This document shows positions 1 through 64,000 of a DNA stretch of 64,000 bases, piece after piece. Position numbers and translations under genes: made by a program. Every line of letters starts with the position of its first letter. Position 1 is the stretch's first letter. The notes beneath the pieces are model-generated. The model was not told the DNA's origin, ran no database searches, and saw nothing but the letters and a program-made list of their open reading frames with translations. The DNA comes from Amoeboaphelidium protococcarum X5 (taxonomy: Eukaryota > Fungi > Aphelidiomycota): positions 1,886,164-1,950,163 of the forward strand of contig JALDTO010000098.1 of assembly GCA_023515725.1 (NCBI GenBank). The letters run 5' to 3'.

Positions 1-313
1 TGGCGTTCTCATTGCATTCGTAATCTCACTGCGATCAATGAATCAACGAGAGGTCGGCAGTTATTAGTTTGCGCGCCAAGTAAGATTCATGTACTTGAAA
101 CGCTTACGCAACGAGGTGATTGTAAAGCGGCGTAAAGCATAGACTCTTTAAAACTTAAAGTTGCAATCTGTGGAAGACTTTGAGTAGAATATTGACGCTA
201 TCTTGATAGATCAGTTACTAGTAAAAGACGCCAGATGGTTCATTCTGGCTAATGGCTACGTTGGCTCATATAAAATGTTATTAAAGAAATTAAATATAGA
301 ATGCTTCTAATGA
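1..313 (+). CDS. Possible 3' end of an unidentified CDS entering the window
   Basis: Frame from base 2 has no TGA until 311-313 when TAR=Gln (GVLIAFVISLRSMNQREV...KKLNIECFQ*). No motif recognised. Confidence 0.3.
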
Positions 314-588
314 ATTCTACAGTAATTATCAAGATATATTAACTATTTAACACTGAGGATGCCTTCATTCATAATGGTATAGCATTAGGATCCTAATCAA
401 CTGTTCTACGCTTTTAACTTGGGTGAAACAGAGAGTGTTTGTTTCAACTTTTATCGTTTCGCGTTTCAGCCGTTCGTTTCCCTTTCTCTTTGTTATACAC
501 TACAGTAGTTATCAACTCATTCAAACAACAACTTACCTGTTTGCTTAAATACACTAATTCACATACTTTTATTTAAAAATAAGTAATT

Positions 589-2574
589 ATGAGTTCAGAT
601 TTGGGTAGTCAGGATATGGCAAAGGTGCAAGAGTAGTAGTAATCTGGTGGAGACTTTGGTAAAATGTCTGACGCTGAACTGTCGTAATATGGTTCTTCAT
701 TCATTAAACCGTCCACAAAGATGAGTAAGCGTATGATGAAGGCCTACAATCTCGAAGGTTTACAGTAGTCATCTGATTCCCCTGAAAAATAGTAGTCGTC
801 TCAATTGGCAAAGGATAGTAGCAGTGGTGCACAGGCTCAAAAGTAGTAAGGAGACTCTGAAGCTGCGAAGCAAGTCGTTTTCAGTCTGTCACCGAATGAT
901 GGCTCTTTTGCTGCCAAGAAACTTGTGCTCAGTCTTGACGGTAGTAATGTGCAGAAAATTGGTCGTCAAAGTTCTCCAAAGTAGCCACCTGCAGCAGATA
1001 ATTTGATTTTTGATTCTAAAGTTCTTAGTAGAGCTCATGCTGAGGTTTACTATGACAGAGAAGTCGGCAGCGTGATGATTAGAGATTGTGGATCCAGTAA
1101 CGGAACGTTTGTCAATGGAGAACGCCTATCGTAAGAAGGTAAGCCGTCTGATAAGCCTCGTTAACTAAAAGGCGGTGATACTCTCGAGTTTGGTGTTGAT
1201 ATCTTTGGCGATGATGGAGTGACTGTGCTTTTCCATAAGGTGAGCTGTACTGTGGGAATACTCAATCCTTACGCAAAGGCCGCAGGTGAGGGATCAGCTT
1301 CTCTTAAGGCGAACAAAGCTCAGGCTGTGGATGAGTCGGTGTTGGATAGTGTTTTAACTGAACTTGCTAATGATTTGAATGTTGCTCAAAATCAGAGTGT
1401 TCAGATTAAGAAGCTCAAATCTGCTCTGGATGATGTCAGTGCTCTGGTTGACGAAAAGAGTTCATCAGAAGTAAAGTCTTTAGTTCCTTAGTAGCAAGAC
1501 GAGCAGTTGCTAGAATAAATCAGTAAATTGAAGGTTGAAATTTCAGATCTGGAAATGTCTCTAAATGAGTCTTAAAGCGATAAAGAGAATTTAAAGCAGG
1601 AAATTGATTAGCTGAAGTAGTAGCATGCTCAGATTCTGTAAGAGCAGTAGTCTTAGTTGAATCAAGAATTATCTGTTGCCACTTAAAAAATCGAGTAGCT
1701 GAATTAAAAATTGAGTCCAATGGCGGTAGAGTTGGACAATATTCGTGCATAGTTGGCTGAAAAGTAAGCTGAGGTATCCTAGTTGCAACAATAGCTTCAG
1801 GAGAAGTAATCTTTGCATGCACAATCTGAGTCTGATTTGAGTAGCATGAGGAGTGAGAATGAGGATAAGATTATGGAGTTGAAGGGTAAAATTATTGATG
1901 AGCAGACCAAGAAGAATCAGCTTATTGATGAGAATAACCAGCTATCTTTGTAATTGAAGGAGCTGACCTCTGCGAAGAATGCTATAGCTAGTCAATTGAA
2001 TGATGTGCAGTAGTAGCTAGCTGACACTCAGAAATCCTTGTAATCGTTCGAGCTCAAGTTTTAGGAGGTCAGTATTGAGAAAGAGGCTCTGGCGAAGTAG
2101 ATTAGAAACGCCCAAGACTTGTAATAGGTATCCGGTTAGTAAAAGGAGACCATCACGTAACTGCAGAATGATTTAAAGGATACTGAAAGCAAGCTGTTAG
2201 AAATGGAAGAGGCTTTCAAAGTGGCTTTAGCTGAGGTTGGTAAAAGCGAAGATGTTGATAAGTTACTGAAGGAGATCAGTACTATCAAGGCTTAGTAAGA
2301 TCAATTGAATTCTAAGACTATCTCGCTGTCCAAACAGTTACAGGACGCTAAAGAGGAGAATGCTCTGAACAAGTCTTAGTTTTAGCAGCAGAAGAAGCTC
2401 ACAGAAGAATTAAAACAGCAGTTATCAGCGCAGAAGGCTGAAGAAAAACTTGTAGTTTAGTAGCAGCCTTCCAGTGGAACTAACGTCGGATAAGCCATCA
2501 TCGTTGCTATAGTTTCGGTGGCCATTTCCGTATTTGCGATGAAGTACAACTTACTGGGCGCGATATTGAGATGA
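589..2574 (+). CDS. VPS64: FHA-domain, coiled-coil, tail-anchored protein of the SLMAP/Vps64(Far9)/Far10 family (STRIPAK)
   Basis: One frame ATG589-TGA2574 with TAR=Gln. FHA motifs [40 protein letters not shown]; long coiled coil; C-terminal hydrophobic helix [17 protein letters not shown]. Confidence 0.85.
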
Positions 2575-2813
2575 TGATATTCTCTGATAATATTAAGTTG
2601 ATATTTCTCTACTTTAGTCATGTCTCTGGCTATGTTTCATTTAATTTAAAGAGTGCTCATTATGGCCAATCTCACAAAATGTTAGCACTATGGATTTTGG
2701 TAGTTTGTTATTAAGCGAAAGATTAATAAGCGCTTTCGCAGTATAGTTACTATATTTTCATACGGTATGCTAATTCTTGGGCAATACCCATCTATCATTC
2801 TATGACATTCTTT

Positions 2814-4424
2814 TCATACTTCATCAGTTTTAATCTGCATCATGAACGCATACAAAGCTGGATCAGACGTTGATCGAGGAAACACTTCCTTATGACTGTT
2901 AGAAATATACGAAGTCTCAAAGTTGTCCAAACTCTTGATACGATCCAATATCGCACAAAACATTTGAGCATACAGCCAGTCATTACCATCAGCGTTTATA
3001 ATCTGTTGTTGTAGAAAATTCACATGCTTGTAGCACTTCTTAATTTGCGTATCAATTAGTCTCATCTTGACTTAACCAGTAGCGTGTGATATATAATGAT
3101 CACTTAGCAGCTTCACCATAGATTAATCAAATTATCCAGATTCCAGACGCGAATAGAAATTGTCCGTCAACGACGCAATACTTGCAAACTATTAATCCGG
3201 ACCCACAAGTACATTGGCTGCCAAAAGGAAACGCTTCTCGTACGGAATCTATTAGAAGACATTCTCAGATACCCACTCATAAGGGACGCGCAAGTGTGAG
3301 GCCAGTAAGACTTGATGGCGCACAGGTAACTTGATATAAACTTGGTGATTACCAAAGACATTGCTAAAGTTATCAGCCAGTCTATCGACAGGCATTCTCT
3401 GGTACACACTAACCAGAAAATCAGCATTATAAATGTTCAAATTTCTACTGCTAAACAGAAGACGAAATCCGAATTTCACATAATCTGGCACTCCGGCCGT
3501 CTCCATATTTGAGATGATACATGACAACGGTTCCTGATTTAAAAGCATTTGGTCTTTATACTGCCAGTACAATGTAGAGACAGCTTGGAGCATTTTTAAC
3601 ACTTAAGGCAGATTACGATTGTGGTCCTACTTCATGATAAACTAGACACAAACCTTCATAAAATTAGTGAGATCTTCCACAGACAACGATTTTATCCACT
3701 GCTAGAATAGTATTTTGACCATATAGTCTTCGGATTTAACCGTTGCGTAGAAGTACAATCGCGCAAGTACATTGACATACTCAAAGTACCTGCTAGACTT
3801 CAAATGTTGCAGAACCAGGATGGGGTAGAATGCATTCTAATAACTGACCAGGTATTGGGGTAATTACTCGATCAACATGACAGAAGGAACGAGATCAATC
3901 AACTTCAGAGACTCAAATGATTAAACTGGTGCCGATTGGAGTGACAAATCTTGGTCAATCACCACCAATGTGAGAATCTTATACAGAATCATGCCAATAT
4001 TCTGCTGTGACTACGAATCGCCACCTATTAGCGGGTTCACATATTATATGTGAGATACTTGGGTCCTACCAGCATAGCCTGGAATTCGCAATCTCATCAA
4101 TGGATTCAGGCAATTGACATAATATTCCACTTCCTGGGCATTTTCGCTCCCAGAAGCCAGATGCTAAATGTATCTAGAAACATCCATAACTAGATAACTC
4201 GCACCATTATAGCCATCCCAACATGTGGCACCCTGATGAATGAAATACTCGAAAGATACAAGCTAGTCAATCTTATCTTTGCAGAGCGTATACTATTCCA
4301 CGCTATCATACAGCGGCAAGTTATGGTCCCCAACCATACGCGTAAGGAAGAGATCAGAGTAGCTAAAGGATTGAACCGCGATGATATTCGCTACAGAAAA
4401 GTATATCAGGTAAGATGCTAGCAT
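2814..4424 (-). CDS. Putative secreted protein of unknown function (536 aa), paralog of 4712-6244
   Basis: ATG4424 to TGA2814 in one frame. Signal-peptide-like start MLASYLIYFSVANIIAVQS. Shares sequence blocks with the neighbouring gene. Confidence 0.75.
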
Positions 4425-4711
4425 AATTGTCCTCTATTCACTACAGTCAGTTATGATGATGATGAAAATTTTTGAAAATTTTTTATAGTTCTGTTTCACA
4501 CTCCGACGATCATCATCATTCGTCATATCCTCGAATTCCGGGGCAGCGTATAGTCACCCCTTGGGAATACTATACATTTTCTGAGCAGCTTTGCACTAAT
4601 AAACGTTGCTATAAAACGAACGCACTGAAAAATTTGAAATAAAAATGTTCTATATATCATGATTATTGTCGTGCAATTAGATCTAATGATGTAAGTTCTG
4701 AATCAGTATCA

Positions 4712-6244
4712 TCACCCAACATTATCCAAAGCCTTGATACGTTCAAGAAGATGACAGTAATGAGGCGCAGCCCAATTATTAGGCTTTGATATCTCCAACG
4801 CGCAATACTTTATCTGTGCACTCAAACTTTTCTTATTCAGACTAACATTACCGTCTGTGTAATTTTCAGAATAGAAAAATCTTCTTCGTAAAAGAGACAC
4901 CAACGAATCATCAAATTCTCCATTTTATAGCCTATTCTCAAATTCAACAATGACATTGCTCATTGCCAAATCAAAATCTTCATTCTTGACAAATGAACGT
5001 ACAAGCAGCTAAAATCTTTCGCCATACAGCAATAGCTTGAACGCGTCATCAGAGACCCATTAATTTGGGACGCGGTAGTTGCGAGCAATCGTAACCTGCT
5101 TGATTAAAGGTAGTTGATTATACACTTGCTGTCTACCATATGGTTACTTGAAATTAACCACCAAATCCCGCTCAGACATTGCAGAAAATACTTCAACCAG
5201 AAAATGATCACCATCGTTGTCCAGGGTAAATTGCTTCTCTATCAACATTTTGAATGCCTAACCCACGTAAGATGGCACTTCAGCAGAGGTCATTCGCTTC
5301 AGAATCATATCAGATTTATATTTACAGTCAAAAGATGGGTAATCTTTAAAGTACGAATATACACGCGATAAAGCAGAGGTTGTCGCCAACACGGCCATTA
5401 AATTGCTCTTCTCATTCTCGATCTGAATGATGAATTGGATACAGAAAGATATCTGAAGTGCAAAATCAAAAGCTGGTATCTTTCGTAATATACCGTCCAC
5501 CAGCTTGTTGAATATCAGCTCTTTACGTCTGATGGCAGAGTAGATCAAAGTCTTGGACAAGGCTGCAACAAACTCTTTCTAACGCGTCTCCTGAATACGG
5601 GTAAGCAATGCGACAATATAGACAGGATCTACAAGATATACAACTGAGTCGGGCAGTTTATTTATAATAAAATCTGATGGAAGCAGATCGAGAAGTTGAT
5701 AAGATAATACTGGTTAATGATCCCAGACCATCTATCCCATGTCGTTTTGTGACACAACTTATGTCAACAGAAGATATAGCGTGCCACCAATATCGTAATA
5801 ACCAGGCGCGTTTCTGTCATATTACTCACCAACAAACCGGTAGGAAGTAATCTGGATCGCATTGCCACCAAGAGTGAGAGTATTTACACCAAATAGCGGT
5901 TTAAGGCATTATAGCGCAGAAGTGACATCCTAATGCCCATTGCTGTGGGTAGCAATTTTCACAATGTACCTCGACATGTCCAACTGAAAAGACATTCCAG
6001 ATGCGAGAGAGAAGTCATCATAATCGATAAGAGTCGTAGGCGCAGTCATACCAGATGGTTACAGAGATATCAAATCTCCTATCAAATATTCACATCTACG
6101 TCTCTCGTCAACATTGGAGTATAATTGGTCAAAGTGGCCTTACAGAGTGAGCAATTGATGATCACCTGCATATGCCCAGATATCATTTTACACAGCACTG
6201 ACCAGCTACAGTTGAATGAGCAATATCGTGAACCACACCAACAT
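4712..6244 (-). CDS. Putative secreted protein of unknown function (510 aa), paralog of 2814-4424
   Basis: ATG6244 is in frame with track fragments 5258-5560 and 4712-4903. Signal-peptide-like start MLVWFTILLIQLQLVSA. Shared blocks GDH, CLxPL, IGxxLYxxLT, RLxxGxFDxSxVxLL, CxxLxRIKxLDN. Confidence 0.75.
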
Positions 6245-6896
6245 ATTTTCGTGAAGCCAAAGTGGAATATTTACACCAGAAGATATCAATATGTAAAGGT
6301 TTTAGACTGACGTACTAGCAGAGATTTTCCTCCTTTTCCCGCCCCTTATCACACAGTAGCGTCTTTGCAACTCAGTCGTCTCCTGACTGACCAACTTTGG
6401 TACTGAGTCATGGCGAATAAATTATTAGGTCCACTTTAAATAAACATGCATTATATCCTTAAAGACTCACGTTTAACATTGGCAACCATGTTGCACTAAA
6501 ACCCGTTCTAATTCGGTGCTCGATCAGTCTACAGTATCTGACGGGCTTCAAGTTTCGCTTTAAATCGAGACTCTATTAATAATGTTGGTAGTTTCAACTT
6601 ATAGTCACTACCACTGCCATACTGTATTTATCCAGGAGTCATATGCAAAGCATATTGTGCATACAATGGCCAAGACATTCAGTGACACAGAGATTACGCG
6701 ATTACGACCAGCTTCGTTATAAACTCGCGGTTCAGTTTGAAATGATTATCAAGCAGGCGGGCGACGTTTCGATCGTACCCCTTAGCGGTTCCCACAACAA
6801 TTGAACTTGCTTAACGTCATAAATTTAGCGCATTACTTTCCACACTTTTGCACCAAACTCTTTGTCTTATTATCACCCATCTCTCAATTATTTACC

Positions 6897-7856
6897 ATGA
6901 TCTCTGTTGGTGTTACAATATTGTTTATAGTGCTTGTTACCTGTATTAGTGGATTCAACATCAATTCCGCGCAGACAGTGTTGCAGAGTAAGGAACCATC
7001 AGTTGCACCAACTCCCAAGATTGGATGTATGCTCTTCAAGTGTGGATTTAAATTGGCGCAATGTATGCTTGATGGTCAGTGCAGAGTGTGCAGTCAGTGT
7101 ATGAAGGATTGCCCAGCTGATTAGGGAGTTGACGCGTACCAAAAGTGCACCTCCAACTGCTTCTTCTTGTACTCTAATGAGAAGTTCAATGATTTCACTG
7201 GTTGCATGCTGAGTAACAAGTGTATTCCAGAAATGACATGGTCAGAGTAAAAGTGTCCGTCTCCTGAAAAGTTGGATAGACGTGATGTACGCGTCAAGAA
7301 TTTTGACTGGTAACTACTTGCTTAAAGTGGTGTAATGTATGTTGCCAGAGGATCTCATGAGATTTACGACTGTTTCCCATGTCAGCGCCTGGATTACTCT
7401 TACGCTACTGAGAATGCATAAACTGGTGCTCAAACTGTATGGTCCACTGATTTGTACTCTTTGGTCTCTGGCAAGAGCTTAGGCGATCAAGTAAACACTG
7501 GCTAGTATGTGCGTAACGCGTCATATGTACTAAAGTAGTTTAATGACAACACCTTATGGACTTAGTATGATCTATTTGGTATGCAGGTCACCGAGTATTA
7601 TTACGTCTTGGACTACGAACTGGATCCTTTGGACAATTCCAAGTTGAAGTACATGGTATACTTCTACTGTGGATCTGGCTTTGGCGGAGAGTATCAGGGC
7701 GCGTTAGTGTACACCAACAAGCCAAACACTTAAATTGAGCCAGAGCTAGAATAGAGATTTAAGAAAGTGTTAGTTGATATGGATCTTGCAGAATACTACC
7801 CACCTCTGAACTAGTTCTGTCAGCCGGCCTATGGTTCTTCTTGTCACAATATTTGA
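6897..7856 (+). CDS. Violaxanthin de-epoxidase-like (VDE/VDL/VDR family) lipocalin with signal peptide (319 aa)
   Basis: Cys-rich domain CMLFKCGFKLAQCMLDGQCRVCSQCMKDC...QKCTSNC...FNDFTGCMLSNKCIP; lipocalin motifs MYVARGSHEIYDCFPCQ and YMVYFYCGSGFGGEYQGALVYT, matching VDE WYITSGLNPTFDAFDCQ and YIFVYYRG..DGYGGAVVYT. Confidence 0.8.
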
Positions 7857-8188
7857 AGACTGCTTTGCTAAAAGTTGAAGTTTAGTTGTAGTAAGGAAAC
7901 CCGGAATTTCAATCTATAATATCATTTACTACCCTTGCAATTCAACATTCTTTAACATCAAGTTTCATTAATTGTGGTAAATGAAGCGCCGGTTCGTTCT
8001 GTTTAACTTCGCGCCTGATGACTGATGATGTTCCTTTCTGCCGCGTCTTTACAATTTACAAGAGGAAGCGCTTCTTTCCTTTTAAACTTGTTGTTCCGTT
8101 TTATCTCCATCTGCAGGGGATTCTCTTTGAATTTATTTGAATTAGTACTTTATTATAAAGCAAGTTATTGAAAACATTTGCCGATCTA

Positions 8189-9307
<1,119 letters not shown>

Positions 9308-9423
9308 AGAATAAAATATATTAATATTCAGCAGATGAATAAAGTCTCAATTATTACATGCAGATCAATCAGTTTTATGGTAATAGATATCAATCTGGAA
9401 GACAAGCTAATGATGATCAAAGT

Positions 9424-9999
9424 TCATTTAGATTTTCCACATTCGAAACACTCTCTCCGCTTGGCAAAGTTGAAGCAGTTACAAGACTCACACATCCATT
9501 CGCCCTCTTTAGGCACAGGTGCGCTGATATCAGCTGGCCGGTCAGCATAGCATTAGAAACAGGTGGAGCGAAACTTGAGATTAGTGAAGCCGCAATCACA
9601 TTTCCACTCATCAGGCATCAGTGACTTTGGCGTGGCGCACTGATTACAATGTGATCTGGACGCGAAATTCAGATATCGACAATCAGATTTTGAGCAAAAC
9701 CAATCGCCTCTCTTCATTTGGGCACCTTGTGGCAGAATGTATTTCTACTTATTATTAATGGTGGCATTGCCATCAGAATACTTTGGCGCGCCATCACCGG
9801 AATCGCCAGACTATTATTCCACAGTTACAGTATCAGCAGCATCGTCTTTCAAAGTGTGGCATCTAAAGCAATCTGTCCGCCTTGCAAAGTTGTGCATGTT
9901 ACATTCTCCGCAATACCAGTCCCCTTTCAAACTTCTTATAGATGATTACTATCCACCGCCGTGTGACGCTCTCTGTTATTATCGAGGTGTTTTTATCAT
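9424..9999 (-). CDS. Protein with four RanBP2-type zinc fingers (191 aa), probably RNA-binding
   Basis: Absent from the ORF track. Four W-x-C-x(1-4)-C-x3-N-x6-C-x2-C units: GDWYCGECNMHNFARRTDCFRC, GDWFCSKSDCRYLNFASRSHCNQC, EWKCDCGFTNLKFRSTCFQC, GEWMCESCNCFNFAKRRECFEC. Confidence 0.9.
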
Positions 10000-10076
10000 T
10001 TTTCCAGTTTCGCGTTTAGTTGGAAGAGAGAGGGAGAGAGCGGGAATCGAGTGATACCATCAAGACGATTGATAGC

Positions 10077-10505
10077 ATGAATGTCGACGAAGACCAAGTA
10101 GTTTGCCCCTTTCTTGTATAATGTGTAGTGCTGGAGGCAGAATAATAGCAGAAAAGCTATCATAGATATCCTCCGCAACCTTAACTGCGGTTGTCACCTG
10201 AAAACGGAGGTAGTGGATCTCAAGTATATGCGTATTGGAGAACGACGATTGCTTAACTGTTACTGTAACTGAGGTGTTAACATCCTGTTCTATAGCTGCC
10301 TAATAGAAAAATTACCGTTAATGTTGTGTATTACAATCATAAAGATGATAATTTTGTTTCACGGGTGATTGCCAAAGGAGTGCTTCAATCTCAGAGGAGA
10401 GCTGAGTTTGATTGTCCTGCATTTCTGGCTACGCTCAAAGATGTGCGTTATAATGTTGGGGATTTTATCGAAGTTTCTGCTATATCTACTCTGTCATAAT
10501 AATGA
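10077..10505 (+). CDS. SAP18: SAP18-like (Sin3-associated / ASAP complex) protein, divergent
   Basis: VDEDQVVCPFLV...QVYAYWRTTIAQL...TLKDVRYNVGDFIEVSAI resembles SAP18 IDREKTCPLLL...IYTWMDATLKEL...TLQSQKFQIGDYLDIAI. Confidence 0.65.
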
Positions 10506-11602
10506 TGATGCCGTTTTATTACTTTAAATGCAATTTTTATATAGTACCGTGATAGATAGTTAATTCGTTTTGTGAAATTGAGTTTTTGTGCAAGGCGCTA
10601 CCTGAGCTGTTCTCATCAATACTTTCAACATGACGCGTCTTTCGAAATCAGACACTGTCATCAGCAACAGCTGTACTGATTACAGTAATTAGCTTCCGGT
10701 TTGATGACCAAAACCTGTCTGATGTGATGGCTGGATCGCAAAACTTTTATGATTGAAATTGTCATTAATGAATGTCTTCTCCGCTCTGCTACAAAGTACA
10801 GTAGAATCAAGAACAACAAAATTCATCTTTGTAAATAAAACTGCATTCTAAAAGTCGACGCGTTGAATCAAACTCAAACATATATACAATGACAAAGCTT
10901 GTTATCGTGGAAATGAATTTTCGGTTGCCAGGAGACTTATTTTTAGACGCTACCTTGAATCTCGCGGACCTTTAATCATCGCTAGGGATCCGCCCCTTTT
11001 TCATGCATTCGTCATTTCTCTTCTTTGGCAACAAACACAAAGACGATAAACTTCTCAATGATGATAATTACGACTGTAAGTCATCAATTCTTTGTGTAAA
11101 ATCTCTTTGCATTGATTAGTAAGATATTGCTACTCAGTGATGATATGAATCTCGAATGGTCTTATCATCCGCAATAGGATCACGGTATGTGTTAATTTTC
11201 ATCCGGTGATCTCCTTGCGGATGCTCAGCTCATTCTAGATTATATATATCAATTTTTCATTTTCCTTTCATACTTGACTTTTCCACCCACATATATAAAC
11301 TTACTCTATATTGCCAATCTATACCTGCACTGATTTGTTAACTACGAATTATCATCGCATGCATTGAGGTGGCTTAAACTAAATCGGCGTCTATTTCTGG
11401 GCCTCAAAAAGGCCTAGACCATCGCTTCCCTGCGTCGGTCGGCTCGCGCGACGTAGCATGACATTCACTCAATAACGCGTATGAAATTGTAATATCAGCA
11501 GTTTTTTAAAAATCTAGGATGATATCTGGCTCTTATTAATTGAATATTACGAGGCAAATTATATTTCTACATTGCATTACACCGGTCTAAAATTTAAAAT
11601 AA

Positions 11603-12679
11603 GGGTTAAATTATTCATCTCCATGGAGATACGAGTAATTTTATCTCCAAAAATTTATTCATCTCCATTCGATTATCGCGCTTTTTATTTTTACGTTTTT
11701 ATCACATGGAGTTTAAAACTGTAGTGCATGTCTCCAGAATTGGAGATGACACATTTACATCTCCTTACTCAATAATACATCACAGTGCCTCATTCTTAGA
11801 GTTGACTCTTCCGAGCATATAATGCTTTGCCGTATGTCTGTGGTGGTAAATGGTTATAAAGTGTAAATGCGACCACAAATGTGGTGCATTAAGAAAAGTC
11901 TGTGTCTCACCGAAAATTAGAAATACCGTAGGTGTATAACGCTAAGGCTCTATTACTGAATAAGAAGAGATTTTATCAACCTTGTACCTTCAGCAAGGTT
12001 TGATAACTATAACTTAAGCAAGCGGAAGATTGATTGTCCATTTAAAGTGGATTTTCGGACATGCCAGTTAAGTTCATATTTCCACATTATCATGAGAGTT
12101 GAAAGACTCACAGTTGCGAGCTGCAGCCGCTATTAAGTATTGGATAAAAGGTTCACTTACATATTCAATTTGTTTTTGTTTGACAAGACATGGCCACTCA
12201 AATTAATCCAACATTTTAAGGAAGTGGATTGGGAATAAACGCTCAAAGCTTCGACTCGTCCAGACGAATGACTGCTTGTTGTAAGGTATACTGTATGTAT
12301 CAAAACAGTTATAGATCGTAGTATCTAAACCACCATTCTCTTACGCTTAAATGCTTAGCGGCATTGAACGCCATTTCATGCATAACAAGTATTAAGATAC
12401 TGTAAATAACTACAGTGCATGAATTCCATACACGACGACAAATTGTGTAGTACTAACAGACTTACTCAAGCTCTGAATAACAATCGACAAGCCACTTCCA
12501 AATGGTATACAGGTCGAATTGACTATGGTGTGTATAAAAGTAGCTGTAGATGTTTTGACAAATTAGTGAAACATTTCTCAGAAATGTACGCCGAGCCCGA
12601 ACTTAAAAATCGACTTGGAGATGAATAATTTTTTGGAGATGAATTACGCGTATCTCCATGGAGATGAATACATTTTCTC
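11603..12679. mobile_element. Non-autonomous or decayed DNA transposon with terminal inverted repeats, Mutator (MULE)-like
   Basis: ~55 bp near-perfect inverted repeat (tattcatctccatggagatacgagtaattttatctccaaaaatttattcatctcca at ~11612-11667 vs its reverse complement at ~12616-12670), weakly extendable to G-initiated ends. Flanks ttaaaataa (11594-11602) and ttaaaaaag (12680-12688) resemble a degenerate 9-bp TSD. Internal fragment KRKIDCPFKVDF. Confidence 0.7.
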
Positions 12680-13016
12680 TTAAAAAAGTAATGAATTAGG
12701 TATTCTGAATGAAGTTTAAATCACTATAACAGTTCATCGAGCGAAAAGATTTGTAAATTTGGCTATATAGAGTTTGATTTGACTACGACTTTCTGTTCCA
12801 ACATCGAAACAAGTGGTCTCCAGCATCGTATCAAATATGTATCTGCGCGTATCACAGAACGAGATCGGTGTGCGTGGTAATCTAAATTCGCATGGTAATC
12901 TAAAGTCCTAATTACAAATTTAAATGTGTGCGATATCGTATTACGGTTGACTTAAATAAATATAAAAAAATTTAATATATTGTTTTCATCATTACCATAG
13001 TCACTTGATGTATTAA

Positions 13017-14918
13017 TCAACCACAGCCCGAAATCTCTAGATCTGGAGAAGCATAAGAGCACGCCAGTTAGATACTATGAAAATACCTTCTGAACTAACT
13101 TTCTGGGATAGCAAAGATTGTTTTACCTTCAATACTTTAGACGCCCGGAACATTAACTTCTGGAGAATTAGTGGCTCCCCAGGGGTTTGATAGCACGATC
13201 ATACCATCTTTCTAGTACAATAATGCATACACGTGATTAGGCGCCAAATTTACACTCTTCACCAATGCTTTATCCGGGTATGTACTGGCAACAACCGCAG
13301 TGCAAGTACCAGACGCTGTGACGCTTATGGTGGCTATCTACCCGAGATTATTGATTTTATTCACCTTGACAGACCCAAATTTTTAGCCGATCAGAGCACG
13401 TAAACCATATTCAGCATACGAACCATGTTTGAGATGTTTGCCTTCTTGAACGAAATGCTCTTCCGCAGCTGTCAGAAATACACCAGCCCATTTAGGATAC
13501 CAACCAATATCAGGCGAACTCAAATGATCATACCAGCCGCTGCAGCTTTTGCTATAAACTTTTGGCTACAGCTGCTAATCATACAGGGTCACATCGCAAG
13601 TACTCCACATCCCTCTCGGTGTCCAATTGTCTTTACGCTTAACAGTAAACGCGGCAGGGCATCGATATGCCACCGCTGCCATGCCAGCCAAAAACCAACA
13701 ACTTCCCCAGGTTCCTTAATTGATATCTTCAATATCCTTCAAATCTTTGTTGAATAAGTTAGTACTGAGAGTTCTACCATAATTGACTTGCTTGGAGTCT
13801 GCCGGTAGTTCTGGCATAGGACCAGATACATCTGGAAGATCACCAATAGGAGGAAATGCAATCTTCTGAGGATCAATCTCAGCACACAGGGCTCCTACCG
13901 CAGATCCAGTCTCGTTGATAAAAATTTTGGAAATTGCCCAGAACTTTCCATCACCTGAATCGTATGTATCTTATGCAGTGCAAGACATTAAGCTAACGGA
14001 AGCAACTGAACTTTTATAAGAATCTTTAACGAGTAAAGAATTCTGTTCAGAGCCAATGCAGGTTGCCTGTGAGTAATTACCAATGCTGCTCAGAGAGACA
14101 CTGGAGATTAATCCGCCGGGACAAAATAGAGCATGAATAGGCGACTGGCCGTCTAAATCTTGAGAGCGCGATTGAATAACTTTACTACCGTACTCGTACG
14201 TCAGTTAATTCATATCCATACCATTGCACTCGAAATAAGGACTTGTCTGGTTAGATATTACAGTCATTAAACCACGTCCGGAGCAGTCATAATCGGTGTA
14301 AGTCCGCTTCGGAGTCGGAGGCACTTCACACATGGCATAAGCAATTGCACCAGTCGTTGAATTAACAAGCAATTGGGAGACAGCAGAGGCGGAAGAATTT
14401 TGAACCTCTCCGTACCAGATAGATGGACAGCTCTGGCCAGGAATGATCACGTTAAAACCAGGATGGTCACCAACCATGGGACCATCAGGAGACTTGATGC
14501 AGGACACGCTGTTGATTTGGTCAGTAGTCTTGTTAACGCGATAATTGCTGATGAATCCATCGCCACATGAATATGTAGTAAGACCAGTAGACTCAATCTT
14601 TACCTTAGCTGCAGTCGTTATAACGGAAGAGAGATCAACAGAGGTCAATCTTTACCCATTGACGGCACATATCGGGAGAGAATCGTTATTCAGACCAGTT
14701 ATAAATGAAGAGCATTGATACTACTTTGCCACAGAGAAATTTTAATCAGACGCATAAAACGAATTGGTTTCAATAGGAGCTATAGTCATAATTTTGGTAG
14801 GAGGTAAAGACCTGGTAAGCGGCCCTTAAGGTGCCTACGCTAAACATGTCAGTTTTTACTGAGCAAAGAAGGACATCAGCGCGGTTAACTATACCAATAC
14901 TTTGACTATGGAACTCAT
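13017..14918 (-). CDS. Signal-peptide-bearing calpain-like cysteine protease (peptidase C2 catalytic domain at C-terminus, 633 aa)
   Basis: One frame. DIEDINQGTWGSCWFLAGMAAVA (oxyanion Gln, catalytic Cys), LAPNHVYALL (His), IVLSNPWG (Asn). Hydrophobic N-terminus, then ~350 aa Ser/Thr-rich region with spaced Cys and many N-x-S/T sequons. Confidence 0.85.
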
Positions 14919-15611
14919 TTAGATTGATTTATTATGTATCGTGAAATTCTCTATGAATATTTTAAAAAATCTTAGATGATATACACGAATAAAGGGAGAA
15001 AATCTTGATCTTATAGTTGTCACGAGAGGCATGACTCCCACGCTTTCATATGTTACGTTACATTCACAAGGTATCAGATCAGATATTTGATTGGACGCTG
15101 TGTACGCATCTCACGCCAGGATCCGGTTTCAGTTACACATTAGTCAAATCACACGACTAAAATTAAAAGTTATCCAATTGCAGTTGTTACATCATGTTAC
15201 ATTTCTGACTTGGCGAAAGTTCGACAGAATGCACAAAAGTTACACGCTATGGAGGCAGTTTATTGACACAACGAAATGGTTAGGGATCTCCAGTGATGTC
15301 CGAAGCCAAGATCACGTTTCTCCGAGGTATGGTCAGACTAAGCAACCTTTATTTATTAAATATCAACATGACTGTTTCTTTGCATCTTTATTGCACTGTG
15401 GCCATTCTTATTATTGGCTAAGTTTTTCAATTTATTGTTTCAACATTAAAGTGTACATGGTTATAGATTCAGGCTCTCTTCTGATTGAACCATAATGATT
15501 CGCATCAATTGTTCCTGAATTCTTGTCTCTAATTTGTCGATAATCACTCCCTATAATAAATTTGTTTTTATATATTTATATCTTTTATTATTACATCCAG
15601 GCAAGTTGATC

Positions 15612-16445
15612 ATGGATCTTAAATTGGCGCATGTGTTGGCCACAGCCACCTATATGTGTATGCATGGATGCCATGATCCAGAATAGATTGAAACATGGCA
15701 CGAAGAGTCGAAACAGGAATAGCAAGACTCGGCTAAATTAACAGAAAAATAGCTGAAATAAAGAGCTGTATTACACGAGATAGATGTACTATCTGCTTAT
15801 ATATTCCACTCATCTAAACTGACGCGTCTCCCATATCAACAGAGCGTGCTCGCCGTGGCTTATGTTTATCGCTATTCTCAAAATCAATACTGTCTACCGT
15901 AGATTGCCAATGCACCAAAACATGATATAACTCCGCTAGAGGCGTATATATGCTGCTTCATGATTGCAAACAAGTAATTAGATGATCAGAATTACACAAA
16001 CAAGGTCTGGACCCAAGTTGTAGCAGATTACCTGAACAATTTGGACTACCTCATTATGGATGATTTGCTATACTCTCTAGAGAATATGAGTAAATTAAAG
16101 ACACTCAACCATCTTGAAAGACTATTGATGAGATCTCTGGATTATCGGCTGTTCTTCTTACGTTACGAGCTGGACTGTTTCGTGTGTGATGCCACGTCAC
16201 TGATGAAAGCTGCTCCGTCTCAACTCGGATCCAAGAAGCTGTAGTTTGATCAAAAGTTGGTGTCTACCACATTTCACTGCCTGCAAGAGTAAAATTTGGT
16301 AATGCTACACAGTGCGAGTAGATAACACAACTTTGATAAAGAAAAGGTGCCGTCTACTATAGTAACGATGAAATTGAAAGCGTTGACACTCGACGCGTCT
16401 TCGAACAGTTGTAATCCTGGCTCTTACAAAGTTGCCCCCATATGA
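15612..16445 (+). CDS. Pho80/PCL-family cyclin-like protein
   Basis: LAVAYVYRY, CFMIANKQLDDQNYTNKVWTQV, LNHLERLLMRSLDYRLF fit the PCL/Pho80 cyclin box. Confidence 0.75.
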
Positions 16446-16783
16446 CTGTATGCATTTATTTTGAGTGTGTCATATCGAATGTGGTATTGTGGAAGCTTAA
16501 TTACTGCAAGCTCAATACCACTATAACAAAATTCATTCTGAGACAGGTGCAGTGAATCGATGATGAATAAACCGTGTGTCAAATCAGTTGTACGTACTTA
16601 ACAACGTGATCTTACAGCCAGTTGTCTTGACATCGCCAAGTTTCGATTCAGTTCATTCATTCTTGATAATAATATTATTATTCGATCAAGTTTGAATCAT
16701 CAAATTTTTACAATCATCTATATTTTAGTTCATAATTAGTATCTTGCTTTAAGTAAATACAGTCAACACATAATAATAACAAT

Positions 16784-19243
16784 ATGGATGATTTAGCTGA
16801 TTTGAGTTGGGGCAATCCAGCGCAGAATCCTAGTAACAAGAAAGTGATGAACTCTACCAATACTCAGAGTTCAATGTAAAGCGGCCAATAATAATCTCAT
16901 CTACCAAGAATGGCTGCCATGTCTGCTCCGATTTCTGCGCCTAATCAGTAATAGTCAACGCTGAGTAGTAGAAGTGCGTCACCATCCAATGCTGGTATGC
17001 CTAATAAGTCTTAGTCAGTTGATCCATTTGCTAATCTCATGAGTGGCAGTATCATGAATTCTAGATAGAGTAACAATAGTAAAGACATGTCCAAGATGAC
17101 TTTGGCAGAGTAATAATAATACGCTAAAAGTTAACAATTAACATCTATGCCTTTGTAGTAGCAATTCTAGGCACCTTAATAGTCCCAGCTCACTTCCTCC
17201 ACCACCTTCAAGTCTTCCCAAAGTGCATCGCCAACGAAGCAGTCTGGTAGTAATGCTAATAATTGGGACTTCGATGCCTTTTTGACAACGTAAAAGTAAT
17301 CGCCGTCTACTCAATAAGCTGATGAGTCTTCTCAATAATAATAGAAGAATAAGGTTCCTCCGAGTGTGTAGAATCTTAATGATGATGATACGTTTGGGCT
17401 GTTTTCAAATTAGCCTCCCGTTCAGAACATCTAACCTGCTGCCAAATCGTCAGATGTGTCTTCCTCATTACAGTAGTCCAAACCTGCCCCTTCCTTACCA
17501 TAGTAGGACAGACAAGTATAGATCTCATAACAACCATGGCTGAACGATAAGCCAAATGATGCAATTTAGCGTAATCAGGATCTGTCTAATGCGGCGGAGA
17601 AGTCATCAGGTGCGTAAAAGGCGCCCGCTGTCAGTCAAGATGAACTTATTGCAAAGATGGTCAATTTGGGGTTTGGTGTCGAAGAATCTAAAAAGGCTCT
17701 GGATAGATCTGATAATAATGTTTAAGAGGCTATGACTCTAATCATCACTGGACAATTACATTAGCAGTAGTAGTAGTAGTAATCTTCCGACTAGTAGTAA
17801 TAGTAGAACAACGGTGGTAAGGATTATAAAGCCAATTTTAACAAGTTTGTTGGCAAGGCACAAGTGCTGAGTGGCGCTCTCTTCTAAAAGGCTAAAGAGA
17901 TTGTGAACGAGTAGAGCAAAAAACTTCAGACCACCATACGTAGTAGTATGGAAGATGTCGGAGATGGTTATGGTGGTCAGTAGTTGGATGATTAGCCTGA
18001 GCTATTTTAGTATCGATAATAGCCTGGCGATATCAGTGATGATCATTTGCATGACTTGAAAGCTGCCAAATAAGTAAAATAGACTGCTGAAGTGTTCAAA
18101 AGCCCGGTTATAGAGCGCCCACCTAAATCGGGCGATTTATCAAATTCCAGAGTCGCTGAGATTATGTCTGCTGCTAATTCGTGTAAGGATCAAGGTACCA
18201 TCTCTTTCAAACAAGGCCAGTATGGTGACGCAGAAGAGCAGTACACTAAGGCGTTGAGTCATTTCCTTCAGTACAGAGAGACGTTTGAATGGACTCTATT
18301 TTATCCAGACTTGGTGTAGTTGGTAATGTCATTGCATAACAATCGTGCCGCGTGCAGACTTAAGAATGGAACATACAAAGATGCCGTGGCTGATTGTGAC
18401 CAAGTATTGCTCCTGTTGAAGGACGAAATGCAGTATGGAGATAATGCTAGTAAGCAGAAGGAGTTGAAAGATGTTCAGAGTAAAGCTTTACTGCGGAAGG
18501 CGACGGCCCTGGAGAATATGGAAAAGTTTAAACTTTCACTGGAGACTTTCTAACTATGTATGGCTGTGTGCCAGAGTGAAGGTGGTCCTGGTGTAGGTAA
18601 GCCTATTTACGACGGTATTAGACGATGTTCTTAAGCTCTGGGAATTGGTCAACCACCGGCGGTAAATAGTAATACAGCTAGAACTGTATCATCATCTTAG
18701 CAGTCTCCTGGAAAGAGCAGTGCTCCTACACAATCTCAGCCTATAAGTAATAAGTCTAGTGACATTATGAATGATTTGGCCTTCCTTGGTGATATGAGTG
18801 GATAAAGTTAGAAGACTCGAGATTTCATGAATACTACAACTGCTACTGCTACTACCTCAGCCGACCAAAGTTTGTAGACATCATAGCCCACGTCGGTGAC
18901 AATGAACTAGTCACAGCTTGAGATGAGAGATAACGTGGATGCTGCCATAATGAAATGGAAGGATGGTAAGGGATAGAATATCAGGGCTCTGTTGTCAACG
19001 CTGGATCAAGTTCTCCGCCCGTATCCGTAAATCTTGTCTAACAATGGCCAATGGACTCCACCAAAGATGTCCGAACTCGTCACTACCAGTCAGGTGAAGA
19101 TAAAGTACATGAAAGCTATTGCTAAAGTGCATCCAGATAAACTACCAAACGTCAGTGAAGAGGAGAATTTGATTTGTGCGTCAGTGTTCAGTGCTCTCAA
19201 TCTCGCATGGGATATATTCAAGGCTCAGAATGGTATGAAGTGA
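16784..19243 (+). CDS. SWA2: Auxilin-like clathrin uncoating factor (DPF/DAF motifs, UBA, TPR, C-terminal J domain)
   Basis: MDDLADLSW start; DPFANL; UBA IAKMVNLGFGVEESKKALDRSDNNVQEAM; TPR KDQGTISFKQGQYGDAEEQYTKAL and NNRAACRLK; WKDGKGQNIRALLSTL; VKIKYMKAIAKVHPDKL. Confidence 0.9.
17762..17806 (+). repeat. TAG/TAA-rich triplet tract encoding poly-Gln inside the Swa2-like CDS
   Basis: In-frame tag cag tag tag tag tag taa ... tag tag taa tag tag. Similar tracts at 49641-49664 (+) and 51836-51871 (-). Confidence 0.8.
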
Positions 19244-19370
19244 TAATGCGTATTCCATCACTACTTGCTATTCAGAGGCGTGTCATGATGATGATATGGA
19301 ATTGAAATATATGTATAGATAGATGATTGCTTAATCGATTTATCCAATATAGAATCATTCAAAAACGAAA

Positions 19371-19733
19371 TCAATAATCTTTGAGACCAAGTGCAGCACA
19401 TCCACCTTTTTATCCGGTGCATAAATACCATCCACTACCTTATTAACATTTACGTTGGGATGGTGCACATGGACAGTCAATGGGGCGCGAGACACATACA
19501 ACTTTCGAGGTATCCCACGGCATGGGGCATATATATCCATCACACCTGTCCATATCGGTCAAAGCCGCCACTCTTACTCTCTAACCTCCCGTAAAAGAAG
19601 TACTACCACCACCACCTTCACCATCATAAGCGTAATGATCATCTCCCCCATGATGCTAATCTCCACCTTCCTAAAAGAACTATTGGAAGAATCCATCGAA
19701 TGCATTAATAGTCGCTGACAATAGCAGCATCAT
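19371..19733 (-). CDS. LCL2: Lcl2-like (long chronological lifespan 2) small secretory-pathway protein
   Basis: MMLLLSATINAFDGFFQQFFQEGG...RCDGYICPMPWDTSKVVCVSRPIDCPC...WYLC fits the fungal Lcl2 pattern (FFxQxF; CxxYxCP..CVxxPxxCPC). Start codon uncertain. Confidence 0.7.
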
Positions 19734-19849
19734 AACTACAGTCTACCATACAAACTTATAACATTATAATCACTAAACTGAAATCTTTATTGTTATCAAC
19801 TTACTACATGATATATACTCCTCATTTTTATAATAATAATATTCAATAG

Positions 19850-20779
19850 ATGCTTTAAGACAATGATAGTAAAGTTCAAGAAATCTTCTCTTACAAAGTG
19901 GGAAAGAAATCGCTGCGAGTGAATGAACAAATGATGAAGAATTTAATGCTTTTCCGACTTATTGCATCCTAGTTTAGTGTGGAATGTGAACAAGATGAGT
20001 CTGACTATAACTAGAATGCTTCACATCAAGTCGCTGAAGTTGCCTTTACATTGGGCGTAATTGGTGGAACGTGTCTCTCTATCGCTGTGTCACTTGTATG
20101 GTCCAATAGCGTGATCTTCTTGCTGTTGTAAGGACCTCTTTTGTATGTCGCGTCTCTCTGTACATTCCACCTCTTGGAGTATTATTCTACGGCCATTAAT
20201 CACCCGGAATCTATAAATTTGTCATCATTCTTACTGGATCATTCGCGGGAATACTGGTTGGCGCATATAAGTTCATTGATTGAGTACACTGTTTGGTTTA
20301 TCATTTTAAGGATATTCTTTAACCACTAAGCATCCGCGTATTCTGTCGCTCTAGTTGTTATTAAGCTCTTTGGTGTTGTTGGTGTATGCTTGGGATAATG
20401 GTTGAGAACTTGGGCAATGCTCACGGCTGGGCGTAATTTCACTCATCAAGTCAAAACGTCTGATAGTAATAGAAGTTCCTGGAGAACTGATACAGCCAAC
20501 GGTTAGACCAGAAGTAGCAATATTGATCATCAACTTGTCACCTCAGGAATCTATTCCTATATAAGACACCCGTCATATTGCGCGTTTATGCTGTGGACTA
20601 TCAGTCTTCACTTGTTGCTTGTATACTCTCCCGTTACACTGATGATTCATACCGTTTTTCTATGGCGTTTCTTCCACTCGCGGATTGCCACTGAAGATCA
20701 CTGGCTGGAGGAGACATTTGAAGAGAAGTTTCATGATTACAAGAAACGTACCTTCAGTGGAATCCCTTTTATTAGGTGA
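19850..20779 (+). CDS. STE14: Isoprenylcysteine carboxyl methyltransferase (ICMT/Ste14)
   Basis: FHLLEYYSTA, SSFLLDHSREYWLAH, LRTWAMLTAGRNFTHQV, HQLVTSGIYSYIRHPSY, WRFFHSRIATED, YKKRTFSGIPFI. Start could also be 19808 or further downstream. Confidence 0.9.
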
Positions 20780-21000
20780 TTTGAATTGATCATTTACAGT
20801 ATATATGTATAGTTGCTCTTTATTATGTTTCCTTTGTATATAAACGCATGTTATCGTCCAGCTTAAAGTTGCTTCAAGCATTTCTTCTTTCTTACTTGGC
20901 TTTAAGCGTCGCGATTCTTCTTCATCGCCTGTGTTAAACGCGTTAATTTGTATAAATTACTACAAAGATCTTAGCTTCTTACGCGTAAATATATAAAAAG

Positions 21001-21234
21001 ATGAAGCCATCGAATCCGGAATTGAAGAAGCTTATGGATAAAAAGGTGTAAATATTGGTGAATGCTAATAGGAAAATGTGTGGAACTCTCAGAGGATATG
21101 ATCCGTTCTTGAATATAGTGTTGGATGATGCTGTACATACAACTAAAGATGGGCGAGAAGTCTCCATGGGGACTGTTGTGATCAGAGGCAATGCTGTCAA
21201 GAGCATGGAGTGTCTAGAACGTGTTGTTACCTGA
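21001..21234 (+). CDS. SNRPG: Small nuclear ribonucleoprotein Sm G
   Basis: MKPSNPELKKLMDKKVQILVNANRKMCGTLRGYDPFLNIVLDDAV...MGTVVIRGNAVKSMECLE. Missed by the track because of an internal TAA. Confidence 0.92.
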
Positions 21235-21351
21235 ACATGAAAGACTGAATGATTAATTTGAAATCTATAAATTTGTATTTTTAGCTTAGGACTACGTTAT
21301 CATATCTACTATATAAAGCTTCTCTCATTCCTTTAAGCCAGTAAATCAACT

Positions 21352-22923
21352 TCAAGCATTCTACGCGTTCATCTACTCCACGAGCTTTCGCGTTTCCGGA
21401 TCCATGCCTTCCAGTACGGCATCTTGGCCTTTCACAATTAGATCCCATAGAGTAATTCTAATATTCTATGATTTTTCCATAAATTCCTGTTACTGCTATT
21501 CAGCCTATTTCATAACTTGCTCCTACTCCTGCCTAGACTTTTCCAGATTCTTGGCAAACTCATTATGGTGTTGCAGCATCGCGTCTGCCTGGCTCAAACT
21601 TTACTGTTGAGAAGTAGGCATTGAAGCACCGGTGACCTGACCAGGCATAGGCTGTGAGATTGGCTTAATTCCCAGGAAGGCCATCAAAGTGCCCAATATT
21701 CCACCACTACCGCCACTCTGACCGATATTGGCAATGGATTCACGCGACTGTAAACGGGCAGCCTGTTCTTGTGCAGTCTTCTATCGCACCATCTCTACAT
21801 TCTTGGCGAATTCTTTTGGGATATCTGTTCCCTAATACTGCTTGAGAATAGGCCTGAAATCATTGCTCTTGGACATTGCCAGAGTTTCCAAGAATGGTAG
21901 CATATCCAGCAGATACGCATCTTTATCCTTAGAAGGAGACTGAGTATCCCAGAGCGATGGTACTATCAAGATATCATCAGCATTGATCACCTCATCCTTG
22001 AACTGATCAAGCAAGATCGTGGTGGATAAATCTCTTCCTAAATTGTTCAAATCTTTCACCATGTTCAGTCTCCCACCATCGAGATCAAATGCTAAATGAT
22101 CGCGGTAGAGTCTGTTAGCATTAGGATCTTGTGGATTTGCTGATGCCTGACTAATGGCACCGCCAGATTTAATATCCAGCTAGTGGAGAGCCATCTCCTG
22201 CAATGATTGACCACCTTGATTCAGAGTACGTGAACTCCAAATCACAATCTCATAATACTGACTGAGATAACTCAGAAAATACTCGGCATATGGACGTTTA
22301 ATGACGTGCCATCCCTTATCGCGAGTCCACTCAGTCTAGAATAGAGTACCTTCAGGCTCGATGATCAGTGTGGGAACTCTATAATATTTCTGCAAGCTTT
22401 GTGGCGTACCAGGAGGCATAGGGATTGGAATGGTGATCGGTGCAGGTAGGAATGGATACATAAACTCTGGAGGATCTACATAACGCTTATACACTGACAG
22501 AAGTCTGTACTGCAATCGCTTCAGAGGAGCCATATATTAGGAAGCATTGGCAATCATTGGAGGCTCAACAGCAGAAGATCTTTATGCTGCTGATGATGAT
22601 GATGCTGTTGTTGGATAATCATGACTGCTCTTGGATCGCTGATCGTCGAACGGAACAGGCTTCCAGCTATAATATCCAAGTGTGCCAACTAGACTAGCCA
22701 AAATACCATATCCAACCATCTTGGCAACGATAGATTCACCACCCTCCGCCATATCACCGCTATGACGCGTTGTCTAAGACGGTCTACCTGAAGACTCCAC
22801 TTCCATGCGACTTTGCAGCGTCTGACGCGTCTATTCCGGAATCAATGACTACTACTTATTAGACGAGACTAATCTCCGGCTCTGTATGTTATTAATTCTA
22901 ATTAGTCGCGTCTACTTGAGCAT
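21352..22923 (-). CDS. TIM50: Mitochondrial import inner membrane translocase subunit Tim50
   Basis: Arg/Ser-rich presequence, single TM, NIF-like domain [69 protein letters not shown]...DFRPILKQY. Confidence 0.9.
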
Positions 22924-23217
22924 TCTTAATTTATTATCAATGGGATGGTAGAATTTTACACTGATAAAAGACAACGGAAAAAATTCACAGCGAATTTAAA
23001 AGCGATCGTGAAAATCTCTTTCAATTAAGTGCGAGAAGGGAAACGTTACGCTAAAGCCTAGCCATGTCAGTCGACCGCGTATGGCTCTCAAAGAACGGGC
23101 GAGTCGGTGAAAGTTTCAGTTTCCTTGAACATTTCCATTCTTTAATTGAAACCGATAAGTATTTCTGTACTTCTTCTTACTAAGAACTATCTGCAATATA
23201 AATCAGCCAGCTAAATA

Positions 23218-24282
23218 ATGAGTGTGTCGAACGGAGTTTAGACAGAGTTGATAACATTGTCTCGTTAGGTGCTTAATGAGTAGTACAAGTTCAAGGAGGC
23301 TTCTGGCGATCTGACGCTGCTTCTGGTCAGTATCCAACTTGGTTGTAAATTCGTGTCCAGTCAGGTGCGCAAAGCTGGTCTGGTCTAATTGACCGGTCTG
23401 AGTTCTAATAATGCTGTCAATGTACAGGGCGAAGATGTCAAGAAGTTGGATGAGGTGTCCAACTCCATTTTCATTAATGCTCTAAAATCATCCGGTAAGG
23501 TGGCAGTTATGGTGAGTGAGGAGAATGAGAACGAGATCATTGTCGAGGGACCGCTTAAGGGAAAGTACTGCGTGGTTTTTGATCCATTGGATGGAAGTTC
23601 AAACATTGATTGTGCGATCAGTATTGGTACCATATTTGGTATTTACAAGCTTCAGGATGGTGATAAGGGTGATAGTGTGAAGTCTGTACTACGTCCCGGG
23701 AGAGAAATGGTTGCCGCCGGGTACTGTTTGTATGGCTCCACCACCATGTTGATGCTAGCTACCAAGAATAGTGCTAGCGGTGATGGTATTTCCGGTGCAA
23801 CTCTGAACGGATACACTTTGGACACTTCAATTGGTGAGTTTATCCTCACACATCCCAAGGTGCAGATTCCTAAGCGTGGAAAAATTTACTCTGTCAATGA
23901 GGGAAACTCTGTGTACTGGGACGATGCATGTAAGAAGTACTTCTCCTCTCTGAAGAATCCCGCTGACCCTAATGCTAAGCCATACAGTGCGCGCTATGTT
24001 GGATCCATGGTTGCCGATGTGCACCGAACCATTCTATATGGTGGTATATTTGCTTACCCAGCCGACAGCAAGAGTAAGAATGGTAAGTTGCGTCTGCTGT
24101 ACGAATGCTTCCCGATGGCATTTATTGTTGAAGCTGCCGGTGGACTGGCCATAACTGGTAAGAGCGGCGAGTAAATATTGAATCTGATCCCCAAGAGCAT
24201 TCACGACAGAGCTCCAATCTTTTTGGGATCTCGCGATGATGTGACTGATCTTGCCACTTGTTACAAATCGGTGTCTAATTGA
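23218..24282 (+). CDS. FBP1: Fructose-1,6-bisphosphatase (class I)
   Basis: [75 protein letters not shown]. Confidence 0.97.
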
Positions 24283-24550
24283 GGATAGCTGTTTGAGGAT
24301 AGCGGAATTGTAATTACATGGATTGAAATATCCTTGGATTATTGTTCAGCTCCGGTGGATGTGATCATGTAGTAGTAATGTTATCAATGAAGAATTTTGT
24401 TCATCACAGTACTATCCTGTTCTCTTCCACCTGTTGTAATCGTTGCTTTGGTTTCGCGTCATTTTGTTTTGTTTCTCGCCTTTGAAACGTTTATAAAACT
24501 TCTTTGTCCTGTGCTAAAAATCCATTCTTTAGAAACTAAGAGGATTGAAT

Positions 24551-24850
24551 ATGTCTCGGTAAAAAGTTTTGAATTTGTATAAGCGGCTATTATATGCAGT
24601 GAGAGAGTATCCGGAACCGTTTGATGCTTAATTGTTTTAGTAACCTTAAATGGAAATGAGAATACCACAGTCTGAAGTACTTCGGTAGAGAGTACGAAAG
24701 CAATTCCGAGCCAACGCCTCCATGACTGATCAGGGTGATATTCAGAAAAAGATTGAGCTGGGTGAGTACATTATCAAAGAGATTGAGGCTATGCACAAAC
24801 TGCGGAAATATAGACATTTAAAAAAGAACTATTATGACTCTGATGAATGA
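24551..24850 (+). CDS. ETFRF1: LYR-motif protein LYRM5 / electron transfer flavoprotein regulatory factor 1
   Basis: MSRQKVLNLYKRLLYAVREYP...IELGEYIIKEIEAMHKLRKYRHLKKNYY. Absent from the track. Confidence 0.88.
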
Positions 24851-25046
24851 ATATTATTTTTTAAACTTAGTTCATGCATATTAGAAATCTCTTCCGCTGA
24901 GACTGCTCAGTCAGAATAGTTAATCCACTTTACGCGGTAACGAACGCGTTTGAGATCAAGTGAAAAGTCATCAAATTGTACCATCATCTCTTTGAGCTCT
25001 TTTCAATCTTTATAAATCAAGTTTTAGTAATAACCTGTTGAAAATT

Positions 25047-27791
25047 ATGGGAAAGGATAAAAAAGTTGGTAAGGGAAGATTAGACAAGTATTATCACTTG
25101 GCCAAGAGTCAGGGATACAGAGCGCGTTCTGCTTTTAAACTGATACAGTTGAACAAGAAGTATGGATTTCTGGAGAAGGCGCGTGTGTTGGTTGATCTGT
25201 GTGCCAGTCCTGGTTCATGGCTGTAAGTGGCCAGTAAGTATATGCCTGTCAGCTCTATCATCATCGGTGTGGATCTCGTGCCCATCAAGCCTATTCCGCG
25301 CGTAATTACCCATACCGAAGATATCACCACAGCATCGTGTCAGTCCACTATTTAGAAGGATTTGAAAACGTGGAAAGCTGACGTTGTTCTTCACGATGGT
25401 GCGCCGAATGTCGGTTCCTCTTGGATCCAGGATGCGTATGATTAGAGCGTGTTGGTTCTGTGTGCTCTGAAGCTCGCCACTGATATTCTGACCAAAGGTG
25501 GTACGTTTGTGACCAAGGTATTTAGAAGTAGAGATTACAACAAGCTGCTGTGGATTTTGGGTCAATTTTTTGATAAGGTTGAAGCCACCAAACCTCCGTC
25601 GTCGCGTAACGTGTCTGCCGAGTTGTTCGTTGTCTGTCGCGGTTTTCTGGCACCCAAGAAGATTGATGCCAGACTGTTGGATCCCAAGTATGTTTTCCAG
25701 GAAGTTGATGATGCGGCCATTGAGGATGCATAGAAGGATCAGTCTATTGATGGTGGCGATAAAGCGTTACCGCTTCTGAGCACCAAGTCTGCCATGGATG
25801 AGTTGATGAATCCAGTGAAGAATGATAAGAAGCGTAAGAGAGAAGGTTACGAAGATGGTAATTAGTTGTTATTCAAGAAGACTTCAGTGTTGGATTTTCT
25901 GAATTGTAAGAAGGATTCTGAGGCTGTGTAGATTCTGGCTTCTTATAATTAATTATCCTTTGAAGAGTAGGCGGATAAAATTGTTGCCGCTGATGATGAT
26001 GAAGATGAGGATGATCATTAATCTGCTATTGCTCTATCCAAGGTTCTGATCAATCCTCTGACTACGCCTGAAATTCAATCTTGTTGTGCTGATTTGAAAG
26101 TATTGGGACGTAAGGAGTATAGACACCTGTTGAAGTGGCGTAAGAATATTCGCGCGTTACTGCTGTCCTAATAGCAGTAGTAACAGGAAGATGCGAATTA
26201 AGACGAGGTTAAAGAATCCAGTGAAGTTAATAACAGCGATGAGTTAAAGAAGGAGATCACTGAGATTGAAGCATTGGAGGAAATGGTGGCTAAAGAGATT
26301 GTGAGTGAGAAGAGAAAGAAGAAGAAGAGATTGGAGAAACTGGCCAAGGATAGGCGTCGTATACAGTTGAACATGATTACTCCTCAGGATATTGCATTAG
26401 ATGCAGCTAATGACAGTTTGGCCTTTGCCGATGAGTTCAACCTGGACGGTGCAGAGCCTCAGAATAGCTCATTATTTGACTTGCGCCAGATGAAGGACTT
26501 GAAAAAAGTTCCGCAAGAGTTTGTTAAAGCCGATGATGTGGATGAAGATTATTCTTCAGATGAGGAGGAGGAAGATGGTGCTCATGACTTTTCAGATGCT
26601 AGTGATGGCAATGATTCAGATAGCGACTATGATAGATTGAATGAGATTGAGGCGAATTTGGATAACATGTATGATGAATATATGTAAAAGTAGATTGCTA
26701 AAGATCCCAAGTTGCTGATTAAAAAGAAGCGGGCTTAAGAAGAAGAGTTTACAGAATTTAAAGGCTCTGATTCTGATTCTGACAATGATGATGATGACAC
26801 GGCTTCCATTAAATCTGAATCTGAAGCTTCTCTATCTGGTGAAATGTCTGAGGATTTCTAGGATGAGTCTGTTATTGAGAAAGAGGAAGTATAGCCTGTA
26901 GTGAAGACTAAATCTGATCTCATCAGGGAGAAGAATGCAAGTATGTTCTTCAAGAACTCAATTTTTGATGATGCTGATATAGACTAGTCTGAATCCGAGC
27001 CTGAGGTGTTAGACGAGGAACTTGCTTCTAGCTCCAAGTAGAAGAAGCTTAAAGGCGCGTAATGCTCTAAGATCCAGTAAGAGTTGTCAGAAGGAGAAGA
27101 CGATTAGGACTAGGAAGAGTTGAAGGTGAGAGAAAGGGAATAGAAGGCTGAGTAGATTAGAAAGATCTTGGACTCTCCTTAGGCTGTTTAAATTGCTATA
27201 GAAATGATCCAGGATGGTGGCAGAAAGAAGGAGGACGTGCTGGAGGACTACGGTTACACAAGGTACTCTAATTTTGGTCTGGACGATGATAGTCTTCCAT
27301 CTTGGTTCAAAGATGATGAGTTAAGATTTAATCAGCCAGTCAGGCACCAAGATGTCACCAAGGAGGCCGTGCAGATCTATAAAGATCGTTAAAAAGCTCT
27401 TAACCAGAAGCCAATTAAGAAGGTGGCTGAGGCCAAAGCACGTAAGAAGTACAAGTCTACGAAGAAGCTGGACAAATTGAAATAGAAGATGAATGCCATG
27501 TTGGACGATGATCTCAACGACAGCAGCAAAAGTGCCGCCCAGTCCGGGTATGATCCAGAAATGGCCACAAAGCTATCAGAGATGCAGAAAATGCTACGTA
27601 ATGCGGCAAGGAAATCTAAAGAGTCTCAGAAGCGCAAGGTGGAGCTTGTGGTTGCCAAAGGAAATAACAGAGGTAAGAAGGGCCGTCCATCTGGAGTGAA
27701 AGGTCGTTATAAGATGGTTGATCCGCGCATGAAGAAGGAGTTAAAGGCTGTAAAGAGAAAAGAGCGTGAGACAAAGCGCAAGAGAAAGTGA
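25047..27791 (+). CDS. SPB1: rRNA 2'-O-methyltransferase Spb1/FTSJ3
   Basis: [71 protein letters not shown]-terminal [15 protein letters not shown]. Confidence 0.97.
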
Positions 27792-27853
27792 GACTCTTTA
27801 TGAATACAGAGAACATCTATATAGTTGACATCATATTATAAACCTTATTATCA

Positions 27854-29653
27854 TCATACGAATATCACTTCTAATCTAACTATACCTTTCTATTCTATCA
27901 ATCTTCTTACTTTTGAATCAGAATCTACAGCTTAGTCACCATACAGCGCCTCTCTCTGAGTAATGTCAACAGGATAGATGCGATGAATCTTTAGATTACG
28001 CGCAGACTTGAAAAAATCTGGACGATGTCCATCCCATATTGGCGTGTATAGATCACTTGCAGACTAAGAAGTAGTTTTAATTACATCAACACCCTTATAA
28101 AATGTGCTTTACGCCGCCAGAGATCCAAAAAGCTTCAAAATCTTGCTATAGAACTCATCAACTGAGATATTGTCTAAATCTGTCGGTACTAATAGATTGT
28201 GATAATAAAATCTTCCACGCTCACGAATCATAATTCGCCTTTACACTTGCCCATTTTAACGGCATTAGTTAGCCGTCTATGATAACTATTCAGAGTCCAG
28301 AGATTTCGTAACAGTTTTATGACTGTCTTGAGTCGCCAAATGAATGCACAGTCTACACTCAGAATGTACGACAGCCATGTCTACCAATGCCGCAAATTTG
28401 CGTCCAAGTCCAATCTACTTGTACTTAATCATTTGCATGTACATATCAGGATTCCTTGCTAAATATTGGATCAACTTCACCACCTTAGGCAGTGCATCAA
28501 GCGATGGTATACAAATAAGCCCGCCACCGAGAATCTGAGTATAATCCTGTTAATCTTGTTCATCAATATCTGGATCAACCTTGAGAGTAAGAGTTTCATC
28601 GATGGGATCAAAGTCCATAATATTATTAGCTCCAATAACAATGGGAACAGAACCAGCTACAATGGCCTGTAAATACTTCTCAGTGACATAATCATCTTCA
28701 AAAGAGTTTTCAAAAGCCAGCGTGAATGGTGTCTATTCCAAAACATTCATCTTTGACTGCCAATCACTTGGTAGGCTAGGAGACTGCGGAAAACAGCGAC
28801 CATACGTGGAGACAGGAACGCCAAGTTGAATGAGCTTATTAACAGCCTCAAGACGGAAAGTATTAGCCGCACAATTTGATATTACAGCCACAGCCAGAGG
28901 TGCCAAATCTCCTGGTGACTGATGCTTACCATCACTAAGCCGTTTCAGATATTCTGCGTATTGTTTCAGCGCCGCCAGTCGTTTCTGAAGCACAGCGTCG
29001 TCAATCGGTTTCATGAACTGATACTCTGCATACGAGAAGTAGCCCACCGGGACATCACTGTCCAGACGCGGAGTCATTGCTACACGAATACCTCGCTCGT
29101 GCACAGCTTTCGGGTGAGTGTTTGGGTAGTACACTGATGATTCCATGGTCTGGGAAATGTCCACATTCATCTATGCATCAGGATCATGAAACGGCTGAGG
29201 AGTATGTACACAGGGAACAGAACATTGAGGAGTCGAGTAAGAGCCGGTCTAAATCGTCACTGGCTATGAGGTATAGTTGCGAGCATAAGAAATGGGAAAT
29301 TTCGCCAGCATCTCTGTGCAACTTAGAATTTAATCTTTGGTATCCACATTGCTTTACACTATTATTGACTCGGTATCCTCGTTAACGGCCGTCTTCTAAC
29401 TCTTTAAATCTTCAGCGCCCACAATATCCGAAACGGTTCCATCAATTTCTTCAGAGTCGAAGCCACTGCCAAAATCGAATTCTTCTTCGTCGTCGTACAA
29501 TAATTGATCATCTACCAGCGGTAAGGGCTCCTTTTATCTTTACAGAACCAAGGTGGAAAGTCCATTGAAAATGATAAATATCACGGCTACCACCAGATAA
29601 AGTTTTTTCCCTTTCAGGGAATATGATACATGATTATACAAAGATCTAGCCAT
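27854..29653 (-). CDS. GT10 alpha-1,3-fucosyltransferase of the plant core (N-glycan) FucT type
   Basis: Type II TM at N-terminus; [43 protein letters not shown]...[32 protein letters not shown]-terminus LEVIFV*. Confidence 0.88.
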
Positions 29654-30016
29654 AATATTGTGTGATAGATTAACCTTGTCTCAACTTATTCTGATGTTTG
29701 ATTACATTCAAAAAGTAGAAAGAATTGAGTTTGTATGAATGGTGGACTTGTCTGAAACATTTTATTAGGTTCACGCTTATATAGCTAGCTTTACATTCAA
29801 TTACTTATGAATTAAAAGAGTAAAATATTCCAACTCTGATAGGACCACAAATGCCGCGCCCTTTCTAACGTACTCACTCACTTAATAACTGAGCGAGTCT
29901 CGTTGCGATCGACGACGAGACTTCAACCAATCGCCTCGCCGTTTGAAAGTTCATCTTTTCTGTCTTCTAAAAAACCATCGCGCGCTTTTATCGTAATTTA
30001 TTTAGCATTCATCACA

Positions 30017-31288
30017 ATGATCATCAATACTGTCGGTGTAGTGTGCCTATTTATTGCGTCAAGCTTGGCTCAAATTAACGCTGATTGCATTAATTAGCCA
30101 GAGAGTGAAGAATGTAAATACTACGAGTATCCGCTGGACAGAGCGAATGCAGATCTTGATAATTTGTGCAATGCTATGGGATGGATGCCTGGCTGTTCAC
30201 TGAGAAAGTATTGCATCTCTAGTGGCAATAGTAATGGCGGCAGTGATAAATTGGACGTTTGTCATCCAATGTCTTTACTAAATGAAATTTGTGTCAGCGA
30301 TAATATGGCGGGCATGAAGGGATGTGCCAGCTATAACACTCTGTGTGCCAAGACATCTGCCGTGCAGCAATGCAAGTATTACGCTAGCTCTTCCCGCCTT
30401 CCTTCAACGCGTCTGATATAAAAATATTTGAAGGATATTTGCGCTGATGGTCATATGGAAGACTGTGCTATGGTTACTAATGATAAGTGTAATATTTTCA
30501 CTGGACCGCGACGTGGATGTGATCTTCTTACAGTGTATGGTCGCTTGTGCAGAGATATGGACACTATGGCTGGGTGTAGATACTACAATGAAATTCAGTG
30601 TTCTGCAGACTCGAAGTTGAGATAAGTGGCGGGAGTATGTGGAAGTAGTAATGGTGGTGGTGGTGGTCACGATGGAGGTGAGGATGATCCATTTGCTGAT
30701 GCTCCCGTCTATTATCCTCCAATGAGAATGTATTTCCATTTCGGAGAGACTGAGATTATATTGTTTAAAGCTTGGACACCGCGCTCATCTGCTACATACT
30801 GGTTCAGTTTTGTGGCTATTTTGCTGCTTGGTATACTAACAGATTTGATTCCTATTGTAAGATCTTTTCTAAAGTACCGCTTTGCATTAAATTAATTGCA
30901 AAATGATTCAAAGAAGTATTCTGGTGAATCTTCCTCTCTTATTAGTAATAATGGAGACGTTAATGGTGAAGACATTGGAAATACGCGAGTGGCAATTACC
31001 TAAAGTGCGATGGACGATCTAATCAACTTTTGTCTCAGTGTGATGGAGACTACGCTGTCTTACGGACTGATGCTTATTGCAATGACTTTTAATGTTGGCT
31101 TATTTGTCGCTGTCATCCTGGGCTTGAGTCTTGGATCCACCTTTTAGAATTGGGCTGTGAGATGGCTGAATCGTAAGTATCAAGGTATGGCTTTACTGAC
31201 TGATGATAATGGTAAATTAACTTTACATAAGAGCAGTAGTGGAAGCTCCCTCTTCACTGCTGTCAGGAGCAAAGGCTGCGGATGCTGA
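30017..31288 (+). CDS. CTR-family copper transporter with signal peptide and Cys-Met-rich ectodomain
   Basis: MRMYFHFG...ILFKAW; TLSYGLMLIAMTFNVGLFVAVILGLSLG (MxxxM, GxxxG); C-terminal CGC; repeats CNAMGWMPGC, MAGMKGC, CRDMDTMAGC. Confidence 0.9.
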
Positions 31289-31442
31289 AAACTACTTTTA
31301 ATAGTACTTTATTTATTTATTTATCTCAATGAAAACTAGTATTTTATATGATTTAGTGATACTTTATTATTTTTTTTAAATTTCCCACAATCCTCTTTAT
31401 CTAAAATTTTCCGAGTCTAATCATAAAGAGTGACGCGTTAAG

Positions 31443-32762
31443 ATGACTTGTGAATAGTAGAACAATACTTGCGATAGATCCAAGAGACCGAGCAATGACT
31501 CGCCATTTAGACGTGCAGAAAGACTGTATAAATAGCGATAGTAACCGCTGGACATGTCTGCTGTTATTGATTTGAGAGATGTCTAACAGTCTTAAATTGA
31601 TTCTATGGGCATTGTCAAGATTTAGCTCAACGTACCTATTGACGCTGATTATTAGTTATTGGCGCGATATTTAAATACATCACCTGATACTATATAGCTA
31701 GAAGCATATCAATTTAAAAATGTACCTGGTCTGACTATAATTAGGAATGCTATGAACACTTAATTTCAAGAGGAGATGATTGAGAAATGCTTGATGGAAC
31801 AGACTCGCCATCCTAATATGACAAATCTCGATATTCACTACCAGATGCCAACAGACAAGAGTATATTCTAGCTGTATGCTGAGTAATAAATGTCGCCAGA
31901 TGTTGACTCTCCTGTAGAGATTGGTGTTAAAGATTTGTCTAATACTGAATAAGTACTAAAGACTGTTGGCTATGAAGTATCGCCTCTGAAAGACGCGTCA
32001 CCTAAACGGCCTTCAGATCTTCTTAAAAGGCTTCGATGGTGCACTATGCGACTTAGATATAACTGGTTTACCAAGCTTTATGAAGATGTAGATAATGTGA
32101 ATGTGATGGAAATAGATGATGTGCTGTAGTAGGTGTCATTCCAATTGGTTCAACTGATATCCCCTCATCTACGCGTTATACGTGGTCAAATTGGTGCAGA
32201 GCTGGGCCTTGCTGAAGAGAAGCCTGAAGTTTATGAATAGCGCCGCCTGCAGCGATAGTCATAAGGATACTCATCCGTACTTACTGCCAAGTCATCTCAG
32301 AGTATTAACAGTTGCGTAACTACTCAAGAGCCGATAGTACATGATAGCTGGTCTTATGATAGAGCCAGCCGATGGAAAGCCGAGGCTGGCATCATAAACT
32401 ATTATGGAGTAAAAGACTCTCTGACTGCTCATGTGGACCGTAGTGAAATCAATATGGAGAGTCCGCTCATCTCATACAGCTTTGGAAATTCGTGTATATT
32501 TCTCATTAGCACCGATCCGCAATGCACTGTGAATGGTCATCAAGGACCCCTACCTGTGGCGATCAAACTGGAGAGCGGAGATGTTCTATTTATGAGTGCA
32601 GAGGCCCGTAGAGCTCATCACGGCGTTCCGAGGATACTTGAGCAGTCTTGTCCACAAGATCTATTCGCGTCTAATCCTACACCATTACGAGAATTGCTTA
32701 GGGAATATGTTCAGAATGTTCGTATTAACATTAATCTCAGACAAGTATTCCCTATCGATTGA
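31443..32762 (+). CDS. ALKBH1: AlkB homolog 1 (Fe(II)/2-oxoglutarate dioxygenase)
   Basis: PFRRAERLYK, PNMTNLDIHY, RLRWCT...YNW, AEAGIINYY...LTAHVDRSE, LESGDVLFMS...RRAHHGVPRI, RININLRQV. Confidence 0.92.
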
Positions 32763-32972
32763 CGTTCTCTTTTAAATAGATTTATAGATAGTATATTCTC
32801 AATGTCTTGTTATGTTGACTATCAATGCTTTACGCAACTTTGTTGTCGTGATACAATTTACCTGCTCTTTAAGACTGGAAGGAAACTAAAGTAATCCACA
32901 TTTATAATCATTTATCATTATTACTCAACAAACATCATCACTAAACTATCGCGTATATACTGCATTCTTACC

Positions 32973-35900
32973 TCAATATAAGCCACTCTTCTTCTTCAGT
33001 TCAGTCTACTTCCATTGAGGCAGGGAGGAGTACTTTTCGTAGGACATACCAAATACCTTCTCAAAATCAGACGCATTCACATACGATTCTAATTTCTCTA
33101 AATCAACTCCGAACGGCAGAGTAGCTTTATCACTTACAAATCCTTTGATTTCTGCCAGTGAGTACTTCTTTTCATTAATATACTGGCCGGCTTCACGCAG
33201 AGTTATACCCGATGGCCAATTGTCAGGATTGCGTGGTTACTCTTGCCAAGCTCCAAATTAGACTTTAAACGCACCAGTCTCAGCACCACTTTGCAAGACA
33301 TACGAATTCTTATCACTGAGCCTACCATCTTCTCTACCTCCAACATACTCTGCATACTTTTGAGCAGTCTCAATCGCCAATCTGATATCTCTGAATCCGG
33401 ATGCAGTGTTCTTTGACGCGGCGACATCTAATCCAGCCTTCTTGGCGCTACTATCACCTAGAGGACTTTGTGCCACGTTCTTTCTACCAACCTGTGCTCC
33501 AATCCATACAAATAAGTTAAAGTAGGTATCCATAATGTATACACAGTCATCTTACAAATCAGTTGTTGTATACGGACATATTTCGGTTGCCGTCGGATTT
33601 CCATTCACAAAATAGTTGATCTTCCACAATCTTGAGTCATACGGTGCCCCATCAGTGGAGTTTACCGTTGATGCCATAGACAAGGCGTCTTCAGGAGCAA
33701 AAGGTAGATAAGTCTTCAAATTCTTTCTGGAGCTATAAGTAGATGAAGAGTCATAACCAGCGCTGGCGCCAGAACTCAGATTGAAAGACTTCCAAAAATC
33801 AGATGGCTCACCAGCCTCTTCACACTCAACGACAGACAATCCTCTACCACCAGCCAATGATTAAGCAGCATTTTATGCGGCGTTTCTTTCCCATTCAAAA
33901 CTTCCTTTACCATACCATACATAGGCTTTACTCTTGGTCAAAACTACAAAAGAGTGGAGGGATGAGAGCATATTTGCATCTGGTTTATACAGTTCAACGA
34001 CACGACAATTATCCTCCATCGTGCTGACAGAGTGGAATATACGCAGAGGAGAAGAAATATTCGACTCTCTTTCCACAATGACTGCAGGAGAAGGAGCAAC
34101 TGCGGCTTTTGGAAGCATATCCTATATACGCTGAGGCTAATCTTTAGGGATATTACCACCTCTAATCATATTGAGGAAATGAACAGGCTCCTTGCCATCA
34201 TTGACTCGAATATGTCTAGCCTTGGCCAGAACATCCAATCTACCATCATGAGTCATTTTCTCAACCTCCAGAGAGATGTGAGCCATAAAAGCTTGATCCG
34301 ATACTGAACTATCTTGTCCGGCCCATGTATAAAGAACAGCGCTATCACGCATAGATTCGACAATATCTTCTTTATTGATCTTGATTTTCTCTGCTAACAC
34401 TTTATCAGCCATCTTGGGCGGCCTCTCCTTGAACTCATACAACATGATATAGCACTCTCGACTATTGAAGACAAACGGCTTACTCTCAGAAAATTGTCTC
34501 TCCATTGAGGTCAACATCTTCTTGTCAACCTGGACCAATTTCTACTTTGTCACATCCTGATTGCCCACATCTTTAAACCCCCAAACTCTAAGACGACTGA
34601 ATCCCCAATCTCTTTTAATCAACTCTGATGAATCAATATCCAAAGCTTCTGTATTCTTAACGATAGCCAAATTTGCACTGCTATACTTGTCGTACATTTG
34701 CATAATATCAACAGTGTTGGACTTCTTGATATCAGCTCCTCTATCATATACACGCCACTCCTTATCCTTCGCTTTAATATTACTCATTGCTTTAACTTCC
34801 AAGACATTGCCGACATTAACCTCTTTAATGGTAGGCCAATCCTCAAACTTGGACTTGAACATTACTCTCTCAAAACGCTCGCCTTCCAAAAGCACTTAAG
34901 GCTTAAATCCAGATTTCTTAGAAGCAAGATCCTCTGCGAACTTCATAGCGCCAGACTTGTCTTGTTCATTTGCATTTTTACCAGACCAGACATAAATCTC
35001 TGACGCGCAGTCAACTATAACCACATCACTGCTGTTCAAGATTGAATGCTTCAGCTCTTTTCCGCTGGATACAACTTTCTGCGCATTATTGTTGATCCAT
35101 TTGTACGCAGAGATATGATCATTCAAATAACTTTCAAATTGCACATCATCCTCATTTGACGAGACACTTAAATCTTTAATCTGCTCGACAATATCATTTT
35201 TACTAGGTAAAGACTACTACTACGCCACTGTCTACCAGAATATAAACTCTTTTTCTTGTACAGTTCTCTCTTTAATGTTCTGCATTTCAACTAACGTAAT
35301 CTCCGCTCTACCTCCATAATCCTTGTCTTTGACCAAATTGGCCAATTCAATGGCTTTAGTTCTTCTAACGCGAGACGTTTTCTCACCGGAGAGCACAAAC
35401 AAAAGTCTAAACAATGGTCTCTCCGGGTCTTCCTTCATGTTAGAGCCCAGTTGATGAGCCGGTGACATGTCCAAGATGAAAGCGTCAGTTTGATTCAGTG
35501 ACTTTAGCTGCAGCGGTAGAACTTACAATGACACTTTCTTCTTTCCTTTCACAACCATAAGTAGAGGGACTTTTGGGCGAATCGAGCCACCTGCAGCGTT
35601 AACAAAAGTGTCATTCTTGGACCCGCGAAGCTACACAGACTTAAAGTCTTGATTTGATGCCGATGCATTCAAAGTAGGCGCCTTATACGTGTATGTAGAT
35701 TGCGGTTTATCAGGAGAAGTTCTACCAGAGCTACTGCCTAAACTTGAATTTGGTCCACTGCCGAATCTACTATATTGTCCTTTAGCTGTACTTTGCACCG
35801 GTTAAGACACACTCAAAGAGGCGTTAGAAGCAGTTACATCACTTGTGGAGGCATTCTACGACAAAGTCGCAACACTGGTATTTCCAGCCGCTCCGGAACT

Positions 35901-37304
35901 CTTTAACTTATTTCTCATTGCCAAGAATTCTGGAACATTACTTGATTGTGCTGCAGTCTTTTAAGCAGACGAAGTGGAGGTACCTGAGGTTTGAGACTTT
36001 AATCTGCTTCTCATTTCAGCTAAATCAGATGAAGATCCAGACAGACTGTCCTTAGACGGACTTCTACTATTAGAGGAAACATTTTTCAACTTTGCTCTCA
36101 AAGCACTCAGATCTGCAGAAGATCCTGAGTCTTGCTTAGATGCACCAGAATCACGTCTAATCGGAGCTTAAACATTTGATAAAACCTTCGATGATGCGAC
36201 CGCAGGCTCAGTTTTCTTTAGCTAATAAACAACCTCGACCTGACGTTGAGGTGTAGTGACCGGAACCGGACTTTCAGCTCCTGCCTTGAAAGAAGCAGCT
36301 GGATTGATTTTGCCAACGGGATTCACCCTAGAAGGAGGTAATTGCGGAATCTTTGCAGCCTTCTCACTCTCCTTCTATTACTGATCGATCTTACTCTTTA
36401 CGAAGCCAGATTCTTTATCGCTTTCTTTCGATAAAACTACACCTGATGTATCCTTGTCGTCAGTATCCTTCTTAGCCGCCACAGCTGATGATGCCGTTGG
36501 CTTTAACTTGCTACGAAAGTCCAAGAACTCGGCCTTATCGCCGCTTGATTTATCACTGGTGCCACTAGACACACTAGTACCGCCTGATGGAGCAGACGAT
36601 GGAGTCGTAGTCTTTTTCAACTCTTTGCCAGCTCCCAAACCAACCAGCTTAAACCCACCGAACGTCTTTTTGGATGGAGAAGATTGTGTAGAATTCGCAG
36701 ACGAGGACTCTTGCTCGCCATCCCCTTCAACGGCCTTCTCTTTCACAGTTTCCTTTTCGCTGGCACTAACAGGAGCAGATTGAGATTCAGCCAAGTTGGA
36801 TCTTATAGCAGAGGAAGACGGCTTACCTAATTTAGCCTTGGTAGGCCGAGCAGAAGTTAGATGAGACAATGGTTACACTGATTTCACCGGAAGATCTGCA
36901 AATGTTGCCTTACTGCTTTCATCATCAGCATCATCCGCATTAACAGTAGATTCATTATCATGATGAGAGGCAGAAGATGCAGATTCATCAGTAACAGCAG
37001 CTCCAATGGAATCAGACAGAGAAGATGGACTCATTGGAGAAGTGGGCATCTTACTCAATATCGGAGAATCGGAAGACATGCCAGAAACAGCCATTGGATT
37101 CATCTTTTCATCATCCCCATCATCTGATAATGGAGATTTCAGAGAGAACTACTACTGCTTTGTCGCCTACTCGATATTACTAATGGCTTAATTACGCAAA
37201 GACTACAATGAGTACTTCTTATTAGCTGGCTGCTAGATGCCATCTCCAGGCCTTTTGACAGACTGGTCTTCTTAAACCACAACATCAGATTCGATATCAG
37301 ACAT
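32973..37304 (-). CDS. Villin/supervillin-like protein: disordered N-terminus, gelsolin repeats, villin headpiece (1443 aa)
   Basis: All track fragments share one frame. Gelsolin motifs LNQTDAFILD, LNSSDVVIVDCASEIYVWSGK, DGKEPVHFL, DTYFNLFVWIG; headpiece LESYVNASDFEKVFGMS...LPQWKQTELKKKSGLY*. Confidence 0.9.
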
Positions 37305-37952
37305 TCTAACACTATCACTAAATCGATCACTATCAAAAGTTTGAATGTATAATAATCTATAAAGAGTGGACAGATAATCAATCTAGTATCTTACTTGAAT
37401 GAAGAAGATGGTGAGAGAGAAAAGGGACAATGGAAGATTTCGTTCAAACAATGAACTTTGTGAAACGGGCCGCGCCTGAAACAACAACAAATCAACAACG
37501 ATCCACTCGTCATCCATCGCCATCCGCAGTGAAGTAATTGAGATTGGTTACTACAGGGAACATTCAAGTAGAATTTAAAACTTAATTACCTCATCACTTG
37601 ACCATATATGCATGAAAAAGTTTATTGATTGGGGTGAATAAATCTACGCTGGTGCCACTGATCCGACGATGAACCGAAACACGTCATGAGAAATCAACAA
37701 ACCCAAAGATTGCAATTAATTCGATCTAGTAATGTCTATCATTACATTATAGCAAAAAAAGTTTTGTGTTTTCTAATTCAAACATTTTTGTCTTAGTTTC
37801 TATTCATCTGGTAGAATAAAAATCAAAATTTGAGCCTATTGTAAAACTTCAAAATTTCCATCCCCCTTTTTAGATACGCGACGCGCTTTTAACTTCTTCG
37901 TGAATTATTTCTATAGTTCGCGTAGTTTAGTAGCACTGCATTGATAACAATA

Positions 37953-39488
37953 ATGACGAAAAGCAAAAGCTGGACTGAAGCATTGCGATTGGCAGAGGGT
38001 GTTGTGTTGGGACATGCATCTGATATATAATAGGGAAAGAGTTTATGGACTGGCGTGTAATCTGCAGCGACCAAGCTTGCATATCAATAGATTATAAGTA
38101 AACGATCATCAGGGAATCAGAGTTATCTAATATCATCGTTCGTTAAGCGATGTTAAAGTTCTGAATAAGCTGGTAAATTTATGAATGATTTCTTTTATTA
38201 TCCTACTCTGCAGACTATTGATTAAAAGCGATCTGCATCGTCTGTATCTTCTTCAGTACTCAATAAAGTCAGTTCTCCTAGTAGTAGCCCTTAAGTAGGC
38301 CATAATGTCGCTGATCTATCCTTCTTGATGCACAACATCAAATCTCTGATCGAATGCGATCACCCCCTCCTGGACACTATGGCCAAGTACTATTTTGATT
38401 CTGAGGGTAAGCAGGTGCGTCCGCTTTTGGTCATGCTATTTGGACGCGCCTCCATCCCTGATAGTTAGTAGTAGTAGTAAATGAATTTTAATTGGGGGAA
38501 ACATTAAACACTGGCTAGTATTATTGAGTTGATACATACCGCCTCTCTAATACATGATGACGTGCTGGATAAAAGTAATACGCGTCGCCTATTGCCAGCT
38601 CTTCACACTCGCGATGAAGTGACAGCAGTTACGTAGAGAAATGAATAGAATGAAGAAGTTATTAGGTACAAGCTGGAGAATGGTAATAAATTGGCAATTC
38701 TTTGCGGAGATTATCTGCTAAGTCGCGCCTCTGTAGCTCTAGCTGGTCTTGGAAACTTGGCAGTGGTTGAGAGCGTGGCTAATATCATTGGCTCTCTGGT
38801 GGAGGGGGAGGTGTTGCAAATGTACAATGGGAATTGCACGTACGATGGTTTCGACCGCACCAAAGTTGAAATGGTCGCGCTGGGTGATGAATATAGTCCA
38901 AATCAGATTTATCATTCCAGGTTTGGCACAAATTAAAATGTTCCAGTGTAGCTTTAGAATCTATTTGCCGTCTATGTTCAGAAAAGCTATCTCAAAACTG
39001 CTTCACTGATGGCTCAAGCATGTTTGGCCTCTGTTTAATTACACCAACAATGCGATGATTTGGGATTCTCTTTGAATTAGCATAAAGTGCTGGAACAAAG
39101 CGCCATTCAATATGGAAGACATCTTGGACTTGCATTTTAGATCATGGATGACTTGCTTGACTATACTAGATCATCAAGTGAGTTGGGTAAACCTTCAAGA
39201 GCAGATCTTTAGAACGGCATAATTACTGCTCCGCTGCTGTACTCGTGCTTAGATCACCCAGAGCTACTTTAGGATGTGATTGATATTAGTTAAAAATCCT
39301 CAGGCTGGCAATCGAAAATTCCTACAATCATGTAGTGCATCGACTCCTCTTCCGCTTATAAGAGAACGAAAGACTTGGCGTTGTGGCACGTAAATGAAGC
39401 CAAGAATAGCCTCTCTGTATTCCCAAAGAGTGAAGCGGTCGCTGCTCTAAATGCCTTATGTGACAGCGTTTTAAATAGAAATAAATGA
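37953..39488 (+). CDS. COQ1: All-trans polyprenyl diphosphate synthase (coenzyme Q side chain)
   Basis: YYFDSEGKQVRP, ELIHTASLIHDDVLD, GNKLAILCGDYLLSRAS, LVEGEVLQ, KSYLKTASL, LGLAFQIMDDLLDY, LGKP...ADLQNGIITAP. Confidence 0.92.
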
Positions 39489-39694
39489 AATATTGATTGA
39501 ATTTTACTTCTTTATGATGTGTAGCTGTACAACTCTTCATGCATTCACTATGCCTTTGCAATAATGATGTTGAAGATCTTCTGTCGGTGATTTGTCGCGT
39601 CGCCTTTCAATTGGTCTTTGATCGGTTTCTTCTTCTTGTTAAAGCCACACGCACTCTTTACAATACTGATCAAAGCTTACAGATTTGATTAGAA

Positions 39695-42600
39695 ATGAGC
39701 TATTATAAACCGTACTTGCCATCTAGTGGTATTGGAGGTGCGTATAGGATTAATGATATTTCCGGAACGAACGGTAATAGTAGTAGTAGTACTTATGGAG
39801 GAGACGAGTTTGATGGCGAGTCCCAGTTGTCTACCGTTGCACCTACCGGATCATCGGAGTATGAACAGTATTAGGAGCAGATAGAGTCTGGTGAGGCTGG
39901 AGGAAAGTACTATAGATTTAGAGTGTAGAATTTCCCGCAGACGGTACGCGCCATTGATCTGCACGATCACTTTGAACAATTTGGCCATTTGATCAAGGTG
40001 CAAGTTCTTCACGACAATGTCACTAATAGAAGCAAGACGACTGCTTTTCTGACTTTTAAAGGATTTCCTACCAAGATTTTTGATAAAGCTCCTATTGAAA
40101 GTGGTGATGGCGGTAAAGATGATAGTGTCAGTATGTATGTCAAGGCTCGGAGGATTCTTGGTAAGACTATGAAGATTTCCATTGTCTCTCCGGATGATCA
40201 ATCTGGATTGGAAATCGGCGCAGATGCTATTTTTAATGAGGACTTGTTCACCACTTCTTCTATTGCTGGTGCTTACTTATTGAATAGTATCTAGATTGGA
40301 ACTCTTGTTGAACCTAATGCTCTCTTCTCTCCTATTACCATAAGAGATGAGCCTTTCCTCTGCGTTAGACCGAACGAGTCCACTAAGCGTTGGTAGGTAT
40401 TTCTTAAGCTAAAGTCTGGAGCAGCTGAAGCTTCTAATTTATAATAATAGCCGCTAGATTCTCTTGAAAGTGCATAAGATTCTTAGAGAGATAAAGATGA
40501 CTAGATTCCATTGGAATAGGTGGAATATTTTAAGATGGAATTCGGATTCAGTGAAGTGTTGTAGATGTGGTTGGAGACATCGGATCCCGTAGAGTTGGCC
40601 AAGTGTCTATCATTTAATGGGAGAGATGAGAATAGTATCTCGGGCCGTCACGATAACAACTCTCTTAATGAGCCCAATGATGAGTAGGATGTCAAAAGTG
40701 ATACCCAGGCCGATAATGATTATGAACTAAATTGCAAGACGTGGCTGGCTGTTGATTTGAAGAACTGTCCGCGCCTGTACAGAGGAGAACAGGGTGTTGT
40801 GGAAGAGCATGGAATATGGCAGTGGAAGAGGGAAGAGAAGATGGTATGGGTGCGCGTTCTTGGTCTGCCTGGATATCCTGAAGAGGATGGTGGTGCTCAA
40901 TATGATTAGATAGATTTCACCAGTCACCGTATTTACAGATTTGAGTTGAAGAACTCTGCAATTAATTTGTAGAACCTTCTCTCTAAATGGAACTAAATGT
41001 ACAATGGCGATTTGTTGCAGAAGAAATCCAGCAGTATATTGCCGCCTAAGAAATCAGAGTTGATGGATCTTGAGTATCATCAGTAGGAATTTGTGATGCA
41101 GAACGTTGAGAAGCCTATGAAATTGTATTCCACGCTACCTTTTGATCTAGTCACGTTGGATTCACTCATTGGAAAATTGCCTTTTGCCATTCTGTATCGA
41201 CTGCATGGCTTATGCGCGCAAGACATCGTATCCAAGTATATTCTGACGCCGTACTTTGTGGAGACAATTTAGAAACACTTGGCTTAGAATGATGATAAGG
41301 TGGTTGAAGCTGTACTGGAGTTATTTTACTTGCAAAAGAAGAGACTCTTCTTCCCTGCTCAAGATTTTGAGGCTTGTAAGAAGTAGGCGCTGGAATGGTC
41401 TTAGAATAAGCATAAGCTCCTACCTCCTCATTGTATGCAGATTCGGAAAGTTGTCGTGACACCGCGCCGTATTATCGCCTTGCCGCCTTCAGTAGAGCTT
41501 GGCAATCGTGTGCTGCGGCATTACTAGAGATATCAAGATTACTTTCTGCGCGTTGCGTTCACTGAAGAGTCATTGTCCAAGTTTCTGGATGGTCCGCGAA
41601 TGTCTTCAGATTTGACGCAGCGCATCTCGCAGGTGCTGAAAAAGAAATTGAATATCGCTGGCAGAGAGTATGAATTTCTAGCATTTTCAAGCAGTCAACT
41701 TCGCAGTCATTCTTGCTGGTTCTTTTGTGCTTGTGCAGATTTAGATGATCCGTCCAAGATGGTTACCGCTCAGACCATTCGCGATTGGATGGGAGATTTT
41801 AGTAATATAAAGACTGTGGCCAAGTTCGCTGCCAGACTGGGTCAGTGCTTTTCATCAACCACCCCTGTGAATATAGAGTCCCAGAAAGTTATTGAGATTC
41901 CTGACATTGAGAGAAATGGGTATAACTTTTCGGATGGTATTGGAAAGATTTCTCCTGTTATTGCTAAAGCCATCGCCAATGCTATGCAGTTGATTGAAAT
42001 ACCGTCTGCTTTTTAAGTGCGTATGGGAGGATATAAAGGAGTTCTGGCTGTGGATCCAACCATTAGTGATCAAGATGCTTTGGTCTAGTTTAGACCAAGT
42101 TAGAAAAAATTCATCACCTCCCATTAGTCTTCGCTGGACATTATTAGAACATCTCTTTATTCTCCGGCGTATCTTAATCATTAGATTATCACGTTGCTAT
42201 CCTCGATGTAGGTGCGAGATAATGTATTTATGGATCTGCAAAGAGCCATGCAGGAGAAGTTGGAAGCGATTCAGAGTAGCTCCACTGTCGCTCTGGAGAC
42301 TATACGACCTCATGCAAGTGAAAATGAGACTCTTCTTGTGCTGTGTAAAATGCTGCATGCTGGTGTAAAGAGTCAGGAAGATGTTTTTGTGCGCAACCTC
42401 CTTCATCTGTACTAGTGTAGTAAACTGAAGGAAGTGAAGCAGAAGGCGCGTATTATTGTTCCAAATGGTGTTTAGCTGATGGGTGTTTTGGATGAGACCA
42501 ACACTTTGGAGTATGGTCAGTTGTATGTTTAATTCTCTGATCCTAAAGATCTGGATGGCAATAGGCAATATGTGGTCAAAGGAACTGTTCTTATGGCTAA

Positions 42601-44431
42601 AATGCCCTCTGTACATCCTGGTGATATTCGAATTTTAGACTGTATTGATGATCCTAGATTGCAACACTATAAAAACGTTATCGTGTTTCCTCAGAAAGGA
42701 CCAAGGCCTCACCCAAATGAAGCGAGTGGTTCTGATCTGGATGGAGATATCTACTTTGTCACCTGGGACAAGAATTTGATTCCACCATTCTAGAATTTCT
42801 ATCCACAAGACTACGAGAACCAGGTGAATCCTGTGAAGAAGGACAATATATCTATGGATGATATTGCTGATTTTATGGTGGATTACATCACAAATGACAA
42901 TCTGGGTCTGATTGCTGTGGCTCATAAGATACATGCCGATCTGTCCTTCAAAGGTGTTCATTCAGAGAAGTGCATCCAACTCAGTAAACTTCACTCTATG
43001 GCAGTTGACTTTCCAAAGACGGGCGTGCCGGCTCCTTTTAATCCTCTCGATTATACTGTCGAGATATATCCAGATTTCTTGGGTCGCAGAGATCGTCCAT
43101 CTTATCCATCAAAGAAAGCTCTGGGGAAATTGTATCGTGACGCTCATTGGAAAAACTTTTAGCCATCTTATGACGTTCGCTTGAATCCTGTGTTCCTCAT
43201 TAATGATTTTGAAGAATATCTGGTTGAGGCTCTGTGGCTGAAGCAGAAGTGGGATGCCGAGGTACAAGTCCTGATGTCTTAAAATGGTATACGGTCCGAG
43301 TTTGAGTGCATCTCCGGTCTCATTATGGATTACAGCAAGTGGATGAGCAAGAAGGAGTTTGAGTTGAAGAAGAGTCTGGCTGATATTCTGCGCAACCTGG
43401 CTTTGATATTTCGCGCTGCTTTCTGGGAGAAAATTGGATTTAAGGCTGGTAAGAATGCAACTAGATCCTTGGGAGGCTATCATCCTACAGATATGGCTTC
43501 GGCATACAGGAAGGCGGCTGCGTTCTATTACGTCACCTACGCATTCCACTCTTATCGAGAGATGTAAAGTAAATCAGGTGGCAAAGAAGGGCGTTTTAGT
43601 GGCCGCCCTATGTTGTCATTTCCCTGGCTGGTGGCAGGTGATGTTCTGCTTGAGATTTACAAGATGAGGCAAGAGAACAGCTTGTCTGAATATTCTGGCG
43701 TGCCAAGAGTGGATTGGAATCTCATAAAGGTGGAAGCAGCAATGCTTCACACTGATGTTTGGTCTGTGGATCAGTAGAAAGTGCTACAGTAGTAACAGTA
43801 GTCAGTGGCCAATGACAAAGAGGGAGGGAGTGAGCTTTAGAATGAGCCAGAGTAGGCAGATGATTAGAGTGACTAGTTAAAAGATCGTGAAGCTTTGTAT
43901 GAAGAAGTGGCCAAGATATAGAAAGGCAAGTACGATTTGGAAACTAGATTTAATGAATTGAGAAAAGAAATCTAGATTAAGAACTCCATTTCCATACCAG
44001 ATCTGGTTGCTGATGGTACACTGGATCAGCTGTTGCACGAGGCTAAACAAGGCCCTGTTGAGTTGGATCCTAACGTTGTAATGATGGCTTAATAGTCCAA
44101 CGTCAACGATTCATTCTAGGAAGATGGAGATGAATTCGCGGCCGCAGATGATGACATACCACAGCATGAATTAGATGCCATGTTAGAGCGTGAATATCTT
44201 GCGTAAGGTGCAACTAAGGCCACATCCTCCGCTTCTGCCACACTCGTTTAGTAGAAAATCAATGCAACTCAAGAGAAGCCGATTACCGACTCGCCTGGTA
44301 AATAAAAGGCTAATGGACCTCCTCTTACCTCTGATATATCAATTGAAGCTGATGTAGTGGATGACATGGAGAAGTTTGAGTTTTCAGACGATGAAGACGA
44401 TGACATTGAATGGGGAAATCCAGAGAACTGA
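39695..44431 (+). CDS. Cellular RNA-dependent RNA polymerase (RNAi RdRP, DLDGD type; 1578 aa)
   Basis: VELGNRVLRHY, FLAFSSSQLRSHSCWF, AARLGQCFSST, FSDGIGKIS, PSAFQVRMGGYKGVL, PSVHPGDIR, SGSDLDGDIYFVTWD, LHSMAVDFPKTG. Confidence 0.97.
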
Positions 44432-45508
44432 TAAGACAATTATTTTTGCTGAACTTTGGTCATTTATAAAGACAAGAGATTTGCAATAGATGCAAAATTT
44501 TAAATAAATAAATTGTAGAAATATTATTCGCAAGTTTGACTTTATAGTTTTGAGTTGTTACACTTTATATGGCTTGACACTCTATTCCAAACAATCAGGG
44601 GCGCAATCCAATTCGACGCGCGATAACTGCGCCTCCTTATGGGGAACTACTCTTTATTCCATCATCGCAAACCACTCTGAATAAATTATACAAATAAACC
44701 TCCAACCGATACCTTAACCTTAGCCATAGAGTCGTACTACGCGCGCTGATGATGAGTGAAACTGTTTCAACTTTGTACTTGCTACTCCATGTGGCATTGT
44801 TATTGATTGCATTAGGAGTCAGATTGATATGCATATCCTTGCTGATTGTAAACGCAACGTGCAGTGCCAATCTTTTACTATTCATAATAGTTTGTATTTG
44901 GTAAGATTCGATATCAATAGGATCTTTTCTAATATCTTGTTTCTAGTGTAGGATTGCCGTGGCTGTTGATGTACTGCCACGAGTCGTCTTCCCATTATGG
45001 TCCATATTTTTTAATACTACCAAGATAAGAAGCACTAACGCGCAATTTGGCATTACATTACGCCTTACATTCATTGAAGATGTCAATTGCGTGTTAAGGT
45101 ATATCTAACTTTTTTTGTAAAACTTTCTGACATATCTATATCACTTGTAGGCATTACACAAGTCATCACGACCATTAAATGATTACGGATTGTACATTGT
45201 CAGTGTTTAATTGTTTTCGTATCACGTTGATATGGACCATCATCACTCTATCTTACAATGGCTTGCAGGTTAATCTATAGTTTGCAATGTGTGTTCTACT
45301 GTTTGTTCAGACATTTCTAATGCCTCCCCCAAGTGTGAATAATCTCAATCAGTTTGAATAAAGTTGCAGTTTTCGATCTGCTCTACTCGGCACTGAGCCT
45401 TTGACAGTTTAAGAGGATCAACTCATCCAAGATATAAATAATGCACACAGTCTGTAATTTTAAACAGTAATAGTCATAAAATCGTTGAGTACTGAATATA
45501 AAATAGAA

Positions 45509-46816
45509 TCATCGTGATGGAATATTCTAAGCATTTCTTGTAACTCTCCATCTTGTGATCAAACCATCTTCAGTACCAACAAATAGACACACTCCAGTAT
45601 CAACATTATCACATGCATCATTGACAAGCAACGACAACTTATGCCACTCACCTAAAACATGACCATACTGCCGCAGATCAGATGATGAATTCCCATTTCT
45701 GTTACTAGCTTGAGCCAGCAGAGAGCTTTGCAACTAGGCATTAGAAAAGTTGAGCTTGTGGACAAACAGTTTAATGAACGCGTCACCTTCCTCTATGTTA
45801 CTATCTTCAACATTACCAGTATCGGCAGTATGACATACAGATTCATATATTTTAAACTTACCACTTTGAGTCCCGACAAACAGCAGCATCGAATCTAAGG
45901 CCTGCTCTTGTGTGACAGCAATACGTGAGGCATAAGGCACAGATGTTTGGTAACTTGCAACAATTCGAACAGTATTGTCACTATTGATCAGACAATCGTG
46001 CCTCAATAAGTGATAACTAGCGCTTAAGCTGAATACGGAGACTATTAGCGCGCCCTTAATATTATCATCATTAGAAGACTTGTAAGATATCGCCACAACT
46101 TACATGATCGGTTCTTCAAATGACGGTGGTATAATTGCAGCCACTTATCTGTCAAGCACTACACTTAAATGTCCACTTTCATGACCAACTATAACTATGT
46201 CAGACAAATCGCTTGACGAAATATACGCAGTGCATGTAATCAGCCCCAGCTTTTACTAATCAGTAGTAGAATTACCACTTTCATTATCAGCGAATATAAT
46301 CGCTTTTATAAATACTAACTCTAAATCCTAAAGATTCAACTTGGAAACTACCAGGCCTTAATCAATGGAACCTTCAACATCTGCTGCGTAGATGGTTGTA
46401 ATCTCGTTATAATTAGAGCTCCCACAGAAGATCATTGGACAAAAACCAGCACATTACTTTATCACCTTGGACGAAGTACTTGATAGATCAAATACCTTGA
46501 TGCACTTTCCCATTCTATAAACACTTAATAACCCAGATTTGGTGTGTACAAGAGTAGTAGTCAAATCATTAGAGGGGATACTAACATCATTATTAGACGC
46601 GTCAGATTAAACATGGTTACGAATACAGTGCACCGAAGATATACTTCTCCCATCGCCGCAGATCCAACTCTCCAACTATTATCCACTCTTGATATCCCAT
46701 ACAATTATACATCCAGATGAATCGCAACTCACTAGCAATTAATTATCAACAATAATCTTAATCACCTACACGCTACTCCGGTGTCCAAAGTATATAAAGT
46801 CTTCCCGTATCACCAT
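45509..46816 (-). CDS. WD40 protein, Asa1/GNB1L-like
   Basis: GHRSSVQVI...LLVSCDSSGCIIVWDIK, AGFCP, KLGLITC, VIVGHESGHL, FEEPIM, LFVGTEDGLITRW, collinear with GNB1L motifs (GFC, KLGMPMC, AGYEDG, HEEPVM). Confidence 0.7.
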
Positions 46817-46924
46817 TTTTATGAATAATACAGAGCGGATGAACAAAGAGATTGGTTATAAAAAGATATAAAGAGACTGCTCGGATTTTCAAGGCTATTC
46901 TAATCCAACTGTTAACTAGTGGTA

Positions 46925-49102
46925 ATGACAACGCCGACAAAAGACTCGCTGCTTTAGCTATTGCGACATAAGAAGCTGGAAATAACTGTCAAGGAATTAG
47001 AAGAGGGGATCATTACATTTGATGAGATTCTGTCACTGACTGAAAAGCAGTGTACGGATCTCTATGGGCTACAGGGAATATTTATCTACAATCATCTACA
47101 TCCTTCCTTATAAGCGGCGGCGCTTACAACATCCGTCAAATTAATGAATGAAGGAGAACTGGCTTCATCTTATAATCACTATATGAAAATTGGCGAAGCT
47201 TTAATCAAAGATCCAATGGTTGTTCGCGTGAGAGACGAATTGCTGTCTTTGATAGCTGCTGAAAGTCGCTCATCATCTACACCACATCCATTTCTATTTG
47301 TGTTGGATTCATCTGGTACGGGAAAGACGTAGTTGGCTTTTGCGTTGAAGAGTGCTCTATCCCGGTGCAAGATCACGACTATGTATCTTGTATGCTCCCC
47401 TGTAGGAGATAGTTCTCAGCCGATATATCGTGTATACGCCGACATATCACACGCTTTTCAAGAGTGTGTACGCCGCGATCTTTTGGGCATAAGGACTGTT
47501 GACGAATTGTCTTGCACTAGTCTTGCCAGAAAGTCGTTGTACATATTCGGTCTCATTGCTCAGTTGTTGATAGATAATGATAAAGAGCCGCCTACTGTTG
47601 TCAACTATGAACAGAAAACAGCTTAGCAAGTTTGGTCAAAACTTGATAACTGCCTTAATTATCCTGTTGTTATTCTGGACGAATTTTCGACCAGGGAAGG
47701 TGATAATGATAATACTCTCCGCTTGTTACGAAATTCGATTCGCGCATTGAAATTTGGGTTGGTACTTTTGGGAACTAATTCGACGGCAGTTAATCTTATT
47801 GATAAGTCAATCGAGTGGCAGAGTCGGGATATGGATAGCTTTCACTGGTGTTCGCTTTATTATTCTCTTCCTAAAGTCAGAATTAGCGCTCTTGAATTAC
47901 CATTAAAGTGTGATGATTGGATACGAGGATTGCTTTGCTCTAGTAGACCATTATTTGCTGTCATAGCGAGAGATTGTTTGCGAAATTATAAGGATGGCTC
48001 CGGTAATGGAATGAGTTAGGAGGATATCGATGGTTGGTTCCGAGATATTGCTCTTCGTATCATCTCTCAGAAGAAGATATTTGACAACCCATTCGGACGG
48101 CATGGGCAAGTATGTTTATTTCTCAATATGAATTACGATTATACTAATAATGTCATTACTCACAACTATCCGCTAATTCATCGACACTTTGCGCATTTGG
48201 AAGAAAGAGTAGTAGGGTGGGGTGATAAGTTTTGCATCCGTCTGTTGAAGGACATGACACTGGATAGCGATGAACGCACCAAGTGGAATCCGAGAATTAC
48301 ATTCCCAACGCCGGAAGATGACGTACTATTGTTTCTATGCTTAATGGGAACTCTAAAGAGTAATCCATTTCGTGATGGGAGTGGACAAGATATATCTTTA
48401 CGCTAAGCAGTTCAAGAAATTGAGAGATCTCGGAGATCAAATGAGCTGAAACTGATGTACGATAACGCAATTCAGATATCCAACGATGGAATGTTTTTGG
48501 AAGCTATATTAGCGAGTTCCTTGTGCGTTGCTTCACACAGTAATGGAATTGGTGGTATTTGTCTGCGTGATTTTATATGCTCTGTGTATGCTCACATCTA
48601 GAATCAGGAACTGTTATACATTTACTCGCTGAAAATGCCAGAAGATGCATCTGCTCTCGTTGATCTATTGGAGAATTTCATCATTCCAAATCTAGCTCCT
48701 CCTAATTAAAAATGGCCATAGTGCGTGCAAGCTATCCCCAATAGTAGATTCGGTCATTTGTATAGAACTAAGAATTAGACGCGACTAGATTTGGATACTG
48801 ATTTCCAACTTACTGGTGAATCAAAAGACTATAATGGTCCTATTGACATCTCAACCATGAGAAGTATGATTGAAAGAGTCCCGACAAGTTCAAAGGTTCA
48901 TTTTATATTCGTTCGCAGGCTGCAATCTAAATACTTTACTAGAAGCTCGTTCAGTACTGAATTTCCCAGTAAAAACATTTGCTTCTGTGTGGTGAAGGCG
49001 TGTAAATCAGACTTACTGTTGGCTAAAATCGATGGTCTACCCGACATTCACTCATTTAATAGTAATTCGACATTGGTGATATTTTATCCGATCAATAAAT
49101 GA
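46925..49102 (+). CDS. Crinkler (CR)-type P-loop NTPase plus restriction-endonuclease-fold protein with short helical header (725 aa)
   Basis: Walker A FVLDSSGTGKTQ, Walker B VVILDEF, LVLLGTNS; NDGMFLEAIL; C-terminal RLD...LTGESKDY, PD-(D/E)xK-like. Confidence 0.65.
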
Positions 49103-49520
49103 ATTGTTGCATCTTACCTTTTCGCGGCTGTTTAGTCATATATTGTAGCTGCGTCTACGATGTATAATGTTGACTTTAAGCAATTTAAGTTTAGGCCGCT
49201 GAACTTGGCGATATGCACCTTTACACCTATCACCGTAACTGTATCAATGACATAGACATGTTGAACCTTTTGGCAATTAACAAGTTACAGATCGCATAAT
49301 TATGCACGTTTCATATGTTGTATGTTGATAATCTATTCACCAAAGGACTGACTTGTAGCTCTCTTCCCATTGAAGATCCCGTTTGGCTCAATCAGCGTCG
49401 AATTCTTCTTAGCGCGGTTCTTTCCATTCCATTGCAGCGTCTCTATATAAAACACAGCTGTACTTGTCGAGTTATTTCTCATTGTTAAAAGTTTCAGTAT
49501 CCATTTTAGAAAAATAATAG

Positions 49521-50462
49521 ATGGACTCTGTGTGGTAGAGGTTGAATGCTGTGTTTAGTCATGGACTCACTGTGGCCATGGTTCTCGTTGCCGCAGTCTC
49601 CCTCTTGAATCCGCTCTTCATTCGGTACTCAGTGTCTCATTAGCAGTAGTAATAATAGTAGTAAGGATTCGATATACAAGTCAGATCGGTGTCGCTGATG
49701 CATGGTAAACATGATGTTGGATACTTCAATGCCAAGAGTAAAGAGTATCTATTTCTGGATGTGGAGTTGAATGCCGACCTGAGCGCATACTTGCCATCGT
49801 TCGCAGATAGGAACAAGGGTTATGCTGAGAAGGGAGGACTGGACTTCCTGCAATCTATGACTTGGAATGCCAAGTAGTTGACCATATCGCTGGTGTTGTC
49901 TTACTCCACTAAAGTTTTGCCTGTAAATGAGATGGTTGTGTGGTACAAGGTGATCAATGTTAATGAGATGGGCTATGGCAGGGAGATGGATTACATTGGC
50001 GATCTGTTCAACTCCTTGTCCATTCCGGCACTGAAGACTACCAAGTATCGAAAGTAGAATTGGACTGATCAGGCGGTATTCAATGGTGAGAAGTTGAGCA
50101 ATGTTCGCTATTCTCATTGGGCTCTGCCAGTTTGTCATTTGCCACTGAGTGATCTGCTGACACCATATGCTCCGTCTGGTGCGAATAAAAAGGATCCAAG
50201 ATATATCGCGTTAACTTCCTAGTAAAAGGCGGCAGTCAAGGCTGATTATGAAGAGTTGAAGGGATTGAAGAATGTCAGTTTGGAGTTGAGATGGGAACTG
50301 GGGCCATAGATTGGATTCATGCAAGAGTTTACCGCTTCTTCATAATCATTATCTTAATCTCAGCTATAGTAGCAGTAGTAGTAGTAATAGGATCAAGGTG
50401 CAAGTAAAGGCATTGTATTTATCGATGTGCCTACTGAATACTCCACCGCAAGAACTGCATGA
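49521..50462 (+). CDS. SPC3: Signal peptidase complex subunit Spc3/SPC22-23, with insertions
   Basis: MDSVWQRLNAVFS, LNADLS, WNAKQL, NEMVVWYKVI, LRWELGPQIGFM, PTEY. Confidence 0.8.
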
Positions 50463-50560
50463 ATATTGAAATGGCGTTTTGCTAATAAATATCAAATTAC
50501 AGATTGTATTTACTCTTTTTTATAATCAATTCACTAATCAAGTTAGGGAATGAATTGTTT

Positions 50561-52972
50561 TCATGATAACAATTTGGGGTGAATTGATTCCAGGTATAAC
50601 ATGATGTGATCATACTTTCTAGACACTTCATTATTACGCTTCATGAAGGAGTAGATTGCAGATGCAGACTTGAATGAGACTGCGGGTGAAGTGTATCCAT
50701 TATTGCTAATTTCCTATGCGCTATCTAGATCCTATGATTACTAACCAACTACTGATCTCTTCTCCTAAGACTATTATTAACGAATTAGAGCGTCTATAGC
50801 CTACTCAAACATTAGATTACGAGCAAATGCTTCTATTAATGAACAATAATGGTTCTGTTCAATATTCAATCTACCATATTAATCATCCACAGGATGGTCC
50901 TACTCCATCTCCAGTGTCAAATTGCGATAAAATTCTATTAGGAGCTACCTATCACTACTGAATCCTAAGCTATCAATGACAATAGACACTATAGGCCCAT
51001 CGATTGTGAAAATGTTATGGGAATTCTGCTACTGCCACTCTTTATATGCTTGATCAAGTGTACTCACCATAAACTGCTCATCAAAACTGAGTTGTCCCCT
51101 ATTCGTTATTGCTGTGGATGATGATGATGAACCAGAGGATATCATCAACCTCTGCAAACCATCAATCCGACTATTATTCTTCAGTAGCATATTCCATAAT
51201 TCAAAGGTTAGTTAATGATGGTCACATCTACTAGCTACATCCATGATACTTTTAATCGTCTTTCTCAGAGGACCCACTCTTTATGCAGAATCTTACTTGC
51301 TACTATGAGTATCACGTATATCCTACCATAATTCTTGCACTGGCATTGAGGAGATGAGATCTCTAAATGACAGCGACAGTTCGGTGGCAATCATCGACTT
51401 CATTTGCTAGTCCTGCTTTGGCGTACGATTATGAGGTAAAGCCATTGAGATACTCAAGACATAGTTGGTCCACAATTTTAACACCCCCTACTATATGTTG
51501 GACTAACCAGTCAAAGGCTTTGAAGTCATAGAACCCAGATTGGCCAAATAACCCACTGCCAATTTCAAATCTCCATTAATATCACTCTGATAGAACCCAC
51601 TGTGAATTAAAGATGATGATAAATCGCCAACACGTTCAAAACCAATCGCTTGTGAGTTAGAAATAGGTTGAGCCGTTGAAATCTTTGACATTTACCTGAG
51701 CTTACCCAAATGATACGATAAACGACTATAATCTTTGCTCTCTACCAAGTGGAACTACCACAGTTTGGAATAATACTTTACAAACCAAGATTGCAATTCT
51801 ATCAAGTCAGCTTAACTAATTAATAGCACAGAGTTCTACTACTACTACTACAACTACTACTACTACTACTATTTCTAAATAGCTCTCAACTATATCCACC
51901 TGATCAGATCTTGAATTAAGAACTAATCCTAGAATTTATCCCCATAATTTCTTTATCTAACAAAATTGATCATCCGATTATACTGGTATTCTAAAATCAC
52001 CGATAGATAACAATGAGAAGGTATCACAATATCATTGTCGGATAGAAAGTTCTTCAATTTAGATATAGATTGAGCAGAATTTAATGACTCTGCAGTAAGA
52101 ACTGATATACAACTATTGTAGAGAGGAGAGAGGGAATCACCATCATTCCACACGGCAGAGGCCTTTAAGTGATCATCCGTCAAGTGCCGAGTAAGACTTA
52201 GATGTCTGATTGCCAACAATCGCAATGACTGGCTAGATTGGCCATGAGACTATAAAGCCAATTGGATAGACTCTTCAAGACAAACTGGATCAACGCGACA
52301 GTCATCTGGCAGTTATTAGAACACGTCACTCAAAGTATACGTTGAACTTTGCCAGCCAATTCTTTAATGAAAATAATATCGCCATTATGATTTTATATGC
52401 TTTAGTAGATATAGCCATTACAATTATAACTAGCACTCAGCCATCATCATTCTATATTCAAGATCACTATCAGGTGCGCCATAAATGTCAATCTTTTATA
52501 ATTGTCTATCAATTGCAGTGGATAATTTGGCCAACATGAGAGCCTAGTCGACGCGTCGCAGTGTAGCTTGGGGCAATTTTACCACGTGCTCTACCAGATA
52601 TAACTTTTATCCTTACAGTATTTTAAATGTAAGACTATTTATTTCTTCATTGATAATATATTATATCTGAAGCACTTGCTCAATATCAGCAGACGACTTG
52701 TTCACAAGACGCGATTTTACAGCTTTAACAATCTCTTCAAATCTACCGCGTCTCACATTCAATAGCATACTCTTATCAAAGCCTTGCTTATTATATTTTG
52801 ATGTCTTAGAATACATTGCTGTCCTTTAAATAAACGCATTTTTGATTTTAAGCATTTCAACGATATCACGTACTACCAGATTTAGCTACTAGATTTTTAC
52901 TTGATAGCAATCTGTTTAAAGCTTTGCATAATAGTAAAGAGAAGACGATCTCCTGTGAGAGCGAATATACAT
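50561..52972 (-). CDS. Helical-repeat protein, probably mitochondrial PPR-like (803 aa)
   Basis: Long single frame with TAR=Gln; basic N-terminus; PPR-like segments LYNSCISV, VSIVIDSLG, HYCSLIEAFARNLMFEQAI. Confidence 0.55.
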
Positions 52973-53009
52973 GTAAATGATAGTGAGTATTTGTAAACAT
53001 ATATTGATA

Positions 53010-55664
53010 TCATAATTTTGAGTTTATATCATAAGGATCTAAACTCTCTGATATTGACAATGATGATGACTGTTATTTGTGCTGATACTAATCAGATATG
53101 GTCATTCGAATGAGCCTTGCTATGCGCATTGTCCTCTTACCGGTGACTTCATTATCTCTTCGATGTTTACCTTCTCGTCGGAATTTGCCTATTCCTTCAA
53201 CAAATTCCCACAACTTGCTGCCTCTCTATTTCTCTTATAATTGTTACACCTTATTGATATGCATCTGTTTATGACTAGAGGAAACCTCAGTGTCGCGCCT
53301 GGTCCTTGAATTGCTAGATTATTATACCATATTACTGTCATCTCTGGTGACATGGACACTACCTCCAGCTTACTAATTAAACTTGTACGCGCTTCGATAT
53401 ACATTCATGGGCTGATTAATAAATTCAATGGCTCCACGCTCGTACTCCGGACTCACCTAGTAATAAATTTCAGTCTTTTCCACTCCACCTGCATTTAGCA
53501 TTGCTGATACCACCTTGTGAGCGCTTATGATACCCATATACTGGTAGCGGGTGAATGCATTCTTCAGCGTCTCCTTATTAATCGACTCAAAATAGCCCAG
53601 ATCACCATTATAGTACAAAGTCTTACCAAACAATTGCACCTTCTGCATCAGCTCTGACTCTGTCACACCCCGTATGTGGTCTCCATGCAGCGTTGGAGTC
53701 GGGATAATACAGAATAGTCCACATGCAGCCAGCCAGTAAGACTCAATAAATGGCCACAGAAGGAAACAGTAAAAGTCAAAATTCTCACGCCCAATCGATC
53801 GTTCTTGATCACTTAGACGTACAAAGTATTCAGATGTATTTTTAATAGAGCTACTTCTTGCAGCGATACCACCCATATTAATCAAATTCCCTTCACCGTC
53901 CACAATTTCAATCACCATACGCTCACACAATAGCTGCACGGTGGTGTCAAGATTCTAATCCATAGTTCCGGGAGTGTAAATAAATTCGAGCTTTAAAAGT
54001 TGTGATATGAACACAACATCTCGGTATAGCTACGTTCGCGATATAGTTCGATGAGTCTGACCCTTCTTGATGGTCTAATACATGGCACAGCAGACAATGG
54101 ACTCATTAATGAATAGGTGCATCAGTTGATTACGAAATAGACTCAACTCGAATCTTTTTTATACAAAGTACACTGGCTCCACAAGTTCTCTGCGCACACC
54201 AATTAGTGACGATAGGACGTTCAATGCCTTGGTGACAACACTATCCGTATCGTGATGCCCAAAATCAGTGACGCGTCCACCTTTGAGTATAATCTCACGT
54301 CTAATCCAATCTACTCGCCTGCATAGCTCCTATTTACCCAACCCACGTCCTCTGAGTGTAAGAAGTACAGTAGCGACCAGAGCGGACGTTGTTATAGTGC
54401 ACACGCCATTTATGGCCGCCAGCACTCGATAGCCCATAGTCTTGAGTAGGAGTACCTGAGCATCTTGGCTTTTAAGAGGAGAAAATAGAGCAGTGGATGT
54501 TGATCTCTTCATGCACTGCTCATTAATAAACTGCTTCAGTGACCAAGGCTAAGCAAATCGGATATCAATCCTACCTAATTTAGCAGAGAATTTACCAGCA
54601 GCATATTCCAACAGACCAACCAAGCTCTCCTTCTCTTTAGGAGTTCCCAGCAGTTCATTTACATAAGTCTCTGTCTCAATCACTTTGTCGTAGTCCACAC
54701 TGACGGGCACAATTATAACATCATCAACTTTGCCACTCAATATGGCATCCATAACAATCTTCAAGACACCAAACTTTGGCTACATCAACTTTCCAGTTCT
54801 AGACCGTGTGCCCTCAACAAAACATTCCAAATTATATCCGCGTTAAAGTAGACATTCTATGTACTCTTTAAACACTTGCTAGTACAATCTGTCACCGCCA
54901 AATGAACGTTTGATAAAGAATGCTCCACTCTTACGCAACAAGTATCCAATGAGAGGAATATTCAAATTATCACCAGCCACAACATGAGGCACTGCGAGGC
55001 CAAGCTTTTATAGAGCAAAGGATAGTACCACATAATCCATATGACTCTTATGACCAGGTAAGAATAGAAGAGGGAGGCGGCGACGTTCAGCATCAGCTGC
55101 CACTTATTTAACCTACTCCACTTGTCCCAACTTGACATGAATTCCCTAATTATACAGCTTCCTTAAAAATACACCCACCGTACTCTCCATAAAGTCGGCC
55201 ACTAACTGACTACTAACATCCGCCACCATCCCATTGAGAAGCTTCAGAGCTTTATCACGAAGTCTTCCCGCTGTCAAAGTGATCTGATCCTGATACTATA
55301 GAATAAGACTCTGATATTCAACCTGATCATCAACAAGATTAAACTATGACTAGAGCCGTAAAAGATCATTACCATAATTAGTTTACTATATAAAATTATG
55401 ATATGTAGGAGGCCGTACACCTTGACGTGACAATTCGCGCTAAGCTTCTGCAATAAGAAATTGATGCAGTGACTAACTTTCGTAAATCTGCTACATCACT
55501 CCCTCCAGGTAGCCATCAAAGAACACCTTCTATCCAATCTAATGATTTTATTTCAATCTCAAGTTGACAGCATTTTTGCCTCTACACTTACACAATAGCG
55601 GTTGAATATTCCAAGATTCTATAAAACAATGGTCAGAGCAAAACTTACATTATGGGCACGACAT
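53010..55664 (-). CDS. GNPAT: Glycerolipid acyltransferase, peroxisomal DHAP acyltransferase (GNPAT/GPAT family)
   Basis: [12 protein letters not shown] (HxxxxD), [43 protein letters not shown]; ends in SKL* (PTS1). Start codon uncertain. Confidence 0.88.
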
Positions 55665-56273
55665 CCTTATTGTAATCTCTGTCCAAGTTAGAGCCTGAAA
55701 CGGACAGCTAATGCCTAGGGATGTCCTATTTAAGTTCGCCTTTAGGTGTTGTCCTGTTCATTACAATCGCTAATAGAAGAGTTAACTGCGTAAATGAATG
55801 GATAGAAAGCAACTAACCTGGCTGGCGAGAAACAATCGATCGAACGAGTTTGCCTCACACGCTCTTTAGTGTACAGTACATTTTCAAGTCTTCAAATGAC
55901 ACCTCTTAATGGGTAAGCTAAGTTTTGATTAATACCATGCGATATACGTGATATTAAGCTTGTGATCTCAAGTTGCGCTGTTACATTATTGTTATTCTTA
56001 GTACAGGATTGATCTACAAACAAGCAACCTGTTGAACAAAAAATGCGAGCTATAAAGACGATAAATGCGCGGTGCAGGATAGATTTATAATCTTCTGCCA
56101 CATGTAGGAATTATACATGCAGTAACTTGATAAATTCAGCGCGTTAACATTTCGACAAAAGAGAACTTATCATTGCCTAATCTGATTCTGATTGGACTAA
56201 AACCAATCTGTAATCACACCAACCAAGTATATTTCCCCGTTCTTGCAAAGACAATCTGATCAAAAATAACACA

Positions 56274-56358
56274 TCCTCCAAGCCTGGATCGAACAGGCGA
56301 CCTATCGATTACTGGATGCTATTACAGTCGAGCGCTCTTCCAGCTGAGCTATTGGAGT
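56274..56358 (-). tRNA. tRNA-Tyr(GTA) with 12-nt intron (56310-56321); A1:G72 and C27:T43 mismatches
   Basis: ACTCCAA TA GCTC AGCTGGAA GAGC G CTCGA CT GTA A [TAGCATCCAGTA] A TCGAT AGGTC GCCTG TTCGATC CAGGC TTGGAGG A; A and B boxes intact. Confidence 0.9.
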
Positions 56359-57199
56359 CCTTTCAATTTTTTGGATGCCGCGAGCTGGGAGCCAAGTCGA
56401 TAGCCAAAGCTTATTAATCGTATTGCTCTTGTTTCAAGTGCAGATGGCGAATATCCTGATAATATCAACGAATCTCATGCAATACAGACTTTCGATCAGA
56501 TTAATTGATATAGATGAAAACCGTTGGTTTATGAAGTGCAAATAGACAATGGTGAATCTGTTCAACATCGCTTTAGTATGGAGTATAACGTTTCAACAAT
56601 ATACCATCTTGTGGCCAGGAGAGTCATCATATCCGTTGTACTACTTTTCTGTACGTATTGAAGATTTCGATAGAGACTAGTTCTAATTTTCTTGATGAAA
56701 CGTTCGTTCTCGGCACTGATTTCAGCCATCCTCTGTCTAGTTAAGCCTGCTTTTGGTTATCGCTAGTCATGATGCTCATAGCTGCGAAAGGATATCTTGA
56801 CATGTTCTGGAAACTTTAATATTGGTTTAAAATGATAAATAATTAAATCCTGCATTGGTATTTTAGTCGACACATTCTAGTTTCATATTTCACAATTTTT
56901 GTCGTTGCTTTTGTTCTTGTCGCGTGCGTGAGTGCGCGCGCAAGTTCCTTTGTTTGTTCGTATGTTGTACTCGGCTACTGTATCAGAGTTGCAACAACGT
57001 TGTTGCACAAAGTGTTGGCGACGAGCGAAACCACGTGAGTTAACGGACGGACATCGAGCTCGAAGGGGAAAAAATAGAAAGCGACTCCGCTCAAAATCGC
57101 TCGTCGCAATAAAATCCCATCAACTCCTCATTCTCTTTCTTCTTCTTCTCTTCTCTCTTCATTATTGTTATCGCATTTTTAGGCATTGGCGACAGTGCT

Positions 57200-57310
57200 C
57201 CTGCATCATGATGATGTCCTCGCTTTGGATAAAGCCCCTGCTCTGTGTTGGAGTTCTGCATCGTGATGATGTACTTGCTCTGGATCGAGCCCTGCATCGT
57301 GATGATGTAC
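57200..57310. repeat. Three imperfect copies of ctgcatc(a/g)tgatgatgt(c/a)c
   Basis: Copies at ~57201, ~57256 and ~57292; the first two are followed by related gct(t/c)tggat sequence. Confidence 0.7.
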
Positions 57311-58558
57311 CGGCCTCGTCGGTTCCCCTTTTTTAACCATTCTAACCTTTTCCTAAGTGATGTACATACTCCATGAGGCTCAGCGCCGCCTCTTACAGTT
57401 AGCGGGTAGACTTGAAATCCCGGCTAGAGTCAGCCTGAAACAACTTGTTTTATGACTCCACCCAGTCATGCAAGTCTTCACTGCCTGTTTCAACTACTAA
57501 TCAGCGTCTGTACCACGTACGATTGGTACCTGTAATAAGTCAGTAATAGCATTTCGACAATCTGGGTGTGTCAACATTCTCTTTTTCAACTCCGCTTTAC
57601 TAAGATTATTTTATTTAACAGTTTTCACAGTAGCTGATCCTCAGAGTTAGTATACCCGTGTAGCAACCTTCGTTTCTATACACAGCCTTGCGGATGACTA
57701 TCTTGAACAGATGTCACGTAATTACTAACGGAGGCAGTGCATGTGTACCACCCCAGGGCAGCTCTATATTGCGTCCTTCCTGATGATCAGCTGCTTTCCC
57801 TGTTCCACCTAATTCTTTTCTGAGAGTCACCTTTCTCCACATCGTCCATTACCCGTCTCTTGAAAACAATTTTAATACCAGTTAGCGTGTCCCTTGTATT
57901 TAGCTTTGATGCTGCTGCTGATGATGATGATGATGATGATGTTGATGATGTTCTTATTTCCACCGTGACGTAGAAATGTTATTACTATTACGCCTATTAT
58001 CCACCATCTAACCTACTCCGCTTCAGAGAGTCCTGTTGAGAGTCATCTTCCATTCTTCTCTTCCCCGGCCTACTATTTCTTCCACTTCCTTACTCTGCCC
58101 TTATTTTAGTGCGCTAAGTTCTCTGCTTTACTAAGATTGGCAGTAGACTAAAGTATAACGCTGCCGAGTGGTCTCGTATATCTGCTGAAGTTCTTTTATG
58201 CCTGCTGGCATGGTCTAAATGTAATGAAAAATCCCAGAGACATTACGTTGTCTACATATGAGGCGCCGTAAAAGTACACGTTTTGTAAAGAATCACCAGG
58301 GACAAGTGCCTTATTAAGCCATTTTGCGCTTGGATATTGCTTTAGATTTACTGATAATTGTTTCTTCTAATTGGAACAGAATAGTTTTAATCATCTTCTT
58401 GTTGTTTTTGACATCAGATTTTGGTATTTTACATCGTGCCTGAATGGTAGGGCACCCAAATACACGCCAACAAAACATACATACATCTATCCATTCAAGG
58501 ACATGAAGTAAAGAATAAGCCATTATAACAAAAAAACTTTATCTTAAATCAACGCCTA

Positions 58559-61500
58559 TCATAGTCCTTTCTCAATGGCAGCTCTCTACTTTTAAAGACG
58601 CGCCAGAGTTTCCGTGGATCCGCTCTTTTCATCATCAGCCTTTCCACTTGCACCACCGCCACCAACTGATCTCAACTTTGGAAACTGAAGCCCAGGAAGG
58701 TCACTTCCACCGTTTCCATTACTCTCGGATATAGAAACTCTTGGCTTCCTCAGACCAGCACCTAATTTCAGACCTTTGATGGCATTCTCCAAGTCACCCT
58801 TTTCCATCATGACACCAGCTTTAGGTGCAGACTGAGTGGAAGCAGCCTGAGCCATAGCAGTCTTCTTTGCGGCAGCCTGCTGTGATTGATTTGCCTTCTT
58901 AACAGCATCTTCAGTCTCCTTACGACATCTGGCAACTTGCTGATTGAAATTGAGAATCAGACTGAACATGTCCTCAACTTTGGCAGTGGCCGGATCTTCA
59001 CCGTAGAGAATGAGTAGCTGACTGGATGCATCCTCCACCTTCTTACTCTTTTCCATAATCTAAGTAACTTGAATCTGAGCCTACTCCAAAAAGCTAGTCA
59101 TAACTTCAATAAATTTATCCTGTGGATTCTGTTTATCACCAAGAGCCTACAACGCTGTGATCTCATTCTTGACCAAATCAATTCCAGTCTTGAGAGCTCT
59201 AACTTGAGACTAGTTAGCTTGCATAGATATTCTCGATGCAGGTTCCAAATGAGGAAGATCATCCATAAAGTCAATAAATGAGCCGCCGCTCGCCTATTTG
59301 CTATCAGAGAATTTAATCAAGTAATGCAACAGTGTGCTCATACCAACCTTGTTCTTGTCTCCGCCATCTTTTACGGATGCAACTGGATTAGCGCGCGTAT
59401 CTTTCAACTTCATCAGCGCCTCCAATTAATAACCATACGCATCACCTCTAGCACTACCACCATTCATGTAATTACCAACACCAAGCACAGTCTTAAGCAA
59501 TACTTTAAACTTGGTGGATCGCTTCACCTCATTAATAGCAGAAATGACAGAGTCAAGCTCAGGATCAATTTCATTAACATCACCGTCAAACTTGCGTTTA
59601 AACAGCCAACACTCGATACGATTAGCCAGTCTAGGTACCTGAGCAATATTATGGAAATACTTTTCTGCAACTCCGAGCGAATCAAAACCTTCTGCAGTCT
59701 TGGCAACTTCCGAAATCTAATCAGCTTCATCATCAGTAGGAGTAAATTACTTCAAGGCTTTGACTTGATCAAAGGATAGTACACGATCATCCAGAGAGAA
59801 GAAGGCATTCTTAATGTCTTCGAACGGCATCTTGATTCTAGCCAATAGGATAGCAACATTGTTACCTCTATTGAAATCAACGATGCTGACCACAGTCTTC
59901 TTCGAGTCAACCTTCTCATCAGCGGCCTTCTATTGAGGAGCCATTGCATTTTTGCCAAACAGCTCTGAAAGCTCTTCCACATTCAAAGAATCTATAATCT
60001 CCTTCTCGTCAATATCCTTCCAAATAGTCTGCTTAACATTAGAGGCGTGAATTTTATTCCAAAAGACATTCTTCATAGGAACCTTTGGCTTAATTTTAGG
60101 CTTTGGTGGCAATCCAGAGTTGGCACCACCAGGAGCACCAGGCATAGGTGGCGGACCGCCCATTCCCGGAGGTGGAGGAGGGCCACCCATGCCAGGTGGA
60201 GGAGGAGGACCTCCCATTCCAGGTGGAGGCGGTGGAGGTGGCCCAGATGCTGAATCTCCTGGTGGCGGAGGTGGCGGTGGAGCACCGGTAGTGGCAGCTT
60301 CAGTCTAGGAAGTGACAGAGGATATTGCAGCAGCAGACACTAAAGGACCGGACATTCCTTTTTGAACAGCATCTTGCGCAAGTCGGCCAATATCACCAAC
60401 AATCTTATTCAGCTCTTTCCTCTAATCATCATTAAGCTTCTACTTTTCTGCAATGCTATTCAATTGCGAGCTGTTATCTTCACCCAATTTAATAACGGAC
60501 AAGAATTCGGTAATAGCGGACAATACCACAGAAGAACCTTATAAGTCACCAGAGGCCTTTGATAAACCTTACTCAGCTGCAGCAAGCTTTTCCTACTGTT
60601 ACTTAAGATTATCCTAAAGGGACTGCAATTCATGCTTTGGCAGAAAGGCAGTATCTGGATTCTGCAAAGTTTTCAGCTACTCAGAGAGACGTGTAATCTC
60701 CTGTCCTTTGAGATCAACTTGAGCCTGCAGTTCGGCATTTTTATGCCTAAATTGAACCAGCTCTTCAACGACAGCACCGATACGACTGTCGAACACTTCA
60801 ACAGGGCCAGTACCTCCCTTGGCAGCACGCTCAGCCATGGAAGCCTCAAAGTTCTTAACCATCATCTGGACCATCTCACTCTTTTCTCTGGCACGGGCGT
60901 TGATCTTATCAAGTTCACTTTATAACTTTTCGCACTCTTTCTCCTTAGCTGCCAGACGAGTGACAATATTAGCCATAGATTCCTGTCTTAACGACGCCGC
61001 AGACTTGGCATCCCCAGGTGCCATAGATTCACCACGAGCACGACCACTTGCAGCAGGAGGAGCCAATGAAGCAGACTCTGCACTACCAGCATCCTTGGCC
61101 TTAACAGCTAGACTGAGCTCTTAAATTTAAGCAACCTTCTCATCAAGTTGCTCCTAAAGTTTTCTGTTTTCGGACAGTAAACTAGTGACTTTGTCTTGAT
61201 ATTACTTCAAATCTTTTGAAGTTTATTCTGACTAGATACGAAGTAAAGCATTCGACTACTCAATCTCTGAGATCCTCTTAGTTTAGTCGGCAATAGACTT
61301 TTCAAATGCACCAGTATCTTACACGGCTTGGACAACAGGGGCAGAGCTTGGCGAACTTTACTTACCAATCTGAGCGGTCAGATCAGTCACCTATTGTTAA
61401 TGCACAGCAATCTTCTTCTCCAGTGCACTCTTCTCCTCAACTAATTAGACAATTTGCTGACGTAACTGATCTGCATCTTCATTCTAGTCTTGCAGATTTT

Positions 61501-64000
61501 CCTCTCTTTTGTTATTCAAAGCGTTACTGTGCGCACTCTCTAGCAACTTTGCATTCTCAGTCTTCAATTAAGAGATCACATTCTGCAGTTCGATGATTTG
61601 CTAATCGTCACTTTAATTGACAGACAAGAGAGCAGATATCTGTCCCAAAGCTGAGCCTTGATCAACGCTTAACTCTTCCTCCACCTGTTCGATAAACTCC
61701 TTCATAAATTAAGAAAATGTTGCCACATTAATGCCATCTTCACCACTCTATTACTCAAGGCTAATTAACTTCTGCACAAAAGTTTCACAAAACTTCCAGA
61801 TACGCTACTGATTCTAATATCCATCTTTCAAATGTGAGGTAGATTATTAATCCAGCTGGTCCTAAGACTCAGAACCGTATCCCACCAACAGAAGAAAGTT
61901 TTAGAGGATAGATATAAATGAAGTCTGCGCAATAATGTCATTCGACAATCTCGACATCACCTTCTTGACAACATCCCCAGGATTGCTAAAGTCCACACCT
62001 TTACCCAACATTACAGACTGAGCAAGCTTCATATCCTGAGACATCTCTTCATCAAAAATGTCCAACTGCGTGATCATATTAGGAGTAGCATTTTTTCTCA
62101 TTTACTTTACTCTTTCAGCCACCAGACCACGTCTAAAGAATTCCTCTCTCAGCTAAACTCTGCTATCAAGAGCTTCAGGAACACCAATAATTGCGTTAAC
62201 CAGAGTAAGAGCAGAGGCTTTATATTCAAAAGTGGAGACTGGATTTCTGCCATCAGAGAACCCCTTTACCAATGGATCCTCATCAACAATACTCTTTACC
62301 AAATATTCAAATCGAGCTCTCTCATTATAGAATCCCTTGAAATCGGACATGGCAGCAAGGACCATTTTATGACCCTCTGAGCTCAAGATACACAAAGCAG
62401 CCAGAATCTCAGTCACCGTAGTCCTCAACTTGTCATTACTAGAGTGTAGACAGAAAGCAATCTTTGATATGATCAACTAGCTGGTGAGGACAGTGGTAAA
62501 ACCAGGCTCTGTATTCAGCAGAAAACGCATACACTTCATACATTCCACACGGATCTCTTCATCAACGTCAGATCGAGCACGGGACAATTTGGTGGGCACT
62601 TTGAGTCCATTAGCTCTATCTAAAACAGTACCGATAGCAATAAGGCCTTTACCATTCTCAACAAACTGACGGACCCAGGTAATTTTCGCAGTAGACAGAG
62701 TGACTCTTAAATTGACCAGCAGCTTCAACAGCGACTTGGCGTTGATAGACGATGCGGACAACTTATCAATGTAAAACTGAGGAGAATTCTCATAGATATC
62801 CTTCTTGGAAGTGACACCCTTACTCTTGCCAAATAGACCAACACCGCCGCTACTACTAGTATTTGAATTACTTGCAGTTGGACTGGTAGGACCAGACTTA
62901 TCATCAACATCTTCATTACTGGTGAGCAAATTAGCGGACGAGATTTTTGTTTTTGTAGGAGACTGAGAGCGGCTCTCATTATAACCACCTTTTAACGCAG
63001 CCTGTCTCAAATTCTAAACCAACAAAGTAGCTTTTCTCTCCTTGTCATAAGCAAACATGCTCTTCCTCACACTCTCATTCTTCAAATTCAAGTCATCCAA
63101 CAACTTGGTGAATAAATTGTCGAATTCTGAATCTGGCAGATTGAGGAGCATAGACTTTGCCTAAGCCTTATTCGCATCACTGTTACCACCTTCTGCCAAA
63201 ACTTTCATAATCTCGCCAGTCTTAGTAGATCCCTTTCTGGGGGATGTCTTCTTAGTTGGAGTAGCATGCTCCACCATCGGACCAGATACATCCTAAGACT
63301 CTGAAGTCAGAGAAGTCGATGCGCCAACGTCGCTCACAACAGCGTTAGATAGAGGAGACGGCTCTCTAGCACTGCCGTGCCCCGAACTGATACTACCGGC
63401 ACTATTTATAGAGCGAGACATTTTATCTTTCACACGCAAAGCCTGAGAATTCATTCTAGATAACCAGCTACCACCAAGCTGAATCTAGAAATAATACTAA
63501 ACAACACTCTAATTGGCCATTAAACTCTAAACTTCAGCTTTCATCAGCAGCGGTCTATCAGTATCATTCAGCTTCTTAACATCAACACCGCCGGCAGAGA
63601 ATTCTTTCACTTCAACAATATTATACTTGATCTGCACTTTCTTATCGGTAGACTCTTTAGTACCAAGAATACCAGGCTTCAACTGATACTCATCCATAAT
63701 GACCTCCAGCATCTGATCAGCCGTCATTGTAGGCGTGACATACACCTAACACAGATAATTCTCGGGCATCTCAGCAATACCTTTAAACTACACACGGGCC
63801 ACAAATGATGAGTTGACCAACTTCAAACGGGGATTGTTTGAATCGGAAATGCTACTGGAAGGCCAGCCAGCAATTTCATCCTTCAATTAAACTTCATTAT
63901 CCAGCACCTTGATGGCAGTATCATCATTCAATTCGGGAAGAGTGAACACCAGACTTTCTCTCTTGCGTCTTCTTACAACTAACATTCTCCAATCTTCCAA
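58559..64000 (-). CDS. Diaphanous-related formin (RA-like, GBD/FH3, coiled coil, FH1, FH2, DAD-like); 5' end outside window
   Basis: One frame from the window edge to TGA58559. LRVTLSTAKITWVRQF, CMKCMRFLLNTEPG, polyproline FH1 (GGPPPPPGM repeats), FH2 MKNVFWNKI, LGVGNYMNGG...AYGYQLEAL, DLENAIKGLKLG. Confidence 0.95.

Follow-up and report, generated by a model that had tools for sequence, protein, structure and literature searches.

Why would Amoeboaphelidium protococcarum X5, a non-photosynthetic aphelid that feeds inside green algae, carry a gene of the violaxanthin de-epoxidase (VDE) family, what might its product do, and where did it come from? A 2026 review frames VDE, VDL and VDR as genes of photosynthetic eukaryotes (PMC13181403). 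Coesel et al. 2008 found no prokaryotic VDE homologs and regarded an oyster EST as contamination (PMC2483416), a VDE-like gene in a MAST-4 single-cell genome was read as alga-derived (PMC3998028), and the Manila clam genome paper listed a VDE gene family (PMC5499747). Our literature search found no link between VDE and aphelids.

The gene, hereafter gene A, lies in the window, which is the whole 64,000-nucleotide stretch analysed (contig JALDTO010000098.1, positions 1,886,164 to 1,950,163 of the forward strand). By ORF reading of the window it occupies a single frame from an ATG at 6897 to a TGA stop at 7854–7856, and contains 11 in-frame TAR codons (5 TAA, 6 TAG).

6897..7856, + strand: CDS of gene A, VDE-family paralog A; intronless, 319 codons plus a TGA stop
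7122..7814, + strand: span of the TAR (Gln) codons of gene A, with starts at 7122, 7248, 7311, 7323, 7419, 7503, 7536, 7563, 7731, 7752 and 7812

A profile search of the genome recovered four VDE loci, corresponding to two paralogs in two diverged copies each. Paralog A comprises the window gene and L003, which is on another contig; paralog B comprises L001 and L002. Between the two A copies 60 of the 960 bases differed; 42 codon changes were synonymous and 13 were non-synonymous. For this pair, the Nei-Gojobori method gave dS = 0.26, dN = 0.022 and dN/dS = 0.084, and for the B copies dN/dS was 0.16. The flanks of the A copies were only 74–79% identical and contained many gaps. We concluded that purifying selection maintains both paralogs, each of them as two diverged copies in the genome.

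Long ORFs were found throughout the window only when TGA was the sole stop, and under this TGA-only code the ORFs used TAR about as frequently as CAR; thus, TAA and TAG are sense codons of this genome. Between the diverged copies, TAR and CAR codons had changed places at three sites in A and at five in B, and this interchange directly supports the reading of TAR as Gln. The L003 copy showed an upstream in-frame extension; in the window, an in-frame TGA upstream closes this longer ORF, so the start at 6897 stands. Both GC (0.42) and GC3 (0.475) of gene A resembled those of neighbouring genes. The initial annotation had taken TAR as Gln and the gene as native rather than a contaminant, and the codon swaps, the native GC and GC3 values and the second diverged copy bore this out. 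Gene A is therefore a functional native VDE-family gene.

We then considered how far the protein resembles VDE. In a six-frame search of the genome, the Pfam VDE model PF07137 (curated cut-off 25.7 bits) matched window positions 7023–7775 with 86.3 bits (E = 2e-23, model positions 3–232 of 242). This match supports the VDE-type Cys-rich and lipocalin domains originally claimed for this gene, for which a HMMER comparison with the Pfam model had been proposed. When the four stop-free pieces of gene A were scanned separately, VDE was the best or near-best Pfam family for each, and the pieces fell in the correct model order. A profile of short non-plastid VDE-domain proteins scored A at 152 bits and B at 226 bits. 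The domains are arranged as follows.

6897..6953, + strand: putative N-terminal signal peptide or signal anchor, about aa 1–19, from hydropathy, with an inferred cleavage site
7026..7223, + strand: Cys-rich domain, with ten cysteines aligned column by column to the plant-type protein P0028
7284..7796, + strand: lipocalin-type domain, about aa 130–300, from the alignment and the Pfam VDE match, which runs to 7775
7809..7844, + strand: C-terminal Cys pair; aa 308 corresponds to plant VDE C249, and aa 316 is conserved in non-plant members

The N-terminus consists of a single hydrophobic stretch (Kyte-Doolittle mean 2.4–3.5 over aa 1–12), and this stretch and the start Met were conserved in the second A copy. 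The sequence ahead of the first conserved Cys amounts to about 19 hydrophobic residues plus a short linker, and there is no plastid transit peptide; hydropathy and alignment thus confirmed that the protein has a plain hydrophobic signal in place of a plastid or thylakoid presequence. This N-terminus has no charged n-region, and it could be a membrane anchor instead of a signal peptide. The cysteines at aa 44, 49, 56, 62, 68, 72, 84, 88, 103 and 109 of A correspond to C9, C14, C21, C27, C33, C37, C46, C50, C65 and C72 of mature plant VDE, and all ten columns were filled by Cys in both A copies; the Cys at aa 65 is one extra in this domain. At the other end, the ORF stops 4 residues past the last conserved Cys, and the last 45 residues contain only 13% Asp plus Glu, in agreement with the earlier statement that the Glu-rich VDE tail is absent. 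We concluded that A is a VDE-family protein of two domains, a helical N-domain rich in disulfides and a predicted lipocalin barrel; its hydrophobic N-terminus is of secretory type, and it has no acidic domain at the C-terminus.

The barrel of A was covered by the profile alignment, and the three-dimensional fold was modelled only for P0059, a B-type relative. The P0059 model (pLDDT 84, pTM 0.81) began with four helices, continued with a barrel of eight strands and ended in a further helix. Its best match among solved structures was the VDE lipocalin domain 3CQN (TM 0.80–0.82), followed by crustacyanins and ApoD, and over its whole length it aligned to plant VDE models with TM 0.79 over 262 residues. 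A piece of B reached 3CQN by sequence search as well (E = 4.6e-4). Single pieces of A did not reach 3CQN in the PDB sequence search, where they gave only spurious repeat-protein and rhodanese matches.

For the active site we used P0028, a plant-type VDE, as the residue ruler; it reproduces without indels all residues named in PMC13181403, in mature Arabidopsis numbering. All three motifs named in the initial annotation were located, the third being GEYQGALVYT at aa 264–273. The stretches of A that carry the active-site positions are listed here, followed by the state of each position in the two paralogs.

7365..7385, + strand: motif Y-D-C-F-P-C-Q, aa 157–163; D158 = D114, C159 = extra Cys at 115, P161 replaces D117, C162 = C118, Q163 = Q119
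7590..7610, + strand: motif T-E-Y-Y-Y-V-L; E233 at catalytic D177, Y235 at W179
7659..7673, + strand: motif Y-F-Y-C-G, aa 255–259; Y257 = catalytic Y198, C258 = extra Cys at position 199

Ten N-terminal Cys, C118 and C249: kept in A, kept in B
D114 and Q119 (ascorbate site): kept in A, kept in B
Y198 (catalytic): kept in A, kept in B
Y214: kept in A, Met in B
D177 (catalytic): Glu in A, Asp kept in B
W179: Tyr in A, Trp kept in B
H121, D117 and R138 (pH/dimer switch): Leu, Pro and Ser in A; Met, Gln and Asn in B
F123, Q153 and F155: changed in A; Phe kept, Tyr and Asp in B

The alignment showed that D114, Q119, Y198 and an acidic residue at 177 were kept in A, in B, and in nearly all relatives. 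The active-site Asp and Tyr equivalents, which the initial annotation had proposed to check, were found in part: those of D114 and Y198 are present, but the D177 position is Glu, the state reported for VDL and VDR (PMC13181403). The roles of these residues are described for plant VDE, where W179, for example, takes part in violaxanthin binding (PMC13181403). The Tyr at position 179 of A and the changes at F123, Q153 and F155 count against a role on xanthophylls.

The positions of the plant switch gave a different picture. In A, L165, the next-but-one residue after the YDCFPCQ motif, takes the place of the pH-switch residue H121. Because H121, D117, R138 and the Glu-rich tail are all absent, A would not be switched like the thylakoid enzyme. 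The extra cysteines at 115 and 199 (D-C-x-x-C-Q and Y-C-G) were common to A, B, the non-plant relatives and the algal short forms. In the closed structure of plant VDE, D114 and Y198 are hydrogen-bonded to each other, and it is a reasonable guess that the cysteines at 115 and 199, which adjoin these two residues, form an extra disulfide.

We sought relatives of the two paralogs in bacteria and eukaryotes. When 1.84 billion representative proteins were scanned in full with HMMER, using a 60-aa piece of B as query, 43 matched significantly; most were 260–350 aa long, carried a signal at the N-terminus and aligned to the query where expected. Four long proteins with several matched stretches (P0003, P0016, P0018 and P0043) did not match the family profile and were set aside. 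Gene A fits the features of the non-plastid short forms, namely a length of 260–350 aa, an N-terminal signal, no acidic tail, and Cys at 115 and 199. Its best BLAST matches were bacterial-type proteins (24–28% identity, E = 1e-27), as compared with E = 1e-8 to 1e-10 for plant VDE, and no close relative of A came up in two scans of metagenomes. In word-index protein searches, the A2 profile returned mostly algal short forms, P0034 (see below) returned itself only, and the B-group profile returned two further proteins.

Several of these relatives are bacterial. P0005 lies in a Spirochaetales MAG, with two-component, ExbB and toxin-antitoxin genes as neighbours, and P0049 and P0004 lie on contigs of 66% GC among ABC transporter, FtsJ and UbiA genes; a VDE-domain member was also present in five bacterial MAGs from distant phyla. 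Bacterial members carried Sec or lipoprotein signals, and members from non-photosynthetic eukaryotes carried signal peptides. Among the eukaryotes, Quaeritorhiza haematococci, a chytrid parasite of the alga Haematococcus, has a member of 323 aa (KAJ3084678.1, our P0034), whose gene span of 1120 bases exceeds its 969 coding bases, suggesting the presence of introns. This protein was machine-named ‘Vitamin D3 receptor’, evidently via the gene symbol VDR. A VDE-domain transcript was found in Leptophrys vorax, an alga-eating vampyrellid, and further eukaryote members came from Tribonema and from the short forms of Emiliania, Euglena and dinoflagellates. Going by protein-atlas cluster labels only, a 282-aa mollusc-dominated VDE-domain cluster was twice nearest to the queries, and a sponge-dominated cluster also appeared.

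What, then, might A do? Family members of known activity offer two chemistries. VDE carries out an ascorbate-dependent de-epoxidation at pH 5–6 (PMC7056318, PMC13181403), and VDL1 carries out a cofactor-free tautomerisation that is modulated only by pH and retains ~20% residual activity at neutral pH (PMC7056318). We propose, with a probability of about 0.5, that A is a secreted enzyme acting on a 5,6-epoxy-xanthophyll-like algal lipid outside the cytosol, not switched as in plants, and of old origin. That is, A would fold in the oxidising secretory pathway and have its site of action beyond the cytosol, with the digestive vacuole or the host interface as the likeliest places. The substrate would most likely be a 5,6-epoxy-xanthophyll-like lipid released from eaten algal thylakoids, and the reaction either a reductive de-epoxidation or a VDL-type cofactor-free rearrangement. 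Since the organism engulfs the cytoplasm of algae, and given the chemistry of the family, the most likely job would be to convert epoxy-xanthophylls of the host inside the digestive vacuole, and a role on these pigments is plausible. Three loci in the genome encode RPE65-type carotenoid oxygenases, and a sugar-1,4-lactone oxidase (ALO) is encoded as well. A genome search found neither a lycopene cyclase domain nor a microbial rhodopsin, which is weak evidence of absence, and the SQS/PSY matches were ambiguous. This context fits an organism in which carotenoids are handled and not made.

Two other functions deserve weight. A could be a secreted lipocalin without catalytic activity, whose only task is to bind or transport a hydrophobic molecule, whether a carotenoid, a retinoid, a sterol or a fatty acid; it would then serve to take up such a ligand from the host, or act as an effector. 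[quoted passage not shown] Yet the polar residues of the barrel interior (D114, Q119, Y198 and the acidic 177), which a carrier would not need, are kept, and so in full is the Cys-rich domain, without which VDE is inactive. We consider a pure carrier unlikely on this evidence, although it is the most tenable of the alternatives.

Rather more doubtful is the possibility that A shares the fold but works as an enzyme on a lipid other than a carotenoid, either endogenous or of a general kind (another epoxide or an allylic lipid, for example). The family would then be old, extracytoplasmic and lipid-modifying, and the plastid enzymes would have been recruited out of it. Its clade is represented in diverse heterotrophs and in bacteria from sediments and other habitats, conservation does not extend to the residues with which plant VDE contacts its substrate, and in one bacterium the gene is a neighbour of lipase and prenyl/polyketide lipid genes. 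The sediment and other bacteria that hold these members have no obvious algal link, an observation that favours a more general lipid substrate. However, all family members of known function act on epoxy-xanthophylls (PMC7056318, PMC13181403), and many of the eukaryotic holders eat or parasitise algae (the aphelid, Quaeritorhiza and Leptophrys, and, by cluster labels only, molluscs and sponges).

The origin of the paralogs was addressed with an unrooted tree of 37 rows and 292 columns (LG+C20+F+G4, ultrafast bootstrap and SH-aLRT), which was built without named VDR, VDL1/2, mollusc or sponge sequences. Plant VDE and the algal short forms made up one clade with support of 100/99, and both A and B fell outside it. 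B was placed in a group of eight with metagenome proteins (96/92). The branch of A was long and arose from a polytomy shared with P0034 of the chytrid, one metagenome protein, and the plant/algal clade (80/93). Forcing A together with the B-group cost 3.8 log-likelihood units and was not rejected (AU p = 0.34). On this tree, nesting of A and B within the sampled plant and algal sequences is excluded, and we place both paralogs in the non-plastid part of the VDE family.

Gene order gave further information on B. At the B locus of this genome a Leo1-like gene is followed by VDE, a phosphodiesterase, and then ArfGap and BRCT genes, and this order was repeated on the metagenome contigs L010, L008/L009 and L023. 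Over their conserved parts, the phosphodiesterase and ArfGap of L010 were 68% and 76% identical, respectively, to those at the aphelid B locus. Because the order is conserved in related contigs, B-type genes are vertically inherited within the lineage. The B-locus relatives on the metagenome contigs use the standard genetic code. A reading of TAR as Gln on L010 was rejected, since its two aligned TAR codons face Arg and Glu of the aphelid protein and the L010 VDE gene has none. L008/L009 and L023 carry a tandem VDE pair whose upstream member has an acidic tail and is not A-like. We also rejected A as the ortholog of this upstream member ‘a’: A matched L008a with E = 3e-8 and L023a with E = 3e-4, as against ~1e-25 for B with the same proteins.

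Taken together, these results suggest an origin that is old relative to this species, through vertical descent or an ancient exchange with bacteria, and not a recent gift from the host alga. An ancient transfer between bacteria and the aphelid/fungal lineage, which concerns origin only and is compatible with any function, would agree with the bacterial-type proteins found as the nearest full-length BLAST matches of A (E = 1e-27) and with the few bacterial members being scattered among distant phyla. We hold it to be improbable, because neither A nor B lies inside a bacterial group in the tree, a single clade of A with the aphelid B-group was not rejected, and an unrooted tree gives no direction of transfer. 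Very improbable indeed is a recent horizontal acquisition of a plastid-type VDE, VDL or VDR from the algal host followed by secretory retargeting: the organism does feed within green algae, the family is known chiefly through photosynthetic eukaryotes (PMC13181403), and A is on the plant/algal side of the tree with moderate support (80/93), but the plant and algal clade excludes A at 100/99 in a tree without VDR references, its best matches are the distant bacterial-type proteins and only weakly plant VDE, and its codon use, TAR codons, composition and two diverged copies are those of a native gene. Acquisition from an alga had been put forward in the initial annotation; with A and B outside the plant/algal clade, with relatives that are bacterial and non-photosynthetic, and with the synteny of B conserved, a recent transfer of this kind is unsupported. 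The alternative named there, an old family scattered in non-photosynthetic organisms, is supported by the bacterial, chytrid and vampyrellid relatives.

On the reading that we favour, an algal parasitoid keeps two selected, putatively secreted paralogs whose catalytic core is intact, and the likely history of a key photoprotection enzyme changes with them. A broader and quite speculative idea is that non-plastid VDE proteins are extracytoplasmic enzymes that let algal parasites and grazers transform epoxy-xanthophylls from ingested thylakoids, as a ‘digestive’ counterpart of the xanthophyll cycle working in an acidic digestive compartment in aphelids, the Haematococcus chytrid, the vampyrellid, possibly molluscs and sponges, and some bacteria, and that plastid VDE, VDL and VDR would be a recruited branch of an older secreted family. 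Through gene A it becomes possible to ask directly whether the xanthophylls of host algae are chemically processed by parasites and grazers, a question relevant to the biology of aphelids, to the conversion of pigments by algal grazers and to the control of pests in algal cultures.

The non-plastid branch of VDE, comprising bacteria and heterotrophs, is little-described. Compared by description, the VDE-domain proteins of the MAST-4 stramenopile (PMC3998028), the oyster EST (PMC2483416) and the Manila clam family (PMC5499747) resemble A in coming from organisms without plastids and in having no N-terminal plastid extension. Those reports mention them in passing and read them as alga-derived or as contamination, and none ties them to a clade of bacteria and heterotrophs, to secretion, or to an algal parasite. 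Crustacyanin, ApoD and sandercyanin have the same barrel fold that is predicted for A, but are without the Cys-rich N-domain, the VDE signature and the catalytic residues of the VDE family.

VDR proteins, which are about 500–590 aa long, occur in plants, green algae and diatoms, and A shares with them a Cys-rich domain, a lipocalin domain and Glu at 177. Unlike A, which matches PF07137 strongly, VDR gives no match to this model (Coesel et al. 2008, PMC2483416), a difference taken from the published description. With plant VDE, the canonical xanthophyll-cycle enzyme (EC 1.23.5.1; Arabidopsis VDE/NPQ1; lipocalin domain structures 3CQN, 3CQR), A has in common the Pfam family, the two-domain core, the ten cysteines, C118, C249, D114, Q119, Y198 and Y214. 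It differs from the plant enzyme in having no transit peptide and no Glu-rich C-terminal domain of ~100 residues, in the Glu and Tyr that replace D177 and W179, in the absence of H121, D117 and R138, in the extra Cys pair at 115/199, and in its position outside the VDE clade. VDL1 and VDL2 of chromalveolate algae, which serve as violaxanthin-neoxanthin tautomerase and in related steps of fucoxanthin synthesis, have a short or absent acidic tail and Glu at 177 (PMC13181403), as does A. In contrast to A, they reside in the plastids of photosynthetic algae, and in our tree the short forms from algae (none labelled VDL1/2) group with plant VDE to the exclusion of A. By analogy, VDL1 would be the nearest functional counterpart for a protein that has the family core and is without the plant switch.

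The aphelid genome itself records how the TAA and TAG (TAR) codons are read. When paralog A, the VDE-family gene at window positions 6897-7856, was compared with its second, diverged genome copy (L003), TAR was exchanged with CAA or CAG (CAR) three times. The two genome copies of paralog B, the other VDE-family gene, differed by five such exchanges. Genome copies differed further by one TAG/GAG and one TAG/ACG. These TAR/CAR swaps are direct, within-genome evidence that TAR is read as glutamine. Directly upstream of paralog A, on the opposite strand, lie two long ORFs:

window 2814-6451, (-) strand: ORFs of 570 and 579 codons

Paralog B scored 115 bits against the Pfam VDE model, is 283 amino acids long counted from the signal peptide, and retains both D177 (catalytic) and W179 (mature plant VDE numbering). 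Both copies matched Pfam VDE:

G000:C179:464092-464799: copy L001
G000:C135:84022-84729: copy L002

The gene order around paralog B is conserved in related genomes. In relatives that use the standard genetic code, known from metagenome and SRA assemblies, the B locus carries two VDE genes in tandem, the upstream member having an acidic C-terminal tail and having lost Q119 or D114 (ascorbate site):

L008:8918-10900: tandem VDE pair
L009:8915-10900: tandem VDE pair
L023:2-1915: tandem VDE pair

The aphelid genome also encodes carotenoid cleavage oxygenases of the RPE65 type; neither a lycopene-cyclase domain nor a rhodopsin was detected in it:

G000:C182:36984-38525: RPE65-type oxygenase
G000:C98:1454143-1455132: RPE65-type oxygenase
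G000:C158:444520-445419: RPE65-type oxygenase

A VDE-domain protein is likewise encoded by Quaeritorhiza haematococci (GCA_027596845.1), a chytrid parasite of Haematococcus. Its database name, 'Vitamin D3 receptor', is almost certainly the gene symbol VDR (VDE-related) expanded automatically.

L011:6001-7120: Q. haematococci VDE-domain gene

A 2008 analysis found no prokaryotic VDE homologs (PMC2483416). In MAGs of Spirochaetales, proteobacteria, deltaproteobacteria and Caldiserica we found genes for VDE-domain proteins that carry a Sec or lipoprotein signal (further loci, L016-L020); one of these bacterial proteins, P0005, has an N-terminal extension of 220 amino acids.

L006:10001-11440: bacterial VDE-domain gene
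L021:8001-8879: bacterial VDE-domain gene
L021:9767-16633: neighbouring lipase, UbiE-type methyltransferase, type III polyketide synthase, UbiA prenyltransferase and FAD/ALO oxidase

These neighbours may hint at a lipid substrate for the adjoining bacterial VDE-domain protein.
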